Assembly: GCA_965200315.1 (NCBI GenBank)
Contig: OZ241362.1
Span: 1,440,001-1,504,000, forward strand
Source: Candidatus Latescibacterota bacterium
Lineage (GTDB): Bacteria > Latescibacterota > UBA2968 > UBA8231
Direction: 5' to 3'
Length of the DNA: 64,000 nucleotides
The notes under the pieces are model-generated. The model saw nothing but the letters and a program-made list of their open reading frames with translations. It had not been told where the DNA came from and ran no database searches. Every line of letters starts with the position of its first letter. Position 1 is the stretch's first letter. Position numbers and translations under genes: made by a program. Positions 1 through 64,000 of the stretch are shown here, one piece after another.

Positions 1-1
1 T

Positions 2-1225
2 TGCCCCCAAGCCCACAATTTTGTTGGAGTCCTTCAGTAAGCTTTGGATATTCGCGTCGATCCCCTCAACATGGATATCCAATTGTTGTCCTAGACTCGC
101 AAAGTGATCGCTAACCGTTGTTGCGAGTGCAGAGGTGAACTCGCCACTGACCTGTTCTATGGCGAGATCGTCCGACGCAGCGGCGAAGAGAGGCTGATAG
201 CGATCACATATTGCACCCACGTCCCGGCTAAGATCCGCACGAGCCCTATCGAGACGTTGCTTATGCTGGTGTAGCTCTTGGTCCAGTTCTTTGCGTTTCC
301 CATCCGACTCTTTCTTGCGCGACGCAAAGTCTTCTTTCGACTCCAGCAAGCCACCGCGCATCTGCTCAAGCAGTGAGATTGTGCGCGGCACTAGGCGCAC
401 GCTGGCACGGTGTTGTCGTTCAGCCATGAGAGACGCCTTGCGCTTCTCGAACACCTCGTGGATGGCGGTGCGTAAAGGGCTAACGTCGCGTTCGGCCGCC
501 TCTGGGCCGGCACTGACGATCACAATGCGGCCCTCGGCTTCTGATTTTGAGCAGCCGATGGTCTGCGCCAGCGTGTTGGCCGTCTTCTCGGCTACCACCG
601 TACGCTCATGCTCTGGAAGTTGGTCGGCAAATGTGAGCGCGATGAGAAAGCGACGCTGCAGATGGCGGATTCCGGGAGAAGTGAGAAAGTCGGTGCTGGT
701 ACTCGTCAAGCCGCCCTTGCGGATATCCACACAGATCACAGTGGCATCTACGAAGGGTAGCTCTCCCAAAGTGATCTCGGTGTGTTCTTTGATGAGCGTC
801 GATAGTCCCGGGGTGTCGAGGAATACGAACCCTGCTGGAAACCCGGTGCGGGACGGGAGGCGCACAAGCGGTCGTCCCGGCGTGTGCCCGCGGGCGATAT
901 CATCAAAATCGGGCCGGTTGATCGTGGTCTGCTCACCCCCGTCGTCCACACGAAAATACTCCGGCTCTTCAAGCAAAGGCGTCGAAACCACCTGTCCGGC
1001 CCGCGCTGTACACGGCTCGAGCTGCGCTGGCATGAGATCCTCCACGCCTACTAGCTCGTTGATCAGCGTGCTCTTGCCACTGCTGAAGTCGCCCAGAAAG
1101 CCTATCTGCACCACGTCATCGCTTGTAAGGCTCTGGATATCGTCGGCCAATATTTCCAAGTCCCACCGCGAGGCTACCTCGCGAAGTGTCTCCAGTACAG
1201 TTGAGTCCCGTTGTTCCGTCGTCAT
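2..1225 (-). CDS. Dynamin-like GTPase (partial, runs off the left edge; absent from the ORF track)
   Basis: Manual translation from ATG 1225 (AGGAGG RBS): MTTEQRDSTVLETLREVASRWDL...QIGFLGDFSSGKSTLINELVG (G1)...EPCTA (G2)...FVFLDTPG (G3)...IALTFAD (G4-like), followed by a helical region. Confidence 0.85.
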   Translation of the reverse strand, partial: MTTEQRDSTVLETLREVASRWDLEILADDIQSLTSDDVVQIGFLGDFSSGKSTLINELVGVEDLMPAQLEPCTARAGQVVSTPLLEEPEYFRVDDGGEQTTINRPDFDDIARGHTPGRPLVRLPSRTGFPAGFVFLDTPGLSTLIKEHTEITLGELPFVDATVICVDIRKGGLTSTSTDFLTSPGIRHLQRRFLIALTFADQLPEHERTVVAEKTANTLAQTIGCSKSEAEGRIVIVSAGPEAAERDVSPLRTAIHEVFEKRKASLMAERQHRASVRLVPRTISLLEQMRGGLLESKEDFASRKKESDGKRKELDQELHQHKQRLDRARADLSRDVGAICDRYQPLFAAASDDLAIEQVSGEFTSALATTVSDHFASLGQQLDIHVEGIDANIQSLLKDSNKIVGLGA

Positions 1226-1276
1226 ATTCCGTATCCTCCTTTGTGCAAGTTAGAACTGATAGCCGAACTTATCCGA

Positions 1277-1550
1277 TTAAGAAAATTCCCATCCTTGGTG
1301 CTTGTCCCGCAAGTCGGGCAGCAGCTCAATGCGGCGAAAGGCCTCAATCTGCCATTGCGGCGAGCCAAACCAAATCGAATCCGTCCCCCACAACACATGA
1401 TCAACGCCGAGTCCCTTGATCAGCTTGGCCACCATGGCCGCGGCCAGTCGCGGATGCGTAATCGCCAGTGCCCCAAACGACAGGCCAATATCCGCGTACA
1501 CATTCGATACCCCGTATTCGGCCGGGATGGCAGCCAGCTCGTCAATCCAA
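1277..1550 (-). pseudogene. C-terminal remnant of an amidohydrolase_2-family protein
   Basis: WIDELAAIPAEYGVSNVYADIG...GVDHVLWGTDSIWFGSPQWQIEAFRR matches the amidohydrolase C-terminus (NVYAD, WGTD); no N-terminal part. Confidence 0.65.
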
Positions 1551-1659
1551 ATCAGACATGGTTCGGGTCCTTTCTCGTGCCTGAATATACGCTACAATAG
1601 CCGTAGCGCATCCGCTGCGTCTTATTTTCCCGCGCCACTCCTCACCTAGAGTATTCATC

Positions 1660-1760
1660 ATGCACATCGGCATCATGGGCGTCCCCTACGGCCACATCGG
1701 CGGCATGAGCCAATCCTCCTTACAGGCTTGAAGAAAACGACGCGCTCTGCACACACTACG
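1660..1760 (+). pseudogene. Possible N-terminal remnant of a Gfo/Idh/MocA-type oxidoreductase
   Basis: MHIGIMGVPYGHIGGMSQS resembles a Rossmann beta1-alphaA start; the frame stops after about 23 codons. Confidence 0.3.
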
Positions 1761-2021
1761 CATCTATCTCCCGGGATCTCGACGTTTCCAACAAGGATTC
1801 ACGGTTGTTCACCACACCAGTCTTCGCCTTGCCCAAGTTTGTGAGACTGCTCTTACCTTTAGGCTTGTCTTGCCGCTTCCCACCCAGCCGTTACCAGCAG
1901 CTACGCAGGGGAAAGAGACGACAGGCCTGCATACAGGTATGGGAGCATCACCTAATTTCTTAGAGGCGGTCTGAAAATTCCCATTGGATTGCTTGGTGTG
2001 AGCTGGCCCGTGGCCTTGGCG

Positions 2022-2645
2022 TTAAGCGTTTTGCGCGGGCGAGACGCCCTCGAGCCGAGGGGCTTTGAGCCATCTAAAAGAGAATCCCGGTAAGTCCACG
2101 GGAATAGCCAACCCAACCGAGCCAGAGAGTTGTTGGTGCAGGATATGGTCGCCGAGATATGACTGGTTCACCGTAACGTATCTTGTCTTGAAAGTCAGCA
2201 GCCAGTCCTTCCATAGACGGTAGCCAACCCCGGCGCCGAAACCTAGGCCCGCAAGCGAAAGAGAAGTTTCCTTGTAATCAAAGCCTATGATAGAAAATCC
2301 GTATTCGAGAAAACTGGTCCAAGAATCAGTCAGTTCAAAGGAATGATAAACGAGGAGGTGTGTTAGCAGAATCGGTGTGTCGCCGGCCCTGATCAGGCTG
2401 TTTTGGCGAACCGTGGTTTTGGCCCCGCCGTGGCCGAGGTAAACACCTGTGGTACTCCTATCCCTGACAGCGAGCGGTTTCCACACACCGAATTCTAGCG
2501 CAGGGGATTGCCCAGTAGATCGCTTAAAACTGGACAAAGCACCCGCTCCCATGAGGAAATAAAAATCGCTCCGCTTTTCTGCTGAGACGCTGCCGGGCAC
2601 AACAAGCCCAAGGAGGGCAATGAGTCCTTTTGCGAGTGCTTTCAT
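2022..2645 (-). CDS. Outer-membrane beta-barrel protein (OmpW/OmpA-TM-like, small barrel)
   Basis: Signal peptide ending SVSA-E; amphipathic strands (GLGFGAGVGYRLWKDWLLTFKTRY). Confidence 0.65.
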   Translation of the reverse strand: MKALAKGLIALLGLVVPGSVSAEKRSDFYFLMGAGALSSFKRSTGQSPALEFGVWKPLAVRDRSTTGVYLGHGGAKTTVRQNSLIRAGDTPILLTHLLVYHSFELTDSWTSFLEYGFSIIGFDYKETSLSLAGLGFGAGVGYRLWKDWLLTFKTRYVTVNQSYLGDHILHQQLSGSVGLAIPVDLPGFSFRWLKAPRLEGVSPAQNA

Positions 2646-2663
2646 TGAGTAGTTCGCTTTTGC

Positions 2664-4262
2664 TCAGCGGGCGATCAGCACCGCTATCCGATGCGGCTCG
2701 GTTCCCGGCGGCAGTCTCCGGGCCCCGTGAGCATCTCGTAGCGTGAACGGGTGGTGCATGAGGACGTCCTGCTTGCCGTCCTTGTTGAAGTCCACTAGCC
2801 ACGTGTATTCCTCGTCGTTGGGCACGACGATCGCAACGTCTTGAGGCCGCCGGGAGAACAGGTCTGGCCCCGGTACGCCGACAAAGACGTCTAAGTGCCT
2901 CGGGTGCTGCCCGATGAGCAGGTCGGAGAGGCCGTCGCCGGTCACATCCCCGATGAGCAAAGTCGAGTTGAACGCGCGCGGCCAGCCCTTTTGCGCCTTG
3001 CGGCTTTCGTGCATCGCCCCGCGAAGCGCGATGTCCAGCGGCACCCATCCTCGCTCCTTATGGCTAGGGACGCCATCTAACGCAATTCTAAGGGTGGCGT
3101 TGGGTTTGTCGCGGTATAGGCCGCCTATTTGGTAGAACTCAAGGTTCAACCAAATGTCATCGCCCATGAACCCTTTGAACCTCTTCCACAGGCTGCTCTC
3201 AAGGTATTCGACCTCAATGGTTGTGAACATCAATTCGACTTGGCCGTCGCGATCAAAGTCGCGTCGGTCCATCCCGAGTTGGATGCTGCCATCAGACCGG
3301 AACGCGGCTCCGACCTCCGGCGCAAACGCGGTGCCGCCAGCGGCTGTTGGCATGCCAAAATGCACCTCGAAGGCAGAACGCTTGCTGGAAATGCTCCGGC
3401 CCTCCAGCAAGAAAACCACTAGGTCGGCGGCCCCATCGCCGTTCAGATCGCCCAACGAGTGCAGCACCTTCCCAGTCATGTCTCCGGTGGCGAGCGAGGA
3501 AAAATCGTCAGAGTCGAATGCCACATCGGTCGCGAAGGTCGCGGCCGCCGGAGCAAATAGCCCGCGCTCGTCTTGGAGATGCACCTCAAAGTGGTCTGCG
3601 TTCCAAAACACCAAATCGCGCCGGCCATCTCGGTTGTAGTCCATCTCGTGGACGCGGCTCTGAGACCAGGGGTTGTAGCGATAGCCGTCGGCTCCGTAGA
3701 TCATACTCATATCGGTAGCAGGGCCGATCTTCACCGGATCGGCGAACGCGCCGTCGCTCGTCTGGACGAACACCCAGAAGCCATCGACATCCGGCACGAC
3801 TAGGTCATCGCGCTCGTCGCCGTTCACATCGCACGTAACATCTACATGAGGAATTTCGCCGCTGCGAGGCGGATTGAAGTTGGAAACAACCGCCACTAGT
3901 GAGCGTTCCGTCGCCGATTCGGGATCGAACCAGTTCAGGCGACCGGGCTCGTACGCAATCAAGCGGTCGCGGCCGCCGATGTGGGCCACATCGACGAACG
4001 CGACTTCGGGACTCAGCGTTGCGTCGAGTAGCGGTGCCCAAGTGCTGTCGCCGAACGCGTACAGGCGCAAGCAGCGGTCATCGTTGTCGTCGATGTTCAC
4101 CACGGCAAGGTCTGCGACAGAGCCGCCGAGCAGGAACCCCGTCAAAACGGTCTGGCGTTCCGCCGAGCCAATGACGACCTCGTATTGCTCGAAAGTGAAT
4201 TCTGCGGCGGCCGGCACCGTGAAAATCGAGAGGAAAACCCCAAAAGCCAGCATGGAGCTCAA
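2664..4262 (-). CDS. Secreted FG-GAP/VCBS-repeat protein
   Basis: Signal peptide; repeated Ca-binding motifs DVNGDERDDLVV, DYNRDGRRDLV, DLNGDGAADLV, DFDRDGQVEL, DVTGDGLSDLL, DFNKDGKQDVL. Confidence 0.85.
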   Translation of the reverse strand: MSSMLAFGVFLSIFTVPAAAEFTFEQYEVVIGSAERQTVLTGFLLGGSVADLAVVNIDDNDDRCLRLYAFGDSTWAPLLDATLSPEVAFVDVAHIGGRDRLIAYEPGRLNWFDPESATERSLVAVVSNFNPPRSGEIPHVDVTCDVNGDERDDLVVPDVDGFWVFVQTSDGAFADPVKIGPATDMSMIYGADGYRYNPWSQSRVHEMDYNRDGRRDLVFWNADHFEVHLQDERGLFAPAAATFATDVAFDSDDFSSLATGDMTGKVLHSLGDLNGDGAADLVVFLLEGRSISSKRSAFEVHFGMPTAAGGTAFAPEVGAAFRSDGSIQLGMDRRDFDRDGQVELMFTTIEVEYLESSLWKRFKGFMGDDIWLNLEFYQIGGLYRDKPNATLRIALDGVPSHKERGWVPLDIALRGAMHESRKAQKGWPRAFNSTLLIGDVTGDGLSDLLIGQHPRHLDVFVGVPGPDLFSRRPQDVAIVVPNDEEYTWLVDFNKDGKQDVLMHHPFTLRDAHGARRLPPGTEPHRIAVLIAR

Positions 4263-4355
4263 ACACTGTTTCTAGGGCCGGACAGAGAAGCCGCAGGAAT
4301 CTTGAACACTTCCTCGGAAGTCTCCTGCTCGGCGTATAGATTACCCATGCAATTC

Positions 4356-7055
4356 TCAGCGGATCAAGGCCATCCGCCCCACCGCAGTAAAGGCTTCCCC
4401 GGCGGCGAGTCGGTACAGATAGACGCCACTGGCCGCCGGCCGCCCCTCGTCGTCGCGGCCGTTCCAAGAGGTGCGATACGAGCCGGCCGCCAGCGTCTCG
4501 CCACGGTGCAGGGCGCGGACGCGGCGGCCGAGCACGTCGTACACCACTAGATGCACAGGTACGGTCCTCGGCACGTCAAAGGCGATGGTTGCGTTGGCGT
4601 TGAATGGATTGGGCCAGTTCCCGCGCAACCGAAACGCCGCGGGCATTCCTGAGGCTTGCTCGGCAATCGCCGTCTGGACCTGATTCGGAGCTCCCGGCGT
4701 AGGGGTGCTTACCGTCTGAAAGTCGCCCGTAATGTCGGGGACGCGCGCCCAACTCGTTCCCTCATCGGCCTGTCCCTCTTCCCAGTCAATCTGAGCGACC
4801 AAAGTGCCATCGGCCGTCCAGATGCCCAGCTCCTCGTCGCGGCCAAGAGCAAAGCCGGGCCACCCGTCTTTATCGAGCTGAACCTGTAGAAACGCCCCCG
4901 CTGCGATGACTGTGCCGACCGGGAAGGGAGTGCGCTTACTCTCGTCCGTCAGGTCGTCGGCCATCACCAAGTCTGCAAGCTCTATCGGCTCATCCGCGGC
5001 ATTGTACAGTTCAAACCAGTCGAGGGGATCGCCTTGGGCCGCGACCTCGTTGATAATTAGTCTGATTTCTGCCCTAGTTTCTTCGTCGTCATCGCCTGAC
5101 GCCGCGTCCCCGCCGCCGCCAAAGCTGAGCAAGGTGCCGTAGAACCGCCCCGCAACTTTTGCGCCCGGTTTTGTGCTGGCCTCGCTGAATTCAATCCCTC
5201 CCTTGGCGATTAGGTCGAACTGCTCGGGATCACTAAAAGGCGATGGCAACACCACTCGGTAGCCGCTGACCGCATCCATGTCAATAGCCCAGCTAGCACC
5301 ACTCGCCACCCAGTCAATCGGCAGCGAAGCGGTGAGAATGTCGATAGCAGCGTCTTCTCCGAGGCTGACAATGGAGATGGACGCCACGTCTTCCGCAGCG
5401 CGTCCTTTGCCCTCTGCGCCCACCGCGTCCTCAAACTCGCCTTGGTCTATCGACCCGTCGCCATTGGCGTCAATGATCAGAATTTCGTCCCACGGCGGCA
5501 GGTCTTCGATGCCGAGTGCAATGGCCCCATCGTAGTCCTCTTTATCGAAAACGCCGTTGCCGTTGCCGTCGAGCGCGCCCAGTGTTTCATCCCAGCTTTC
5601 TCCTTCCTCGGCATCGCCCTTTTCAAGGCCGGCCGTAGCCCCTGAGTGTTCAAAGCGCAGCTCTTTTCCCCCGAACTCATAATGGGTGAACGAGACCGTT
5701 CCTTCCGCCAGCGGATTTTCGCTCCCGCTCGACCCCCATGTCGTCTCAAAGTGCAGCTCAAACGCGCCTCTTTCCGGCCAGCAAATGTCGGCTGAGGCCA
5801 GCGGCCAAGGCCAAGTGGGCGGCTCTGGATCGAGATCGGCTAAGATCACCGCACGCCGCGTACGGATGAACTGGCGCACCCGCTCGGCGTCGCGGGCAGC
5901 ATGGGTGCGCCTTTCTATTAGGATGTGCTGCTCGACGATCGCCGCCATCTCGTCGGCAAGGCCGAGCAGTTCTTCTTCGTTCCAGACCGCGTCGAGCAGT
6001 TGCTTGAGGCGGGCTACATAAGCCGTGCGCATCGCGTCCTCTTGGTACAAACGGTGGGCGATGGCCCCGTGTGCCATGACCGCCGGCGGCGACTCAAAGT
6101 CGTCGAAGGGGCCGTCGGTCGAGGTAAAAACCTGATCCGCGCCCCACGGTATGAACACAAATGGCGCATCCGGCGCTCGGTAGATGTAGAAGTTATTGCG
6201 GTTGCCAGCGTACCCATCCCAGTGGCCGATGAGCACTTCGACGGCCCAGAAGGTGAGGAAGCGGTCGAGGTCAATGGCCGCGGCGAGGGCTTCGAGCCCG
6301 GCCGGGGCGGAGTTTTGCAGCGCGTCGACGACCGCATCGATATCCGACCAATCCGCTTCTGCCTCGTTGGTTTTCTTCTGAAAGGTGCCGCGCCACTCGG
6401 GGCGGAAGTCGCTGACGGTCCCTTCGTAAGAATTGCCGCTCGAATCGGAAAAATTGCGCTCCAAAAAGGCGGTTTTCACGCTCTCGACGTGTACGTACAA
6501 GCCCAAGTTTTCGCCGTTTACCTCAACCGTGGCAAAGTTGCAGCGCGGTGCCGGCAGGCCGGCGGCGGCAAAGATGTGGTAGGCCATGCAGGTATTGATC
6601 ATGGACGGGTCTTGCTGGGCATTGTTCAGGGTCAGGCGCTTCATCGCGCCGCCGAGAAGCTGGCCGTCAATGAACTTGTCAAAGCGGACCTTGAGTGAGG
6701 GTTTGACCTTACTCAGCGATCCTAAAAACCCTTTCTTGCGGACGCCGATTTGGCTGTGGGTTTCGCCATCTACAGTTACGGTCGCCTCGAACCAAGTGAA
6801 AATTTCATCCGCGGGGCTGTCGAGGCAGTCGGCACCGCCGAGTATATCCGCCAAAGTCCGCGTCTGGGCACGCAGCCGGTCCCAATCCTCGGGTGCCATC
6901 TCAATGGCCACGTCGAGCACGCGGTCGAGGGCGAAGTAGGGGGCACTGGAATGGGGAGCGTCCGCCGGGGCTTGGCTCAACGCTGGGCCGGCGGCCAAGA
7001 GAAACGCCGCGATCGCGATACGTGCGGCCCTAAGTAAACTCTGGTGGTTTTTCAT
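4356..7055 (-). CDS. Secreted CotH-family kinase with EF-hand pair, lamin-tail domain and FlgD/T9SS-type C-terminal domain
   Basis: CotH motifs IGVRKKG, KPSLKVRFDKF, LTLNNAQQDPS, HWDGYAGNRNNFYIY, FIPWGAD; EF loops DGNGNGVFDKED and DANGDGSIDQGE; LTD IINEV..DWFELYN; CTD NWPNPFN..VYDVLGRRV..WNGRDDEG..ASGVYLYRL. Confidence 0.88.
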   Translation of the reverse strand: MKNHQSLLRAARIAIAAFLLAAGPALSQAPADAPHSSAPYFALDRVLDVAIEMAPEDWDRLRAQTRTLADILGGADCLDSPADEIFTWFEATVTVDGETHSQIGVRKKGFLGSLSKVKPSLKVRFDKFIDGQLLGGAMKRLTLNNAQQDPSMINTCMAYHIFAAAGLPAPRCNFATVEVNGENLGLYVHVESVKTAFLERNFSDSSGNSYEGTVSDFRPEWRGTFQKKTNEAEADWSDIDAVVDALQNSAPAGLEALAAAIDLDRFLTFWAVEVLIGHWDGYAGNRNNFYIYRAPDAPFVFIPWGADQVFTSTDGPFDDFESPPAVMAHGAIAHRLYQEDAMRTAYVARLKQLLDAVWNEEELLGLADEMAAIVEQHILIERRTHAARDAERVRQFIRTRRAVILADLDPEPPTWPWPLASADICWPERGAFELHFETTWGSSGSENPLAEGTVSFTHYEFGGKELRFEHSGATAGLEKGDAEEGESWDETLGALDGNGNGVFDKEDYDGAIALGIEDLPPWDEILIIDANGDGSIDQGEFEDAVGAEGKGRAAEDVASISIVSLGEDAAIDILTASLPIDWVASGASWAIDMDAVSGYRVVLPSPFSDPEQFDLIAKGGIEFSEASTKPGAKVAGRFYGTLLSFGGGGDAASGDDDEETRAEIRLIINEVAAQGDPLDWFELYNAADEPIELADLVMADDLTDESKRTPFPVGTVIAAGAFLQVQLDKDGWPGFALGRDEELGIWTADGTLVAQIDWEEGQADEGTSWARVPDITGDFQTVSTPTPGAPNQVQTAIAEQASGMPAAFRLRGNWPNPFNANATIAFDVPRTVPVHLVVYDVLGRRVRALHRGETLAAGSYRTSWNGRDDEGRPAASGVYLYRLAAGEAFTAVGRMALIR

Positions 7056-7276
7056 TGCGTTACTCTCCGTCTGCTTGAATAGGTGAAAATCCGCTTACTA
7101 CACGACACCAAGGGCACACCAGAAGACGCGCACACAGAGTAGGGGCGTGTCGCGTATCCCCTTCCACAGCGCACCGTATTTGAGGTGCTGTGGCGCGGCG
7201 ACTTAGACCAATCCCCGGATGTCATTGTCGCCATAGCCATCCTACAGGACTGGCGCAGCGGGATGGTGGGAAATCC

Positions 7277-9237
7277 TCAGCCGTGCAAGACCGGATGGCC
7301 ATTGCCGGGAAAGAACGCCACATCCACGAGGAAGGACAGGCCCACGCCGAGGAAGTAGCCCACAATCAGGCCGATGAAAAACGGCGCGGCCTTGCGGTAT
7401 AGCTCAATGCCGCCAAAGCGCATGATTAAGCTCTTGGCCGCCCAAGACACAAAAATCGCCGGGGCTTGATTGCGCACCATCCAAATAGCAGAGATCGCCA
7501 AGCCCACCGGGTGCAGGGGCCACCACGGGAACCGATACTGCATAAACGTCAAAACCGACATCGCCGCCGCGCCAATGCCGAAGAAGCCCAACTTTTGCGC
7601 GTGAAAATCGGCCGGGGCCTTTATCTTGGCCATCACATCGCCAAAGGCCATGACACCGGCACCCGAGGAGACGCGGAAGATCCAAGAGTTGAAGTTGGAA
7701 GCTCCCTGCTCGTAGGCCATAGCGATGAGGTTGGTCAGCGAAACCACAAAGGACAGCACCACCGCCAAGGCAATGGCCAAGACAAAGCCGCGGCGGGCAA
7801 TGCGCAGGCTGTGTTGCAGCTTTGCAGCGTGCGCGGCCGAGGGCATGAAGATGGACTGCACGTCGCCGAAAAAGGAATAGGTCAGCCCCAAGGCCGCCAA
7901 ACCCGTCGGCGAAATGGCACTAGTGCCCAGCGTCATCATGGTCATCGCCTGACTGACCACCGGCGTGGTCAAATAGAACACGCCCGCCTGGACCACTAGG
8001 CGCGTAATGCCCAAATAGGCGATGAGGACGCCGGCCAAAAAGAGCACGGCGACCAGCCACTCCATGCCGGCCTTGTGCAGCCAAGTTAGCATATAGACGA
8101 CCCCGACCAACAGGCCGACGACCGCGCTGCGATAGGACATCAACTCGCGGCGGTCGTCAACCGGGCAGGCTGGATTCCACGCCTTGCGGAACACATCCTT
8201 GAGGTGATCGCGCGCCATCCACAGCCCCCACAGCACCAGCACCACAAACGCCCCCAACACTGCCAAGACGTCGAAGGCAGTCCCCACACGAACTTATCCG
8301 CCTCGGTGACGCCGAGGCCAAAGCGATTGAACAAACCCTCCTCGAGCAGCGTCAGCAAGAAGAAGAACCAGATGCTGAAGGTCACATTGAGGTTGGCAAA
8401 ATACATGAAGCCAATGACCGGAAAGTAGAAGCGGATATTAATGGTCGGAAAGCCGTGCGCGATTTGGATGGGATGGTGCCACTCGATCTTGGGGAAAAAG
8501 TGAAAGAAAAAGCCGACGATATTCCACAAGACAATGCAAAGCGGAATGGCCGCACCGGCCCAGAAAACTTTGCTGTACATGACCACTGGCAGTCGGCGGG
8601 AGCTGTCGGCGTTGGTGACGAGGGCTTGGGGCACCTCCATCAGCGGGTAGGCCAACCGCTCGCGCTCGACCCATTGCTTGCGGAGGATGACCACCACACA
8701 GAAACAGACCAAGTACAAAGTCCATATAAAGCTCAGCCACCAAAACAGCGGCATGGCCCAAGCGGCTAGCAAGGTGAGCCAAGGGGTGGGTTCGCCGAGG
8801 GGTAGGCCCTCGAAAAACCAAGTCATGGCCAAGCCGTCGTTGGACGGCAGCAGCCAAGCGGGCAGGTAGGGCAGCACGTAGGTGCCCCATTGATTCTCCG
8901 CCGACGCAAAGTAATAAGGAGTCGTCGGTATGGCTAGGAAGTAGCCGCTGAGGAAAACCGGGATGCCCGTACAGACCAAACCCATGACGACGACCGCGAT
9001 CATCTCGGCCGGGCGCAAAGCCCAGTTTGAGTTGAAGGTCTTTAGCAGGGCATTGGTGAAGAGGAGGCAGACAAAGAGAAACCCCACCCCAATCGGAAAA
9101 AACGACCACGTCATCTCGGACGAGCCAAACGTCCAGATCGAGTGGGGTGCTCCCAAGCTGATCAGCAGCACCACGGCGCAGCCCACGAGCAAGGCGCGCA
9201 CACTAACGCCGGTACCCTCTTGCGCGGCCTCAGCCAT
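7277..9237 (-). pseudogene. DUF6785/DUF6784 polytopic membrane protein (OPT-like putative transporter), split by a 1-nt frameshift
   Basis: ORFs 8140..9237 and 7277..8287 together are colinear with the intact paralog 9230..11230; coding-strand G5 at 8251-8255 versus G6 at 10204-10209. Confidence 0.85.
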
Positions 9238-11230
9238 GCAGGACGGGGTGGCCGTTGCCGGGGAAGAAAATCATATCGACGATAAACGAGACCCCCACGC
9301 CGAAGAAGTGCCCGAGAATCAGGCCGATAAAAAACGGCGCGGCCTTGCGGTAGAGCTCGATGCCGCCAAAGCGCATGATTAAGCTCTTGGCCGCCCAAGA
9401 CACAAAAATCGCCGGGGCTTGATTGCGCACCATCCAAATAGCAGAGATCGCCAAGCCCACCGGGTGCAGAGGCCACCACGGAAACCGATACTGCATAAAC
9501 GTCAAAACCGACATCGCCGCCGCGCCAATGCCGAAGAAGCCCAACTTTTGCGCGTGAAAATCGGCCGGGGTTTTTATTTTACTCATTGCGTCTTCAAAGG
9601 AGCGGACGCCCGCGCCAGAAGAGACGCGGAAAAACCAAGAGTTGAAATTGGAAGCCCCCTGCTCGTAGGCCATGACAATGACGTACACAATGGCGGCGAT
9701 AAAGCCGACCAAGAGGGCCAGCGCAATGGCCAAGCACAAACCGCGCCGGCTCATGCGCATGGCGTCGTGCAGCCGGGCGGCATGCGCCGCCGACGGCATA
9801 AAAATCGACTGCACGTCGCTGAAGAACCCATAGCTCATCCCCAAGGCTGCCAAGCCCGTCGGCGAAATCGCACTGGTGCCAAAGGTCATCATGGTCATGG
9901 CTTGGCTGACCACGGGCGTCGTCAGGTAAAAGACGCCGGCCTGCACCACCAAGCGGGTGATGCCCAAGTAGGCAACGAGCACACCGCCCAAGAAAAACGC
10001 CGCCACCGATATTTCCATGCCGGCCTTGTTGAGCCACGCCAGCATATAGACAACCCCGACCAACAATCCGACGACCGCGCTGCGATAGGACATCAGCTCG
10101 CGGCTGTCGTCAACCGGGTGCGCGGGATTCCACGCCTTGCGGAACACATCTTTGAGGTGGTCGCGCGCCATCCACAGCCCCCACAGCACCAGCACCACAA
10201 ACGCCCCCCAACACTGCCAAGACGTCGATGGCAAGCCCCACACGAAGTTGTCGGCTTCGGTCACGCCAACGCCGAAGCGGTTAAACAGGCCCTCTTCGAC
10301 CAGCAGCAACAAATAGAAAAACCAGATGCTGAAGGTCACGTTGAGGTTGGCGAAATACATGAAGCCAACGACCGGGAAGTAGAAGCGGATGTTGATCGTG
10401 GGAAAGCCGTGCGCGATTTGGATGGGATGGTGCCATTCGATCTTGGGAAAAAAGTGAAAAAAAAAGCCGACGATGTTCCACAAGACAATGCACAGGGGGA
10501 TCGCCGCTCCCAGCCAAAAGACCTTGTTGCGCAAGACGGCCGGCACACGCGCCGGGCCGTCGGCGTCTGCCACCAGAGCTTGCGGCACCTCCATCAGCGG
10601 ATAGGCCAGCCGCTCGCGCTCGACCCACTGCTTGCGCAAGATGACGACGAGGCAAAAACAAACCGCGTACAAGGTCCAGATAAAGCTCAGCCACCAAAAC
10701 AGCGGCATGGCCCACGCATCGAGCAGCGTGCCCCAAGGCATCGGCTCACCTATGGGCAATCCCTCGAAGAACCACGTCATGGCCAAGCCGTCGTTGCTCG
10801 GCAGCAGCCACGCTGGCAGGTAGGGCAATACGTACGTGCCCCACTGGTTTTCAGCCGAGGCAAAGTAATAGGGAGTGGTGGGAATAGACAGCACGTAGCC
10901 CATCATAAAGATGGGGATGCCGGTCGTCACCAAGCCCATTACTACAACCGTGATCATCTCGGCCGGCCGCAAGGCCCAGCCGGGGTTGATCGTCTTGAGC
11001 AGAATGTTGAGCAGGATGAGACAGCAGAACGAGAAGCCGACGGCAATCGGAAAGAACGACCACGTGATCTCGGACGACCCCAAGACCCAGATGGCATAGG
11101 GTGCTCCCAAACACACCACGAGGACTTGGATGACGCCGAGCGCCAAGGAGCGGAGCGTGAGGCCGCTGGCCGCACCTTGGCGCGTATGCTCTTGCCGATA
11201 TGTAGGGGCCGCAGTCGGCGACGTCATCAA
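9230..11230 (-). CDS. DUF6785/DUF6784 polytopic membrane protein (putative peptide/solute transporter)
   Basis: 666 aa, many TM helices; family motifs RKQWVERERLAYPL, FPWWPLHPVG, PFFIGLILG. Confidence 0.85.
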   Translation of the reverse strand: MMTSPTAAPTYRQEHTRQGAASGLTLRSLALGVIQVLVVCLGAPYAIWVLGSSEITWSFFPIAVGFSFCCLILLNILLKTINPGWALRPAEMITVVVMGLVTTGIPIFMMGYVLSIPTTPYYFASAENQWGTYVLPYLPAWLLPSNDGLAMTWFFEGLPIGEPMPWGTLLDAWAMPLFWWLSFIWTLYAVCFCLVVILRKQWVERERLAYPLMEVPQALVADADGPARVPAVLRNKVFWLGAAIPLCIVLWNIVGFFFHFFPKIEWHHPIQIAHGFPTINIRFYFPVVGFMYFANLNVTFSIWFFYLLLLVEEGLFNRFGVGVTEADNFVWGLPSTSWQCWGAFVVLVLWGLWMARDHLKDVFRKAWNPAHPVDDSRELMSYRSAVVGLLVGVVYMLAWLNKAGMEISVAAFFLGGVLVAYLGITRLVVQAGVFYLTTPVVSQAMTMMTFGTSAISPTGLAALGMSYGFFSDVQSIFMPSAAHAARLHDAMRMSRRGLCLAIALALLVGFIAAIVYVIVMAYEQGASNFNSWFFRVSSGAGVRSFEDAMSKIKTPADFHAQKLGFFGIGAAAMSVLTFMQYRFPWWPLHPVGLAISAIWMVRNQAPAIFVSWAAKSLIMRFGGIELYRKAAPFFIGLILGHFFGVGVSFIVDMIFFPGNGHPVLHG

Positions 11231-11327
11231 AAACCAGCTTCAGAGGCGATTCTAGCGGAATTAAACGCGGAAAATATGGCTCCAACGCCCAGCAGCCGCA
11301 ATCTCAACGGAGCTATAGCCACGGCAT

Positions 11328-11356
11328 GAGATGCTGAGCGCAGCAGAGTCGAAGCA
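11328..11356. repeat. REP-like element (GAGATGCTGAGCG..AGTCGAAGCA family)
   Basis: Shares GAGATGCTGAGCG and GAGTCG..GCA with 15650-15677. Confidence 0.45.
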
Positions 11357-11359
11357 CTC

Positions 11360-12970
11360 CTACCCTCCATCGTCTAGCCCGGCCGCGTGGCGGCCCGCAG
11401 CCGGATCGCCGGCCGCGTAGTACGTGCCCGCGTCGGCCCACAGCATGACCGGGGTGGCGATGGGGCCGTTGCGGGCCTCGACTTGGTGGCCGCGCCGCGC
11501 CAGTTCGTCGCGGACCTCGGCATCGACAGCCGAACTGATAGCCAGCGAGCCGGCCTCGATGAACGTCTGCTCGCGCACCGGATTGGGATCAAACGAGTCT
11601 TCGTGGTGGTCCGTGGCAAAGCGCGGCGCAACGACCGCTTCGGCTGGCCGCATCCCAAACTCCACAAAGTCGAGCAACAGATTCAAGGCCGCTTGGTCTT
11701 GCAGGTCGCCGCCGGCCACGCTAATGGCCAACACGGGCGCACCGTCTTTGAGTACCATCGTGGGCGTCAGGGTGATGCGAGGGCGCTTGCCCGGCGCGAT
11801 GCAGTTGGGGTGTCCGGGGGTTGTGTTGAGGCTGCGCAGGCGGTTGCCATAGGAGACGCCCGTGCTGCCGGTGCCGCCAGCGTGATAGACATTCGCGCTC
11901 GGCGTAGCCGATACGACCATGCCCCAGCGGTCGGCCACTACGCACGTGGTGGTGCCGCCGACGCCGGGCCGGAACGCGCCGCCCTCCTGCAGTGCCCTCC
12001 TACCGAGCGGGTCGCCGGGGCGGGCATCCAGCGAGGCTTGCCCCATGTCGATCAGGGGCCGCCGGAGCTGGGTATATTCGTCGGACAGCAAGGCGTTCAT
12101 GGGCACATCCACGAACAGGGGGTCTCCGTAGTACGCATCGCGGTCGGCCATGGCCAGCTTCATCGCTTCGGTGACCGCGTGGACGTAGTCGGCCGAGCAA
12201 TGCCCCATGCTTTTGAGATCAAACCCTTCGAGCAGGCGCAAAGCTTGGCACAGATAGGGGCCTTGGGTCCACGGGCCGCACTTGTACACTTGGTAGCCCC
12301 GGTAATCGACTGCCACCGGCTCCTCGATCAAAGTCCTATGGGCGGCCAGATCCGCACGGCGCAAGAACCCGCCCTGCTCCACGTAGAACGCCTCCAAGTC
12401 TGCGGCTATATCGCCGTGCTCGGCGCGGCGGCCATAGAAGTGATCGCAAGCCGCTTGCAGCTTCTCTTGGCGATTGCCGGTGGCGCGATGTTCCTCCTCC
12501 ACCATGCGCCGCAGCGTCCGCGCCAAGTCGGGGTGCCACGCCTCCTCTCCTTGGTCGAGCAGGGCCAAGGTCGGCGCGACAATCGCGGCAAAGCTCTGCG
12601 TGCCGTATTGCTGCAAAAGGGTAATGCACAAATCCACGACCGAGGGCACCGGGGCCATCTTGATGTCGTGGTCGGGGATGCCGTGCTCCATGTACCAAGC
12701 ACTAGCCTCCGGCGACAGCGGCGCACGCCCCTGGCCGGACAGCGACTTGACCGCGTTTCCGTCCCATATAAGCACCGGCACTTCCCCGCCGATGGAGCAG
12801 GCCCCGTGATCGGTGACGTTGAGCGCAAAAATTGCGCCGGCGGCCGCATCGGCCGCATTGCCACCCGCGCCGAGGATTTCTATACCAGCGGCTACAGCAC
12901 CAGCACCACCAGCCGCAATGACGCCGGTTTTGCTCTGGGTCTGCCAGCCGATCTGATCTGATCTACTCAT
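11360..12970 (-). CDS. ggt: Gamma-glutamyltransferase family Ntn-hydrolase
   Basis: GGNAADAAA, EAMKLAMADRDAYYGDP, catalytic Thr in GGTTTCVVAD, PGKRPRITLTP; start reassigned to ATG 12970 (AAGGAG RBS). Confidence 0.9.
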   Translation of the reverse strand: MSRSDQIGWQTQSKTGVIAAGGAGAVAAGIEILGAGGNAADAAAGAIFALNVTDHGACSIGGEVPVLIWDGNAVKSLSGQGRAPLSPEASAWYMEHGIPDHDIKMAPVPSVVDLCITLLQQYGTQSFAAIVAPTLALLDQGEEAWHPDLARTLRRMVEEEHRATGNRQEKLQAACDHFYGRRAEHGDIAADLEAFYVEQGGFLRRADLAAHRTLIEEPVAVDYRGYQVYKCGPWTQGPYLCQALRLLEGFDLKSMGHCSADYVHAVTEAMKLAMADRDAYYGDPLFVDVPMNALLSDEYTQLRRPLIDMGQASLDARPGDPLGRRALQEGGAFRPGVGGTTTCVVADRWGMVVSATPSANVYHAGGTGSTGVSYGNRLRSLNTTPGHPNCIAPGKRPRITLTPTMVLKDGAPVLAISVAGGDLQDQAALNLLLDFVEFGMRPAEAVVAPRFATDHHEDSFDPNPVREQTFIEAGSLAISSAVDAEVRDELARRGHQVEARNGPIATPVMLWADAGTYYAAGDPAAGRHAAGLDDGG

Positions 12971-13063
12971 GTGTTGCTCCTTGTCGAAAAGAAAATTTGC
13001 CGCGTTTAATATCGCTTGGTGGGGGTGGTCTGTCGAGAATATTTCGGTGGAACCATCCTCAGC

Positions 13064-13400
13064 ATGAGATTCTTGGCGGACATGGGAATCTCTCCGAGTA
13101 CCACCGCGTACCTTATTGTAGAACAGGGACACGATGCCACGCACTTAGCTGCTCAAGGGCTACATCGGTTGCCTGATCCACAAATTTTAGCCAAGGCTCG
13201 CCATGAGCAGCGCATACTTCGCACGCACGACCTAGACTTTGGGGAACTAATTACCCAGCGTCCTTATTTTTCGCCTACGCCACATGCAGCCGGCCCACGT
13301 CAACAGCTAAATCATCTCAGTCTATCACAAACAACTTGAAGATGGCTGTGTCATAAGCGTCACAGAGGGCCAAATCCGCACTCGCCAACTTCCGCTATAG
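13064..13400 (+). pseudogene. DUF5615 PIN-like toxin, disrupted
   Basis: MRFLADMGISP..GHDATH..LPDPQIL..RILRTHDLDFGEL; the C-terminus (FRLRHMQP..QLEDGCVISVTEGQIRTRQLPL) continues in another frame with an internal stop; no antitoxin adjacent. Confidence 0.7.
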
Positions 13401-13454
13401 AAGCAAAAAGCCGAGCATATTGCCCTACTCAGCGAGTCGTTGAATCAGGGCGAT

Positions 13455-13991
13455 TCACTGTATCAATCGGTCGACTTGATCTAAAATTGCATCGGGCGTC
13501 GGCCGGTCGGAAATGCTTTTCCCTACGTATCTCCATTCGATGTCGCCCTCGGGCGAAACGAGGACGGCGGCCGGCGTCGCAAGGCCGTCATGCAGCAGGT
13601 TGTAAACCCCGTAGTCCTTAGCTACCTCGGCGTTCTCGTCTGACAGAATGGCAAATTCAGCGCCGGTGAGCTCCACCATTTTCAGCGCGTCGGCCATGCC
13701 ATCCGTGCTGATCGCCGCAAGCGACACATTGCGCTTTAGAAACTCGGGATACACATCTGCCAACTCACCTAGTTGGCTCCGACAGGAACCTCAGAAGAAT
13801 CCTCTGTAAAACAGCAGTACCGCGGCCGCGCGATTGTCGAGTAAATCGGCCAAGGAAACAGAAGTCCCATCCTCCGCAGGTAAGGTGAACGCCGGCGCTC
13901 GACTGCCCGAGGAGACGGCATTGGAGTTGCAGCCGACCAAGGAGATGAGAGTCGCGATTGCCCAGGCCAGAAGCACGACCCTATGGTGCAT
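13455..13991 (-). CDS. Selenocysteine-containing AhpC/TSA (peroxiredoxin-like) lipoprotein, UxxC motif
   Basis: ATG 13991 (GGAGAG RBS), lipobox LVG-C, APAFTL..LLFYRGFF-TGA(13791-13793)-GSCRSQLGELAD..AISTD..LSD..VAKDYGV..; both track ORFs are in the same frame; SECIS-like hairpin right after the UGA. Confidence 0.88.
13759..13777 (-). promoter_or_regulatory. Putative bacterial SECIS element
   Basis: mRNA UGA-GGUUCCUGUCGGA-GCCAACU-AGGUG-AGUUGGC: perfect 7-bp stem with a G-containing loop starting 20 nt after the UGA. Confidence 0.75.
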
Positions 13992-13999
13992 TTTCTCTC

Positions 14000-14821
14000 C
14001 TACTCGGCGAGCCGCCCAAGCGGCTTGCGCGGGCCGACCAAGATCATCCGCCCCCACGTGTTGTCGTCGTCGCCATTGCCGTAGATCATAAAGTGCCCGC
14101 CGTACGCGCCGCCGTCTGGGTCGGTGTGGACGATTTCCATGCTGTATTCGTCGCCCACTTGCGGCGGCTGCCAGCGGGGGTCGCTCTGGGCAAACGTCGC
14201 GTGCATATCCACGCGAGCCTCCAAGATGAAATCGGCCGCGCTCCGGCCCCAAGGATCCATGCGCACGACGTAGTCGCAAGCGGCTTCGGGGATCGGCTCT
14301 TCAATGTAGCTCTGGCCGGGCGCACCGTGCCGCCACCAAGCGTTTTGCGGGGTGCGCTGCGGATCGGCGACAAAGCAGAAGGCGTTGTCGCCTTGGCCGA
14401 AGCGCTCGTTGGCTCGGTCGCGCGGGCCTTCCATGAACCAGCAAATCGCATCCTTGAAATACCAGCGCTTGTCCGCCGGATTGGGGTCGTCGAGGTCGTT
14501 GACATTGTCGAGCACCTCGGCCCCGAAGTAGAAGTTTTGTGCGTCCCAAGCAATGTAGTAGCGGGCACTCAAATCCTCGGCGAGCGACGGCTCGTCGCCG
14601 TGGTCGGTGAGGCGGTTGCGCGCACCGCGATCGAGGCGATAGAAGCTGGCCTCGCTGATGCGGCGCATGTCCCAGACGCCGTCGTTGTGGGCGCGGTCCT
14701 TCCACTCGGAAAGGTCGCCGTCAATGGTCGGGGCCGCTTCCAGCAAGGGAACGTTGATGTTCACGTCCGCACGTGAGACGGAGGCCGCGAGCAAAATCGC
14801 GCACATCGCAAAAGGCAGCAT
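14000..14821 (-). CDS. Secreted CBM9/DOMON-like sugar-binding protein
   Basis: Signal peptide; APTIDGDLSEW, YYIAWDAQNFYFGAEVLD, IVHTDPD; start reassigned to ATG 14821 (GAGGAG RBS). Confidence 0.72.
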   Translation of the reverse strand: MLPFAMCAILLAASVSRADVNINVPLLEAAPTIDGDLSEWKDRAHNDGVWDMRRISEASFYRLDRGARNRLTDHGDEPSLAEDLSARYYIAWDAQNFYFGAEVLDNVNDLDDPNPADKRWYFKDAICWFMEGPRDRANERFGQGDNAFCFVADPQRTPQNAWWRHGAPGQSYIEEPIPEAACDYVVRMDPWGRSAADFILEARVDMHATFAQSDPRWQPPQVGDEYSMEIVHTDPDGGAYGGHFMIYGNGDDDNTWGRMILVGPRKPLGRLAE

Positions 14822-14832
14822 ACATTTTCTCC

Positions 14833-15579
14833 TCAGCGGTAGTCTTCGGCTCGGTCCGCGGGCACAAAGCCCACCGTCTGGCGAGCGTGGTCTAGGTCGC
14901 GGTAGCCCCATTGGTTGTCCGAGTTGACGAAGAAGGTGTCGAAGGGCAAGTCGAGGGGGGCGGCAAGGCACTTTTCGATCATCTGCACTGCGTCGCGCTG
15001 GCTGCACCAGACGCAGTACTCGCGGGAATGGGTCGGGTGGTTTTCCGGGTTGACGCGGCCAAAACGCAGGCAGAGGACGGACATGCCGTGGGCCGCGGCG
15101 TACTCGCGGCCCAGCTCTTCGCCCCAGACCTTGCTGGCCGCGTACAGGCCCGTGGGCCGCAAGGGCGATTGCGCGGTCAGCATCGGCCACTCGGCGGGCA
15201 CTTGGTCGTACTCGCCGGCCAGAAGCTCCTTGTATGGCGAGAGCGCGGCATAGCCCCCCATGACCGATCCACTGCTGGCAAAGAGAACGCGCCGCACCCC
15301 GGCCTCGCGGGCCGCGGCGAAAACATTCCCGGCACCCTGCAAGTTGGCGCGGAAAATCGCTGCCATATCGTTGTCAATCTGGGCGGCGAGATGGACGACC
15401 GCGTCGATCCCGGCAAAGACCGGCCGGATGGCGTCGAGTTCGGCGATGTCGGCTTGGTGGCAGTCGATGTGCGGCAGCGGGCGGCGGTTGAGGGCGCGCA
15501 AATTATAGCGGGTGCGCAGGCTGGCGACCGCGGCCGTGCCGATCAGACCTGTGGCACCTGTGATGAGGACGTTTTGCAT
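14833..15579 (-). CDS. NAD-dependent epimerase/dehydratase (uronate dehydrogenase-like)
   Basis: VLITGATGLIG, VVHLAA, FASS, YAASK. Confidence 0.85.
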   Translation of the reverse strand: MQNVLITGATGLIGTAAVASLRTRYNLRALNRRPLPHIDCHQADIAELDAIRPVFAGIDAVVHLAAQIDNDMAAIFRANLQGAGNVFAAAREAGVRRVLFASSGSVMGGYAALSPYKELLAGEYDQVPAEWPMLTAQSPLRPTGLYAASKVWGEELGREYAAAHGMSVLCLRFGRVNPENHPTHSREYCVWCSQRDAVQMIEKCLAAPLDLPFDTFFVNSDNQWGYRDLDHARQTVGFVPADRAEDYR

Positions 15580-15649
15580 AAGCCTATTGGGGGGTGAATG
15601 TTGGCTCTCATTAGTAAGTAACTGAATGGTAAGCACGGCCCCTAGGTAT

Positions 15650-15677
15650 GAGATGCTGAGCGGAGTCGCAGCATCTC
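15650..15677. repeat. REP-like hairpin
   Basis: GAGATGCTG-AGCGGAGTCG-CAGCATCTC, perfect 9-bp stem; related copy at 11328. Confidence 0.55.
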
Positions 15678-15811
15678 TATTGCCAATGCTAGCATACTGG
15701 CAGGACGATGCGTAACATCAGTAAGTAATATGTCCAGACGTGTCCAGTGGGCGCGGCCCGTGTTGTGGGCAATTAGCGCGTGGGCTACTATACACCGCCG
15801 TGAAACACACG

Positions 15812-17080
15812 ATGGCGATATGGGGTTTTTGCGCGTGGGCGGTGCTGTTTGCTAGCGGCTGCACAGCCGACCGAGAAAGAATGCCCGGCGAGCCGGTGCC
15901 GGTTTCGCTGTGGATGTTCGGCGGAGTGGAGGAGCAGGACCGGTGGTTGCGGCAGGCCGTGGACCGATTTAATGCCTCACAGGACAACATCCGCGTCGAG
16001 TACGAGAATCGGGATTGGGCCACGCAGCGGGAAAGCCTGATTACCTCGACGATTGCCGGCGAGGGGCCGGACATCATTCGCGTACACCACAAGTACTCAG
16101 TCGAGTTTGGCGAGCTGGGCGGGCTGTACGCTCTGGAGCGGTTTGCGGATTTTCCCCAAGTCAAAGCGCGGATTCTCGACAACCTGTGGGAGCACGTCGC
16201 GTACGAAGGCCAGCACTTTGGGCTGCCCATCCAGATTTTGCCCTTTATCATGGCAGTGAACAAGGCGCTGTTGGCCGCGCACGAGGTGGAAGTGCCCCAG
16301 ACTTGGGAGGATATGCTGGCGTTGGGGCCGGTGCTCAAGGAGCGAGGGCTTTTCGCCTTCACCATGCCAGCGGGGCTGAACCAAGACACGGCCTACCGCT
16401 TTTTGCCGCTGCTCTACAAGGCGGGTGGACGGGTGTTCAACGAGGACTGGTCGCAAGCCGCTTTTAACGGCCCGGCCGGTATCTCGGCGTTGGAGTTCCT
16501 CGTGGCCATGAAGGAGCAGGGCTTTATGCCGCCGGCGTGTGCCGCCTATGCCTTTGACGAGAACGCGGCCACTTGGTGTACGGAAAAAGCGCTGCTGTCG
16601 ATTGAGGGGCCGTGGTGGCAGCACATTGTGGCCAATAACTACGACTTCCCGGTGGAGAAGTTGCAGTTGATCCGGCTGCCCGGACCGGCCCAGCCCCTCG
16701 GACCGCATCCGCCGCGTACCTTGCTGGACTTGGTCATGGTGGCGATCACCGGCTATACCCGAGCGCCGGAAGAGGCGTGGACGGTGCTCAAGGCCCTGTG
16801 GCTCGACGATCCGCAGTGGCACGTTCCCAACGCCGAGATGCTGGGCTTCCCCACTCAGAAGATCGCCTACGCCCCGGGGATCGAGTCGAATTTCATCAAC
16901 AGCGAAGTGCTGGCTGCGGCTGGCCAGAACGGTTTAGCGTGGCCGGGGCATCCGGCGGTGACGCAGATCCAGCGGCTGATGGCCGACGCGGTCAATATGG
17001 CGCTGAGCGGGACCCTGGCCCCCAAGGAGGCACTCGATCAGGCCGCAGAGGAAGTGGACGAAATTTTGGCTGACTATTGA
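15812..17080 (+). CDS. Sugar ABC transporter substrate-binding lipoprotein (CUT1)
   Basis: Lipobox ASG-C; AGEGPDIIR, YEGQHFGLP, C-terminal PKEALDQAA; start codon uncertain (15740/15800/15812). Confidence 0.85.
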   Translation: MAIWGFCAWAVLFASGCTADRERMPGEPVPVSLWMFGGVEEQDRWLRQAVDRFNASQDNIRVEYENRDWATQRESLITSTIAGEGPDIIRVHHKYSVEFGELGGLYALERFADFPQVKARILDNLWEHVAYEGQHFGLPIQILPFIMAVNKALLAAHEVEVPQTWEDMLALGPVLKERGLFAFTMPAGLNQDTAYRFLPLLYKAGGRVFNEDWSQAAFNGPAGISALEFLVAMKEQGFMPPACAAYAFDENAATWCTEKALLSIEGPWWQHIVANNYDFPVEKLQLIRLPGPAQPLGPHPPRTLLDLVMVAITGYTRAPEEAWTVLKALWLDDPQWHVPNAEMLGFPTQKIAYAPGIESNFINSEVLAAAGQNGLAWPGHPAVTQIQRLMADAVNMALSGTLAPKEALDQAAEEVDEILADY

Positions 17081-17119
17081 CTTGCCTAGCGTCATTGACT
17101 CTGTATAAGCTGCTCAGTT

Positions 17120-18388
17120 ATGTACGTAAAAAGAATGCTCATTCCGCTCTTTGTGAGCCTAGTCGCCTGCGGCGGCGACGACCGTCCGCGGCCCGGCGAG
17201 CCGACCGCGGTGGTGTTGTGGGAGTTCGGGGGCGTACCGGGCCTGCGCGCATGGGTGCAGCAGGCCGTGGCCGACTTCAACGCCGCGCGCCGCGACATCC
17301 AAATCGAGCTGGAGTTCCGCGACTGGGCGACCCAGCGCGAGAGCCTGATCAGCACCACCATCGTCGGCGATGGGCCGGATATTGTGAGGGTGCATCACAA
17401 GTACTCAGTGGAGTTCGGCGAGTTGGGGGGACTGTACGCGCTGGAGAACTTTCCCGACTTCCCCCAAGTCAAGGAGCGCATCCTCGACAATGTTTGGGAA
17501 TTGGTCGAATACGACGGCCAGCACTACGGTCTGCCGGTGACCATGCTGCCCTTCGTGCTGGCGGTCAACACCGACATTATGACGCGGATGGGCCTCGCAG
17601 TGCCCAAGACTTGGGACGAGATGCTGGCACTGGGGCCGCAATTTGCGGGCACCGGGGTCCAGCCTTTTACCATGCCTGGGGGCGTCAATCTGGACACGGC
17701 CTACCGCTTCTTGCCGCTGCTGTACAAAGCGAGCGGGCGCGTCTTTAACGAGGATTGGTCGGCCGCTGCCTTCAACGGCCCAGCCGGGCAGGCGGCACTG
17801 GAGTTTTTAGTGGAAATGAAAAACAAGGGCTATTTGCCGGCCGGCAGCGCCGCTTATCGCTTCGACGAGAACGCCGCGCACTGGTCAACCGGCAAGGCGG
17901 CGCTGTCGATTGAGGGGCCGTGGTGGCAGGATATCGTCCACGGCAACTACGGCTTTGATCTGAACAATCTGGCGCTGGCGCAGGTGCCCGGCCCGGTCGA
18001 GCCGCTGGAACCGCATCCATCGCGGACGTTGCTCGACGTAATTATGATTGCCATAACGGGCTATAGCAAAGTCCCCAACCAAGCCTGGGAAGTGGTCAAG
18101 GCGCTAAATTTGGACCATCCGGTCTGGCGCAACCCCAACCCGACCATGGGCGGCATCCCCACGCTGAAGGCGGCTTATTCCGAAGGCGTGCAATCCGATT
18201 ACATCGACCTAGACCAGCTCGCCACAGCCGGGGCCAATGGGCTGGGTTGGCCGGGGCATCCGGCCATTACCCAAATCCAGCGGCACATTGCCGACGCGGT
18301 CAATATGGCGCTGACCGGCACGCTAAGCCCCAAGGAGGCGCTGGACTTGGCCGCCGAAGAAGTAAACGAGGTGTTGCGTGATTACTAG
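17120..18388 (+). CDS. Sugar ABC transporter substrate-binding lipoprotein, paralog of the upstream gene
   Basis: Lipobox LVA-C; shares RDWATQRESLI, RVHHKYSVEFGELGGLYALE, DTAYRFLPLLYKA. Confidence 0.88.
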   Translation: MYVKRMLIPLFVSLVACGGDDRPRPGEPTAVVLWEFGGVPGLRAWVQQAVADFNAARRDIQIELEFRDWATQRESLISTTIVGDGPDIVRVHHKYSVEFGELGGLYALENFPDFPQVKERILDNVWELVEYDGQHYGLPVTMLPFVLAVNTDIMTRMGLAVPKTWDEMLALGPQFAGTGVQPFTMPGGVNLDTAYRFLPLLYKASGRVFNEDWSAAAFNGPAGQAALEFLVEMKNKGYLPAGSAAYRFDENAAHWSTGKAALSIEGPWWQDIVHGNYGFDLNNLALAQVPGPVEPLEPHPSRTLLDVIMIAITGYSKVPNQAWEVVKALNLDHPVWRNPNPTMGGIPTLKAAYSEGVQSDYIDLDQLATAGANGLGWPGHPAITQIQRHIADAVNMALTGTLSPKEALDLAAEEVNEVLRDY

Positions 18389-19283
18389 TGATGAGCGGCG
18401 CAAAAACCTGACTCCTTACTATTTCTTGCTACCGGCCCTGCTAGTCTTGGCGGTCGTCATCCTCTACCCGGTGTGCAGCAACCTGATCATGAGCTTGCAC
18501 AAGGTGAAGCTCTTCCGCGGGGCCGGCGACGAGTTCATCGGCCTGACCCATTACGCCAAGCTCTTCGGCAGCCGCACCTTTGTCAACAGCATCTGGAGCT
18601 CGGTGCGCTTTACTCTCTACTCGCTGCCGGTAGCCTTCGTCTTGGGCTTGGGGATGGCGTTGATCTTCAACGAGATTCGCAAGTATCGCCCTGTCTTTAC
18701 CGGCTTTCTGCTCATCCCCTGGGCCATCGCCCCGGTGGTGACCGGCTACATGTGGCGCTGGCTCTTCCACGACAGCTTCGGCCTCGTCAATCACACGCTC
18801 TTGAGCCTCGGCTTCATCGACGCCAATGTCCCCTATCTGGCGCAGCCGGACGCGGCCCTCGGCGCGGTGGTGGTGGCCAATGTCTGGCGCTTCATGCCCT
18901 ATATCACCATCATGCTGCTGGCCGGTTTGCAGGGCGTGTCCGCCGAGCTGTACGAGGCCGCGCACGTCGATGGAGCCAATGTGTTTGAGCGCTTCTTCCA
19001 CGTGACCCTGCCGCAGCTCAAACACGTGATCGGGGTGGTATTCCTCTTCGCCACCATCTGGATGGTCAACGACTTCGCGCTGATCTTCATTATGACCGAG
19101 GGCGGCCCGGCCAAGGCCACGCAGGTGGTGCCGATTACGGTGTATCGCATCGCCTTTGAGCACCTGCGGCTCGGCAAGGGCGCGGCCGCGGCGCTGATTC
19201 TGCTGCTCTTTTTGCTGGCCCTGAGCATCGTTTTCATCCGCGTGCTCTTCCGCGAGGAGAGGAAGGGCCGGGATGGGCAATAG
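18378..19283 (+). CDS. Sugar ABC transporter permease (MalF/UgpA-type)
   Basis: EAA loop ELYEAAHVDGAN; TEGGPA; about 6 TM. Confidence 0.9.
   Translation: MITSDERRKNLTPYYFLLPALLVLAVVILYPVCSNLIMSLHKVKLFRGAGDEFIGLTHYAKLFGSRTFVNSIWSSVRFTLYSLPVAFVLGLGMALIFNEIRKYRPVFTGFLLIPWAIAPVVTGYMWRWLFHDSFGLVNHTLLSLGFIDANVPYLAQPDAALGAVVVANVWRFMPYITIMLLAGLQGVSAELYEAAHVDGANVFERFFHVTLPQLKHVIGVVFLFATIWMVNDFALIFIMTEGGPAKATQVVPITVYRIAFEHLRLGKGAAAALILLLFLLALSIVFIRVLFREERKGRDGQ
19203..19283 (+). repeat. Left copy of an 81-bp imperfect direct repeat flanking the Rpn gene
   Basis: Ungapped alignment to 20248-20328, 61/81 identical (hand count). Confidence 0.75.
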
Positions 19284-19325
19284 GAATCTCTCCCAAGCGC
19301 GTCAACTTTTAGGAGCAAGGCTCTG

Positions 19326-20243
19326 ATGGCCGCCTTTGATAGTGTTTCCAAGTCGCTGCTCAGCACCTATCCGCAAGGCTTTTTAGAGTTTCTGCTGGGG
19401 TCTTCGGAGGTGCTGGTGCTGGATATGCTCAACACCGAACAACCTACCGTCGAGATGCAGGTGATGGACAGTCTGCTCCGCGTGCGGCACCAAGGCCGGG
19501 AAGCGTTAGTGCATTGCGAGTTTCAAACCACCGACAGCGCGGACGTGCCGATGCCGCGTCGCATGGCCGGCTATATGGGCCGCTGCATTGCCGAGCACGG
19601 CTTGCGCCTGTTGTCGCATGTGATCTACTTGCGCCCTGACGCGGGTCGCCGTGATCCGGGGCATTATATTCAAGAGGATGCCGGCTATGAGGTGGTGCTG
19701 CGCTACAAGGTGATCCGTTTGAGTACGCTGGATGGAGCGGCGTATTTGGCATCGGGCAATGTGGGGGTGTTGCCGTTTACGCCGCTGATGGGCCGCCCTG
19801 AAGGGATGGATGTAGCCGTTTGGTTGCGTCGGTGCGTGGAGACGACCGAAGAGTTGGCGGTCCCTCAGGCGGTCAAAGAAAGTGTGTTGGCGCACATGGG
19901 GGTATTGAGTTCGTTGGTGTGCGAGGAATCGACCATTTTTCCCCTCATAAAGGAGGAGATTATGAATCAGTTTCCGCTTCTAGAGTATTTTCGCAAACAG
20001 GGCATCGAACAGGGCATCGAACAGGGCATCGAACAGGGGTTGGAGCAAGGGCGTGAAGGGCTTCGGCAAAGTATCCAAGAAGCCTTGGCGATTCGGTTTG
20101 GTGGGGATTTGGCCAAGGTGTTGTCGGGTCGCTTGGCCGGCGTCGAAGAGATGGAGCAACTCCAAGCCTTGCTACGCGCCGCCCTACAGGTGTCTGACCT
20201 AGGCGAGTTCACGCGCTTGGTCGAAGAGATAACCGCCGAGTGA
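19326..20243 (+). CDS. Rpn/YhgA-like PD-(D/E)XK nuclease (putative transposase)
   Basis: FDSVSKSLL..MDSLLRV..VHCEFQT..MPRRMAGY..HVIYL; C-terminal (Q/E)GIEQ repeats and ALAIRFG helical tail. Confidence 0.85.
   Translation: MAAFDSVSKSLLSTYPQGFLEFLLGSSEVLVLDMLNTEQPTVEMQVMDSLLRVRHQGREALVHCEFQTTDSADVPMPRRMAGYMGRCIAEHGLRLLSHVIYLRPDAGRRDPGHYIQEDAGYEVVLRYKVIRLSTLDGAAYLASGNVGVLPFTPLMGRPEGMDVAVWLRRCVETTEELAVPQAVKESVLAHMGVLSSLVCEESTIFPLIKEEIMNQFPLLEYFRKQGIEQGIEQGIEQGLEQGREGLRQSIQEALAIRFGGDLAKVLSGRLAGVEEMEQLQALLRAALQVSDLGEFTRLVEEITAE
19962..20243 (+). CDS. Putative internally initiated small Rpn C-terminal protein (RpnS-like antitoxin)
   Basis: In-frame ATG 19962 preceded by AAAGGAGGAG (19949-19958), just before the GIEQ repeats. 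Confidence 0.55.
   Translation: MNQFPLLEYFRKQGIEQGIEQGIEQGLEQGREGLRQSIQEALAIRFGGDLAKVLSGRLAGVEEMEQLQALLRAALQVSDLGEFTRLVEEITAE
19998..20057 (+). repeat. 12-bp coding tandem repeat (QGIE)n
   Basis: CAGGGCATCGAA x3 perfect plus two degenerate units. Confidence 0.9.
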
Positions 20244-20247
20244 AGGT

Positions 20248-20328
20248 CTGCTCTTTTTGCCGGGGCTGAGCGTCGTCTTCAGCCGGGTGTTTGTCCGCAG
20301 GGAGAGGAAAAGCAGCCATGCGCATTAA
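20248..20328 (+). repeat. Right copy of the 81-bp repeat (relic 3' end of permease 1, coupled to the permease 2 start)
   Basis: Translates LLFLPGLSVVFSRVFVRRERKSSHAH* versus LLFLLALSIVFIRVLFREERKGRDGQ* in the live gene. Confidence 0.75.
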
Positions 20329-21157
20329 AACCCAAGAAAAGGTCCGCGCCTATCTCGCCTACAGCTTGGGCACAGTCTTTGTGCTCGCGCTGGTGCTGCC
20401 GCTGATATGGGTGGTGACCACGTCCATGCGCCCCCTGTCCGAGATGACCCGCACCCCACCACTGGTCTTCCCTCGCTCCCTCACCTTCCAAGCGTACATC
20501 GAGCTGTGGGACACGGGGCCGTTTGTAAAGTACTTTGCCAACAGCATGGTGATTTCCCTTTCGACGGCCCTGATCGCCCTCGCGTTTAGCGTCTGTGCAG
20601 CGTATGCCTTTGCCCGCTTTCGCTTTCGCGGCAACACCTTGTTGCTGATGGTGGTGGTGATGTCGCAAATGCTGCCGGGCTCTTCGATCCTCATCCCGCT
20701 CTTTCAGGTGATTCGCTCGCTCGGCTTGCTCGACACGCACACGGGCATGGTGCTGATCTACACGGGCTTTGCCATCCCGTTTTGCACTTGGCTGCTCAAC
20801 GGCTATTTCCGCGCCATCCCCACCGATCTAGAGCAAGCCGCGCTCATCGACGGCTGCAACCGCCTCCAGCTACTCTACCGAATCGTCTTGCCGCTGGCTG
20901 CACCGGCGATCGTGGCGGTGGGGACCTTTGCGTTTTTGCTTTCGTGGAATGAGTTCTTATTCGCTTTTGTGTTCACCAAATCGCAGGCCCTAACCATTCC
21001 GGTGGGGCTGCGCGCCGCGTTTTTGGGGCAATACGTCAACAAATACGATCAGCTATTCGCCGCATCGCTGATCTTTAGCCTGCCGCCGATCGCGCTCTTT
21101 GTCGGATTGCAGCGGTACTTTGTCCAAGGATTGACGGCTGGAGCAGTCAAGGGATGA
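20318..21157 (+). CDS. Sugar ABC transporter permease (MalG/UgpE-type)
   Basis: IPTDLEQAALIDGC, SWNEFLFA, QRYFVQGLTAGAVKG; ATG 20318 with GGAGAGG RBS. Confidence 0.9.
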   Translation: MRIKTQEKVRAYLAYSLGTVFVLALVLPLIWVVTTSMRPLSEMTRTPPLVFPRSLTFQAYIELWDTGPFVKYFANSMVISLSTALIALAFSVCAAYAFARFRFRGNTLLLMVVVMSQMLPGSSILIPLFQVIRSLGLLDTHTGMVLIYTGFAIPFCTWLLNGYFRAIPTDLEQAALIDGCNRLQLLYRIVLPLAAPAIVAVGTFAFLLSWNEFLFAFVFTKSQALTIPVGLRAAFLGQYVNKYDQLFAASLIFSLPPIALFVGLQRYFVQGLTAGAVKG

Positions 21158-21174
21158 CGGCAGTGGCCCCCGCG

Positions 21175-21399
21175 ATGCGTTTTTTCAATAAGAGCGGTCC
21201 AGTGGTGGCCGAGTATCACTACTGCATCCCGCCTTTGGAGCGACTAAACCTCGCCGAGGTGCGTCGGTTCATCCGCGACAAACGCTACTTCGCCCTCCGC
21301 ACGCCGCGTCAGACGGGCAAAACTTCGACCCTGTTGGCACTACGCGACCAGCTCAACGCCGAAGGGGCCTATCGCTGCGCGTCCGTCAACTTAGAAGCC
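21175..21399 (+). pseudogene. N-terminal fragment of an AAA-family ATPase (AAA_35-like)
   Basis: MRFFNKSGPV..HYCIPPLERL..YFALRTPRQTGKTS (Walker A variant)..VNLEA; similarity ends at about 21399. Confidence 0.75.
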
Positions 21400-21469
21400 G
21401 TCTGCAAACTATATTTTTTTCATTTGATGCGTTTGTTTAGTGGAGACACTATAATTCGTGGTAATAAAA

Positions 21470-21687
21470 TGTTGGCAACGATAGTAAATACATACATGTA
21501 TCTGTATCGTACCGAAGGAACCGAAGCTCAACGTAGTGACAGCGGCAGTCCTGTATACACCAAACCAAGCACAAGCGGCAACACGAAAATTGTCGATGTG
21601 GTTGTTGCAACCAGCACCAACGCAGCTCTGTTTTCTTTGTGGGAAAATGTCACAAAGACACTTAATTTAAAACCGATCTCTCCATAG
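21470..21687 (+). pseudogene. Low-GC fragment resembling the C-terminus of a chymotrypsin-like (S1) protease
   Basis: SDSGSPVY (compare GDSGSP) followed by KIVDVVV..ALFSLWENVTKTLNL; AT-rich relative to flanks. Confidence 0.35.
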
Positions 21688-22078
21688 ATCGTCCAAGAAG
21701 TCGATGGGCAGGGCCTCAAGGAAAAAGCGTTCAAGGTGGCACAGGACGCGCTGACGGCCAACCCGCAGATCAACGCGCTCTACGGCATCAACGACGACTC
21801 GACAACCGGCGGCATGGCAGCCTACAAGGCGGCCGGGCTAGACGAAGCGGCAACATCCAAGCGGCGCCGCTCGCGGGCTTAGCCGTTGATCGCACGCGCA
21901 TCTTGGTCTTTGTGCTCGGTGGGGAGCTAGCAGCGCTGAGTGCCTTTATCTTGGCCTCGCGCCTCAACTCCGGTGCCGGCTTGGGGTTTGAGTTGCAGGT
22001 GATCGCCGCGGCGATCTTGGGCAGCATCAGCCTGACCGGCGGCGTGGGCACGCTCGGCGGTGCTTTCATCGGCATCCG
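21686..22078 (+). repeat. Chimeric duplicate of internal pieces of the two downstream ABC genes
   Basis: 21686-21845 matches 22662-22821; 21847-22078 matches about 23681-23920 with a 9-nt deletion and scattered substitutions. Confidence 0.9.
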
Positions 22079-22126
22079 TGACAATCGATATTTGGAGAAT
22101 GTAACGTTAGAAAGGGAACGCAACTT

Positions 22127-23107
22127 ATGAAAAAAGCATGGCTGTTATGTCTGCTGCTGATCGCCTGCGGACCGCCGGACGACGCACCCGATACCCTCAA
22201 GATCGGCTACGTGATCAACTTCATGTCGCACGAGTGGTATCAAAACATCAGCAAGTCGGCGACAACGCGAGCAGCCGAGTTGGAGGTCGAGCTGATCGTC
22301 GCCGACGCCAACCTCGACGTGGCCGCGCAAATCTCCAAGGCCGAAAACCTGCTCGCTCAAGGGGTCGAGGTGCTGATCCTATCGCCGGTGGACGCCAAGG
22401 CAATGGGGCCGATAGTGCGGCAGGCCAAAGCAGCAGGAGTACACGTGATTACCGAATCCAACCCCGTGTCCGCGGCCGCCAGCTACGTGGGAATCGACAA
22501 CTACGCCGGTGGGGTCAAGGCCGGTGAGTGGTTTGCCAGCTACTCTGTAGAAAAGGGTCTCGACCCCAAAATCCTCATCATCGGCTTCCCCAACTTCGAG
22601 GACTGCCGACAGCGAGTCGATGGCTTCAAGGACGCGCTCGCCGCCGCGGGCCTGACCTACGAGATCGTCCAAGAAGTCGATGGGCAGGGCCTCAAGGAAA
22701 AGGCGTTCAAGGTGGCGCAGGACGCGCTGACGGCCAACCCGCAGATCAACGCGCTCTACGGCATCAACGACGACTCGACGACCGGCGGCATGGCAGCCTA
22801 CAAGGCGGCCGGGCTAGACGAGGCAGCCCTGACCGCAATCGGCTTCGGCTTCGAGGGCACCGTGGGACAGACGGCCCTCACCAGCGATACTCCCTACTCA
22901 GCAGCGCTGGCGATGTTCCCGAATTTCGTCGGCAGTGCGCTCATCGATGCCGCGGTGCAACTAGCGAGCGGCGAGCAGCTACCCGACCACTACGAGACGC
23001 CGACCATCGTCGTCACCCGCGACAATCTCAGCCGCTTCTACGACATGAGCACCGAGCCGCCCTTCGCCCTCAAGGTGGATGCGGTGCGGGCCTTGATGCC
23101 GCAATGA
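22127..23107 (+). CDS. Monosaccharide ABC transporter substrate-binding lipoprotein (RbsB-like)
   Basis: Lipobox LIA-C; Peripla_BP_4-like motifs YVGIDNYAGG, QRVDGF, YGINDD. Confidence 0.88.
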   Translation: MKKAWLLCLLLIACGPPDDAPDTLKIGYVINFMSHEWYQNISKSATTRAAELEVELIVADANLDVAAQISKAENLLAQGVEVLILSPVDAKAMGPIVRQAKAAGVHVITESNPVSAAASYVGIDNYAGGVKAGEWFASYSVEKGLDPKILIIGFPNFEDCRQRVDGFKDALAAAGLTYEIVQEVDGQGLKEKAFKVAQDALTANPQINALYGINDDSTTGGMAAYKAAGLDEAALTAIGFGFEGTVGQTALTSDTPYSAALAMFPNFVGSALIDAAVQLASGEQLPDHYETPTIVVTRDNLSRFYDMSTEPPFALKVDAVRALMPQ

Positions 23108-24075
23108 GCCGTTTGCTGTCGCGGCTGCTCCACAGCGAGCAGGCCGGGCTGTTGCTGGCACTGGTCTTGCTCTGCGTGGGAATTTCCCTGCTAACGCCGG
23201 TCTTCTTTACAGCCGTCAATATCAAGAACGTGCTGCGCGACGCCTCGTTGGTAGCCGTCGCCGGGATCGGCATGGTGATGATCATCCTGCTCGGCGAAAT
23301 CGACCTGAGCGTCGGCTCGACCCAAGCCGTGGCTGGAATCATCGCCGTGGCCGTGCTCAACCAGTTCGAGAGCGTGGGGCTGGCACTGGTCGCCGCACTC
23401 GCGGCCGGGGCGCTCGTCGGCCTGTGCAACGGCCTGTTGGTCACCAAAGCCGGCATCAACTCCCTGATCGCAACCTTGGGCATGATGGCGATTTTGCGCG
23501 GCGCAGCCATGGTCAGCACCCAAGCGGTGTCGATCCAAGGCAAAGTAGAAGGCTTCATCGAAGTGGGAACCGGGCACTTGGGGCCGCTCCCAATCCCCGT
23601 ACTGATGACCTTTGTCCTCTTGGGGCTGTTTTACTACGTCCTCCACCACACCATCCTCGGCCGCTATATCTACGCCATTGGCGGCAACATCCGAGCGGCG
23701 CGGCTCGCGGGCTTAGCCGTTGATCGCACGCGCATCTTGGTCTTTGTGCTCGGTGGGGTGCTAGCAGCACTGAGCGCCTTTATCTTGGCCTCGCGTCTCA
23801 ACTCCGGGCAGCCAAATGCCGGCTTGGGGTTTGAGTTGCAGGTGATCGCCGCGGTGATCTTGGGCGGCATCAGCCTGACCGGCGGCGTGGGCACGCTCGG
23901 CGGTGCTTTCATCGGTATCCTGATTCTGACGGTGCTCTCCAACGGCTTAGTGCTGTTGAACGTGTCGTCCTTCTACCACGACATTGCGCGCGGCGCGGTA
24001 ATTATCCTCGCCGTATATCTGGACACCCGACGCAAGCAAAGCCTCCTGCGGCGGCTGCTCGCCCCCCCAACATGA
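23104..24075 (+). CDS. Monosaccharide ABC transporter permease (RbsC-like)
   Basis: IDLSVGS, IATLG, GRYIYAIGGN..AARLAG, ELQVIAAVILGGISLTGGVG; ATGA overlap start at 23104. Confidence 0.9.
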   Translation: MSRLLSRLLHSEQAGLLLALVLLCVGISLLTPVFFTAVNIKNVLRDASLVAVAGIGMVMIILLGEIDLSVGSTQAVAGIIAVAVLNQFESVGLALVAALAAGALVGLCNGLLVTKAGINSLIATLGMMAILRGAAMVSTQAVSIQGKVEGFIEVGTGHLGPLPIPVLMTFVLLGLFYYVLHHTILGRYIYAIGGNIRAARLAGLAVDRTRILVFVLGGVLAALSAFILASRLNSGQPNAGLGFELQVIAAVILGGISLTGGVGTLGGAFIGILILTVLSNGLVLLNVSSFYHDIARGAVIILAVYLDTRRKQSLLRRLLAPPT

Positions 24076-25562
24076 CGCGGCTGCTCTCTCTAGAGGACAT
24101 TCACAAGCGTTTCCCCGGCGTCTATGCGCTCAAGGGCGTCGACTTTGCAGTGCGGCCGGGAGAAGTCCACGCGCTGGTTGGCGAAAACGGCGCGGGCAAG
24201 AGCACCCTGATCAAAATTGCGGCTGGCGTGTACCACCGCGACCAAGGCCGCTACCAGATCGCGGGACGTCCCGTAGATATCCGCCATCCGCGCCAAGCCC
24301 TAGACCACGGCCTAGCGGTCGTTTACCAAGAGCTAGAACTGGTGCCTTCGCTGTCGGTGGCTGAGAATTTGTTTTTCGGTCGCCTGCCGCACGGGCGCGG
24401 TGGGCGCGTTCAGTGGAACGCGCTCTACGCCGCTTCTACGATGCTATTGGACGAAGTCGGGCTAGCGGTCGATCCGCAGACCAAGGTCGGCCATCTCGGC
24501 GTGGCCGCGCAGCAATTGGTCGAGATCGCACGAGCGCTGGCGTGCGACGCCCAAATAATCGTCATGGACGAGCCGACCTCGGCCCTGAGTACGCGCGAGA
24601 TCAACAAGCTCTTTGCGCTCATTGCCCGGCTCAAGGCGCGAGGCGTCGGCGTGGTCTATGTATCTCACAAGCTCGCCGAGGTCATGGCACTGGCCGACCG
24701 GGTGACCGTCTTGCGCGACGGCGAGCGCGTCGCCTGCGAACAGGCTGCCCATCTCGACGAGGAGCAGCTTATCGCCCTGATGGTCGGGCGGGCGTTAGGG
24801 CAGGGTTTTCCCGCGGCCGATCGCACACCGGGGCCGGATGCTCTAAAGGTGGAGGGGCTGACCACGGACCGGGTGCAGGATGTTTCCTTCCGGGTGTGCG
24901 CTGGGGAGATCGTCGGGTTTTCCGGGCTGATGGGGGCGGGGCGGACCGAACTAGCAAGAGCCGTGATGGGTGCGGATCGCCGCCGCGCTGGAACCATTAC
25001 TATCGGCGGGGTCGCCGTGCCGGAGAACGCACCGCCACAGGCGCGCACGCTCGGGTTGGGACTAGTGCCGGAGGATCGCCGGGCCGATGGGCTGTTCGCC
25101 CAGCAGAGCGTACGCGCAAACGCGAGCGTCGCGGCCTTAGAGCAGTTCTGCCGCGCCGGTCACGTGCAAGTAGGTATGGAACGCCATCAAGTCGGCGCGT
25201 TAATCACACGCCTGCGTCTGCGTCCCCCCGACCAAGAGCAGACCATCGCACGGCTCAGCGGCGGCAATCAGCAAAAGGCACTGCTGGCCCGCTGGCTGCT
25301 CAAGGAAAACTTGCGGGTGCTGCTCGTCGATGAGCCGACCCGGGGCATCGATGTCGGCGCCAAGGCCGAGATTTATCAACTGCTCGACGAGCTGGCGCGC
25401 CAAGGGCTGGCAATCGTGGTACTCTCCTCGGAAATGCCTGAAATTTTGGGGCTGTGCGACCGGGTGTACGTGATGCGCACCGGGAGGATCGCCGCCGAGT
25501 ACACACGCGCCGAGGCCACGCCGGAAAAACTCTTGGCCAGCGCCCTGCCCAGTACTAGCTAA
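24072..25562 (+). CDS. Monosaccharide ABC transporter ATP-binding protein (RbsA-like, two NBDs)
   Basis: GENGAGKST, MDEPTSAL, LSGGNQQK, DEPTRGIDVGAK. Confidence 0.93.
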   Translation: MTRLLSLEDIHKRFPGVYALKGVDFAVRPGEVHALVGENGAGKSTLIKIAAGVYHRDQGRYQIAGRPVDIRHPRQALDHGLAVVYQELELVPSLSVAENLFFGRLPHGRGGRVQWNALYAASTMLLDEVGLAVDPQTKVGHLGVAAQQLVEIARALACDAQIIVMDEPTSALSTREINKLFALIARLKARGVGVVYVSHKLAEVMALADRVTVLRDGERVACEQAAHLDEEQLIALMVGRALGQGFPAADRTPGPDALKVEGLTTDRVQDVSFRVCAGEIVGFSGLMGAGRTELARAVMGADRRRAGTITIGGVAVPENAPPQARTLGLGLVPEDRRADGLFAQQSVRANASVAALEQFCRAGHVQVGMERHQVGALITRLRLRPPDQEQTIARLSGGNQQKALLARWLLKENLRVLLVDEPTRGIDVGAKAEIYQLLDELARQGLAIVVLSSEMPEILGLCDRVYVMRTGRIAAEYTRAEATPEKLLASALPSTS

Positions 25563-25620
25563 GAAGCGGTCTGAAACCCCGATTGGGGCACTTTGCGGAC
25601 GATTGCATCCAGCGGTTTTC

Positions 25621-25637
25621 GAGGGCGAGACGCCCTC
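25621..25637. repeat. REP palindrome GAGGGCG-AGA-CGCCCTC
   Basis: Same GGGCGAGACGCCC core at about 2037, 31021 and (reverse) 35995. Confidence 0.65.
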
Positions 25638-25796
25638 GATCCGAGCACCAGCTAAAAAGCCATCCCAACACCCCGGAGGCAGTGAACAGTGCCGAGCGAT
25701 GCGTCCCCGTACCGCAGAACCGAGGGGGATTGGGCCTCCTGCGCTCCGCAAGCGGGAATCCAGTTTGTAATCACTAACCCATCAAGGAGGTGCAAC

Positions 25797-26825
25797 GTGA
25801 AAATCCTCATCACCGGCGGCACCGGCCGCGTTGGAGCCAATTTGGCCAAAGCCTTGCTCGACAAAGGGCACGACATCCGCAGCTTTGTCTATCCCGGCGA
25901 CCCAAGCCGCGCCCACAAGCTCGACGGCTTTGACCACGTCGAAACCATCGAAGGCGATTTGCGCCATCTCGCCGACGTGCGCCGCGCCATTGAGGGAGTC
26001 GATGCGGTGTACCACATTGCCGCGGCCTTTGGCGGCCCCTTCGACAACCGCGAATACCTTGAAATCAACGGCATGGGAACTATCAACGTGCTGGAGTCGA
26101 TTCGCGAGCTGACGCCCAATCTGCACCGCTTGGTCTATGCCTCTACCGAGGCGATTTACTGGGAAAATCCCTACAAAGGCCGCTGCTTTGAAGAGCCAAT
26201 TCGCGAAGACCAAGTCGCCCGCTACCAGACGATGCCCTACTTCCTGACCAAGTGGATCGGCGAGGAACTAGTGATGAGCTATCACTTGCAGTTCGGGCTG
26301 CCGTCGGTGACTACGCGCTTTGCTACGATTATTGAACCGGGAGAATTCCTCGACGCAAACGGCTTGCCGCATCTGTTTTTGTTCGGGCCGGTTTACGAGC
26401 AGTTCAAGGACCGAGAGGGGGCCGAGGAGCTCAAGGCACTGTGGACGGGCGAGGAGCAACTCTTGCTATCGCGGAATCCAGACGGACGGCCTTTTCGGCA
26501 GGTGTATGCCGATGTGCGCGACATCGTCCAAGGGCTGGTATTGGCGCTAGAGCGGGACGAGGCCGTGGGCGAGGTGTTCAATCTGGGTGGGGCCGCGCTG
26601 TTCGATTGGAGCGAGGCCGTGCCCTATCTCGCCGAGCGCTTCGGCTTGGGCTACGCCGATGCGCGGCGACCGGATTGGAACTACTTTGAGCTGGATTTGA
26701 CGAACATCAAGGCAAAGTTGGGGTTTGCACCCAAGCACGACTTGACAAGCATCCTCGACGCGGCTGAGGCCATGCGGCGCGGGGAGGACGTGGGGATTAT
26801 CCCGACGGGCGTGCGCTTTGGCTAG
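25797..26825 (+). CDS. NAD-dependent epimerase/dehydratase
   Basis: ILITGGTGRVG, YHIAA, YFLTK; GTG start 25797 after AAGGAGG. Confidence 0.88.
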   Translation: MKILITGGTGRVGANLAKALLDKGHDIRSFVYPGDPSRAHKLDGFDHVETIEGDLRHLADVRRAIEGVDAVYHIAAAFGGPFDNREYLEINGMGTINVLESIRELTPNLHRLVYASTEAIYWENPYKGRCFEEPIREDQVARYQTMPYFLTKWIGEELVMSYHLQFGLPSVTTRFATIIEPGEFLDANGLPHLFLFGPVYEQFKDREGAEELKALWTGEEQLLLSRNPDGRPFRQVYADVRDIVQGLVLALERDEAVGEVFNLGGAALFDWSEAVPYLAERFGLGYADARRPDWNYFELDLTNIKAKLGFAPKHDLTSILDAAEAMRRGEDVGIIPTGVRFG

Positions 26826-27808
26826 CGTAGTGGAGATAAGAGGTAGAGCCGTTCCTGAAGAATCAGTATGTCTTTCTGGCAATAACTTTGTTGATTCTGA
26901 CGACTTTCTCGAACAACCAGACAATTATTTTATTTGTATTTTCAGAAATTTTTCGTACCCTCATCCTGCTTTCCGAGGATATTCTCAAGCGCTAACTCCT
27001 ATATATCCATTTTCCGCAATAATAAAATTTCTTATATCTCGGATATATCTACCTAAGACTTGTATTCAGCAAGTGACAACAGATGATATTTTTGCTTACT
27101 TGATAGGCAATCAAGTGACAGGAGTCGAAGACTTAGATTTCTATAGCCGCTTAAATAGCAAACAATATAGACCTCTAGGCGACGAAAAAAGACAGCTTCG
27201 AGAAATGATGATTTTCGCATCTCAAGCAAGTTTTTTAAAATGGTTTAACAATAGTCTAGTTTTAGATATTTCTCGCACAGACTCAGATGTTCTCTCTGAC
27301 TTGATAAAATCTATTCAACCTAATGTTAGGCAGAAATTATCTGATCCAGTCCAAGAATTTTTCCAAATGTCTTCCACTGATGAAGATGCCATACAAGTCC
27401 CAAGAATTGCTGAAAGAGAATCGCCAGTAGAGATCGTATTTACTGAAGGGAGAAAAAGGCGTACAACGCATTTACGAGCGGAGCGGAGTCCAGCTCTACG
27501 GCAAGCTCTCTTTTCCATCTTGCAAACCCCGTACCATTGCGATATGTGTGAACTCATTCCCAAATTGAAATATGCTTGGGTTGATAATATACTAGAGGTG
27601 CATCATCTTTTACCTCTCTCGTCAACAGTAAATATAGAATCTGAGGGAACTTCACTTCGAGATATCGTTCCCATTTGTCCAAACTGTCACAAAAGCGTTC
27701 ACGTATATTATCGGAATTGGTTGAGCAGAAAACTCCGTTGAAGATTTTCCAGACAAAGATACCGCTATTTCTGTGTACAATGAAGCAAAGTCAGGTGTTG
27801 TAAGATGA
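26818..27808 (+). pseudogene. HNH endonuclease (probable restriction enzyme), C-terminal frameshift and doubtful N-terminus
   Basis: Low GC; CDMC..LEVHHLLPL..ICPNCHKSVH; stop at 27739-27741 but the +1 frame continues VEDFPDKDTAISVYNEAKSGVVR* to an ATGA overlap with the MTase. Confidence 0.75.
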
Positions 27809-29007
27809 AAAAATTAAAGTTGCATGAGCAGATCGAACTTTTAGAATACTGCAAGACCCATTCTAAGAAACTTTCTTCAGAGTTGAAAAAACTAGAGTTG
27901 AGTTATGACTCATTAGTCTATAAAAAGGATAAGAGAAGCGATAATTTATTTTTTTCTAAATTCAACTTCGACTTAGAATACAAAACACTTAGTGAACTTA
28001 AGAAATACAAGAGAGACATGCCACTAGTAAGTTTCTTTTCTGGATGCGGTGGTCTCGATTTAGGCTTTGAATATGCTGGATTCAGCACGGTAGCAATGGT
28101 AGAAATTAATAAGGTTTTCTGTAATACTTTGCGCGATAATTTTTCTGCAACCATTATTGGGCCTCCTGAATACACTGGTGATGTTAAGAACACAGACGCA
28201 ATTGTAGATATACTAAAGAATATTGATATTAAAGAAAATTTTCCAGGTATTTTTGTTGGCGGTCCACCTTGTCAACCTTTTAGCATAGCTGCCAATCAGA
28301 GATTTTCAAGGAATGGCGATAACTTCAAAAGGATAGGTTTCAAACACGAAGATTATGGTAATCTCCTTTTTGACTACATATTTCTCATTAAGATATTTAG
28401 ACCAAGGGTATTTTTGATTGAAAATGTAGAAGGCTTGCTAACATTAGATGGTGGCCATCAAGTGTTTGAAGCATGTCATATTCTCTCAGAACTTGGATAT
28501 AATATAAAAGGCCCTACCTTATTGAATGCGGCTAATTTTCTTGTGCCGCAGAATAGGTTGCGAGTATTTATCATTGGTATTATCGATGGTTCCTTTCGAT
28601 TTCCGCAAAAACAAATTTCTATGGTACCGTGTGGTAAAGCATTAGAGAAGCCAATTTCTGGTTTAGCCAATGGTGAAACCAGAGAGCACAAAGCAGAGTC
28701 GATTGAAAGATACATGAAATTGGATTATGGAAAAAGAGACAAATTGGGAAGAGTAGATAGATTAAACCCAGCCCTGCCCTCAAAGACAGTCATTGCTGGA
28801 GGGACCAAGGGTGGCGGACGCTCGCATCTGCATCCCCATATACCTCGGACTATGTCTGTAAGAGAATGCGCCCGCCTGCAAACATTCCCAGACGATTTTG
28901 TTTTTAGCGGGCCACCAGCGAGACAATTCACCCAAGTCGGAAACGCAGTCCCACCAATACTAGCTTACCAACTCGCCGAACAGATATTTGAGGGACTTAA
29001 CAGATAA
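27805..29007 (+). CDS. DNA (cytosine-5)-methyltransferase
   Basis: Motifs I FSGCGG, IV GGPPCQ, VI ENV, VIII PQNRLRVF, IX RECARLQTFPD, X GNAVPP; low GC. Confidence 0.95.
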   Translation: MKKLKLHEQIELLEYCKTHSKKLSSELKKLELSYDSLVYKKDKRSDNLFFSKFNFDLEYKTLSELKKYKRDMPLVSFFSGCGGLDLGFEYAGFSTVAMVEINKVFCNTLRDNFSATIIGPPEYTGDVKNTDAIVDILKNIDIKENFPGIFVGGPPCQPFSIAANQRFSRNGDNFKRIGFKHEDYGNLLFDYIFLIKIFRPRVFLIENVEGLLTLDGGHQVFEACHILSELGYNIKGPTLLNAANFLVPQNRLRVFIIGIIDGSFRFPQKQISMVPCGKALEKPISGLANGETREHKAESIERYMKLDYGKRDKLGRVDRLNPALPSKTVIAGGTKGGGRSHLHPHIPRTMSVRECARLQTFPDDFVFSGPPARQFTQVGNAVPPILAYQLAEQIFEGLNR

Positions 29008-29133
29008 AGTCGATCATAAGTATGGAGCGTCCAATGCCTTGGCCTTTTATTCTGCTGCAAGTTCGTCAGAATGGTCAATCATATAAACGCATAAAAATTT
29101 GGCAATGGAATTTCCCGCAGTGAGGCCCCTCAC

Positions 29134-30750
29134 ATGATCGAAGGACAACAAGTAATCGCCGATGGCGGTGCTGTAGCCGCTCAGCAGCCCGCCGCAGCGC
29201 GCATTGGCGCGCAGATATTGACCCAAGGCGGCAACGCCATGGATGCGGCCGCGGCCACTAGTCTGGCCTGCTGCATGTTGGCGCCCCAATCCAACGGCAT
29301 CGGCGGGTACATGTCGGCGGCGGTTGTTTTGGAAGGTTCCACCGGCCGCGTCTGGTCGCTCGACGCCAATGCCAAAGCCCCGGCCGCGGCCCACGGGCAG
29401 ATGTACGACATTCTGCCCGTCCGCCGCGACAACATGGGCACCAACGAAAGGGAATACGCCTGTAGCGTCCGCGACGATGCCAACGTGTACGGCCCCCAGT
29501 CCATAGCCGTCCCCGGCCAAATGGCTGGCATGGGCTTTTTGCACGAGCGCTGGGGGCAATTGCCTTGGGCCGCGATTGTCGCCCCGGCCCAAGGGCTCCT
29601 CGCCGATGGCTTCCCTTACGGCCCAGCCCTAGCCAGTACCATCCGCAACCAAGAAGCCATTCTGCGCCGCTTCCCCGCCACGTTTAGCCACCTCGCGCCG
29701 CAGGGCGCGTTGCCCAGCCCCGACGACATTTGGCATCGTCCCGCTATGGAGCGCACCCTAGAGAGTCTGGCCCAAGCCGGCTGGCGCGACTTTTACGATG
29801 GCGAATTGGGCCGCACCATTGGCGATTATGTCCAAGCCAGCGGCGGTGCGCTCACCCGCGATGATATGGCCGCCTTTGCGCCGCGCCTGACCGAGCCGTA
29901 CCAAATCACCTACCGCGACGTGCCGGTATACGGGCCGATTTTGCCCAACGGCTGCCTCTCTGCCCTCCAGATTTTGCACATGCTGGAGTGCCTGCCCGTG
30001 GTGCCCGACGACCAAGCCCGGTACTGGCACCAGCTAGCCGAGGTCGTCAAACAGGCCTGGCGCGACCGCCTGCGCTACGTCGGCGACCCGGATTTCGTGG
30101 ATGTGCCGGTAGAGCGCTTGTTGAGCAAAGACTACGCAGCCGGTCGCGTCGAGAGCCTGCGGCAATTCCCCGCTCAGGTCGATCAGCAGGTGTACGAAGC
30201 TTCGGGTCCAGCTATCGCCGAAACTTTGCACGTATCGGCCGCGGACGCCACCGGCAATCTCGTCGGCATTACCATCACCCAGGGCGGGGCTTTTGGCTCC
30301 TGTTTCACGGTGCCGGGTACGGGCATTATTCTGGGGCACGGCATGTGCCGTTTGGACCCCCGGCCCGGTCGGGCCAATTCCGTGGCCGCGCACAAGCGTC
30401 CGCTCAACAACGTGGTCCCCATGATCTTGCGCCTGCCCCAGCGCGACGTGGCCATCGGCCTACCCGGCGGTCGCCGCATCATCAGCGTCGGTGCCCAATT
30501 AGGGCAGCGCATTATCGACTTCCACGCCACGGCCTTGGGAGCAGCTACGGCCCCCCGGCTCAACGCCGAAGCCCAAGAGCCCCTCGAACTGAAGCGCGGC
30601 ATCGATCCGGCGATTGTGGAAACCCTAAAAGAAATGGGCCACCGGGTGCTGGTAAGAGACGAGGTGGCCGGCGGCGCGCACGGTGCCGAAGTGCTCAAAA
30701 GCGAGGGCAAGGTGCGCGCCGGGGGCAATGGCTGGGCCGCGGGCGTATAG
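29134..30750 (+). CDS. ggt: Gamma-glutamyltransferase family Ntn-hydrolase
   Basis: GGNAMDAAAA, NGIGG, AWRDRLRYVGDPDF, catalytic Thr in ETLHVSAAD, KRPLNN, GLPGGRRI. Confidence 0.9.
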   Translation: MIEGQQVIADGGAVAAQQPAAARIGAQILTQGGNAMDAAAATSLACCMLAPQSNGIGGYMSAAVVLEGSTGRVWSLDANAKAPAAAHGQMYDILPVRRDNMGTNEREYACSVRDDANVYGPQSIAVPGQMAGMGFLHERWGQLPWAAIVAPAQGLLADGFPYGPALASTIRNQEAILRRFPATFSHLAPQGALPSPDDIWHRPAMERTLESLAQAGWRDFYDGELGRTIGDYVQASGGALTRDDMAAFAPRLTEPYQITYRDVPVYGPILPNGCLSALQILHMLECLPVVPDDQARYWHQLAEVVKQAWRDRLRYVGDPDFVDVPVERLLSKDYAAGRVESLRQFPAQVDQQVYEASGPAIAETLHVSAADATGNLVGITITQGGAFGSCFTVPGTGIILGHGMCRLDPRPGRANSVAAHKRPLNNVVPMILRLPQRDVAIGLPGGRRIISVGAQLGQRIIDFHATALGAATAPRLNAEAQEPLELKRGIDPAIVETLKEMGHRVLVRDEVAGGAHGAEVLKSEGKVRAGGNGWAAGV

Positions 30751-30815
30751 ATCGTTTTAAGGTGAAAATCACCCTTGACACCCACATCATGGGTATATGA
30801 ACACAAATTCAATCC

Positions 30816-30927
30816 CCGCCAGTCCAGTAGGCTTGCTATGGCGGCCCTGAGCAGCCGACGCGACCGCCCCGAAAAGCCGTCCGACGGGCGCGGTAAAAGT
30901 GCTTCTGAAAGCCTACATGACTGGCGG
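30816..30927 (+). ncRNA. Candidate structured RNA (long irregular hairpin) of unknown family
   Basis: CCGCCAGTC/GACTGGCGG and GTAGGCTT/AAGCCTAC stems plus inner ACCGC-CCCG/CGGG-C-GCGGT; TTGACA at 30775-30780 upstream. Confidence 0.4.
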
Positions 30928-31018
30928 AGCTTGCCGGGTTGTGCTCTCGTCGACTGGGCCCCGCCGGTGGCCGGTGGTTCGTGCGTACGTCCTTGGGGGG
31001 CCGGCCGCTGGTCGGCCT

Positions 31019-31082
31019 GCGGGCGAGACGCCCGCGCATCCCGCGATGCGCCGCATCTCACGAGTGATGTAGGATTGCTATA
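31019..31082 (-). mobile_element. MITE-like end (TATAGCAATCCTA...) fused to a GGGCGTCTCGCCC REP
   Basis: 64 nt; its reverse complement aligns without gaps to 35946-36009 with few substitutions. Confidence 0.7.
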
Positions 31083-31105
31083 TCTAAATACGACGGAGAA
31101 CAAAA

Positions 31106-32236
31106 ATGAAAATTACTGATTTGCAGGTGATGCGAATGGGGTCGGAAGGGACCAACAATTGGACGTTCGTCAAAATCGAAACCGACGCCGGCATTCACGG
31201 ATGGGGCGAGGCCAGTTTGCAATACAAAGACGAGGCCCTGCTCGGCGAGTTTGCGGCGTTCAAGCGGTTTCTGCTAGGCAAAAATCCCTTTGAAATCGAG
31301 CGGATCTGGACTTCGCTGTATCGGTGCGTGACGTGGTCAGGTGGGCCCGTAACGACGAGTGCAATCAGTGCAATCGATCTGGCATTATGGGACATTAAAG
31401 GTAAAGCACTAGGCGTCCCAGTGTATGAATTGTTGGGCGGAAAGTCACACGACAAAATTCGCATGTACGCCAATGGCTGGCCGAGAAAGGATAACACACC
31501 AGCAGGGATTGCCGAGGGCGTAAAGCGGGTGGTGGATCAGGGCTATGAGGCGTTGAAGTTTTATCCTTTTAGGGGCGCACAGGTGGCAAACATCGAGCGC
31601 ATTCAGCACGGCGTCGCCCTCGTGGAAGCGGCGCGCGAAGCGGCCGGGTCGCAAATCGAAATAGGAATTGACATTCGCGCCCGCTTAAATATCTGGAGTG
31701 CCCGGCGCGTGGCGCAGGCATTGGAACCCTACAACATTGCATGGATGGAAGAGCCGATTTTGTGGGACAATCCCGAAGCACTAGCGCAATTTGCCCGCGA
31801 AGTAAATGTGCCCGTTGCGACAGGTGAGCAATTGTACACGCGCTGGGATTTTCGGGCACTATTGGAATTGAACGCGGTCGGGATTATTCAGCCGGACATT
31901 TGTCACGCCGGCGGCATCACCGAGCTGAAGAAAATTGCCGCCATGGCCGAGACGTATTATGTAACAATCGCACCGCACAATTCCAATGGGCCAATTTCAA
32001 CAATCGCCAGCCTGCATCTCGATATGTGCGTTCACAACAGCTTGATGCAGGAGATTTTTGTGTCGTCCATGGAGCGGTACAACAAGGTACTTACGCAGCC
32101 TATTGAAGTGATCGATGGGCACTGTGTGCCACCGGAAGGGCCGGGTTGGGGTGTAGAGTTGCGCGAGGATGTTGTGGCGCAGCATCCACCGAAGTCGTTT
32201 ACGTCAGTTGAGTCTGAGCCGTATATGGAATTTTAG
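31106..32236 (+). CDS. Mandelate racemase/enolase-superfamily acid-sugar dehydratase (galactonate dehydratase-like)
   Basis: VKIETDAGIHGWGE, SAIDLALWDIKGK, WMEEP, ATGEQL, IQPDICHAGGITE, APHN. Confidence 0.9.
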   Translation: MKITDLQVMRMGSEGTNNWTFVKIETDAGIHGWGEASLQYKDEALLGEFAAFKRFLLGKNPFEIERIWTSLYRCVTWSGGPVTTSAISAIDLALWDIKGKALGVPVYELLGGKSHDKIRMYANGWPRKDNTPAGIAEGVKRVVDQGYEALKFYPFRGAQVANIERIQHGVALVEAAREAAGSQIEIGIDIRARLNIWSARRVAQALEPYNIAWMEEPILWDNPEALAQFAREVNVPVATGEQLYTRWDFRALLELNAVGIIQPDICHAGGITELKKIAAMAETYYVTIAPHNSNGPISTIASLHLDMCVHNSLMQEIFVSSMERYNKVLTQPIEVIDGHCVPPEGPGWGVELREDVVAQHPPKSFTSVESEPYMEF

Positions 32237-32317
32237 GTAGCAGAAAGTGGGAGGAAGTGCGGTCGGAAAACGGCTGGCCTCCGCGTCATGTAGGGCGACG
32301 CGGAGGCCGGTTTATTG

Positions 32318-32779
32318 TTACAGTGAATCGCGCTTGAATTGCACGTACGCGGGCTGCTCGGAAGCCACAGCCTTATCAGCGGCTTGGCCAAAAGCATCCA
32401 TGATTTCTTCGTAATCCGATCCATAGGGCACAGTGACAACCGACGCGGAATCCACAGCCGCCGAGGCCATGTCATCGGCAGCACATGTAACCGTTATGGC
32501 CACGGAGTTATATAACCCGAGGGTTAGAATAGATCCCAAGACGGAGCCAAAGCTCTGGCTCGTCTCAATTTTTGCTATGCCATTTTCGCATTGGCTTTCG
32601 GCTTGGACCACATCCGACGCTATATTGTGCGACAAAAACCACAACCCCCAACCCTTTGACTCGATTCTCATGGTCTTACCACTTGGGGGGCGGCTCATAT
32701 CAATGGTAGCACATCCGGCCAAAAGAAACAGGCTAAAAAAGACTACTATGAGAGAACTCCCCTGCAAACGCTTGATCAT
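32318..32779 (-). CDS. Bor/Iss-like lipoprotein with C-terminal extension
   Basis: Lipobox LAG-C; CENGIAKIETSQSF..ILTLGLYNSVAITVTCA resembles lambda Bor; likely start ATG 32779. Confidence 0.7.
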   Translation of the reverse strand: MIKRLQGSSLIVVFFSLFLLAGCATIDMSRPPSGKTMRIESKGWGLWFLSHNIASDVVQAESQCENGIAKIETSQSFGSVLGSILTLGLYNSVAITVTCAADDMASAAVDSASVVTVPYGSDYEEIMDAFGQAADKAVASEQPAYVQFKRDSL

Positions 32780-32893
32780 TTTAACTCTCCCTTCCTGAGG
32801 TAAATAAAACAAAATACCGGCTCCTATGCCGACAATGGTGTAATATAAACCAAGCACCAAAGACATGACAAACCCTCGGTGGCATTCCCTGAA

Positions 32894-33859
32894 TTACTTC
32901 TTCGCCGTCCTAATCTCAGCCGCCTCAATCTGATCCACTAGCGCGACCGAGTGAATCACGTCGCGGATGTCGGTAATCGGCTGCCGGTTTTCAACCACGC
33001 AATCGGCAAAGTGCTCGTGCATGGTCAGCAGGCCCTCGTAGCGGGGTACGTCGTCTTGTGGTACGCCATCGATTTCCCAGCCGCCGAGCGTGCGGACTTG
33101 GTTGTCCTCGTGGATTTCGATTTCGCTGGGAATTTTCATGTAGCAGCCAATGCCCACGCCGTGTAGCTCCGAGCGCAGCACCCGCCCGCCAGAGGCGCGG
33201 TTGCCGAACATCACGCCGGTCGCGCGGTTGTCAAAGCGCACCAGCGCTGTGTAGTGGTCGAAGCCCTCGCCGCCGAATTTGTCTTGATAGGCCGTAACTT
33301 CCACCGCCTCGCCGCCAGCCATGTAGCGCAGCAGATCGACGATGTGGACTAGGTCGTTCCACAAAGTGGTGGTGAATTCGGCGGCGCACTGCGGAAGCTG
33401 TTTTTTGAAGGTCGTCGTCGCCAGCGACACCGGGCCTTTGGCCGCAACCAAGCGCATGGCCTCGCGGGTGACGGCAGTGTAGCGGCGCTGGAGGCCGACC
33501 ATCACCCAGACCCCCTCGCGCTCGGCAGCCTCTAAAATCGCCCGCGTCTCGTCGCTATTCGCCCCGGGCGGTTTTTCAATAAATAGGTGCTTGCCAGCGG
33601 CGATGCAGTCGAGGACTGGCTGCAGAAGCCACTTCTCGTTCATCACGCAATAGACAATGTCCGGGTCGATCTCGTCGAGCATGGCGCGGTGGTCTTGGTA
33701 CGTGCGCGTAAAGCCATACTTTGCGACCACTTGCTCGAGGCGTTCCGCGTCCAATTCGCACACCGCGGCCATCTCCACTCGGTCGGCGAGGCACTGGACC
33801 GATGGATAGTGGGCGCTCTGGCCGCGGCTTCCCGCACCGATAAATCCCGCTTTAAGCAT
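32894..33859 (-). CDS. Gfo/Idh/MocA oxidoreductase
   Basis: MLKAGFIGAGSRG, GKHLFIEKP, VGLQRRY, HIVD. Confidence 0.9.
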   Translation of the reverse strand: MLKAGFIGAGSRGQSAHYPSVQCLADRVEMAAVCELDAERLEQVVAKYGFTRTYQDHRAMLDEIDPDIVYCVMNEKWLLQPVLDCIAAGKHLFIEKPPGANSDETRAILEAAEREGVWVMVGLQRRYTAVTREAMRLVAAKGPVSLATTTFKKQLPQCAAEFTTTLWNDLVHIVDLLRYMAGGEAVEVTAYQDKFGGEGFDHYTALVRFDNRATGVMFGNRASGGRVLRSELHGVGIGCYMKIPSEIEIHEDNQVRTLGGWEIDGVPQDDVPRYEGLLTMHEHFADCVVENRQPITDIRDVIHSVALVDQIEAAEIRTAKK

Positions 33860-34691
33860 GATCTTCCCCCTTCTGGCACAAAGCCGTAAAAAAGCGCACA
33901 TCAATCCGCGCCAAGTCGATGACGCTTTCCACCGGCTCACCGCTGTACTCGCTGTGAAAGCTGACCGGGCCGGCAAAGTTCAGCCGCTTCAAGGTCGCGA
34001 TCACGGCTGGCCAATCGACAAAGCCCTGCCCCATGCGCACGACGCTGGTGGCGGGAGCACCCTGTTGGGTGATGCTCAAGGGCCGCTGGTGGACCAGATC
34101 CTTAAAAGCGAGCAGACACAAGTGCGAGCGCACGATGTCGAGGGCCATGGCGACCGGCTCGCCGCACAGCGACAAGTGCCCGGGATCGGCAAAGACCCCC
34201 ACGTATTGCGGGTCGCAGTCCTTGACGATGTTCATCGCGGCGCAGGCATTGAGGCCCATGGACGCGCCCGAATGATTGTGAATGGCGGTTTTGACGCCGT
34301 GTTTTTCCGACAGCGCCTGAAACCCCTCCATAAAGCCGCGCACTGCATCTAACTGCGTCCAGTAGGGAGTATCCGGCTGCCAGTGCCAGTAGCCGAGCTT
34401 GACGTGGGCCACGCCAGCCTCGCCCAAGGCCGCGTAATACCTTTCCGCGTAGTCGATGTCCGGGCGGTTGAAGTCGCCCGGAGCGGTTACTAAGGGAATG
34501 CAGAGGCCAGCGTCGGCGAACCGCTTCGTCGCCGCCGGCAGGGCCGTGGCCACATTGGCCGGATTGACCGGGTAGCCGTCGCGCACACACAGGTCGGCCC
34601 CCTGCACACCCATGGCCTGCAAGGCGTCGATGAGTTGCGGGACCTCAAGGCCCTCTAAGTGCTTGGTAAATGCGATATACGTCAGATCCAC
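33852..34691 (-). CDS. Sugar phosphate isomerase/epimerase (xylose isomerase-like TIM barrel)
   Basis: AIHNHSG, ADPGH, AFKD, GQGFVDW, SFHSEY; GTG start 34691 after AAAGGAG. Confidence 0.85.
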   Translation of the reverse strand: MDLTYIAFTKHLEGLEVPQLIDALQAMGVQGADLCVRDGYPVNPANVATALPAATKRFADAGLCIPLVTAPGDFNRPDIDYAERYYAALGEAGVAHVKLGYWHWQPDTPYWTQLDAVRGFMEGFQALSEKHGVKTAIHNHSGASMGLNACAAMNIVKDCDPQYVGVFADPGHLSLCGEPVAMALDIVRSHLCLLAFKDLVHQRPLSITQQGAPATSVVRMGQGFVDWPAVIATLKRLNFAGPVSFHSEYSGEPVESVIDLARIDVRFFTALCQKGEDHA

Positions 34692-34712
34692 GATGTGCGC
34701 TCCTTTCTCTGT

Positions 34713-34741
34713 TTGACAAGGTGGGGTAAGGGTATCAAAAT
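34713..34741 (+). promoter_or_regulatory. Sigma70-like promoter for the PhyH gene
   Basis: TTGACA-17 nt-CAAAAT, about 40 nt upstream of the ATG. Confidence 0.5.
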
Positions 34742-34782
34742 ATCGGCCCAACGCCAACGAATTAAACGGAGCAAGTCGAGTC

Positions 34783-35715
34783 ATGGAAGCAATCAAGATG
34801 GAACCCAGCCCGCCGATTGAGGTCCCCAAGCCGCTCTCCGCCGCCCAAGTGCAGTCCTTTATCGACGACGGCTATCTCGTGGTACCGGGCCTGATGCAAG
34901 AAGCCGAGCTCGACGAGCTCAAACGCGACCTCGTAGATGTGGCGCGCGGCCGCTACGAGTGCAATACCATCGAGCCGGTCGATCCCACCCTGAGCGATCA
35001 AGCGGTGCTAGAGAGCATCCTTTGCATCCACCAGCCGCACTACGTCAGTCCGGTCATCGAACAGTACGTCCGCCATCCCAGAATCTGCGGCGTCCTGAGC
35101 CAGATCGCGGCCGCGCACCTGCCCTTTTGGGACGGCAGCGTCAAGTGCATGCAGTCCATGTATTTCGTCAAGCCGCCCAACTTTCAAGGGCAGGCTTGGC
35201 ACCAAGACGAGATCTACATCCCCACGCGAGATCGCTCGCTGATCGGCGCGTGGATCGCCGTGGATGACGCCACCGTAGAAAACGGCTGCCTGTACGTCAT
35301 TCCGGGGTCGCACCGGCCTGGGTACCTCTACCCGCAGCGGCCCCACGAAAACCCAGACGAGTTCGACTTCGCGCCCGAGAGCTACGGATTTGACGAGCGC
35401 GTCGAGATCCCGGTTGAAGTGGAAGCCGGTGCCCTCGTGTTCTTCAACGGCTATCTCCTCCACCGCTCGTACAAAAATCGGGGCAACACCTATCGCCGCG
35501 TCTTGGTCAACCACTACTGCAACGCCTATAGCCTGTTGCCTTGGAGCATCGAAGAAGGCGAATCGCCCGCCCGCGCCGACCGGCGCACCATCGTGCCCGT
35601 GGCCGGCATCGATCCCTACGCTTGGAAGGGCTATCAAGCGCCGGCCAAGTCCGTGGGGTTGCGGCACTCCAAGGCCATCGACGAGGTCCGCGCCACCCGC
35701 GAGGAGCACGCTTGA
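34783..35715 (+). CDS. Phytanoyl-CoA dioxygenase (PhyH) family Fe/2OG dioxygenase
   Basis: WHQD, AWIAVDDATVENGCL..IPGSH, LLHRS..N..R. Confidence 0.9.
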   Translation: MEAIKMEPSPPIEVPKPLSAAQVQSFIDDGYLVVPGLMQEAELDELKRDLVDVARGRYECNTIEPVDPTLSDQAVLESILCIHQPHYVSPVIEQYVRHPRICGVLSQIAAAHLPFWDGSVKCMQSMYFVKPPNFQGQAWHQDEIYIPTRDRSLIGAWIAVDDATVENGCLYVIPGSHRPGYLYPQRPHENPDEFDFAPESYGFDERVEIPVEVEAGALVFFNGYLLHRSYKNRGNTYRRVLVNHYCNAYSLLPWSIEEGESPARADRRTIVPVAGIDPYAWKGYQAPAKSVGLRHSKAIDEVRATREEHA

Positions 35716-35945
35716 AAATCGGCGACTCTACATTGGCGGCGTACCGCGTCCCCCGGCAATAGGTTCGACCGACGGCAAAATCAAACTTGGGGATCGGCGA
35801 TCCGAATTCTTATGCTGGTAGTGGGCGCGGCGGTTCCGGCTGCCAGCCAAGGCGGCGTGGGCTTAGCCGGGCAGCTTGCCGAGCCTGCTAAATAGCTGGC
35901 TATCTGTATCCCAACCAGCGGCCAAGAGACACCAGTTCGGCTCAC

Positions 35946-36009
35946 TATAGCAGTCCTACGTTATTCGTGCGATGCGGCGCATCGCTGGGTGCGCGGGCGT
36001 CTCGCCCGC
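35946..36009 (+). mobile_element. MITE-like end plus REP, second copy
   Basis: TATAGCAGTCCTACGTTATTCGTGCGATGCGGCGCATCGCTGGGTGCGCGGGCGTCTCGCCCGC. Confidence 0.7.
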
Positions 36010-36036
36010 GGGCAGGCCAGCGGCACCAAGTCGATA

Positions 36037-36575
36037 TGACCAGCTTGGCCAACTCGGTCCCCGGGCTGATCAGCTATTGGGTGCCGCTGGTGTCGAGTCC
36101 GTTTTATTACGCCAGCTCGGAAAACAACTGGGACGAACTGATCCTGCCCTATCTCCCTACCTCGCTGGTGCCCCACGACCTAGCGGCCATTCGCGCTTTT
36201 TTTGAAGGCAACGAAGGGCAGGCGAGTGCGATTCCTTGGAAAGTGTGGCTGACGCCGCTGTTGAGCTGGTTGCCGCTGATCGTCGCGCTGCACGTGGCCA
36301 CCTTGTGCCTGATGGTTGTCGTGCGCCGGCACTGGGTCTGGTGGCCCTTGCATCCGATTGGCTTTCCCATCAGCTCGACCTTTCACTGGATGGCTTTCAA
36401 CGCCTTTTTGGCCTGGCTCATCAAGGGGCCAGTCCTGTACTACGGCGGCGTCCATCTCTACCGCCAAGTGCGGCCGTTCTTCTTGGGGATGATCCTCGGG
36501 CACTTTGCGATCTTCGGGGTCTTCTGGGTCATCGACTCCTTCACGGGCATGATCGGCAACGGTCTGTTCCTCTGA
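36037..36575 (+). pseudogene. DUF6785/DUF6784 protein, 5'-truncated with a large in-frame internal deletion
   Basis: PFYYASSENNW..FFEG..VVVRRHWV joined directly to WWPLHPIG..PFFLGMILG; about 390 aa of the paralog 9230..11230 missing between them. Confidence 0.8.
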
Positions 36576-36651
36576 GCAGTGATGCACAATCGGGTTGCTC
36601 GCCGCTGGCCGCAACATTTATTTGTCCGTCCACTTAAAAAAGGAGGCGGCT

Positions 36652-37884
36652 TTGGACAAAATCAGACTGGCATTAGTCGGCTGCGGGGGCATGGGAACGC
36701 GGCACCTATACGGGCTGGGGACCCTCGCCAAAACCCCGTTTGACAATGTAGAGCTAGTCGCCGTATGCGACATCCGGCGCGACAACGCCGAACTGGCAGC
36801 CTCAGAGGCCGAAAAACTCGTGGGCCAGCGGCCCGCGGTGTTCACCGATCTCGAAACCATGCACCGCGAAGTCTCCGACCTAATGGCCGTGGATGTCGTG
36901 GTGGACCCGTCGGTGCATCACGCCGTGGTCTGCCAAGCCCTCGATCTGGGGTTGCACGTGATGGTAGAAAAGCCCATGGCCATTACCGTCAAGGGCTGCC
37001 AGCAGATGATCGAGGCTGCCGAGCGCAACCAGCGCATCCTGTCGGTGGCGGAAAATTTTCGCCGCGATCCCTCGGCGCGGCTGGTGCATCACCTGCTAAA
37101 GCACGGGGCCATTGGCCGCCCTTACATGGCAATCTTCCACTCGCTGGCCCCGCATCGCGAGGTATTCATCACGCCTTGGCGGCACATGAAGAATCGCGGC
37201 GGGCTGCTATTGGACTTAGGCGTCCATTTCACCGACATGATTCGCTACCAACTCGGGGACATTGAGGAAGCCTACGGGGCCGTCGAGTTAGCCTCGCCTG
37301 TGCGCCACAAGCCCGAAGCCGTTCACTCGCCCTATGAGTTTTACCAAACCCGCTTCACCGAGATGGAGCAGCAAGTCGAAGCCACGGCCGAAGACACCTC
37401 TATGGCGATGTTTCGGATGAAAAGCGGCATCGCGGTCAACTGGGTGGTGGGCTTGGGGGGATACGGCTCTTGCGGCGGCGAGGTCATTTTCGGGTCTGAG
37501 GGCGTAATGCAGGGGTTTGGCACACGCGGCGCGAGGGCGTGCTTGCAACGGGCCGATGGCACGACGCTCGACCACGCTGCGCTCGTGGCCAGCTCAGAAG
37601 CGTTCTCCCTAGAGCCACTGGCCGAGCATTTTTTCCCCGAGCGAGTCGCCGACCAAGACATCGACTGGAAACTGTTGGCACTAGAGTACTTTGAACTAGC
37701 CGAGGCCATTCTCAACAGGCGAAAAATCGAAGTGAATGGAATGGAGGGCCTAAAAGATGTGGCCGCGGTGTACGCGATTTTCGAGTCGAGCCGGTTGGGT
37801 CGGGCCGTGCGGCTCAGTGAGGTAGAAAGCGGAGCCGTCTATGAGTACCAAGCCGAAATCGACGAGGCACTGGGCATCGGCTAA
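36652..37884 (+). CDS. Gfo/Idh/MocA oxidoreductase
   Basis: LVGCGGMG, HVMVEKPMA, VAENFR, DLGVHFTD; TTG start after AAGGAGG. Confidence 0.9.
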   Translation: MDKIRLALVGCGGMGTRHLYGLGTLAKTPFDNVELVAVCDIRRDNAELAASEAEKLVGQRPAVFTDLETMHREVSDLMAVDVVVDPSVHHAVVCQALDLGLHVMVEKPMAITVKGCQQMIEAAERNQRILSVAENFRRDPSARLVHHLLKHGAIGRPYMAIFHSLAPHREVFITPWRHMKNRGGLLLDLGVHFTDMIRYQLGDIEEAYGAVELASPVRHKPEAVHSPYEFYQTRFTEMEQQVEATAEDTSMAMFRMKSGIAVNWVVGLGGYGSCGGEVIFGSEGVMQGFGTRGARACLQRADGTTLDHAALVASSEAFSLEPLAEHFFPERVADQDIDWKLLALEYFELAEAILNRRKIEVNGMEGLKDVAAVYAIFESSRLGRAVRLSEVESGAVYEYQAEIDEALGIG

Positions 37885-37896
37885 CAGGAGGTTGAG

Positions 37897-38574
37897 ATGA
37901 AAAAGCTCACCGACAAAATTGCGCTAGTAACCGGAGCCGGCCGCGGCCTCGGGCGGTCGTACGCCTTGCGCTTGGCTCAGCTCGGGGCCGATGTGGTGAT
38001 CAACGACGTCAACCTAGATTCGGCCAAGCAATACAACGAAAAGCTGAACGCGGACACGGTCGTCGATACAAGCGAATGGGGCCGCCTCGACATTCTGGTC
38101 AACAACGCCGGTGGCGGCTTGCGCTTACCGGGCGCCCCCCCGGAAGAAGAGTACTTCCGCTTCATCATGGAAATCAACTTGATGAGCGCGGTCCACTGTT
38201 GCTTGGCGGCAAAAGAGCCTATGCAGCGCCAGCGCAGCGGCAAAATCATCAACATTTCTTCGTTAGCCGGGTTGCGCGGGACCGAAGGGGGACCGCCGTA
38301 CAGCATCGCCAAGGCCGGAGTTGCCCACTACACCAAGGTCTTGGCCAAGGAGTTGGGGCCTTATGGGGTCAACGTCAACTGCATTGCGCCCGGCTACATC
38401 CTCAGCGCACGCAAAATCGCCGAAGGCATGGGCGCGGGCGCGGGCGACCACATCCCGCTCGGTCGCTTCGGCAAGCCAGAAGATTGCGCTAAGGTAGTGG
38501 AATTTTTGGCTACCGATCTCTCGGATTACGTGACCGGCCAGTGCATTTCCGTCTGCGGCGGAGTCGCGATCTGA
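37897..38574 (+). CDS. Short-chain dehydrogenase/reductase, probably with an internal in-frame deletion
   Basis: TGAGRGLG, LVNNAG, YSIAK, VNCIAPG; the usual betaC-alphaD segment (about 25-30 aa) appears absent between ADTVV and DTSEWGRLD. Confidence 0.8.
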   Translation: MKKLTDKIALVTGAGRGLGRSYALRLAQLGADVVINDVNLDSAKQYNEKLNADTVVDTSEWGRLDILVNNAGGGLRLPGAPPEEEYFRFIMEINLMSAVHCCLAAKEPMQRQRSGKIINISSLAGLRGTEGGPPYSIAKAGVAHYTKVLAKELGPYGVNVNCIAPGYILSARKIAEGMGAGAGDHIPLGRFGKPEDCAKVVEFLATDLSDYVTGQCISVCGGVAI

Positions 38575-38575
38575 A

Positions 38576-38760
38576 TCACCAATTGGAAGGTGCCGCCAGC
38601 GACACCAATGCTGCTATCAGATTTGCGACTGCGTGTATTACAAATACATACGGCAATGGAACGGAATCGTTCGTAAGTAATAGGCTAACACTAAGCCCAC
38701 TACAAAAGATGAGAGCAATCTCGGTAGTGGCCCGAAGTGAGATAACGAAAACAGAGTAGC
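38576..38760 (-). pseudogene. Lower-GC membrane-protein fragment, possibly a CPBP/Abi protease C-terminus
   Basis: Hydrophobic helices ending VFVIHAVANLI (HxxxN motif); no good start. Confidence 0.3.
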
Positions 38761-38807
38761 ATTTGCCGCAGCGGCACTCCTCTGCGTTCATCTGCGCGGC
38801 CCCACAG

Positions 38808-39977
38808 CTAAGACGGCTCGGCCTGCAGATGTTCTTTAACCTCGTCAAAAAACGCCTTAAAGGAGCCGGTGGCGGCGCGTTCCCAACGGTCGAACGTCGC
38901 TTGCAGGACTGCTAGCCAGCACTCTTTGGGCAGACTTTGCACCGCCAAGCAGACGTAATAGGCATCGGTCAACGCCAAGCCCCGCCGGCCATCCACGAGG
39001 GCTTGCTCCATGCGCTCGACGAACGGAGCTATCTCGGGCAAGGCTTCGACGCACTTTGCCTTGTGCTGAACAAAGCTCGCCAAGTGATTGACCATGCTCC
39101 GGCTAAAGTCGTGCCGCTTAGCGGTGCCGGATACGTCGCCGAGGTCCAAGTCTCCCCTGTGATACAATGCCAACAACTGCTGGGTGATCGTGCGTTGCTT
39201 CGCCCCAAGGGTTGCTTGCCGCGCACTGCGCAAGCCGCTGGTGAGGGCCGACATGTCATGGCAGCAGTTGAGCCAGCGCGTACCTTTGGCGACCACGCGG
39301 CGCATAGACTCGCCCGGGCCGACCGCCGTACCCATGGCCTTGCCACTGGCAGCGCAAGCGGCTCCCACGCGGTCAAAGGCCGCCAGTACGCGCTCGTGGT
39401 CTATGTGGGGAACTCCTTCGCGCTCGACTCCGTAGCTGTGCGCCAAGTCGCTCGGCCCCACGAAGAGCAAGTCAATTCCTGCAACGGCGGCAATGGCTTC
39501 CACCTCTTCCACGCCCTCGGCGTCTTCGATCATCACGCCCAGTATAGTCTCGGCGTCGGCCCTTCCCATGTACTCGGCGGGGTCCAGCGTACCGTAGTCC
39601 GAATCCCGGCCACAACCCAAGCCGCGCAAGCCCAGCGGCCGGAACTTGGCCATCTGCACAAAAGCCTGCGCTTCGTCCGCGCTCTTGCAATGGGGCCAAA
39701 CCAGCCCCCCGGCCCCTAACTCCAGCGGCTTAATCGCCTGATTGTACGGCCCCTTGGGGATGCGGACCACTGTATCGACCCCCGTGGCCTGCGCCGCCAA
39801 AATTAGCTGCGACAGCGCGTCTAGCCCCAGATGGGAATGCTCCATGTCGATCCAGACGCAGCCAAAGCCCGCTTGAGCGGCCAACTCTACCACGACCGGA
39901 CCGAAGATTCGGTTGATTTCGACTATCTCCACGGTCGCCCCTCCGAGCAGGGCGGCCTTGGTCTGGTTGGTTTTCAT
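38808..39977 (-). CDS. HpcH/HpaI aldolase with an extra C-terminal domain of about 130 aa
   Basis: WIDMEHS, KFRPLGLRG, VMIED, LFVGPSDL; start MKTNQ at 39977 (ATGA overlap). Confidence 0.85.
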   Translation of the reverse strand: MKTNQTKAALLGGATVEIVEINRIFGPVVVELAAQAGFGCVWIDMEHSHLGLDALSQLILAAQATGVDTVVRIPKGPYNQAIKPLELGAGGLVWPHCKSADEAQAFVQMAKFRPLGLRGLGCGRDSDYGTLDPAEYMGRADAETILGVMIEDAEGVEEVEAIAAVAGIDLLFVGPSDLAHSYGVEREGVPHIDHERVLAAFDRVGAACAASGKAMGTAVGPGESMRRVVAKGTRWLNCCHDMSALTSGLRSARQATLGAKQRTITQQLLALYHRGDLDLGDVSGTAKRHDFSRSMVNHLASFVQHKAKCVEALPEIAPFVERMEQALVDGRRGLALTDAYYVCLAVQSLPKECWLAVLQATFDRWERAATGSFKAFFDEVKEHLQAEPS

Positions 39978-40894
39978 GATGCCTCCGCAAATTGTGGCAG
40001 CACGTCGCGGCCAAACCACTCGATGGTTTGCCGGATCGCCTCCGGTGGGATGCCCAGCGCCCCGGCACCAATCGTCACGCGCTCTAAGCCGGGCAATTGC
40101 GCGTGGATTTCGGCGAGCCGGGCGGCCACGTGTTCGGGCGGCCCGCAGAGCCAAGCGCCCTCGCGTACCAAATCGCGCACCGTCGGCAAGCCGGCCCGCG
40201 CCGCTGCCGCCCCGTCGTACGTGGCCGCGATTTGCGCCTCATTCAGCGCCGGCATCCGGCCCAAAGGGGCCAGTACCTTGAGCTGTTCCTCAAACCAAAC
40301 CCCAGCCTCGCAAATCGCCTGCTCTTGGGTGTCGGCCAAGTGGACTTGTAGCACCAAGGCCAACCCTGCGCCCAATTCGGCGTCGCGGCCCGTGCGGGCC
40401 AACGCATCGCGCCAGCGCTCGGCGATTTCCACAGCCCGCCCATCGCCGGGCACCACGCCCTTGATCCCGTGCTTAATCATAAACGCAATACCGCGCGGGT
40501 TGGCGCTGAAGATCGGCTGCCAGCACTCGACTGGCCGGTTGCGCGGGCGCGGCACTAGGGTGATTTCCGTGAGCGTATCTCGGCGATGCACTACCTTAGC
40601 CGGCAGCTCGTAGTGCGGGCCGCAATGGGCAAACGACGGCTCGTTCCACGCCTTGAAGAGAATCTCCACTTGCGGGATATTGGGGATGCCGCCGTAGCCT
40701 TCGCGCTGGAAGTGGTGTTCGGCCAACCACAGGGTGTCGTAGCCAGCCGCGTCCATGAGCTGAGCCATGGCGCGGGCTTCGGCAAAGACCGCGGCAAGGT
40801 GCTCGTCCGTTTCGATCCGCTCATCCACCGGCCGGCCGGCAAATCCCAAATCGTCCATGGCGACGTGCCCGCCGTAAAAGTAGTCGAATTTCAC
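39974..40894 (-). pseudogene. LLM-class flavin-dependent oxidoreductase with an internal in-frame deletion
   Basis: GYDTLWLAEHHF present, but the conserved HPLRLAE..D.L..GR..GIGRG block is missing (IPNIP joined to QVEILFKAW). Confidence 0.7.
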
Positions 40895-40991
40895 AGATAC
40901 TCCGCTCGTTTACCTACTCGCTTTCGCAGGGCGTTTTTTCTATATTCGCCCACCTGTCAACGCCCACTGTAAAACCACAGGAGACCTAATT

Positions 40992-41723
40992 ATGGCAGCA
41001 AGTGGACCCGTTCCCACCGCCCGCGCCCAAGGTCGCGGCCCAACCATCTGGCTGGCTGGCTCGCCCGACGAGCTAAAGGAGTGGATGCCCCTCGGAATCG
41101 CCGGAATCGTCACCAATACGGTAGTGCTCAACCAATACGCCAAACAATACGGCTCGGTCATCAGCCTGATAGAGCAATATCTCAAGCTCACCGACAAGCC
41201 CGTGGTGATGGAAATCGACGGCCATTGCGTTGAAGAGCTCTTAGAGGTCGGGCAAGTTTTTACCAACATGTCGGAGCAGATCATCCTCAAGATCCCCTGC
41301 AACGTCAACGGACTCAAGGCGTTTAGCATCCTCAAGGATCAAGGCGTCGAGACCTTCTGCACCACGGTGTTCTCACTGACGCAAGCTGCGGCCGTCGCCC
41401 AAGCCGGGGTGGACCACATCTTGCCGTTTTGCGAGCCGGTCAAGGAAGTGGGCGGCGATCCGACCAAGCTGATCCGCGAATGCGCGCAGATGTTCAGCGG
41501 CTGGGGCCAGCGTCCCTTCATTATGGCCGCCCTCATCCGCTCGGTGGAGACCGCGCACGCCGCCTTCCGCGACGGGGCCGACGAACTCGTCACCATGTGG
41601 ACTGTGTACCGCGACATGATGGATCACCCGCTGACCGCGCAGTGGAACAAGACCTTTATGGACGAGTGGGTCGACATGCACCAGAGCGGATTGCTGGAGG
41701 GCGTGCCGGTGCGCTCCGATTGA
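40992..41723 (+). CDS. Transaldolase/fructose-6-phosphate aldolase family protein
   Basis: GIVTNT, ILKIP (Schiff-base Lys), TTVFSLTQA, MAALIRS. Confidence 0.82.
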   Translation: MAASGPVPTARAQGRGPTIWLAGSPDELKEWMPLGIAGIVTNTVVLNQYAKQYGSVISLIEQYLKLTDKPVVMEIDGHCVEELLEVGQVFTNMSEQIILKIPCNVNGLKAFSILKDQGVETFCTTVFSLTQAAAVAQAGVDHILPFCEPVKEVGGDPTKLIRECAQMFSGWGQRPFIMAALIRSVETAHAAFRDGADELVTMWTVYRDMMDHPLTAQWNKTFMDEWVDMHQSGLLEGVPVRSD

Positions 41724-41731
41724 CCGCGCCT

Positions 41732-42517
41732 TCACCCGCGCTCGGCCGGGATCTGGCACAGCAATTCGCTCCAAGCCGCGCCCAGATTCATCACGTCCCC
41801 GCCGCAGATTACCAAATCGCAGCCCGCGTCCATCGCGGCCGTAAGCAGTGGCCCCGGCAAGGTGAAGATGCCGCTCAGCTTGCCGGCGGCCCGCGCCTTG
41901 GCCAAGCACGAGAGCACGGCCTCGCGCAGCTTTGGATCGCCCATCTGGCCGGTGCAGCCCATATCGACCGCTAGGTCCCCCGGCCCCATGAAGATACCAG
42001 AGAGGCCCTCCACGGCGACTATTTCATCGACATTCGCCACGGCCTCCATGGTCTCGATCTGGGCAAAGAGGTGGGTACGCGCATTGGCACGGGCTAGGAC
42101 AGCGGGCAGGTCTTCCATGCCAAAACCCATGCCGCGCGTACGCACATTGAAGCCGCGTCGGCCCAACGGCGGGTACTTGCCCACCTCGACGATGCGGTGC
42201 GCATAGGCCGCATCGTCCACCATGGGGACGAGAATGATCCGCGCTCCGATTTCGAGTGCCCGCAGCACGTGGTGGCGCTCGCCATCGGGCAGGCGAATGA
42301 GCGGAAAAACGCCGCCGGCCTCCGCGGCCAAGCACAAGGTCTCGGCCCGCTCAAAGCCGACCGGGCCGTGTTCGCTTTCGATCCACACCGCTTCAAAACC
42401 GACCTGCGCCGCCAGCGAGACGAGCAGGGGCGAGGCGCTGTTGACGGTAACGCCGCGGATCCGGCGCGGCCGCCCAGCCTGATCTAAGAATACATCGTCG
42501 GTGATTTTTAAGGTCAT
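41732..42517 (-). CDS. HpcH/HpaI aldolase
   Basis: WIESEHG, KYPPLGRRG, AQIET, FMGPGDL. Confidence 0.9.
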   Translation of the reverse strand: MTLKITDDVFLDQAGRPRRIRGVTVNSASPLLVSLAAQVGFEAVWIESEHGPVGFERAETLCLAAEAGGVFPLIRLPDGERHHVLRALEIGARIILVPMVDDAAYAHRIVEVGKYPPLGRRGFNVRTRGMGFGMEDLPAVLARANARTHLFAQIETMEAVANVDEIVAVEGLSGIFMGPGDLAVDMGCTGQMGDPKLREAVLSCLAKARAAGKLSGIFTLPGPLLTAAMDAGCDLVICGGDVMNLGAAWSELLCQIPAERG

Positions 42518-42559
42518 GGGAGTCGTTTCTCTTGTTTGAAGTTAGTGGAGATTGTGCAT

Positions 42560-42619
42560 CATCTGCGCCCATCTGCGTCCATCTGCGGATCCTCTTGTGA
42601 ATGATATAGGATTGCTATA
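42560..42619. repeat. (CATCTGCG)x3 REP-like repeat followed by a TAGGATTGCTATA MITE end
   Basis: CATCTGCGCC CATCTGCGTC CATCTGCGG; related CTCTGCGTTCATCTGCG at about 38780; terminal motif shared with 31070-31082. Confidence 0.55.
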
Positions 42620-42626
42620 GGAGAAC

Positions 42627-42665
42627 AAAAAAGACCCCCGTGCCGGAGAAGTTGGCGCGGGGGTT
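42627..42665 (-). terminator. Rho-independent terminator downstream of the TA pair
   Basis: CCCCCGTGCC/GGCGCGGGGG stem followed by a U-tract on the minus strand. Confidence 0.6.
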
Positions 42666-42748
42666 GCCTGTGGAGATCTCAGCCATTGTCAGTGAACGAT
42701 TTTATGATTACATGAACCACAACCGTGCCGATTAAATCTGTTCCCTTG

Positions 42749-42967
42749 CTATGCACTGGTCATTTCAACCTCGCTAGGGAGTTTACTGACAATCAGTTTT
42801 TCCATCTCGACTTTGTTGCTGGCATTATCAATGTCAATACCAACAAGCCTATCGTCGGCATCGTAATCGAGAATGACACCTTCCGAGATTTCCCGACTCT
42901 CTGCGCTAGACTGTTCGGACAAGTCAATGTACAGTGAGTCCGTTTCCGGGTAGTAGTTGAGCTTCAT
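42749..42967 (-). CDS. DUF2283 domain protein (putative antitoxin)
   Basis: YYPETDSLYIDL..EGVILDYDADDRLVGIDI. Confidence 0.88.
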   Translation of the reverse strand: MKLNYYPETDSLYIDLSEQSSAESREISEGVILDYDADDRLVGIDIDNASNKVEMEKLIVSKLPSEVEMTSA

Positions 42968-43206
42968 GGCTTGAATCCTCGATCTGGAAAAGCGTTGTGA
43001 ATAGTCGTCTTATCGTCGAGCGTAATGACTCTTAGATAGCGACCCCCGAATTCGGGAATTGCGGCCCAAAAACAGAATCTGTTATGTTCCTGTGGCTCTG
43101 AACGAACAGCGTTCTCAATGACATAGATGCACCATTCTTTCTTCAAATAAGACCGCTTACGCAGGACTTGCTGCTCAAAATACTCTGTAAACCCATACTC
43201 AGCCAT
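42964..43206 (-). CDS. Putative RelE/BrnT-like (DUF4258-type) toxin
   Basis: 80 aa, GGRYLRVITLDDKTTIHNAFPDR; ATGA-coupled to DUF2283. Confidence 0.72.
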   Translation of the reverse strand: MAEYGFTEYFEQQVLRKRSYLKKEWCIYVIENAVRSEPQEHNRFCFWAAIPEFGGRYLRVITLDDKTTIHNAFPDRGFKP

Positions 43207-43278
43207 TCACTAACAAATAACGGATACTGAACAAATGTCAAGTTTTCGGGCTTTTCCCACTCCAAAGGAGGCCATATT

Positions 43279-43980
43279 GTGACACCACTAGACTACGGAC
43301 GATCATTTGTAATCGGCAACGGCCCGGACAACGAGGTGCGGTTTTGGGTCGAGTCGCGGACGCGCATCATCGACGAAGCCTCCGGCCAGAGCGAGGACTA
43401 CGTGCAGGTGGGGTCGTGCAAGAGCGAGCACACCTTTGCCAAAGAAAACCTCCTGCACGAGGACAACTACGACTTCCTGCCCGTGTTCGGCCCGGAGTGG
43501 TCAGTCGTCTATCGGCGGCACGCCTACCTACGCGACAGCTATCGGGAGATCCGCCGCTCAGCCGAGTGGTGGAACGGGCAACAGTACCATCTGATTGCCG
43601 GAAGCGATGTGGAGGAACTCACCAGCGCTGCGGCGGTGCGCGAGGCGACCTACGACTCGGTGCCAATCGCAGCGCAAACCCAAGTGCGGAACGAGGAAAC
43701 CGGGTTGCAGGCGATCATGGAATACCCGGTCAAGACCATGAACACCAACCGCGCCAACGATATCTACCAAGTTGACACCGGCCCGGTGGCCTTCCCAGAC
43801 CTGAGCCAGCGCCGCGCCCGCCACGTCGATTCTCTATCCCTCGCCTTTGTGGTCTTCAATGCGCCGCACTTTGCCGACTTCGTCCTTGAAGCGCCGACCC
43901 GCGTAGGCGACGAGCAGGTGTATCACTATTCAAAACTGGTATCTCTAGTAGCAGCAAACAGGCTCTACGCAGTGCGATAG
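43279..43980 (+). CDS. Hypothetical protein (contains CKSEHTF motif)
   Basis: Strong AAGGAGG RBS, host-like codon usage; no recognised domain. Confidence 0.75.
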   Translation: MTPLDYGRSFVIGNGPDNEVRFWVESRTRIIDEASGQSEDYVQVGSCKSEHTFAKENLLHEDNYDFLPVFGPEWSVVYRRHAYLRDSYREIRRSAEWWNGQQYHLIAGSDVEELTSAAAVREATYDSVPIAAQTQVRNEETGLQAIMEYPVKTMNTNRANDIYQVDTGPVAFPDLSQRRARHVDSLSLAFVVFNAPHFADFVLEAPTRVGDEQVYHYSKLVSLVAANRLYAVR

Positions 43981-44107
43981 TAGAAGCGATTTGGAAACGT
44001 TGCCAAAGAGACTGATAACCAACCACTAACCACTGGCTAGACCATGCGTAACACCACTTATTTCACCTTGGTCTATTGCGTAAATGTGTCGTATCAAAGG
44101 AGGCATC

Positions 44108-45094
44108 ATGTACAGAGTAGGAGTCATCGGCTGTAGGGGCATTGGCAATCGGCACGCCCGAGGGGCCGAGAGTATAGCAAACGCCGAGGTCGTGGCTGGT
44201 TGCGACCTCGTGCCAGAGCAACGCGACGAATTTGCCGCGCAGTTCAAAGGGGCTAGTCCTGAGCTGAAGATGTACGCCGATTACCAAAGGATGCTGGAAG
44301 AGGCACAGCTCGACATCGTCACGGTGGCCACCGGCGACAACCGGCACGCCGACTTGGTGGTGGCCGCGGCCGAAGCTGGTGCCAAGGGGATTTTCTGCGA
44401 AAAACCGCTGGCCACCAGCGTGGAGGACGCCGACCGCATGGTGGCTGCCGCAGAACGCCACAACGCCTTGCTGTCGGTTGACCACACCCGCCACTGGTTT
44501 CCCGTCTGGCATCGCTGCCAAGAGCTGGTGGCCGGCGGCGAGATTGGCGACGTGAGAGCGGTCTTGTGCGAGCACTACGGCACGCGGTCCATGCTGTTCC
44601 GCAACGGCACTCACCTGCTCGACGCCATCATGTGGTACGCCGGCAGCAATCCAGAGTGGCTCGTCGCCGAGTTGGAGGACGGGTACGAAGACTACAGAGA
44701 ATATCGCGGCGACGGCGGACACGACCCCACCACCGAGCCGAGCGCCAACGCCTACATCCACTTTGCCAACGGCGTACGCGGGATATACCTCGGAGAAAAA
44801 CAGACTCCCAACCGACTCGACTTCACAGTGTCGGGCACCACGGGGAGCATTTTCATCGAGCGGGAAGGCGACGCCTACATCGAGCGAGACGGAGAGCGGG
44901 AGTTGGTTGAACCGCGCCCGTGGGAAGTCGAAGGAATCGAAGCGGGCATGCACGAGCTCGTGCGGGCGCTCGACGGTGAAGACGAGTTGTCGTGTACCGG
45001 CCGAGATGGTCTGACCGTTGTGGAGATGATGATCGCCTGCCTGCAATCGCAGCAGCACAACAACGCCAAAATCGCGCTGCCGTTGCCCCGGTAG
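44108..45094 (+). CDS. Gfo/Idh/MocA oxidoreductase
   Basis: VIGCRGIG, IFCEKPLA, NGTHLLD; ATG 44108 after AAGGAGG. Confidence 0.9.
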   Translation: MYRVGVIGCRGIGNRHARGAESIANAEVVAGCDLVPEQRDEFAAQFKGASPELKMYADYQRMLEEAQLDIVTVATGDNRHADLVVAAAEAGAKGIFCEKPLATSVEDADRMVAAAERHNALLSVDHTRHWFPVWHRCQELVAGGEIGDVRAVLCEHYGTRSMLFRNGTHLLDAIMWYAGSNPEWLVAELEDGYEDYREYRGDGGHDPTTEPSANAYIHFANGVRGIYLGEKQTPNRLDFTVSGTTGSIFIEREGDAYIERDGERELVEPRPWEVEGIEAGMHELVRALDGEDELSCTGRDGLTVVEMMIACLQSQQHNNAKIALPLPR

Positions 45095-45127
45095 GGACGG
45101 GAGAGAGCGGTTTGCCGAATCCACGTA

Positions 45128-45943
45128 TTAAGCGTAGGGCCAAAACTGATTCCACGCGGTCAACCAGTCTTCTGCGCGGCTTTCAACCGAGAGCGGCCCC
45201 GTTATCTCAACCCCGGTACGTCCCTTGAATTCGGCGAGCTGATCCACGCTGGCGAGTTCAATTTGAATAGTCGTTGGCTTTGCCGGGACATAAGGCTTGG
45301 TCCGGGTCAGATCGGCGAGTGCGTTTCTAGCCGCGTCTTCGATCAACTCGCGGGCGCGGACCGGCGGTAGTTGGCGGGCACTAAACCGACTCAATCCCTT
45401 TTTAACGGCCACGGTTGGCAGCAATTCGCCGAGAAGAGCTTTGGCTTCGCGGCAGACGGCCTCATCGCCAGTGACGAGGGCAATCGGCACCCCGTAGTGC
45501 CCGTTGAGCGCGGCGTTGATGCCGGTTTCGCCGACGAGATCGTCGTTGAACCAGAGGTTTCTATACTGGACGCTGGAGATGGTGTGGCACAGCACCCCGT
45601 CGGGTGTTCCATTGCGGGCGTGCATGCCGATCAGCAGGCAGGCATCGCACCCTTGCTCCCACAGCTCGTCGTAGCGACCCCACTCGTGATGGGCGACCCA
45701 TTCGCAATCGGGATCAATTTTGTCGGGGATGAGCGAATTAAAGCTCCATCCTTTGCCCGCACCGTGGCAATCGACCACGACAATTTCCGTCGCGCCAGCG
45801 GCTTTGGCCCCGCGCACGGCCGCGTTGATTTCCTCCGTATAGAGCTGTCGGCCCTCTTCAAACATCGCGGCACCACCACTGACCTGCTCCCACACCACAA
45901 TGCCGCTTACCCCCTCCATGTCGGACATAATCAACACGCGCAT
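45128..45943 (-). CDS. M55 family D-aminopeptidase (DppA-type)
   Basis: SDMEGVSG, VVDCHG, IGMHA, GVLCHT, GETGINA, VTGD. Confidence 0.92.
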   Translation of the reverse strand: MRVLIMSDMEGVSGIVVWEQVSGGAAMFEEGRQLYTEEINAAVRGAKAAGATEIVVVDCHGAGKGWSFNSLIPDKIDPDCEWVAHHEWGRYDELWEQGCDACLLIGMHARNGTPDGVLCHTISSVQYRNLWFNDDLVGETGINAALNGHYGVPIALVTGDEAVCREAKALLGELLPTVAVKKGLSRFSARQLPPVRARELIEDAARNALADLTRTKPYVPAKPTTIQIELASVDQLAEFKGRTGVEITGPLSVESRAEDWLTAWNQFWPYA

Positions 45944-46106
45944 TATTTCGTCTCCTTTTATCGTCGGAATGTGGATTGCAACCGTTTGGCAGGTTGCGAA
46001 ATTTTGCGTAGATCAGGCGGCCAACTTCAGCAACAGCCCTTCACTTCCCGAGCAGAAGGTGCCTGACGGCGAATGAATTCGTAAAACAGCGCACCGGCCG
46101 CAGCCC

Positions 46107-46862
46107 CTAGATCTGCGGCTGGCGGAAGACCGCGCTGGCCAAGGCCGTTCCCTCGCGTCCGTTGATCATCTCGATAGGGACCTGCATCATCGGATAGAGG
46201 AGACGTTCCCCTTCCATCCACGGCCGGCGCAAAAGCACCATCAGGCTAATCGACACTAAGTAGAGAGCGAGGAGGAAAACAGACCAATAGCCCAACGCCT
46301 CCAACCAGCCTTGCCAAGGCACCGACATCCCCTTGGGCAGGCCCTCGTAGAAACCTTGGATCAACGGACCATCGCTGGGGGCGATCCAAGCGGGAACATA
46401 GGGCTGGATCAGTTCGCCCCAATTGTTTTCGGGAGTGGCATAGTAAAAGACCCCCGTGATCATGGGCAGCAAGTGCTCGACCAAACCAAAGGTGGGAATC
46501 GAGGCCGACACCATCATCATGGCGTAAATCAGCACCAACTCCTCCCGCCTCAGCGCCAAATTGCGGGCCAAGGTTCCCACCAAGATATTACCCAACACCA
46601 AGTAGAAGAACAGAAAGAGCGCGACGGGATTGCTAAAGCACCAAGCCATGAAGGTGCCCTGGATGATGGCGTTGGCGTAGATGGTGCCGACGCCAATGAG
46701 CAGGCACAACAAGGCCCCCAACAAAAAGGCCCGAATGGAAAGGGACTGGCTCTCCGGGGCCGGAGTCTCCTCCAAGTTGGCTCGTCTGATAAAAGTCTCG
46801 GCCATCCGCTCCCACCTCGCCTGTCGAGCACCCGACTCGCTATGAGGGTCTCTAGGCGTCAC
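46107..46862 (-). pseudogene. DUF6785 N-terminal half, truncated
   Basis: FYYATPENNW..FYEGLP..LRRPWMEGERLLYPM, then a stop; followed by an unrelated tail LGAAAGALFYEFIRR..GCC (46027-46110). Confidence 0.8.
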
Positions 46863-46878
46863 GAATTTGCGGCCAATG

Positions 46879-47709
46879 CTAGCAGAAAGCGCGGTACGCT
46901 TCCACCAGCTTGGTTGCCCCCTCCAAAATCAGGTTGCGCTCGTCCTCAGCCTCAAAAAACAAGGCCCCCTGTTCCACCCAGCGCCGGGCCGCCTCTGGCC
47001 CTGAGGCTGTGGTCCCGAACGGAATTCCGTGCTTTTTGCACAATTGCAGGATCTCTTCCATCGGGCCGCGCACATCCGGGTGGTCCGGCTGCCCCGGCTG
47101 CCCCATTTCCACGGAAAAATCGCCCGGCCCGACATAGACCATGTCCACCCCCGGCGTCGAGACGATTTCCTCGGCCCGCTCGTAAGCCCGCCGCGTCTCT
47201 AGGTGTACCACTAGGGATATTTCCGCGTCTTGGGCCGCCATCCACGCTCGGTGATCTGTGACCTTGCAATAGTCGCTGTTGCCGTATCCCGGCGCGGCGG
47301 CGCGGGTGCCCAAGGGCGGGAACTTGAGATAGCTGTGCAAAGCCTCGATGTCCGCTCGCGATTCCGTGCGCGGAAGCTGTAGCCCCACCACGCCGCACTC
47401 CAACAGCTTGGCCACTGCGGCTCGCTCTAGCTGCGGGGTTTTGGCAATGACCGGCAGGCCGTTGTCGCGCGCGGCCTGCACGGTATCGGCTAGCGAGGTT
47501 AAATCGAAATAGCCGTGCTCAAATTCGATGTAGATAAAATCGCAGCCGGCCTGCTCGAAGCACTTGACCAGCGACGGCCGCACATACTCGGCAATCATGC
47601 CACCCACCAACACCTCCCCGGCCCGCAAACGGGCCTTGAGCTGGCGGCCGGGGCCTCCTTCGGGATAGAGGTAGCTATTGAGTGGTTTGTCGGCGACAGG
47701 TTTGGGCAT
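46879..47709 (-). CDS. HpcH/HpaI aldolase
   Basis: YIEFEHG, KFPPLGTR, VHLET, YVGPGDF. Confidence 0.9.
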   Translation of the reverse strand: MPKPVADKPLNSYLYPEGGPGRQLKARLRAGEVLVGGMIAEYVRPSLVKCFEQAGCDFIYIEFEHGYFDLTSLADTVQAARDNGLPVIAKTPQLERAAVAKLLECGVVGLQLPRTESRADIEALHSYLKFPPLGTRAAAPGYGNSDYCKVTDHRAWMAAQDAEISLVVHLETRRAYERAEEIVSTPGVDMVYVGPGDFSVEMGQPGQPDHPDVRGPMEEILQLCKKHGIPFGTTASGPEAARRWVEQGALFFEAEDERNLILEGATKLVEAYRAFC

Positions 47710-47749
47710 ATTCTACTTTCTCTTTCTACATTCGCACGCTGCTGCGACC

Positions 47750-48565
47750 TTAAACCGAACGATTATCTGGCGAATAGGCGCGGTTATCACCGCCTATTTG
47801 CCACGTGCCGCGAAACAAAGAGCGGCGCTTGGGCGGCATGGCCTCGATGACCTCGTGGCTGAGGTTGAGCCGATGCCATTGGGCCCACAGAGAATTGTAG
47901 CAATTGAAAACGGCACAGCGCGGATTGTCCGAGTTGCGCCAATCGTTGGCTGCATGTAGCAGGCTTTCGGTGAAGACAATAGCCGAGCCGGGCGGGCAGC
48001 TATATTGGGCCATGGCCGCCTTCATGGGTTCCTCCCAAGGAGATTCGCCGATATTGGGCCGGTTGGGGTCGGGGCCGCCGTAGTTGAAATGGGCCTTGTG
48101 AGAGCCGGAGAGAAACGTGGTGCCCCCTTGGCCGGCTTTCACTTCTTCAAGCTCCCACACCACCCGTGTCAGCCCGGAAAATATCTTGTTGCCGGCCACT
48201 TGGTAGCGCATGGCATTGGCTTGTTGCGGGGGCCTCACTACATGCGGCAGGCCCGTGCCGTTGCTGGTGCTTTTCCAGCCGACCTGCCGCACGGTGGTAA
48301 AGGAATTTTCGCAGCGGAAGCTGTAGTACTCGTCCCCAAGATACGGCTCTTCAGCGAGGATTTCAGTGAGAATGCCAACCACCGCTGGATGGTCCAAAAG
48401 TTCCTGCAAGGCACCTTGGTAGCCTTGTTTGGCACCGCCGTATACTTCGGCCTTCGTCGCTTCAATTTCCGCCTCGGACAGCACCGAGGGCAACAAGAGC
48501 CAACCTTGGAGGTCGAAAAAAAACTTCTGCTCTGCGGTCATGGGCGCGGCATTGTGCTCGCTCAT
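47750..48565 (-). CDS. PhyH family dioxygenase (divergent)
   Basis: KFFFDLQGWL, GGTTFLSGSHK, FTESLLH; first iron motif atypical (LPHVV). Confidence 0.8.
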   Translation of the reverse strand: MSEHNAAPMTAEQKFFFDLQGWLLLPSVLSEAEIEATKAEVYGGAKQGYQGALQELLDHPAVVGILTEILAEEPYLGDEYYSFRCENSFTTVRQVGWKSTSNGTGLPHVVRPPQQANAMRYQVAGNKIFSGLTRVVWELEEVKAGQGGTTFLSGSHKAHFNYGGPDPNRPNIGESPWEEPMKAAMAQYSCPPGSAIVFTESLLHAANDWRNSDNPRCAVFNCYNSLWAQWHRLNLSHEVIEAMPPKRRSLFRGTWQIGGDNRAYSPDNRSV

Positions 48566-48586
48566 GGCGTTCTCCTTGTCGATTCG

Positions 48587-49396
48587 TTACACCTGTTTAG
48601 TCCACTCAATCGGCTCGCGGGCGATGCCCTGTTCCCGGGCCCATTCGGCCAAGCCGTTGCTCGATCCCCCCAATAGCTGCTTGCCAAGATCATCTACTTG
48701 GCTCAGCACCTCGTCGCCCGGTTGGACGAGGTTCATATTATCCCGCAGCCCTCCCATCCAGCGGTAGCTGTAGCCCAGTATGACCACCTTTGATGTGCGC
48801 TGGCTTAAATTAGGTGCCGCTGTGTGGAAGACGCGGTTCTCAAACAAAAAGGCATCACCGGCATTGAGACACAAATCCACCGCCTTCTCTGGATCGACTT
48901 GGCCTTGAGGGATGGGCAACGGCGTCGGCAGCCGATGCGATCCGGGGGCGAACATGGTAAAACCCGACTGCGGCGTGGGAAAATCCGTCAGGCAATAGCC
49001 CACTTTTATGCCGGCGCGGACGATGCCTTCGTGGCCCAAATCTTCGGTCATGCCGATGTCGCGATGCCATCCCCGCACCCCTTCCCCGGCATCGTCCTGT
49101 GGGAATTTATAGATAATCGCCGTGGTGTGCAGATGGATGTTGGGCGACAGCAACTGGACCAATAGCGGCACTGTCGAGGAATGGGTCAGCAGCGGGTGAA
49201 ACGCCTGCTCTTGTACGATACCCGGCCGCCGCTGAACATAGTATTGGTCTGCTTGGCGTCCGAATTCATCGATCATCCGGTCGCACACTGTCGTCAACTG
49301 CTCCACTTCGCGCTGCGTCAGTGCCCTTGGGACGACCAGATAGCCGTTGTCGTCAAAGAAGCGACGCTGTTGCTCCTCCAGTAGGACCAATTCCAT
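48587..49396 (-). CDS. PhyH family dioxygenase
   Basis: FDDNGYLV, WHRD, APGSH, FENRVFH. Confidence 0.9.
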   Translation of the reverse strand: MELVLLEEQQRRFFDDNGYLVVPRALTQREVEQLTTVCDRMIDEFGRQADQYYVQRRPGIVQEQAFHPLLTHSSTVPLLVQLLSPNIHLHTTAIIYKFPQDDAGEGVRGWHRDIGMTEDLGHEGIVRAGIKVGYCLTDFPTPQSGFTMFAPGSHRLPTPLPIPQGQVDPEKAVDLCLNAGDAFLFENRVFHTAAPNLSQRTSKVVILGYSYRWMGGLRDNMNLVQPGDEVLSQVDDLGKQLLGGSSNGLAEWAREQGIAREPIEWTKQV

Positions 49397-49422
49397 TGCT
49401 CACTTACCTCGCGTTATGAGCT

Positions 49423-49884
49423 TTAGATCAACTCGGCGTCGCAACGGGAACAGTGTTCCCACGCGGGCGATTCCACCGGCTTGTCGCAATCCGGGCACAA
49501 GCCGAGGGGATGATCGTCCTCGCGGCAGCGGCGACCGTCTTTGTAGGTAATGAGGCGCCAGACCGTCTCGCCGTCCGTAGCGTAAAAAGTCCACGTCCCC
49601 TTCTTGCGCCCGTCCGAGCTCTTGCCGCGGTATTCGTTGAATTGCCCGGTCTGTTTCCGTTTGCCGTTTTCATAGTAGGCTACGTGGTCGCCAGTGAGTT
49701 TATTTTCCTCGTAGTGGTTGATGCTGGCGGGCTGGCCGTTTCTGTGGTACTCGACCCATTTGCCCGTCTTCTTGCCCATGTCGAAAGCGCCTTCGCGTCG
49801 CTTGCCGCCGTCGGCATAGTATAGCACCCAAGGGCCGTGTTTTTTGCCGCCTTTGTACTCGACGTCTTCGAGATGGCTGGCCAT
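49423..49884 (-). CDS. MORN_2/YwqK-repeat protein with C-terminal zinc ribbon
   Basis: KHGPWVLYYADG, KTGKWVEYHRNG, YYENG, KKGTWTFY; CPDC..CSRC; start 49884 after GGAGG. Confidence 0.82.
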   Translation of the reverse strand: MASHLEDVEYKGGKKHGPWVLYYADGGKRREGAFDMGKKTGKWVEYHRNGQPASINHYEENKLTGDHVAYYENGKRKQTGQFNEYRGKSSDGRKKGTWTFYATDGETVWRLITYKDGRRCREDDHPLGLCPDCDKPVESPAWEHCSRCDAELI

Positions 49885-49930
49885 GATTTCCTCCGTATTA
49901 ATTGGCCGATGTGTTATTCCGCGCCCCCAA

Positions 49931-50596
49931 CTAGTGTGGGTTGGCGGTAACAGCAGCGGTAGTACGAGTGTAGGCGCGGGTGCGGTCTGCACCGTCCACG
50001 CCTAGAGAAGTGAGAAAGAGACTATCACCTGCGAGCTGGTAGGTGCCGGCGAACTCCATTTGCTCTTTAGTGAGGTTGAAGAAATGGGAATAGAATGCTT
50101 CTACAGAGGCGCGGTCTTCCTCAGATATGGCTTCCCCAGCATCTTGCCCGCGGATAAAATCCTCAGCAGAAAATTCGCAGAGCCGGATCTGAATATCGCC
50201 TTCATATATGATGAATTCGTCGTACCCGATCCACAGGCTGTCGCCAGCAGTACGCCAAGTACCTATCCCGTCGTAGGCCCTAGAGTCGAAGAGGCGGCCC
50301 CGTTCTTTTAATTCCCTCAACGATTCGTCAGGGAGGTAGCTGAGGTCAGAAACCCTCACGGAATTGAGGTGGGCGGTCCCGTCCTCTCGGAAAGTCACGC
50401 GGCGGGAGGATTGGCCTGCCGCCGTGTCGTAAAAAACAGTGGCATTTTCAAAGGTCTTCTTTTTTAGGGTGTCAATCCAAGTAAAGCGGAACCCCTCAAT
50501 TCCTTCTTGACTATGTTCCCAAGTGCCCAGCAGTCCATCCTGACCAGCGGCGGGCAAGACCCAGAGCGCACAAAGGATCGCTATACGGTATAGCAT
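49931..50596 (-). CDS. Secreted hypothetical protein (lipocalin-like LLGTW start)
   Basis: Signal peptide, AAGGAG RBS, LLGTW..TFREDGT..GTYQLAGDSL. Confidence 0.65.
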   Translation of the reverse strand: MLYRIAILCALWVLPAAGQDGLLGTWEHSQEGIEGFRFTWIDTLKKKTFENATVFYDTAAGQSSRRVTFREDGTAHLNSVRVSDLSYLPDESLRELKERGRLFDSRAYDGIGTWRTAGDSLWIGYDEFIIYEGDIQIRLCEFSAEDFIRGQDAGEAISEEDRASVEAFYSHFFNLTKEQMEFAGTYQLAGDSLFLTSLGVDGADRTRAYTRTTAAVTANPH

Positions 50597-50675
50597 GACG
50601 GGTCTCCTTTCTAGGTGGTAAATCTACATACCCAACCCTCAGTATCAAAAACCTCCATCGCCAACATCGTCGCCC

Positions 50676-52235
50676 TCAAGTAACGCCGCACTCATAAGGC
50701 CCTAAGTCCGGGTCGGTGTTGTGAACGCCGCGATAGGTGCTCTTGCCGCGCAGGTAACGCACCTCTAGTTCCAAGTCTCGCACATAGATGAGCGGCGTAG
50801 CTTCTGGGTCGCGCTCGTGCAGAGAGACCTCCACGACGTTGGTTCCCCGCACCGGCCAATGGGCCTCGTCCAACCGGAAGACAAACCAGTAACTCGAATG
50901 CGAGCGGTAGCGTGGCGCAGTCATCTGATAGATGTGGTCGATCTTGCGCGTGATATGCGCTGGCAGCTCGCTGCCGTTCAGCTTGAAGCTGAGGCGGTCG
51001 CGGTCGGTAGCGCGCATCAGCCGTAGCCGCAAAATCACCTCGTGAACTCGGCCCGCTGCGCCCCAGCGCGGCAGATCGTCGCTGATGGGCAGGTCTAGCG
51101 CTATGGGTTGGTCTAGCGACAGCGGGGCCGGTAGCTGCATGACGAGTCCCGGCTCGGTCTTCGGCTGTGCGGCTGAACGCCCGGTGGGCGTGGGGATCGC
51201 GTAGATTTTGTCTTTGACCGCCATCACGTCCGGGTGCGGCAACTCGCGGAGCTGCTCGTAGAAGGACGGTCCGTACGGCCAGTTGCCGGCCCAATGGACC
51301 AAATTCAGCCCATCGACGCCCTGCGCCCAGTAGTTGGTCGCGGCGGCGCGCACCATGGCGCTGGGGGCCGCGCCCAGCCGGTCCGAATCCACGTTGTTGC
51401 GGATGACGCCGTGAACCCGGCAATCCGCGTCTTGGGCCGCTGCGATTAGGGGCCGGAAATCCGCGGTCGCGTCAAGCAGGGACATGGACGCGAAGTTTTC
51501 CGCGACCAAGACATCGGCAATTCCCTCGCGGATCCACGTTTCGGGATCCAAGCCAATGGACCGGCACCCGGCGATACTGCTGGGGATGCGCAGGGCTAGC
51601 TCGCGGTCCGGGCCGCTTTGCTTGACGGCCTCGCGGACGCGCTGGAGCCAGTCGGTAAAGATCGCCCGGCCGCGCTCTATGCAGTCGGGGTGAAAAAAGG
51701 CACCGCCAGCGTAGTGATTGAGGTTGAGTTCAAAGCCATCCACCGGATAGTTTTGCAGGGTTTCCTCAATCAAGGCAAAGCGCATTTTGCGGACTTCTGG
51801 TCGCGCAAAATCGGCCAACTGGGTATCGCCGATCCGCAAGCCCTCGCCTAAGTCGGCCTGCACCTGGAGAGAGGGATAGATCAACAGCCCCTTGGCCTGT
51901 GCGCGGTCGCAGACGATGTGCAGCAAATCGCGGCCCTCGGCAATGAGTTGTTGGGCATTGCGATAGGCGCGCTGGAAGACGAGGTGCTCCCAGTGATGGT
52001 CGTCCTCCGGCCGGAACTGAGCGGTAGCCGCTGTCTCTGGTCCCCAGTGATCGGCCACTTGGGTGTCGTGCAAAAAGGCGTTGCCAAAGCCGAGGTTGAA
52101 AACCAATGCCTCAATCGGCGTTCCCAACAGCTCATCAACCGCAGCCTCGCACCCCTCTTGCGCGACGGGTGGCTCGCACATGTAGAGCAAGGTGTGGCGC
52201 GAGTCGTTTTCAAACATCAGGCGGGGTTTGGGCAT
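50676..52235 (-). CDS. Glycosyl hydrolase-like TIM-barrel protein (GHL10-like) with C-terminal beta domain
   Basis: MFENDSRH, DFARPEVR, YPVDGFELN, GLDPETWIREG, YWAQGVDG. Confidence 0.65.
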   Translation of the reverse strand: MPKPRLMFENDSRHTLLYMCEPPVAQEGCEAAVDELLGTPIEALVFNLGFGNAFLHDTQVADHWGPETAATAQFRPEDDHHWEHLVFQRAYRNAQQLIAEGRDLLHIVCDRAQAKGLLIYPSLQVQADLGEGLRIGDTQLADFARPEVRKMRFALIEETLQNYPVDGFELNLNHYAGGAFFHPDCIERGRAIFTDWLQRVREAVKQSGPDRELALRIPSSIAGCRSIGLDPETWIREGIADVLVAENFASMSLLDATADFRPLIAAAQDADCRVHGVIRNNVDSDRLGAAPSAMVRAAATNYWAQGVDGLNLVHWAGNWPYGPSFYEQLRELPHPDVMAVKDKIYAIPTPTGRSAAQPKTEPGLVMQLPAPLSLDQPIALDLPISDDLPRWGAAGRVHEVILRLRLMRATDRDRLSFKLNGSELPAHITRKIDHIYQMTAPRYRSHSSYWFVFRLDEAHWPVRGTNVVEVSLHERDPEATPLIYVRDLELEVRYLRGKSTYRGVHNTDPDLGPYECGVT

Positions 52236-52324
52236 GTGTGCGTCCTCCGCGCATTACAATTTGGTGCGAAAAACCTAAAACCGTATTATTCCCCCGGTCA
52301 ATCGCCTCGCCCCGAGAGGTCCCC

Positions 52325-53413
52325 ATGATCGAACTCCGCGCCACCGGCCTCATCTACCGAGACTCTACGCTCCATGCTTGGCACCCCACCCTAGCGGTGT
52401 TGCCCAACGGCGACCTATTGGCCGCCTACGACTTGGGCAAAACCATCGGTGCTCTTGATTATTGCACCTATCTTGCGCGCTCGACCGATGGCGGGCGGGC
52501 GTGGAGCGAGCCGGTGGCCTTTTTCACGGATCCCGTTGCCGCGCCCGCCCGCCGCACCGTCCGCATCAGCACCCTAGCCGACGGAACCTTGATCGGCGCG
52601 GGCCGACGCAGCTATTGCCACCACCCCGAGACCAGCGGCTGGAATCCGCAGACGTACGGCGTAGAGCAAGGCGATTGGTTCGTGCTCCGCAGCCGCGACG
52701 GGCTCCACTGGCAAGGGCCACAGAAAATCGAGCCGCCACTAGCTGGTCCCTACGAAGTCTGCCACGCCTTTGTCGAGACCGGCGACGGCCGGTTGCTCCT
52801 GCCCACGGGCCTGTTGCGGACTTGGGAAGGAGACGCGCCCGACGGACTCAAGGCTCTAACGTTGGTCTCTGACGACCAAGGCCAGACTTGGGCCAAATAT
52901 ATCGAGCTGTTCGCCGATCCCCAAGGCGCGGTGATCTACCACGAAGTCAGTCTCGTGGAACTGACGGGCGGGCGGCTCCTCGCGGTGGCTTGGCCCTTTA
53001 ACTCGGCGGTAGGTAAAACCCTGACGGAGGTGCCTTACGCGATAGCACCAGACGGCAAGACATTCAGCGTCCGCGGCTCGACCAGGATCGCCGGCGAGAC
53101 GACCAAGTTGCTGCACTTGGGTGGCGGTCGGGTCCTGTGCCTGACGCGCCGCACCGACGTGGCTGGCCTGTGGGCGATGCTCGCGCAGATACAAGGCGAC
53201 GCGTGGGTCCAGCTCGCAGAGGCCCCCCTGTGGCAAGGCGCGGCGTCGCGGATGCAGGGCGAGCGGGACGCGGCTACCGAGCTGGCCGAACTCCACTTTG
53301 GCTTTCCCAGCCTCTTGCGCCTGCCCGATGGCGACGTGCTGGCGGCCTTCTGGTGTCGCGAAGACCATATTCACAACATCCGCTGGCTGCGGATTAGCGT
53401 AAAGAATCACTAG
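52325..53413 (+). CDS. Sialidase-like BNR/Asp-box beta-propeller
   Basis: Asp boxes RSTDGGRAW, RSRDGLHW, VSDDQGQTW; HAWHP and FGFPS motifs; ATG 52325. Confidence 0.85.
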   Translation: MIELRATGLIYRDSTLHAWHPTLAVLPNGDLLAAYDLGKTIGALDYCTYLARSTDGGRAWSEPVAFFTDPVAAPARRTVRISTLADGTLIGAGRRSYCHHPETSGWNPQTYGVEQGDWFVLRSRDGLHWQGPQKIEPPLAGPYEVCHAFVETGDGRLLLPTGLLRTWEGDAPDGLKALTLVSDDQGQTWAKYIELFADPQGAVIYHEVSLVELTGGRLLAVAWPFNSAVGKTLTEVPYAIAPDGKTFSVRGSTRIAGETTKLLHLGGGRVLCLTRRTDVAGLWAMLAQIQGDAWVQLAEAPLWQGAASRMQGERDAATELAELHFGFPSLLRLPDGDVLAAFWCREDHIHNIRWLRISVKNH

Positions 53414-53422
53414 GAGAGCACC

Positions 53423-54912
53423 ATGCACATCGGCGACCAATGGATGCAGTTGCACAGCCGCGACAAAGCTCTCAATCAGGCGTTCGCTCGGCCCTTTCCG
53501 GTCGGCGTCGAATACTACCGCCCACCCGTGCCACCGCCTGAGTACTGGGCCGAGGACTTTCGCCGGATTAGCACCGCTGGTATGAGCATCGTCCGCGTCT
53601 GGTACTCTTGGGACTGGGTCGATACCCTGCCCAACCACTACGAGTTCGACGATCACGGCCTAAAGGTCTGGGTCGATACCCCGCTAGGCACCCACATGGC
53701 CTGCCCGGCTTGGATGTTGCGCTCCCACCCGGACATGCGAGTCGTCCGCCGCGACGGCCGTGTGCAACAAAACACGACCGGCGCGTTCGCCGCACACGGA
53801 GCGATGATCCACAATTTCGACCACCCGATGTGGCGGGTTTACGTCGAGCACTATCTGCGCCAATTCGTGCCGCGCTACAAAGACCACCAAGCCTTGGGGG
53901 TCTGGGGCACTTGGGACGGCATTGGCTACGCCGGCGCGTGGACGGCTAACCCTGATCAAGGGCGGTGCCGGGGCCATGTTCTGGCAGTACCGACCAGAGT
54001 ACATGACCTACGAAGCACCCGGACTCAATATAGCTGCACTCGACGGCGAGCCGACCGAGCGACTTCACGCGGCAACCGAGACCATCGTCCAGATCGACCG
54101 CATCGCCGCCCACCTGCCGCTGGCCATTCCACGCGCCGATGTGGCCATTGCCTACAGTGGACCAAGCGACGACGCATTTGATTTTAACGACCAGGGCGTC
54201 CAGTTCATCCAGCACCACCGGGCGCTCTACCGCGCCCTGTGGGCACAAAGCGTCTCACCTCGTAGCCGACGGCTACTTTGGTACCTTTGCCGGCAAGGGC
54301 CACTGGAGTTTCAAGCCGCCCGAGGGCCTCAGCGATCTCATCGACTGCCGGAGCGCCGATTTTGATGTCGTCGCTGATTTCGATGTCCAGGCTGGCAAAA
54401 ACATCGTGCAGATGGAGTGTGGCACCTTTGCCCTGCCGGCGGGGACGACCTATTCAATCCTAGAAGCCCAAGGTGCCACGGCGCCCATCGCTACCATCGG
54501 CGACGAGGTGGTCGGGGTGCGCTCAGCCGCCGGGCGCTTCACTTGGTACGGGTTTGCGCTCTCGGCTACAGCTTCGTCGCAAGTGCCCGGGCAACCGGGG
54601 TCACCCGCGCCAGTGGGGCTGGTCCACGATGAGGTAGCGATCGCACTGCTGGCGACCGCGGGCGTCGAGCCGTGGTTTGCGCTTACTGGCGATCGCATCG
54701 TCGCCTTTCGCCGCCACTTTCGGCAGGGCGGGTCGCTGATCTTCGCGCTCAACTTAGAACGGCGCACAGCGCGGACGCGGGTGCAGCCACGCTGGCCGAT
54801 AAAATCGGCCCGAGACCTGCTAGGCGAACGAGATCTCGCGCTCTGCGACGGAGCCTTTGAGCTGACGCTAGCGTTTGGCGAGGTGGCGGTGATACACTGT
54901 GCGGATCGCTGA
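53423..54912 (+). pseudogene. GH42 beta-galactosidase-like gene fragmented by deletions and frameshifts
   Basis: GVEYY..WAEDFRRI..GMSIVR..CPAW..RYKDHQAL (frame 1); GAMFWQYRPE (ORF 53922); trimerisation/C-terminal part (ORF 54139); total far shorter than a typical GH42. Confidence 0.78.
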
Positions 54913-55034
54913 TCGTCTTGGAGCGCAAGAGCGAACGATGCAATTGAGCCAAGCTCGATTCTTGGAAGAAGGGTTTTTGGTCCCGCCCGGCACAGATCAG
55001 AGAATGATCGAGCACCGCCGAGAGAGCAAGCCGC

Positions 55035-55931
55035 TCAGAGGGGATTTATCAGCCCGATGGCATCCAAGACGGCCCCGATCTTTTCCACTTCCTCGTCTGT
55101 GGCCGTGACCATAGGCGGACGCAACCAGCGCGAGGCAATGCCATTGAGTTCGAGCGCGGTGCGCCACACAGCCTGACCGCCGCCTACCACATCTGTGGCC
55201 ACTCCCCAGAAGGGTTCTTCGATTTGGGCGATGATGGTCTGGGCCGTTTTGGCGTCGCCGTCTTGGAAGGCCCGCCAGTAGCTTTGTGCTATATGGGGAG
55301 CAAACGAAGATGGATAGCAAAAAAAGGCGCGGATGCCGCAGGGCCATTGTGCAAAATTGCGCCATAGGCCCCCGCCGGTCATGAACTTCCACCGATCGCC
55401 ATAGCGATGCACAGTCGCCTTTGCGTATTCGAGTGTACCGTCTTCTTTGAAGGTGCAGATGTTGGGCGCGTCGAGTAGCGCGTCGAGAATTTCATAGGGA
55501 GGACACCCCACCAACATCAGGGGCATGACTTGGGCTACTTTGCGATATTGGATGACCTTGCCTTGCGGCTGGGCTTGTTCCGACGGCAGCACCATCAGCA
55601 CGTCGGCTCCCCAACTACGGCAATACTCGGCGAACTGGACCGCCCGATCGTCTGGCCAGCGCCGAGTAGCCGCTACCGTCAATGCCCGTCCGGCAACCCG
55701 GTCGACCAAAAAGCGGGTGAGCTGGGCGACTTCTTCATCGCTGAGGAACTCGAACTGGCTATCCCCGTAGGTCAGCAAGCTGACCTTGCTGCCGCTCGAG
55801 ATGCCGATGTCGATTACGCGGCCGATGCCCTCCCAGTCTAGCTGGCCGTTGGGCAGAAATGTGGTGGGGATGGAGTTGACCGGACCTTCGAGTACATTTT
55901 TGATCTCGTCCGGCTTCTTGACTGATGGCAT
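55035..55931 (-). CDS. Dihydrodipicolinate synthase/N-acetylneuraminate lyase family aldolase
   Basis: IPTTF..GQLDW, GDSQFEFLSDEE, GADVLMVLP, catalytic Lys in TFKED; start MPSVK at 55931. Confidence 0.85.
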   Translation of the reverse strand: MPSVKKPDEIKNVLEGPVNSIPTTFLPNGQLDWEGIGRVIDIGISSGSKVSLLTYGDSQFEFLSDEEVAQLTRFLVDRVAGRALTVAATRRWPDDRAVQFAEYCRSWGADVLMVLPSEQAQPQGKVIQYRKVAQVMPLMLVGCPPYEILDALLDAPNICTFKEDGTLEYAKATVHRYGDRWKFMTGGGLWRNFAQWPCGIRAFFCYPSSFAPHIAQSYWRAFQDGDAKTAQTIIAQIEEPFWGVATDVVGGGQAVWRTALELNGIASRWLRPPMVTATDEEVEKIGAVLDAIGLINPL

Positions 55932-56084
55932 TGACGCATTCCTTTCGCGAATAAATGTAGAGGAAAACACCAGCGCCCTCCAGCCTAAGACTTCCCAATC
56001 AGGCATTGCTCAGAGCACCGCGAGACACCAAATTATGGATGGCCTCGTGCCGCTTGCGTCATGCCACCCAACGTTTAACGAAAC

Positions 56085-57368
56085 ATGAACGCTGATTCGC
56101 TCGAAATACAACCCCTGCAAAAACCTCTCGACGCCGAAGTCTCCGTTCCCGGGTCCAAAAGCTATACCAACCGGGCGCTGCTGGTCGCGGCACTAGCCAA
56201 CGGAGAATCGCACCTTACGGGCGCACTCTTTAGCGACGACACCGACTACATGGTCCAAGCATTGTGCAAACTCGGCGTCTTTATAGAGGCCGATCCAAAG
56301 GCCGCTAGCTTTGTGGTCGCAGGCAATGGCGGACGGATTCCCGTCGATGGTGCCGAGCTGTACATCGGCAATTCGGGCACCACTTCACGGTCGATCACAA
56401 GCTATGTCGCGCTCGGCAATGGAACCTTTGTCATCGACGGCGACGCGCCCATGCGCCATAGCCGACCGATGGCCGATCTGCTCGACGCACTTGGCCAGCT
56501 CGGTATCGACGCTCGCTCGCGCAATGGATGCCTACCCATAGAGGTGCAAGCCAAGGGGTTCAGAGGTGGAAAAACCCGGCTCGACGCCAGCAAGAGCAGC
56601 CAGTTCCTCACTTCGCTGCTGCTCGTCGCTCCCTACGCCGCCAACGGCTTGGAAATCGAAATGGTCAGCGAGTTCAAGACCGAATATATCGACATTACTA
56701 TGGCGGTAATGCAGGCATTTGGAATCGAGGTCGAGCACGACGAGTACCGGCGCTTTCGCGTCGCTGGTAGCCAATGCTATACGCCCCGTACCTACGCCAT
56801 TGAGCCGGATGCTTCCAACGCCTCGTACTTCTTTGCCGCCGCTGCGCTCACCGGCGGTCGGGTACGCGTAGCCGACATTGCCGCCAACTCAGCCCAAGGC
56901 GATATCCACTTCGTCGATGTGCTCGAGAAAATGGGCTGCACGGTCAACCGCTACGCCCGCGGAGTTGAGGTGATCGGGCCGGATCAACTCAGGGGAATCG
57001 ACGTCGATATGAAGGCCATATCAGATACCTCGCTGACGCTAGCTGCGATCGCGCCCTTTGCCAAGAATCCTGTGCGGCTCCGCAACATCGAGCACACGCG
57101 CTGGCAGGAGACCGACCGGATTGCCGCTATGGTCGCCCAATTGCGTCGGCTCGACGTAGCAGTAGAAGAACACAGAGATGGCGTTACGATCGCGCCGTCT
57201 AAGCCCAAAAGCAGCAGCATAGATACCTATAAGGATCACCGAGTAGCTATGAGTTTTGCTCTAGTCGGATTGCGAGTGCCCGGAATCCACATCAACGACC
57301 CAGGATGCGTCGGCAAAACTTTTCCGACATACTTCGACGTCTGGGATCAGATAAGAAGCTCGGCGTGA
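56085..57368 (+). CDS. aroA: 3-phosphoshikimate 1-carboxyvinyltransferase (EPSP synthase)
   Basis: PGSKSYTNR, GNSGTT, SSQFLTSLL, EPDASNASYF, ETDRI, DHRVAMSF, KTFPTYF. Confidence 0.97.
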   Translation: MNADSLEIQPLQKPLDAEVSVPGSKSYTNRALLVAALANGESHLTGALFSDDTDYMVQALCKLGVFIEADPKAASFVVAGNGGRIPVDGAELYIGNSGTTSRSITSYVALGNGTFVIDGDAPMRHSRPMADLLDALGQLGIDARSRNGCLPIEVQAKGFRGGKTRLDASKSSQFLTSLLLVAPYAANGLEIEMVSEFKTEYIDITMAVMQAFGIEVEHDEYRRFRVAGSQCYTPRTYAIEPDASNASYFFAAAALTGGRVRVADIAANSAQGDIHFVDVLEKMGCTVNRYARGVEVIGPDQLRGIDVDMKAISDTSLTLAAIAPFAKNPVRLRNIEHTRWQETDRIAAMVAQLRRLDVAVEEHRDGVTIAPSKPKSSSIDTYKDHRVAMSFALVGLRVPGIHINDPGCVGKTFPTYFDVWDQIRSSA

Positions 57369-57392
57369 GCGGAAGGGAACGGTCGAAACAAA

Positions 57393-57425
57393 GATGCCCT
57401 ATCGGTCGCTTACCGATAGGGCATC
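57393..57425. terminator. Terminator between convergent aroA and the envelope operon
   Basis: Perfect 14-bp stem GATGCCCTATCGGT-CGCTT-ACCGATAGGGCATC; TTTGTTT follows on the minus strand. Confidence 0.85.
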
Positions 57426-57450
57426 CAAGCTTCTTGCTGCTTGAAGGTGC

Positions 57451-58830
57451 TTATTGAGTAAACTGGGTCACGTTGGCGATGCCGCCCGGCTGAGTCAACG
57501 CATAGACGATTAGGTTGACCCCGAACTGCAACCCGCGCTCTCGTGCATCAGCCAGCGGATCGCCCCAGTACCAGCTAATATTTAGGTCGCTGAAGACCAC
57601 CGCAACCCGACCGCGTAGTTCCAACATCTCCAAATCGAACACATTGCCAGCCGGTGCGCCGCCCATCGGCGGACCATCGGGAAAATCCCAGAAGCTATAG
57701 TAAAGATCGTGGCTCTTGGGCACTTTCTGCCACTTGGAGCCGTCGCTACCCTTGGTTATTATTTTTTTTAGCACCAGCGGATCTTTCATCAGGGCCTTAA
57801 ACTGGCGGTCAAACGGCGTACCCGAAACCCCGGCTTCTTTGCCCTCGAGTCCGTTCTCAGCGTCGCTTTGGCGAATTTCCTCAGCATAGAGAAAACCACC
57901 ATTCTTGAGATAGTCGCCTAGGTTGGTTTTCTCTGTATCGCTGATTTGCAAAACAGCATCGTTGCCCGTCACATAAATCATAGGGGCGTCCATAATGCGC
58001 GGATCCGAAAACTCCAAGGTCGTGCCCTCAATGCGGGCATTAATTTGGGTATGGTCGCGCATATAGCGCATCAACTCCTCTACCGCAGTTGGGAATCGAT
58101 CGCTGTTCTTGTCTGCGATATCGTAGTCAATGACTGTCATGTTAAAGAAGCCGCGGATATTGCGTTTATTGTCGGGATCATGAATCAAGATCGCTTGATA
58201 GCGGCCGATGTCTAAGTCGCCGACATTGAGCAATTCGTGCCTCAGGCTCAGAGCCTCTTGCACTGGTGCCGACGTTTCCGCCAGTTCGATCATCGCGACC
58301 TCGTCGAAGGCCAACTCTTCGGGCTTGGCACCTGAAAAGGCACCCAAGACCTGCGTACCGGGTAAAACCGAACTCAAGAGGTCGCTACCTACCGCGCTTA
58401 CATCGGCTATCGCCGATATATCCTGTGGCAAATCCGGTGGTGCCATCGATTGTAGCATCTCCATCTGCACTTCGGATATCTCGGGTCGCTTGGCTAAGTC
58501 GAAGTTCTTTTCGAGAATTGGCGGAGGAGCGCGGAAAATGATTAGCTGCTCTTTTGCTTCTTCTTCGCCAATGCCAAATAGATAATCGTAAACGAAGACG
58601 CCAGCGTGGATGGCTACCGAGAGGAAAAAGGCCACTCCCATGCTCATCCGGCGGCCAGTGGTAGCCGTATATAGGGCGTATAACAGTACCCCAACACCCG
58701 CCAAACCGGCGGCGATTACCACCCACTTGGACAGGATGAAAAGGACGTGAATGAGAAAGGCCGCGCCGACAGCCATATAGGCCGTTTTTTGGCGCTGGGC
58801 CTGTACTGCTTTTTTATACTCGTCTACCAC
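57451..58830 (-). CDS. Membrane-anchored DUF4159 protein with TonB-like linker
   Basis: Three N-terminal TM helices (SVAIHAG resembles the TonB SxxxH motif), Pro-rich linker, C-terminal PMIYVTG..LGDYLKNGGFLYAE..GVNLIVYALT. Confidence 0.78.
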   Translation of the reverse strand: MVDEYKKAVQAQRQKTAYMAVGAAFLIHVLFILSKWVVIAAGLAGVGVLLYALYTATTGRRMSMGVAFFLSVAIHAGVFVYDYLFGIGEEEAKEQLIIFRAPPPILEKNFDLAKRPEISEVQMEMLQSMAPPDLPQDISAIADVSAVGSDLLSSVLPGTQVLGAFSGAKPEELAFDEVAMIELAETSAPVQEALSLRHELLNVGDLDIGRYQAILIHDPDNKRNIRGFFNMTVIDYDIADKNSDRFPTAVEELMRYMRDHTQINARIEGTTLEFSDPRIMDAPMIYVTGNDAVLQISDTEKTNLGDYLKNGGFLYAEEIRQSDAENGLEGKEAGVSGTPFDRQFKALMKDPLVLKKIITKGSDGSKWQKVPKSHDLYYSFWDFPDGPPMGGAPAGNVFDLEMLELRGRVAVVFSDLNISWYWGDPLADARERGLQFGVNLIVYALTQPGGIANVTQFTQ

Positions 58831-58867
58831 AGTCTTTCTCCCTCTTGGAAGGGCCTAGAAACCTCAT

Positions 58868-59275
58868 TCAGTTACGCTGCGGTTCCGTGGCGATGACCTG
58901 ATCAATGACACCCACTTGACGAGCAATGTCCATGATTTGGACGATTTGACCGTGCGTGGAGCGCTCGTCTCCTTGGATGATAATCATCGTGGTGTTGTCC
59001 AACAGCTGTCTCTTCGCTTGCAATTCCTCTTTGAGAGTTGCAAAGGTCACCGACTTGTGGTTCAGCTTCATATTACCGTCTTGGTCCACGACAATAAAAA
59101 GGTTCTCCTTTTCCGGAGCCTGGGCCTCTTCGGCCTCGGGCAATTTAATATCCAAACCCGGAGTAATGGCGAACACAGCGGTTACCATAAAGAAGATGAG
59201 TAGCTGAAAGACCACGTCAATCATCGGAGTCAGATCGGGCATAGTCAGCTCTTTTTTTTCTACTCTCTCAGCCAT
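58868..59275 (-). CDS. exbD: Biopolymer transport protein ExbD/TolR
   Basis: DLTPMIDVVFQLLIFFMV, IKLPEA, IIQGD..HGQIVQIMD. Confidence 0.93.
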   Translation of the reverse strand: MAERVEKKELTMPDLTPMIDVVFQLLIFFMVTAVFAITPGLDIKLPEAEEAQAPEKENLFIVVDQDGNMKLNHKSVTFATLKEELQAKRQLLDNTTMIIIQGDERSTHGQIVQIMDIARQVGVIDQVIATEPQRN

Positions 59276-59304
59276 CTATCTCATGCCTCCTAAAAAGAGC
59301 CGCC

Positions 59305-59958
59305 TTAGGCAGCTTGCGTACCTTGCCAACGACGTAGCAGGGCGTCCACAAAACCGTGGCCATAGGCTTCAAACTCAACAGACTTGCCCGTGGCGCGGTT
59401 GCTAAAGTATGTGAAGATCGCGATTGAAGGCACGGCGATCACCAGACCGGTAACTGTAGTGATCAGCGCTTCGGAAATACCTGCGGCGACGATCGTCGGC
59501 TCACCAAGCCCCTTTTCCGCAATACCTTCAAACGCGTTGATCATACCGTTGACCGTGCCCAGCAGGCCGAGCAACACCACGGACTTGGACACGAAGTCAA
59601 TAACGGCTAGATACCGTTCAAGATACGCCAAGGCGGCGCGTTCAACCGTGCCGTTCATTTCCTCGCGCATTTCCTCCATCGTGCGTTGCTCACGCGACAA
59701 GTGTTCAAAGCGCTCAATCCCCTCGCCGTACACCTCGCCTTCTAGCTTGCCAACCTCGGCACAGTATTCCTTGAGTTGGTCAATGGAAGCACCCGAGTCT
59801 ATACGTGCGTTGATGTCATTGGTGACTTCGGCCAATTCGTCCTCAGAGCGCAGCCGTGCATACGTATAAATGCGCTCGAGAAAAAACGCAATGGAAAGCA
59901 TAGACCAGAGCCCCAAAGGATACATAAAAGGTCCACCTTCGCGAAAAAGTTCAATCAT
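59305..59958 (-). CDS. exbB: MotA/TolQ/ExbB proton channel protein
   Basis: GGPFMYPL, LLGLLGTVNGMINAF, VAAGISEALITTVTGLVIAVP. Confidence 0.92.
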   Translation of the reverse strand: MIELFREGGPFMYPLGLWSMLSIAFFLERIYTYARLRSEDELAEVTNDINARIDSGASIDQLKEYCAEVGKLEGEVYGEGIERFEHLSREQRTMEEMREEMNGTVERAALAYLERYLAVIDFVSKSVVLLGLLGTVNGMINAFEGIAEKGLGEPTIVAAGISEALITTVTGLVIAVPSIAIFTYFSNRATGKSVEFEAYGHGFVDALLRRWQGTQAA

Positions 59959-60005
59959 TTTCTTTTTCCCTCCTTAAGGAAGTTAGGACGCAAAAAAAGC
60001 AAACG

Positions 60006-63000
60006 TTAGAGGACGCGAGCTTCCTGCATTACCTGTAGCTGCTCTCTGGCATAGTCCACCTGCGTCACGTATTTGGGGTTGTCGCCATAGCTGTCGACGA
60101 CCTCCTGAAAGACGGTACCAGCCTGACGGAATTCCTCCTGGGCCATATAGGCGGCACCGATGTTGACTAGTGAATTGACAGCTTGATCGCTCTTGGGATA
60201 CTTCTGCTGTACTTCCTTGAAGACCGCCATTGCCTCGTCGTAATTTTTCTCAGCCAAAAGCTGTTCGCCCGTTGCATAAAGATTGTAGGCATCGATCTCA
60301 GCCAAATGTCCGAGCAGAGTCCTTGCCTTGTTGGGCAGCGCTCGATCTTGGGCAATCAACTTGTCAACGGGAAAGCGATCCAAGAAAGTCTGGTAGCTTG
60401 CGGTGGCCTTCTCGTAATCCTTGAGGCCGTAATAGTAATCTCCGAGCGTAAATTGGCTACGTGCCCCATACGTACCGTTGGCATGTTCAGCAACTATTCT
60501 CTCGAAAACTGGCACCGCTTCTTCCTTGCGGTCGAGGTTGATCAGGCACCAAGCCTTGTTGTAGAGTGCATCGTCCACATGGCTCGACTGAGAATAGCGC
60601 CTAATGATTCGGTCGTAGTAGACCATGGCATCTAGGTAGTGCTGGTTTTTGTTCTCCACGCCGCTTCTATTGGTCATGTTAAACAGGGCATCGCCAGCAC
60701 GAAAAAGCGCCTCAGACGCATAGCGGGACTGCGGATACTTATCTGCTAGGCTAGCAAAAATATCGCTGGCGTCGCGCCATTTACCCATCCGATAGTGGGC
60801 CCAAGCATCGTAGTAATAGGCATGCACAGCGCGCTCGTCGTCAGGATATTGGGTGTAGTAGGTATTGAACGCTTGGGACATCGCTGGCAGCACGTCAACA
60901 TTGCCGTTAGCCGATAGTTGGTTATAAGCTACGCCTATTTGGAATTGGGCATTTTTGGCCCAAGCAATCTGCGGATAGTTTTCGATGATGGTGTTATACG
61001 TGGCAATCGCTTGGACGAACTGCTCCGACCTGTAGAAACAGTTGCCTTGGACGAAGAGCGCGTTGGCAATGCTCTCAACATTGATGGCCAAGTCGATGAG
61101 TTCCTGAGCTGCTTCAATACTCTGTTGAAACTTATCCAGCTTGAAGTAGGCATTGGCCAAGCGAATTAATAAACGCTCCCGGTCTTCAGTGGAGGTAGTA
61201 GTAGCCAACATCTCTTCATAGATGCGCACCGCTTCCTCTGGATTGCCCTTCTTCTCGGCCATTGAGATTAGCTGCAGCCGTGCCGAACGCACCAAGCTCT
61301 CGTCTCCAGAAGCAATAACCTCGTTTAGCAGCTTCTCCGCCTCGGCATCATTACCTTCCGCAGAGTACGACAGTGCCATCGAAAAGGAGACCTTTAGCTG
61401 CATCGCCTTGGGGACTTTGGTGTCCAATAGCCACTTGTAATCGAGCAACGCACGGTCGTAACGGCCCGAGTAGTGATAGGCCAATGCACGTCCGTAGCGG
61501 GTATCGCGAATGACATCGCTTTCAGGGTACTCTTCAAGCACCATGGTATAGCGCTCGACTGCATCGACGTAGTTTTTATTATTGAGGTCGAGCTGAGCCA
61601 TCTGGAAATGGGCCCTAGCCTCCAAATCGCGGTCACCGGTCACGCCTTCTAGCAATTGATTGAGCAGCGCACGTCCCTCGGCGATGCGATCTTGAGAAAT
61701 GTAGAGGTTAGCCGCCTCAATCAGCGCGGCAATGTATGTCTCGCGAGCATCGCGGTCAACCTCGGAGAAAGCAGCGATGGCCTCGTCTTTCCGGCCTTCG
61801 TCTCGGTAGAGAATACCAAGGCCATAGTAAGCATCAGCCGTATGCCGCGTATCCTGATAGCTTTCCGTTATAGCCTTGTAGGCTTCAATGGCCTCCTCAA
61901 CTTTCTGCTGCTCGTAGTTTAACCGAGCGATGCGCAACAAGCACAACGGCGCTTGGTCGGATCGGGGAAAGTTGTCCACTGCCTGCGTGTAGCTTGCGAT
62001 AGCCTGATCCGCCACGCCGAGTTTTTCGGCAGACCAACCTGCGCTATACAGCGCTGCGGAGCGCAAACCCGTATCGCTATCCGGGTAGTCTCCCAGCAGT
62101 TGTAGGTAGTCTTCACGGGCAGCAGCATAGTCTCCGGCGAAGTACTTGGCTTCGCCTTTCTGATACTGAGCGTTTGGCGGATAAGGCGTATCCCCGTAGA
62201 GTTCAATCACTTGGTTGTAAGCAGTCCACGCCTCGTCGAACTTCTCCCACTCCATGTAGTTGTCGCCGATTCTCATCTGCACCTTGGCTTTATAAAAGCG
62301 TTCCTCGGCGGTTTCTTGGGCGGCGATCAACTCTTGGTAGGCTTCCTCAAATTGGTCTGTTTTGCGGAAGATCTCAGCAACGCGTAACGAGGAAGTCTCA
62401 AAAAGCTGTCGATAGTTTTCAAAATCGACATTCTTCCCCTCGCGAAACGAACCGCGCAAGAGTTCAAACATCCGGTCGTAGAGATCGCGCACATCGCGGT
62501 AGGCTTTAATGGCCTCTTCGTCGTGCCCCATCTGGTCGTAGGCGTTGGCCTCTAAATAAAGGGCTTGGGCAATAACCGGACTACTGGGATACTTATCGGG
62601 AACTACTTGGGCCATCTCAACAGATTTAGCGTACTCGCCCTTTTCATAGAACGCACTAGCGATGCGGAACTGCGAATCCGGCGCATAGCGGTCTTGCGGA
62701 TAAGCCGACAACATGCCGTTGAGCGTTTCGATGGATTGGTCGTACTCTTTTGTATTAAACTCGCTCCAGCCCGCGTAAAAATACGCCTTGCCAGCTTCCG
62801 GCGTCTCGGGGAACAACTCGACGTAGTGCTTGTATTCCTTTGTTGCCTCGCCATACTCTTTGGCGAGAAAGCGAGTCTCGGCAACTTGGAACTGCACCAA
62901 GGACTTGAAATCCTCGGCTACGCTTCCTACATCGAGAACTTGGCGATAGGCTTCCACCGCTTCTTCGTGTTGCCCGCTCTTTTTGTAGGCATTGCCCAGC

Positions 63001-63251
63001 TGATACCAAGCTGCCGCGACTACGGGCAATTCCAAGTCGTTGCCAAACACTACCCGCACACTGTCGGTACGCACGGCCTTGCTGTCAAACTTGACGATCT
63101 TTGAATACTCGATGATCGCCCCTTCAAACTCGCCAAGGGCGTAGAGAGATTGTCCGGCGTCAAAACTGGTCTTCAGATTTTGCGGCACCGGTAGAAAAAG
63201 GCTAGCTCCTAGCCCCAATCCCAGCGCGATAAGTCCGGCCCAGACCGTCAT
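60006..63251 (-). CDS. Large periplasmic TPR protein (BamD/CpoB-type repeats)
   Basis: N-terminal hydrophobic segment; about 20 repeats of A.Y..G..Y...Y..A...Y..V...YP.S. Confidence 0.9.
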   Translation of the reverse strand: MTVWAGLIALGLGLGASLFLPVPQNLKTSFDAGQSLYALGEFEGAIIEYSKIVKFDSKAVRTDSVRVVFGNDLELPVVAAAWYQLGNAYKKSGQHEEAVEAYRQVLDVGSVAEDFKSLVQFQVAETRFLAKEYGEATKEYKHYVELFPETPEAGKAYFYAGWSEFNTKEYDQSIETLNGMLSAYPQDRYAPDSQFRIASAFYEKGEYAKSVEMAQVVPDKYPSSPVIAQALYLEANAYDQMGHDEEAIKAYRDVRDLYDRMFELLRGSFREGKNVDFENYRQLFETSSLRVAEIFRKTDQFEEAYQELIAAQETAEERFYKAKVQMRIGDNYMEWEKFDEAWTAYNQVIELYGDTPYPPNAQYQKGEAKYFAGDYAAAREDYLQLLGDYPDSDTGLRSAALYSAGWSAEKLGVADQAIASYTQAVDNFPRSDQAPLCLLRIARLNYEQQKVEEAIEAYKAITESYQDTRHTADAYYGLGILYRDEGRKDEAIAAFSEVDRDARETYIAALIEAANLYISQDRIAEGRALLNQLLEGVTGDRDLEARAHFQMAQLDLNNKNYVDAVERYTMVLEEYPESDVIRDTRYGRALAYHYSGRYDRALLDYKWLLDTKVPKAMQLKVSFSMALSYSAEGNDAEAEKLLNEVIASGDESLVRSARLQLISMAEKKGNPEEAVRIYEEMLATTTSTEDRERLLIRLANAYFKLDKFQQSIEAAQELIDLAINVESIANALFVQGNCFYRSEQFVQAIATYNTIIENYPQIAWAKNAQFQIGVAYNQLSANGNVDVLPAMSQAFNTYYTQYPDDERAVHAYYYDAWAHYRMGKWRDASDIFASLADKYPQSRYASEALFRAGDALFNMTNRSGVENKNQHYLDAMVYYDRIIRRYSQSSHVDDALYNKAWCLINLDRKEEAVPVFERIVAEHANGTYGARSQFTLGDYYYGLKDYEKATASYQTFLDRFPVDKLIAQDRALPNKARTLLGHLAEIDAYNLYATGEQLLAEKNYDEAMAVFKEVQQKYPKSDQAVNSLVNIGAAYMAQEEFRQAGTVFQEVVDSYGDNPKYVTQVDYAREQLQVMQEARVL

Positions 63252-63311
63252 TTGTGTATCTCCTTGTTACTCTAAGTTTCTAGTTTGGAGTTTATCGGGG
63301 TGTTTATTTTT

Positions 63312-64000
63312 TTAGAATTCGTATGCGAAGGAGAACCGATGTGCGCCATTGGTCTCGGTCAAATCCAAACCGATGTCATAGGCATAGTCGAACACCAACT
63401 GGTTCCACTGATACCCCAACCCCGCATTCAAACCACCGCCGGCGTCCTCCGACAACAAACGACGACCGCCCGCCCGCAACAACAACCCCTCCACCAACTG
63501 CGTCTCCCCACCAACCACCAACCCCTGATCCGAACCCTCACCCGTCAAATCACGACGAACATACTGAACCGAAACCAACGACTGACTGCTCAGACGATAC
63601 CCCACCCCCACATGCACGTCCATCGGCAACGCACCCGCATCCGCATCCCCTTCCACCTTGCCATAGGCCACATTCGGCTGGTTGAGATTCTTCAACAACA
63701 CCCCCACCTGCGCCCCTTGCACCGGACTCTGCCACAGCAAACCCAAATCAACCCCGACATTGCCCGCACTCTGGTTCGACAGCGGATCGGCACGCCCGTC
63801 ATCGTCGGGAATCGACCCCACACTCCAAAACAAATACTTGGCCGATACGCCCACCTGCAGCCGACGCTCCACCTGATACGACAGCGACACAAACGCCCCG
63901 TTTTCACTCATCAGCGAGGAGCCAATCCGCTCATAGCCCAAACCCAAGCCCAGCTTGTCGCCCAACGGCTGCGCATAGGACACCACGTGCTGACCCAGAT
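63312..64000 (-). CDS. Outer-membrane beta-barrel, PorV/PorP-like (partial, runs off the right edge)
   Basis: VGVSAKYL, GVDLGLLW, GVLLKNLNQP, LPMDVHVGVGY, FDYAY, C-terminal AHRFSFAYEF. Confidence 0.75.
   Translation of the reverse strand, partial: LGQHVVSYAQPLGDKLGLGLGYERIGSSLMSENGAFVSLSYQVERRLQVGVSAKYLFWSVGSIPDDDGRADPLSNQSAGNVGVDLGLLWQSPVQGAQVGVLLKNLNQPNVAYGKVEGDADAGALPMDVHVGVGYRLSSQSLVSVQYVRRDLTGEGSDQGLVVGGETQLVEGLLLRAGGRRLLSEDAGGGLNAGLGYQWNQLVFDYAYDIGLDLTETNGAHRFSFAYEF

Follow-up and report, generated by a model that had tools for sequence, protein, structure and literature searches.

Organization of the locus

The window analyzed here is a stretch of DNA of 64,000 nucleotides, in which a frame of 178 codons, closed by a terminal TGA, lies on the minus strand between the start ATG at 13991-13989 and the stop at 13457-13455. 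A TGA at codon 67 is the sole in-frame interruption. This probable selenoprotein gene and the features around it are as follows.

13455..13991, minus strand: probable selenoprotein gene, 178 codons plus terminal TGA (TGA=U translation; Pfam)
13791..13793, minus strand: in-frame UGA, codon 67, proposed Sec codon, the U of UxxC (sequence, L001-L004, homologues)
13782..13784, minus strand: Cys70 codon (TGT), second redox residue (2cx3 alignment; near-invariant column in a 64-sequence alignment)
13759..13777, minus strand: SECIS-like hairpin GCCAACU/AGUUGGC, 7 bp, loop AGGUG (sequence, energy, five genomes)
13929..13991, minus strand: signal peptide and lipobox L-V-G-C, with Cys21 (13931-13929) as predicted lipidation site (by rule)
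13997..14001, minus strand: Shine-Dalgarno-like AGGAG, 6 nt before the ATG and overlapping the stop of the upstream ORF (read from the sequence)
14000..14821, minus strand: upstream ORF, weakly CBM9-like, ending 8 nt before the redoxin ATG (1.7e-4 for Pfam CBM9_1, which is below cut-off)
14833..15636, minus strand: extended-SDR/NAD-dependent epimerase ORF, first gene of the apparent operon (Pfam Epimerase, 4.5e-26)
13410..13433, minus strand: terminator-like hairpin with U-run, beginning 21 nt after the stop of the gene (consensus scan)

Under translation table 11, two same-frame ORFs are listed, which are cut at the codon-67 TGA. Gene finders routinely cut bacterial selenoprotein genes of this kind in two. 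An earlier reading of this DNA, made from the sequence only, had noticed the split and placed it correctly at 13791-13793. It had also assigned the TGA to the first Cys of a CxxC motif, in agreement with the translation with TGA as U, MHHRVVLLAWAIATLISLVGC...LLFYRGFF-U-GS-C-RSQLGE..., where the motif reads FYRGFF-U-GS-C-RSQL. Two Pfam families span codon 67, namely AhpC-TSA (PF00578; 8.3e-28, 97.3 bits against a gathering threshold of 26, residues 29-153) and Redoxin (PF08534; 7.8e-21, 74.9 bits against 26.6).

A search of genome contigs identified seven loci, including four close ones (L001-L004), which share 82-84% amino acid and 87-89% nucleotide identity with the gene without indels. Codon 67 is TGA in all four as well, and their N-terminal part is in frame. 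Two of them are labelled as Latescibacterota, one of these being a complete chromosome, and the other two as Dehalococcoidia and as Gemmatimonadetes; since these close loci are about 90% identical in nucleotides, the differing phylum labels cannot all be right.

The N-terminus (MHHRVVLLAWAIATLISLVGC) closes with the lipobox L18-V19-G20-C21 after a hydrophobic stretch, and bacterial lipoboxes follow the pattern [LVI][ASTVI][GAS]C. The LVG-C lipobox that had been read there is indeed present, and its Cys is kept in 8/8 close sequences (the window, L001-L004, and P0091-P0093). The relatives offer a single in-frame start, a GTG that overlaps the stop before it (TAGTG), and the signal peptide that results is short and lacks a basic n-region. 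By this pattern, the redoxin is probably exported and lipid-anchored via Cys21.

The CBM9-like ORF (ATG at 14821, stop at 14002-14000) has no NCBIfam match, and the stop of the SDR/epimerase ORF (14835-14833) lies 11 nt before it. The gaps of 11 and 8 nt reported earlier are correct. The label of uronate-dehydrogenase-like enzyme, which had been given to the SDR, is unconfirmed, its best NCBIfam match being Azf-type glucose-6-phosphate dehydrogenase (2.1e-37, below cut-off). The unusual operon context that had been proposed does not extend to the relatives either: adjacency of the CBM9-like gene and the redoxin is specific to the window. A Uma2-family endonuclease gene is directly upstream of the redoxin in L001, L003, and L004 (3/3 relatives with flanks) and sits between the CBM9-like gene and the redoxin in those relatives that have the former, which L004 lacks. 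Downstream, a gamma-glutamyltranspeptidase gene begins 33 nt after the redoxin stop in L001, while in L003 an AAA_15/AAA_21 ATPase gene lies between the two. The flanks of the window are 88-92% identical to those of L001, L003, and L004, with different junctions, and the terminator-like hairpin sits in a window-specific insert absent from L001 and L004 (about 400 nt, downstream of the redoxin, with a DUF5615 fragment on the plus strand). Since no two of these loci agree in their neighbouring genes, the partners suggested for co-transcription are a local accident, and a functional link to the CBM9-like gene or to gamma-glutamyltranspeptidase was dropped.

SECIS-like hairpin downstream of the UGA codon

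The hairpin begins 13 nt after the UGA and consists of arms at 13777-13771 and 13765-13759 with a loop at 13770-13766, 20 nt after the UGA. The stem, the AGGUG loop, and the 13-nt spacing are exactly those described in the sequence-only reading. The E. coli fdhF SECIS carries a bulged U, which is absent from this hairpin. According to the accessible part of PMC13188914, the bacterial SECIS model includes an apical loop of 3-9 nt on a stem of 4-16 bp, a G at loop position 1 or 2 (the next base usually being G or U), a UGA-to-loop distance of 16-37 nt, and an MFE of -7.5 kcal/mol or lower. The hairpin agrees with all four constraints taken from that text (5-nt loop, 7 bp, 20 nt, -10.3 kcal/mol), and its loop has G at position 2 with G as the next base. 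It differs from most elements of the model as described there, which have an N1-N2 pair, in that its flanking loop bases, A and G, cannot pair.

The hairpin is paired in 35/35 cells across five genomes, the closing pair G-C being changed to G-U in L003. No compensatory change was found in the five close genomes, where 6/7 pairs are invariant, and since the five sequences are close kin (87-92% nucleotide identity), this conservation is weak evidence for a structure. Of the third codon positions, none of the 13 in the 39 nt after the UGA varies, versus 54/152 elsewhere (one-sided Fisher p=0.0045), and the minimum of third-position changes in the gene falls in the 13-codon windows beginning at codons 67-70, which points to an RNA constraint beyond the protein constraint.

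Folding energy by itself does not mark out the hairpin. The 66-nt segment gains no stability over its shuffles (z = -0.29; 70/200 shuffles fold at least as well), and the pair probability of the hairpin in a 250-nt context is 0.06-0.07. Perfect Watson-Crick hairpins of at least 7 bp beginning 5-20 nt downstream are found at 1208/127880 window positions (0.94%), and a comparable one follows 7/1590 UGA triplets in the window. The hairpin by itself is thus about a 1-in-100 chance event, and its weight comes from the comparative evidence. Rfam at gathering thresholds gave no match over the whole window, and a scan of 13650-13850 at E<=10 gave a chance lncRNA match only and no bacterial SECIS family.

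It is conceivable that Sec is inserted while the functional element is another stem or a larger structure, so that the 7-bp hairpin is not, or not all of, the SECIS. In MFE folds of 60-66 nt, a competing stem, GGUUCC/GGAGCC, forms instead. It follows the UGA directly, is paired in 29/30 cells of the five genomes and, like the 7-bp hairpin, shows no covariation across the five sequences. However, this stem adjoins the UGA, which puts its loop only 6 nt away, outside the 16-37 nt rule, and one of its pairs is broken in L003, whereas the 7-bp hairpin is paired in every cell. A different element therefore seems unlikely, and the 7-bp hairpin is kept as the candidate SECIS.

Residue at the UGA column, genetic code, and Sec machinery

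HMMER, run exhaustively against 1.84 billion representatives, yielded 6532 matches. Alignment of the best 150 of these, together with P0094 and P0095, to the query produced 177 domain rows, of which 146 cover the motif. Within this set, Cys occupies column 67 in 129/146 rows, and columns 67/70 read C/C in 124, S/C in 10, W/C in 2, C/S in 2, T/C in 1, and other combinations in 7. Homologues with Cys at the UGA codon, which had been named earlier as a check on the Sec reading, are thus the rule among the rows aligned. Locus L005 from the contig search has TGC at codon 67 (...FYRGFFCGQC...).

The remaining 31/177 rows stop short of the motif, and most of them are proteins of about 100 residues beginning at query positions 72-92, the truncation of which is the same as in the close clade. 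In P0116 and P0166, a C-terminal piece is joined through a linker to a second N-terminal piece, the last residues of which are ...VFYRGFW, and to judge from this arrangement they appear to resemble tandem two-Sec proteins after gene calling. In a FastTree phylogeny on 90 columns, which is poorly resolved (18/131 branches starred), the five rows nearest to the query are all fragments. Of the 23 fragments, 20 fall in one 46-row subtree alongside 20 CxxC forms, and the clustering of the fragment label exceeds all 500 shuffles.

One alternative is that near-cognate or suppressor decoding places a standard amino acid (Trp, Cys, or Gly) at UGA67. Trp at this column had been named beforehand as evidence against Sec, and it occurs in only 2/146 rows (best 150 of 6532 matches plus P0094 and P0095), the distant homologues P0103 and P0107 (...GHFWGIC...), both of which are lipoproteins. 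P0103 is sister to a fragment (support 93, FastTree), and this position beside truncated forms suggests that its W may stand for a TGA translated with table 4 by a gene caller, the simplest reading of the W in both proteins. The Sec machinery might also have been expected nearby, but no SelA, SelB, or SelD was found among the 51 ORFs of the 64-kb window by Pfam scans, and ARAGORN detected no tRNA, hence no tRNA-Sec, in the same stretch. On the other hand, TGA is the commonest true stop of the window, ending 23/51 ORFs, this gene included, which indicates that TGA is not reassigned and that the code is unchanged; the EPSP synthase ORF also ends in TGA, with a Pfam match that reaches profile position 417/417. 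The predominance of Cys at column 67, the nucleophile position of CxxC, and a hairpin that follows the bSECIS rules at the canonical distance also argue against a standard residue, which makes such decoding very unlikely.

We therefore prefer selenocysteine, in which case the source organism probably has the Sec machinery, as had been proposed from the sequence. A search for other selenoprotein genes gave a Pfam domain spanning the TGA in 0/8 window ORFs with an open in-frame extension (TGA=U).

Protein fold and active site

The AF2 model, based on a 64-sequence alignment, has a peroxiredoxin fold (pLDDT 93.9, pTM 0.85), in which the strand 56-61 leads to U67 and the helix 68-79 begins directly after it. 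The nearest solved folds, Bcp4 3hjp (TMq 0.79, TMt 0.89), AhpE 1xxu, and PrxQ 4gqf/2cx3, have TMt values of 0.79-0.91.

In the HMMER alignment with A. pernix BCP 2cx3 (E 1.7e-15), FFPAAFSPVC pairs with FYRGFFUGSC, placing C70 on the peroxidatic Cys, U67 on Ser, and R63 on Pro, while P140 falls on the Arg of ...AKRAVFIV, which we take to be the catalytic Arg. The PxxxT/SxxC motif and Arg of canonical peroxiredoxins are accordingly lacking in this alignment. Across the 64 aligned sequences, R63, C67, C70, and P140 hardly vary, and the consensus is VVLVFYRGxWCPxCRxQL. This pattern of R63, U67, C70, and P140 suggests a peroxiredoxin fold with a thioredoxin-type pair, not a canonical peroxiredoxin.

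The NCBIfam matches, BCP and ResA included, are all below their curated cut-offs. Among the selenoprotein models, SelL_rel_redox NF040769 scored 51.6 against 120, PrxU NF040737 38.9 against 270, and WAxxUGC_long NF041054 27.9 against 300, and UGSC NF041046 gave no match at E<=0.001 despite the shared tetrapeptide.

Conservation of the UGA codon and selection on both sides

A search of a collection of 5.8 billion proteins matched 94 proteins, 92 of which are close relatives. C-terminal pieces of 99-112 residues, with a first residue mapping to positions 68-80, account for 89/94, and N-terminal pieces ending at residue 66 (...FYRGFF; P0091-P0093) for 3/94. The two full-length proteins are both distant (33-34% identity). 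Codon 67 is thus the point of breakage in every one of the 92 close clusters, whose identity goes down to 73%, and none of these 92 close relatives in the collection is uninterrupted. Fragment clusters at 39-59% identity begin at the same place as the close stubs.

Pairwise Nei-Gojobori dN/dS values are 0.07-0.30 for codons 22-66 (0.10-0.36 for codons 13-66) and 0.19-0.51 for codons 68-178, so that constraint is no weaker before the TGA than after it. Low values on both sides of the TGA indicate that both halves are translated in this frame, and taken with the break at codon 67 in 92/92 clusters, they do not fit a pseudogene or an independent pair of small genes.

Another possibility is that two separate polypeptides are made, one a lipoprotein stub of 66 residues and the other a fragment of 99-102 residues with its start at an internal GTG or TTG. 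Gene callers predict exactly these pieces, and purifying selection on both would suit them. However, the break would fall at an active-site residue in the middle of a domain that AF2 models as one Trx-fold unit, the C-terminal piece has no signal peptide and so could not meet an exported N-terminal piece, and the homologues are single chains with Cys at the break; we consider this arrangement extremely unlikely. A pseudogene with an inherited nonsense mutation, for which a recent shared event is conceivable among five closely related genomes (87-92% nucleotide identity), is scarcely credible given that further stops or frameshifts are absent from all five, that dN/dS is well below 1 on either side of the TGA, and that both the 92 close clusters and the more distant fragments share the break.

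Taken together, 13991-13455 is very probably a single gene for a small exported redox lipoprotein, in which UGA67 is read as Sec. This was also the main claim of the sequence-only reading, a Sec at UGA67 in a lipoprotein of AhpC/TSA fold with a hairpin downstream, and it is now supported by the conserved TGA, the sequence constraint, the Cys homologues, and the bSECIS rules. What the analysis shows directly is that a single frame is under selection on both sides of a TGA kept in the relatives, that homologues have Cys there, that the hairpin is conserved, and which fold the protein has. We infer the rest: Sec at residue 67, its dependence on SelB, export with lipidation, and the substrate and reductant of the redoxin.

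Proposed mechanism

By analogy with known bacterial systems, UGA67 would be decoded as selenocysteine during translation of the 178-residue protein, and the 7-bp hairpin with its AGGUG loop, lying inside the coding sequence, would recruit SelB with Sec-tRNA(Sec). The precursor would then be exported and cut before Cys21, and the lipobox suggests a lipid anchor on the outer face of the cytoplasmic membrane or in the periplasm. The mature domain is predicted to have a BCP/AhpE-like peroxiredoxin fold, with a Trx-type U67-x-x-C70 pair at the N-terminus of helix 68-79. It would most likely function as a thiol/selenol-disulfide oxidoreductase in whose cycle Sec makes the nucleophilic attack and U67 and C70 form a selenenylsulfide, and a peroxide-reducing activity may be retained. 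Pfam scans of the window ORFs revealed no DsbD/CcdA-type reductant gene nearby.

Comparison with known systems

The protein resembles the Prx-like proteins with the motif FYRGxWCPxC, which likewise have CxxC on a peroxiredoxin fold without the Prx Thr and Arg, but these have Cys where this protein has Sec, and the identity is only 26-44%. We take them to be the CDD family PRX_like2 (cd02970), the description of which fits this protein. BCP/PrxQ and AhpE (2cx3, 3hjp, 1xxu) are the closest solved sequences and folds, with TMt of 0.88-0.89 for 3hjp and 1xxu. However, they are cytoplasmic and have Pro, Thr/Ser, and Arg, whereas this protein is a predicted lipoprotein with R63, U67, and P140. ResA/TlpA/DsbE are Trx-fold proteins that are exported or anchored in the membrane and have a basic residue after CxxC (E 1e-7 to 4e-14), but the likeness is weaker than that to peroxiredoxins in both sequence and fold, and their motif is WxxWCxPC instead of FYRGFFUGSC. 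PrxU (NF040737) is likewise a selenoprotein of AhpC/TSA fold. In PrxU, Sec replaces the peroxidatic Cys (TxxU), whereas the Sec proposed here is three residues earlier, at the Thr position.

According to the accessible part of PMC13188914, a Prx-like thiol:disulfide oxidoreductase (PF00578, UxxC) is among the selenoproteins predicted with high confidence, and Redoxin-family (PF08534) UxxC and cd02970 UxxS selenoproteins are listed as well. The cd02970 selenoprotein of that list is UxxS, unlike this protein, which is UxxC. Table 2 of PMC2398784, in the portion available, gives 225 Sec sequences versus 2,740 Cys homologues for 'Prx-like 1' in the GOS data. As there described, Prx-like 1 shares with this protein the Pfam family, the UxxC motif, and Cys homologues outnumbering Sec forms, and it is by description that the present clade is set apart, through FYRGFF-UGSC and the lipobox.

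Most likely, the gene is an unannotated addition to the established PF00578 UxxC selenoproteins. It is set apart by a predicted lipoprotein anchor, by a Sec that would be fixed throughout the clade, and by the fact that no curated model captures the gene. No Cys form was found above 44% identity, and the lineage, with its 92 close clusters, is labelled mainly Latescibacterota. We tentatively suggest, as a possibility that falls a little short of being probable, that the FYRGFF-UGSC lipoproteins form a distinct, not-yet-curated subfamily of extracytoplasmic membrane-anchored selenoproteins, in which Sec would be fixed lineage-wide at the Prx Thr position and the former peroxidatic Cys would serve as the resolving partner.

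A literature search yielded no report of Sec use or selenoproteins in Latescibacterota; PMC8318568, in which both Latescibacteria and selenium-related terms occur, merely lists a Latescibacteria bin in its accessible part.

Implications

Public annotations of the lineage contain only stubs of 99-102 residues, and the annotation should be corrected so that the whole clade is called as one selenoprotein gene. Knowledge of the Sec insertion mechanism is unchanged by the finding. The gene adds a lipoprotein-anchored and probably periplasm-facing member to the Prx-like UxxC selenoproteins, and it offers a compact natural case of Sec versus Cys at the nucleophile position on a peroxiredoxin scaffold. 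To judge from this gene, the lineage very probably decodes UGA as Sec, and if true, Sec use and the export of a Sec enzyme by the lipoprotein pathway would be documented in Latescibacterota.

Possible second stem downstream of the UGA

A possible alternative stem, GGUUCC/GGAGCC, lies directly 3' of the UGA of the redoxin gene (window 13778-13790 with 13775-13777, minus strand). This stem and the SECIS-like 7-bp hairpin are mutually exclusive; the MFE fold favours the alternative stem, which was paired in 29 of 30 cells.

Distant homologues of the redoxin

Among the distant protein homologues, P0116 and P0166 begin with a C-terminal redoxin piece, which a linker connects to another, N-terminal piece with the end ...VFYRGFW, a layout suggesting tandem-domain relatives with two Sec codons, and P0096 has two domains with two CxxC motifs. 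Two distant lipoprotein homologues (P0103 and P0107) are printed with W at the column aligned with the UGA codon (GHFWGIC); this W reflects either a genuine Trp or a TGA read with table 4.

Other genes in the window

Two gamma-glutamyltranspeptidase paralogues are encoded within this single 64-kb window, and no evident signal peptide was found at the likely start (MSRSDQIGW) of the one at 11360-13144. The shortened third DUF6785/DUF6784 copy fuses DUF6785 positions 82-174 to DUF6784. Aldolase, GFO/IDH/MocA and SDR genes surround the three PhyH-family dioxygenase genes, and together this gene set suggests a catabolic island.

4356-7055, minus, 899-residue protein with CotH kinase (5e-47), lamin-tail and FlgD Ig-like domains
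8140-11230, minus, two neighbouring DUF6785 (+DUF6784) genes
11360-13144, minus, gamma-glutamyltranspeptidase paralogue 1 (Pfam 1.1e-86)
29134-30750, plus, gamma-glutamyltranspeptidase paralogue 2 (Pfam 3.9e-105)
34783-35715, plus, PhyH-family dioxygenase
35967-36575, plus, third DUF6785/DUF6784 copy, shortened (202 residues)
47750-48565, minus, PhyH-family dioxygenase
48587-49396, minus, PhyH-family dioxygenase

Gene neighbourhood of the redoxin

The four closely related loci that keep the same TGA (L001-L004) are titled Latescibacterota (two), Dehalococcoidia and Gemmatimonadetes in their records. Because DNA identity among these differently labelled loci is 88-92% over several kb, at least two of the labels must be wrong, or the contigs are mis-binned.

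In all three relatives with flanks (L001, L003 and L004), a gene encoding a Uma2-family putative endonuclease adjoins the redoxin on its upstream side, and the redoxin GTG start shares bases with the TAG stop of this gene (TAGTG); the Uma2-family gene is absent from the window.

L001 3393-4004, L004 3393-4004, L003 3453-4004, Uma2-family gene (Pfam E 1e-39 to 1e-41)

On the other side, an insert of ~400 nt (13010-13441) separates the redoxin from the gamma-glutamyltranspeptidase gene in the window, and comparison of loci showed that it is not present in L001 and L004. The insert holds a DUF5615 frame and a terminator-like hairpin, and looks like the remnant of a small toxin-antitoxin-type module.

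13010-13339, plus, DUF5615 ORF, stop-to-stop frame (5.3e-16)
13433-13410, minus, terminator-like hairpin
L003 5291-7057, minus (locus coordinates), AAA_15/AAA_21 ATPase gene (OLD/Abi-like)

The ATPase gene is inserted between redoxin and transpeptidase in L003 only among the relatives. This spot seems to be a collecting point for small mobile or defence-type genes.
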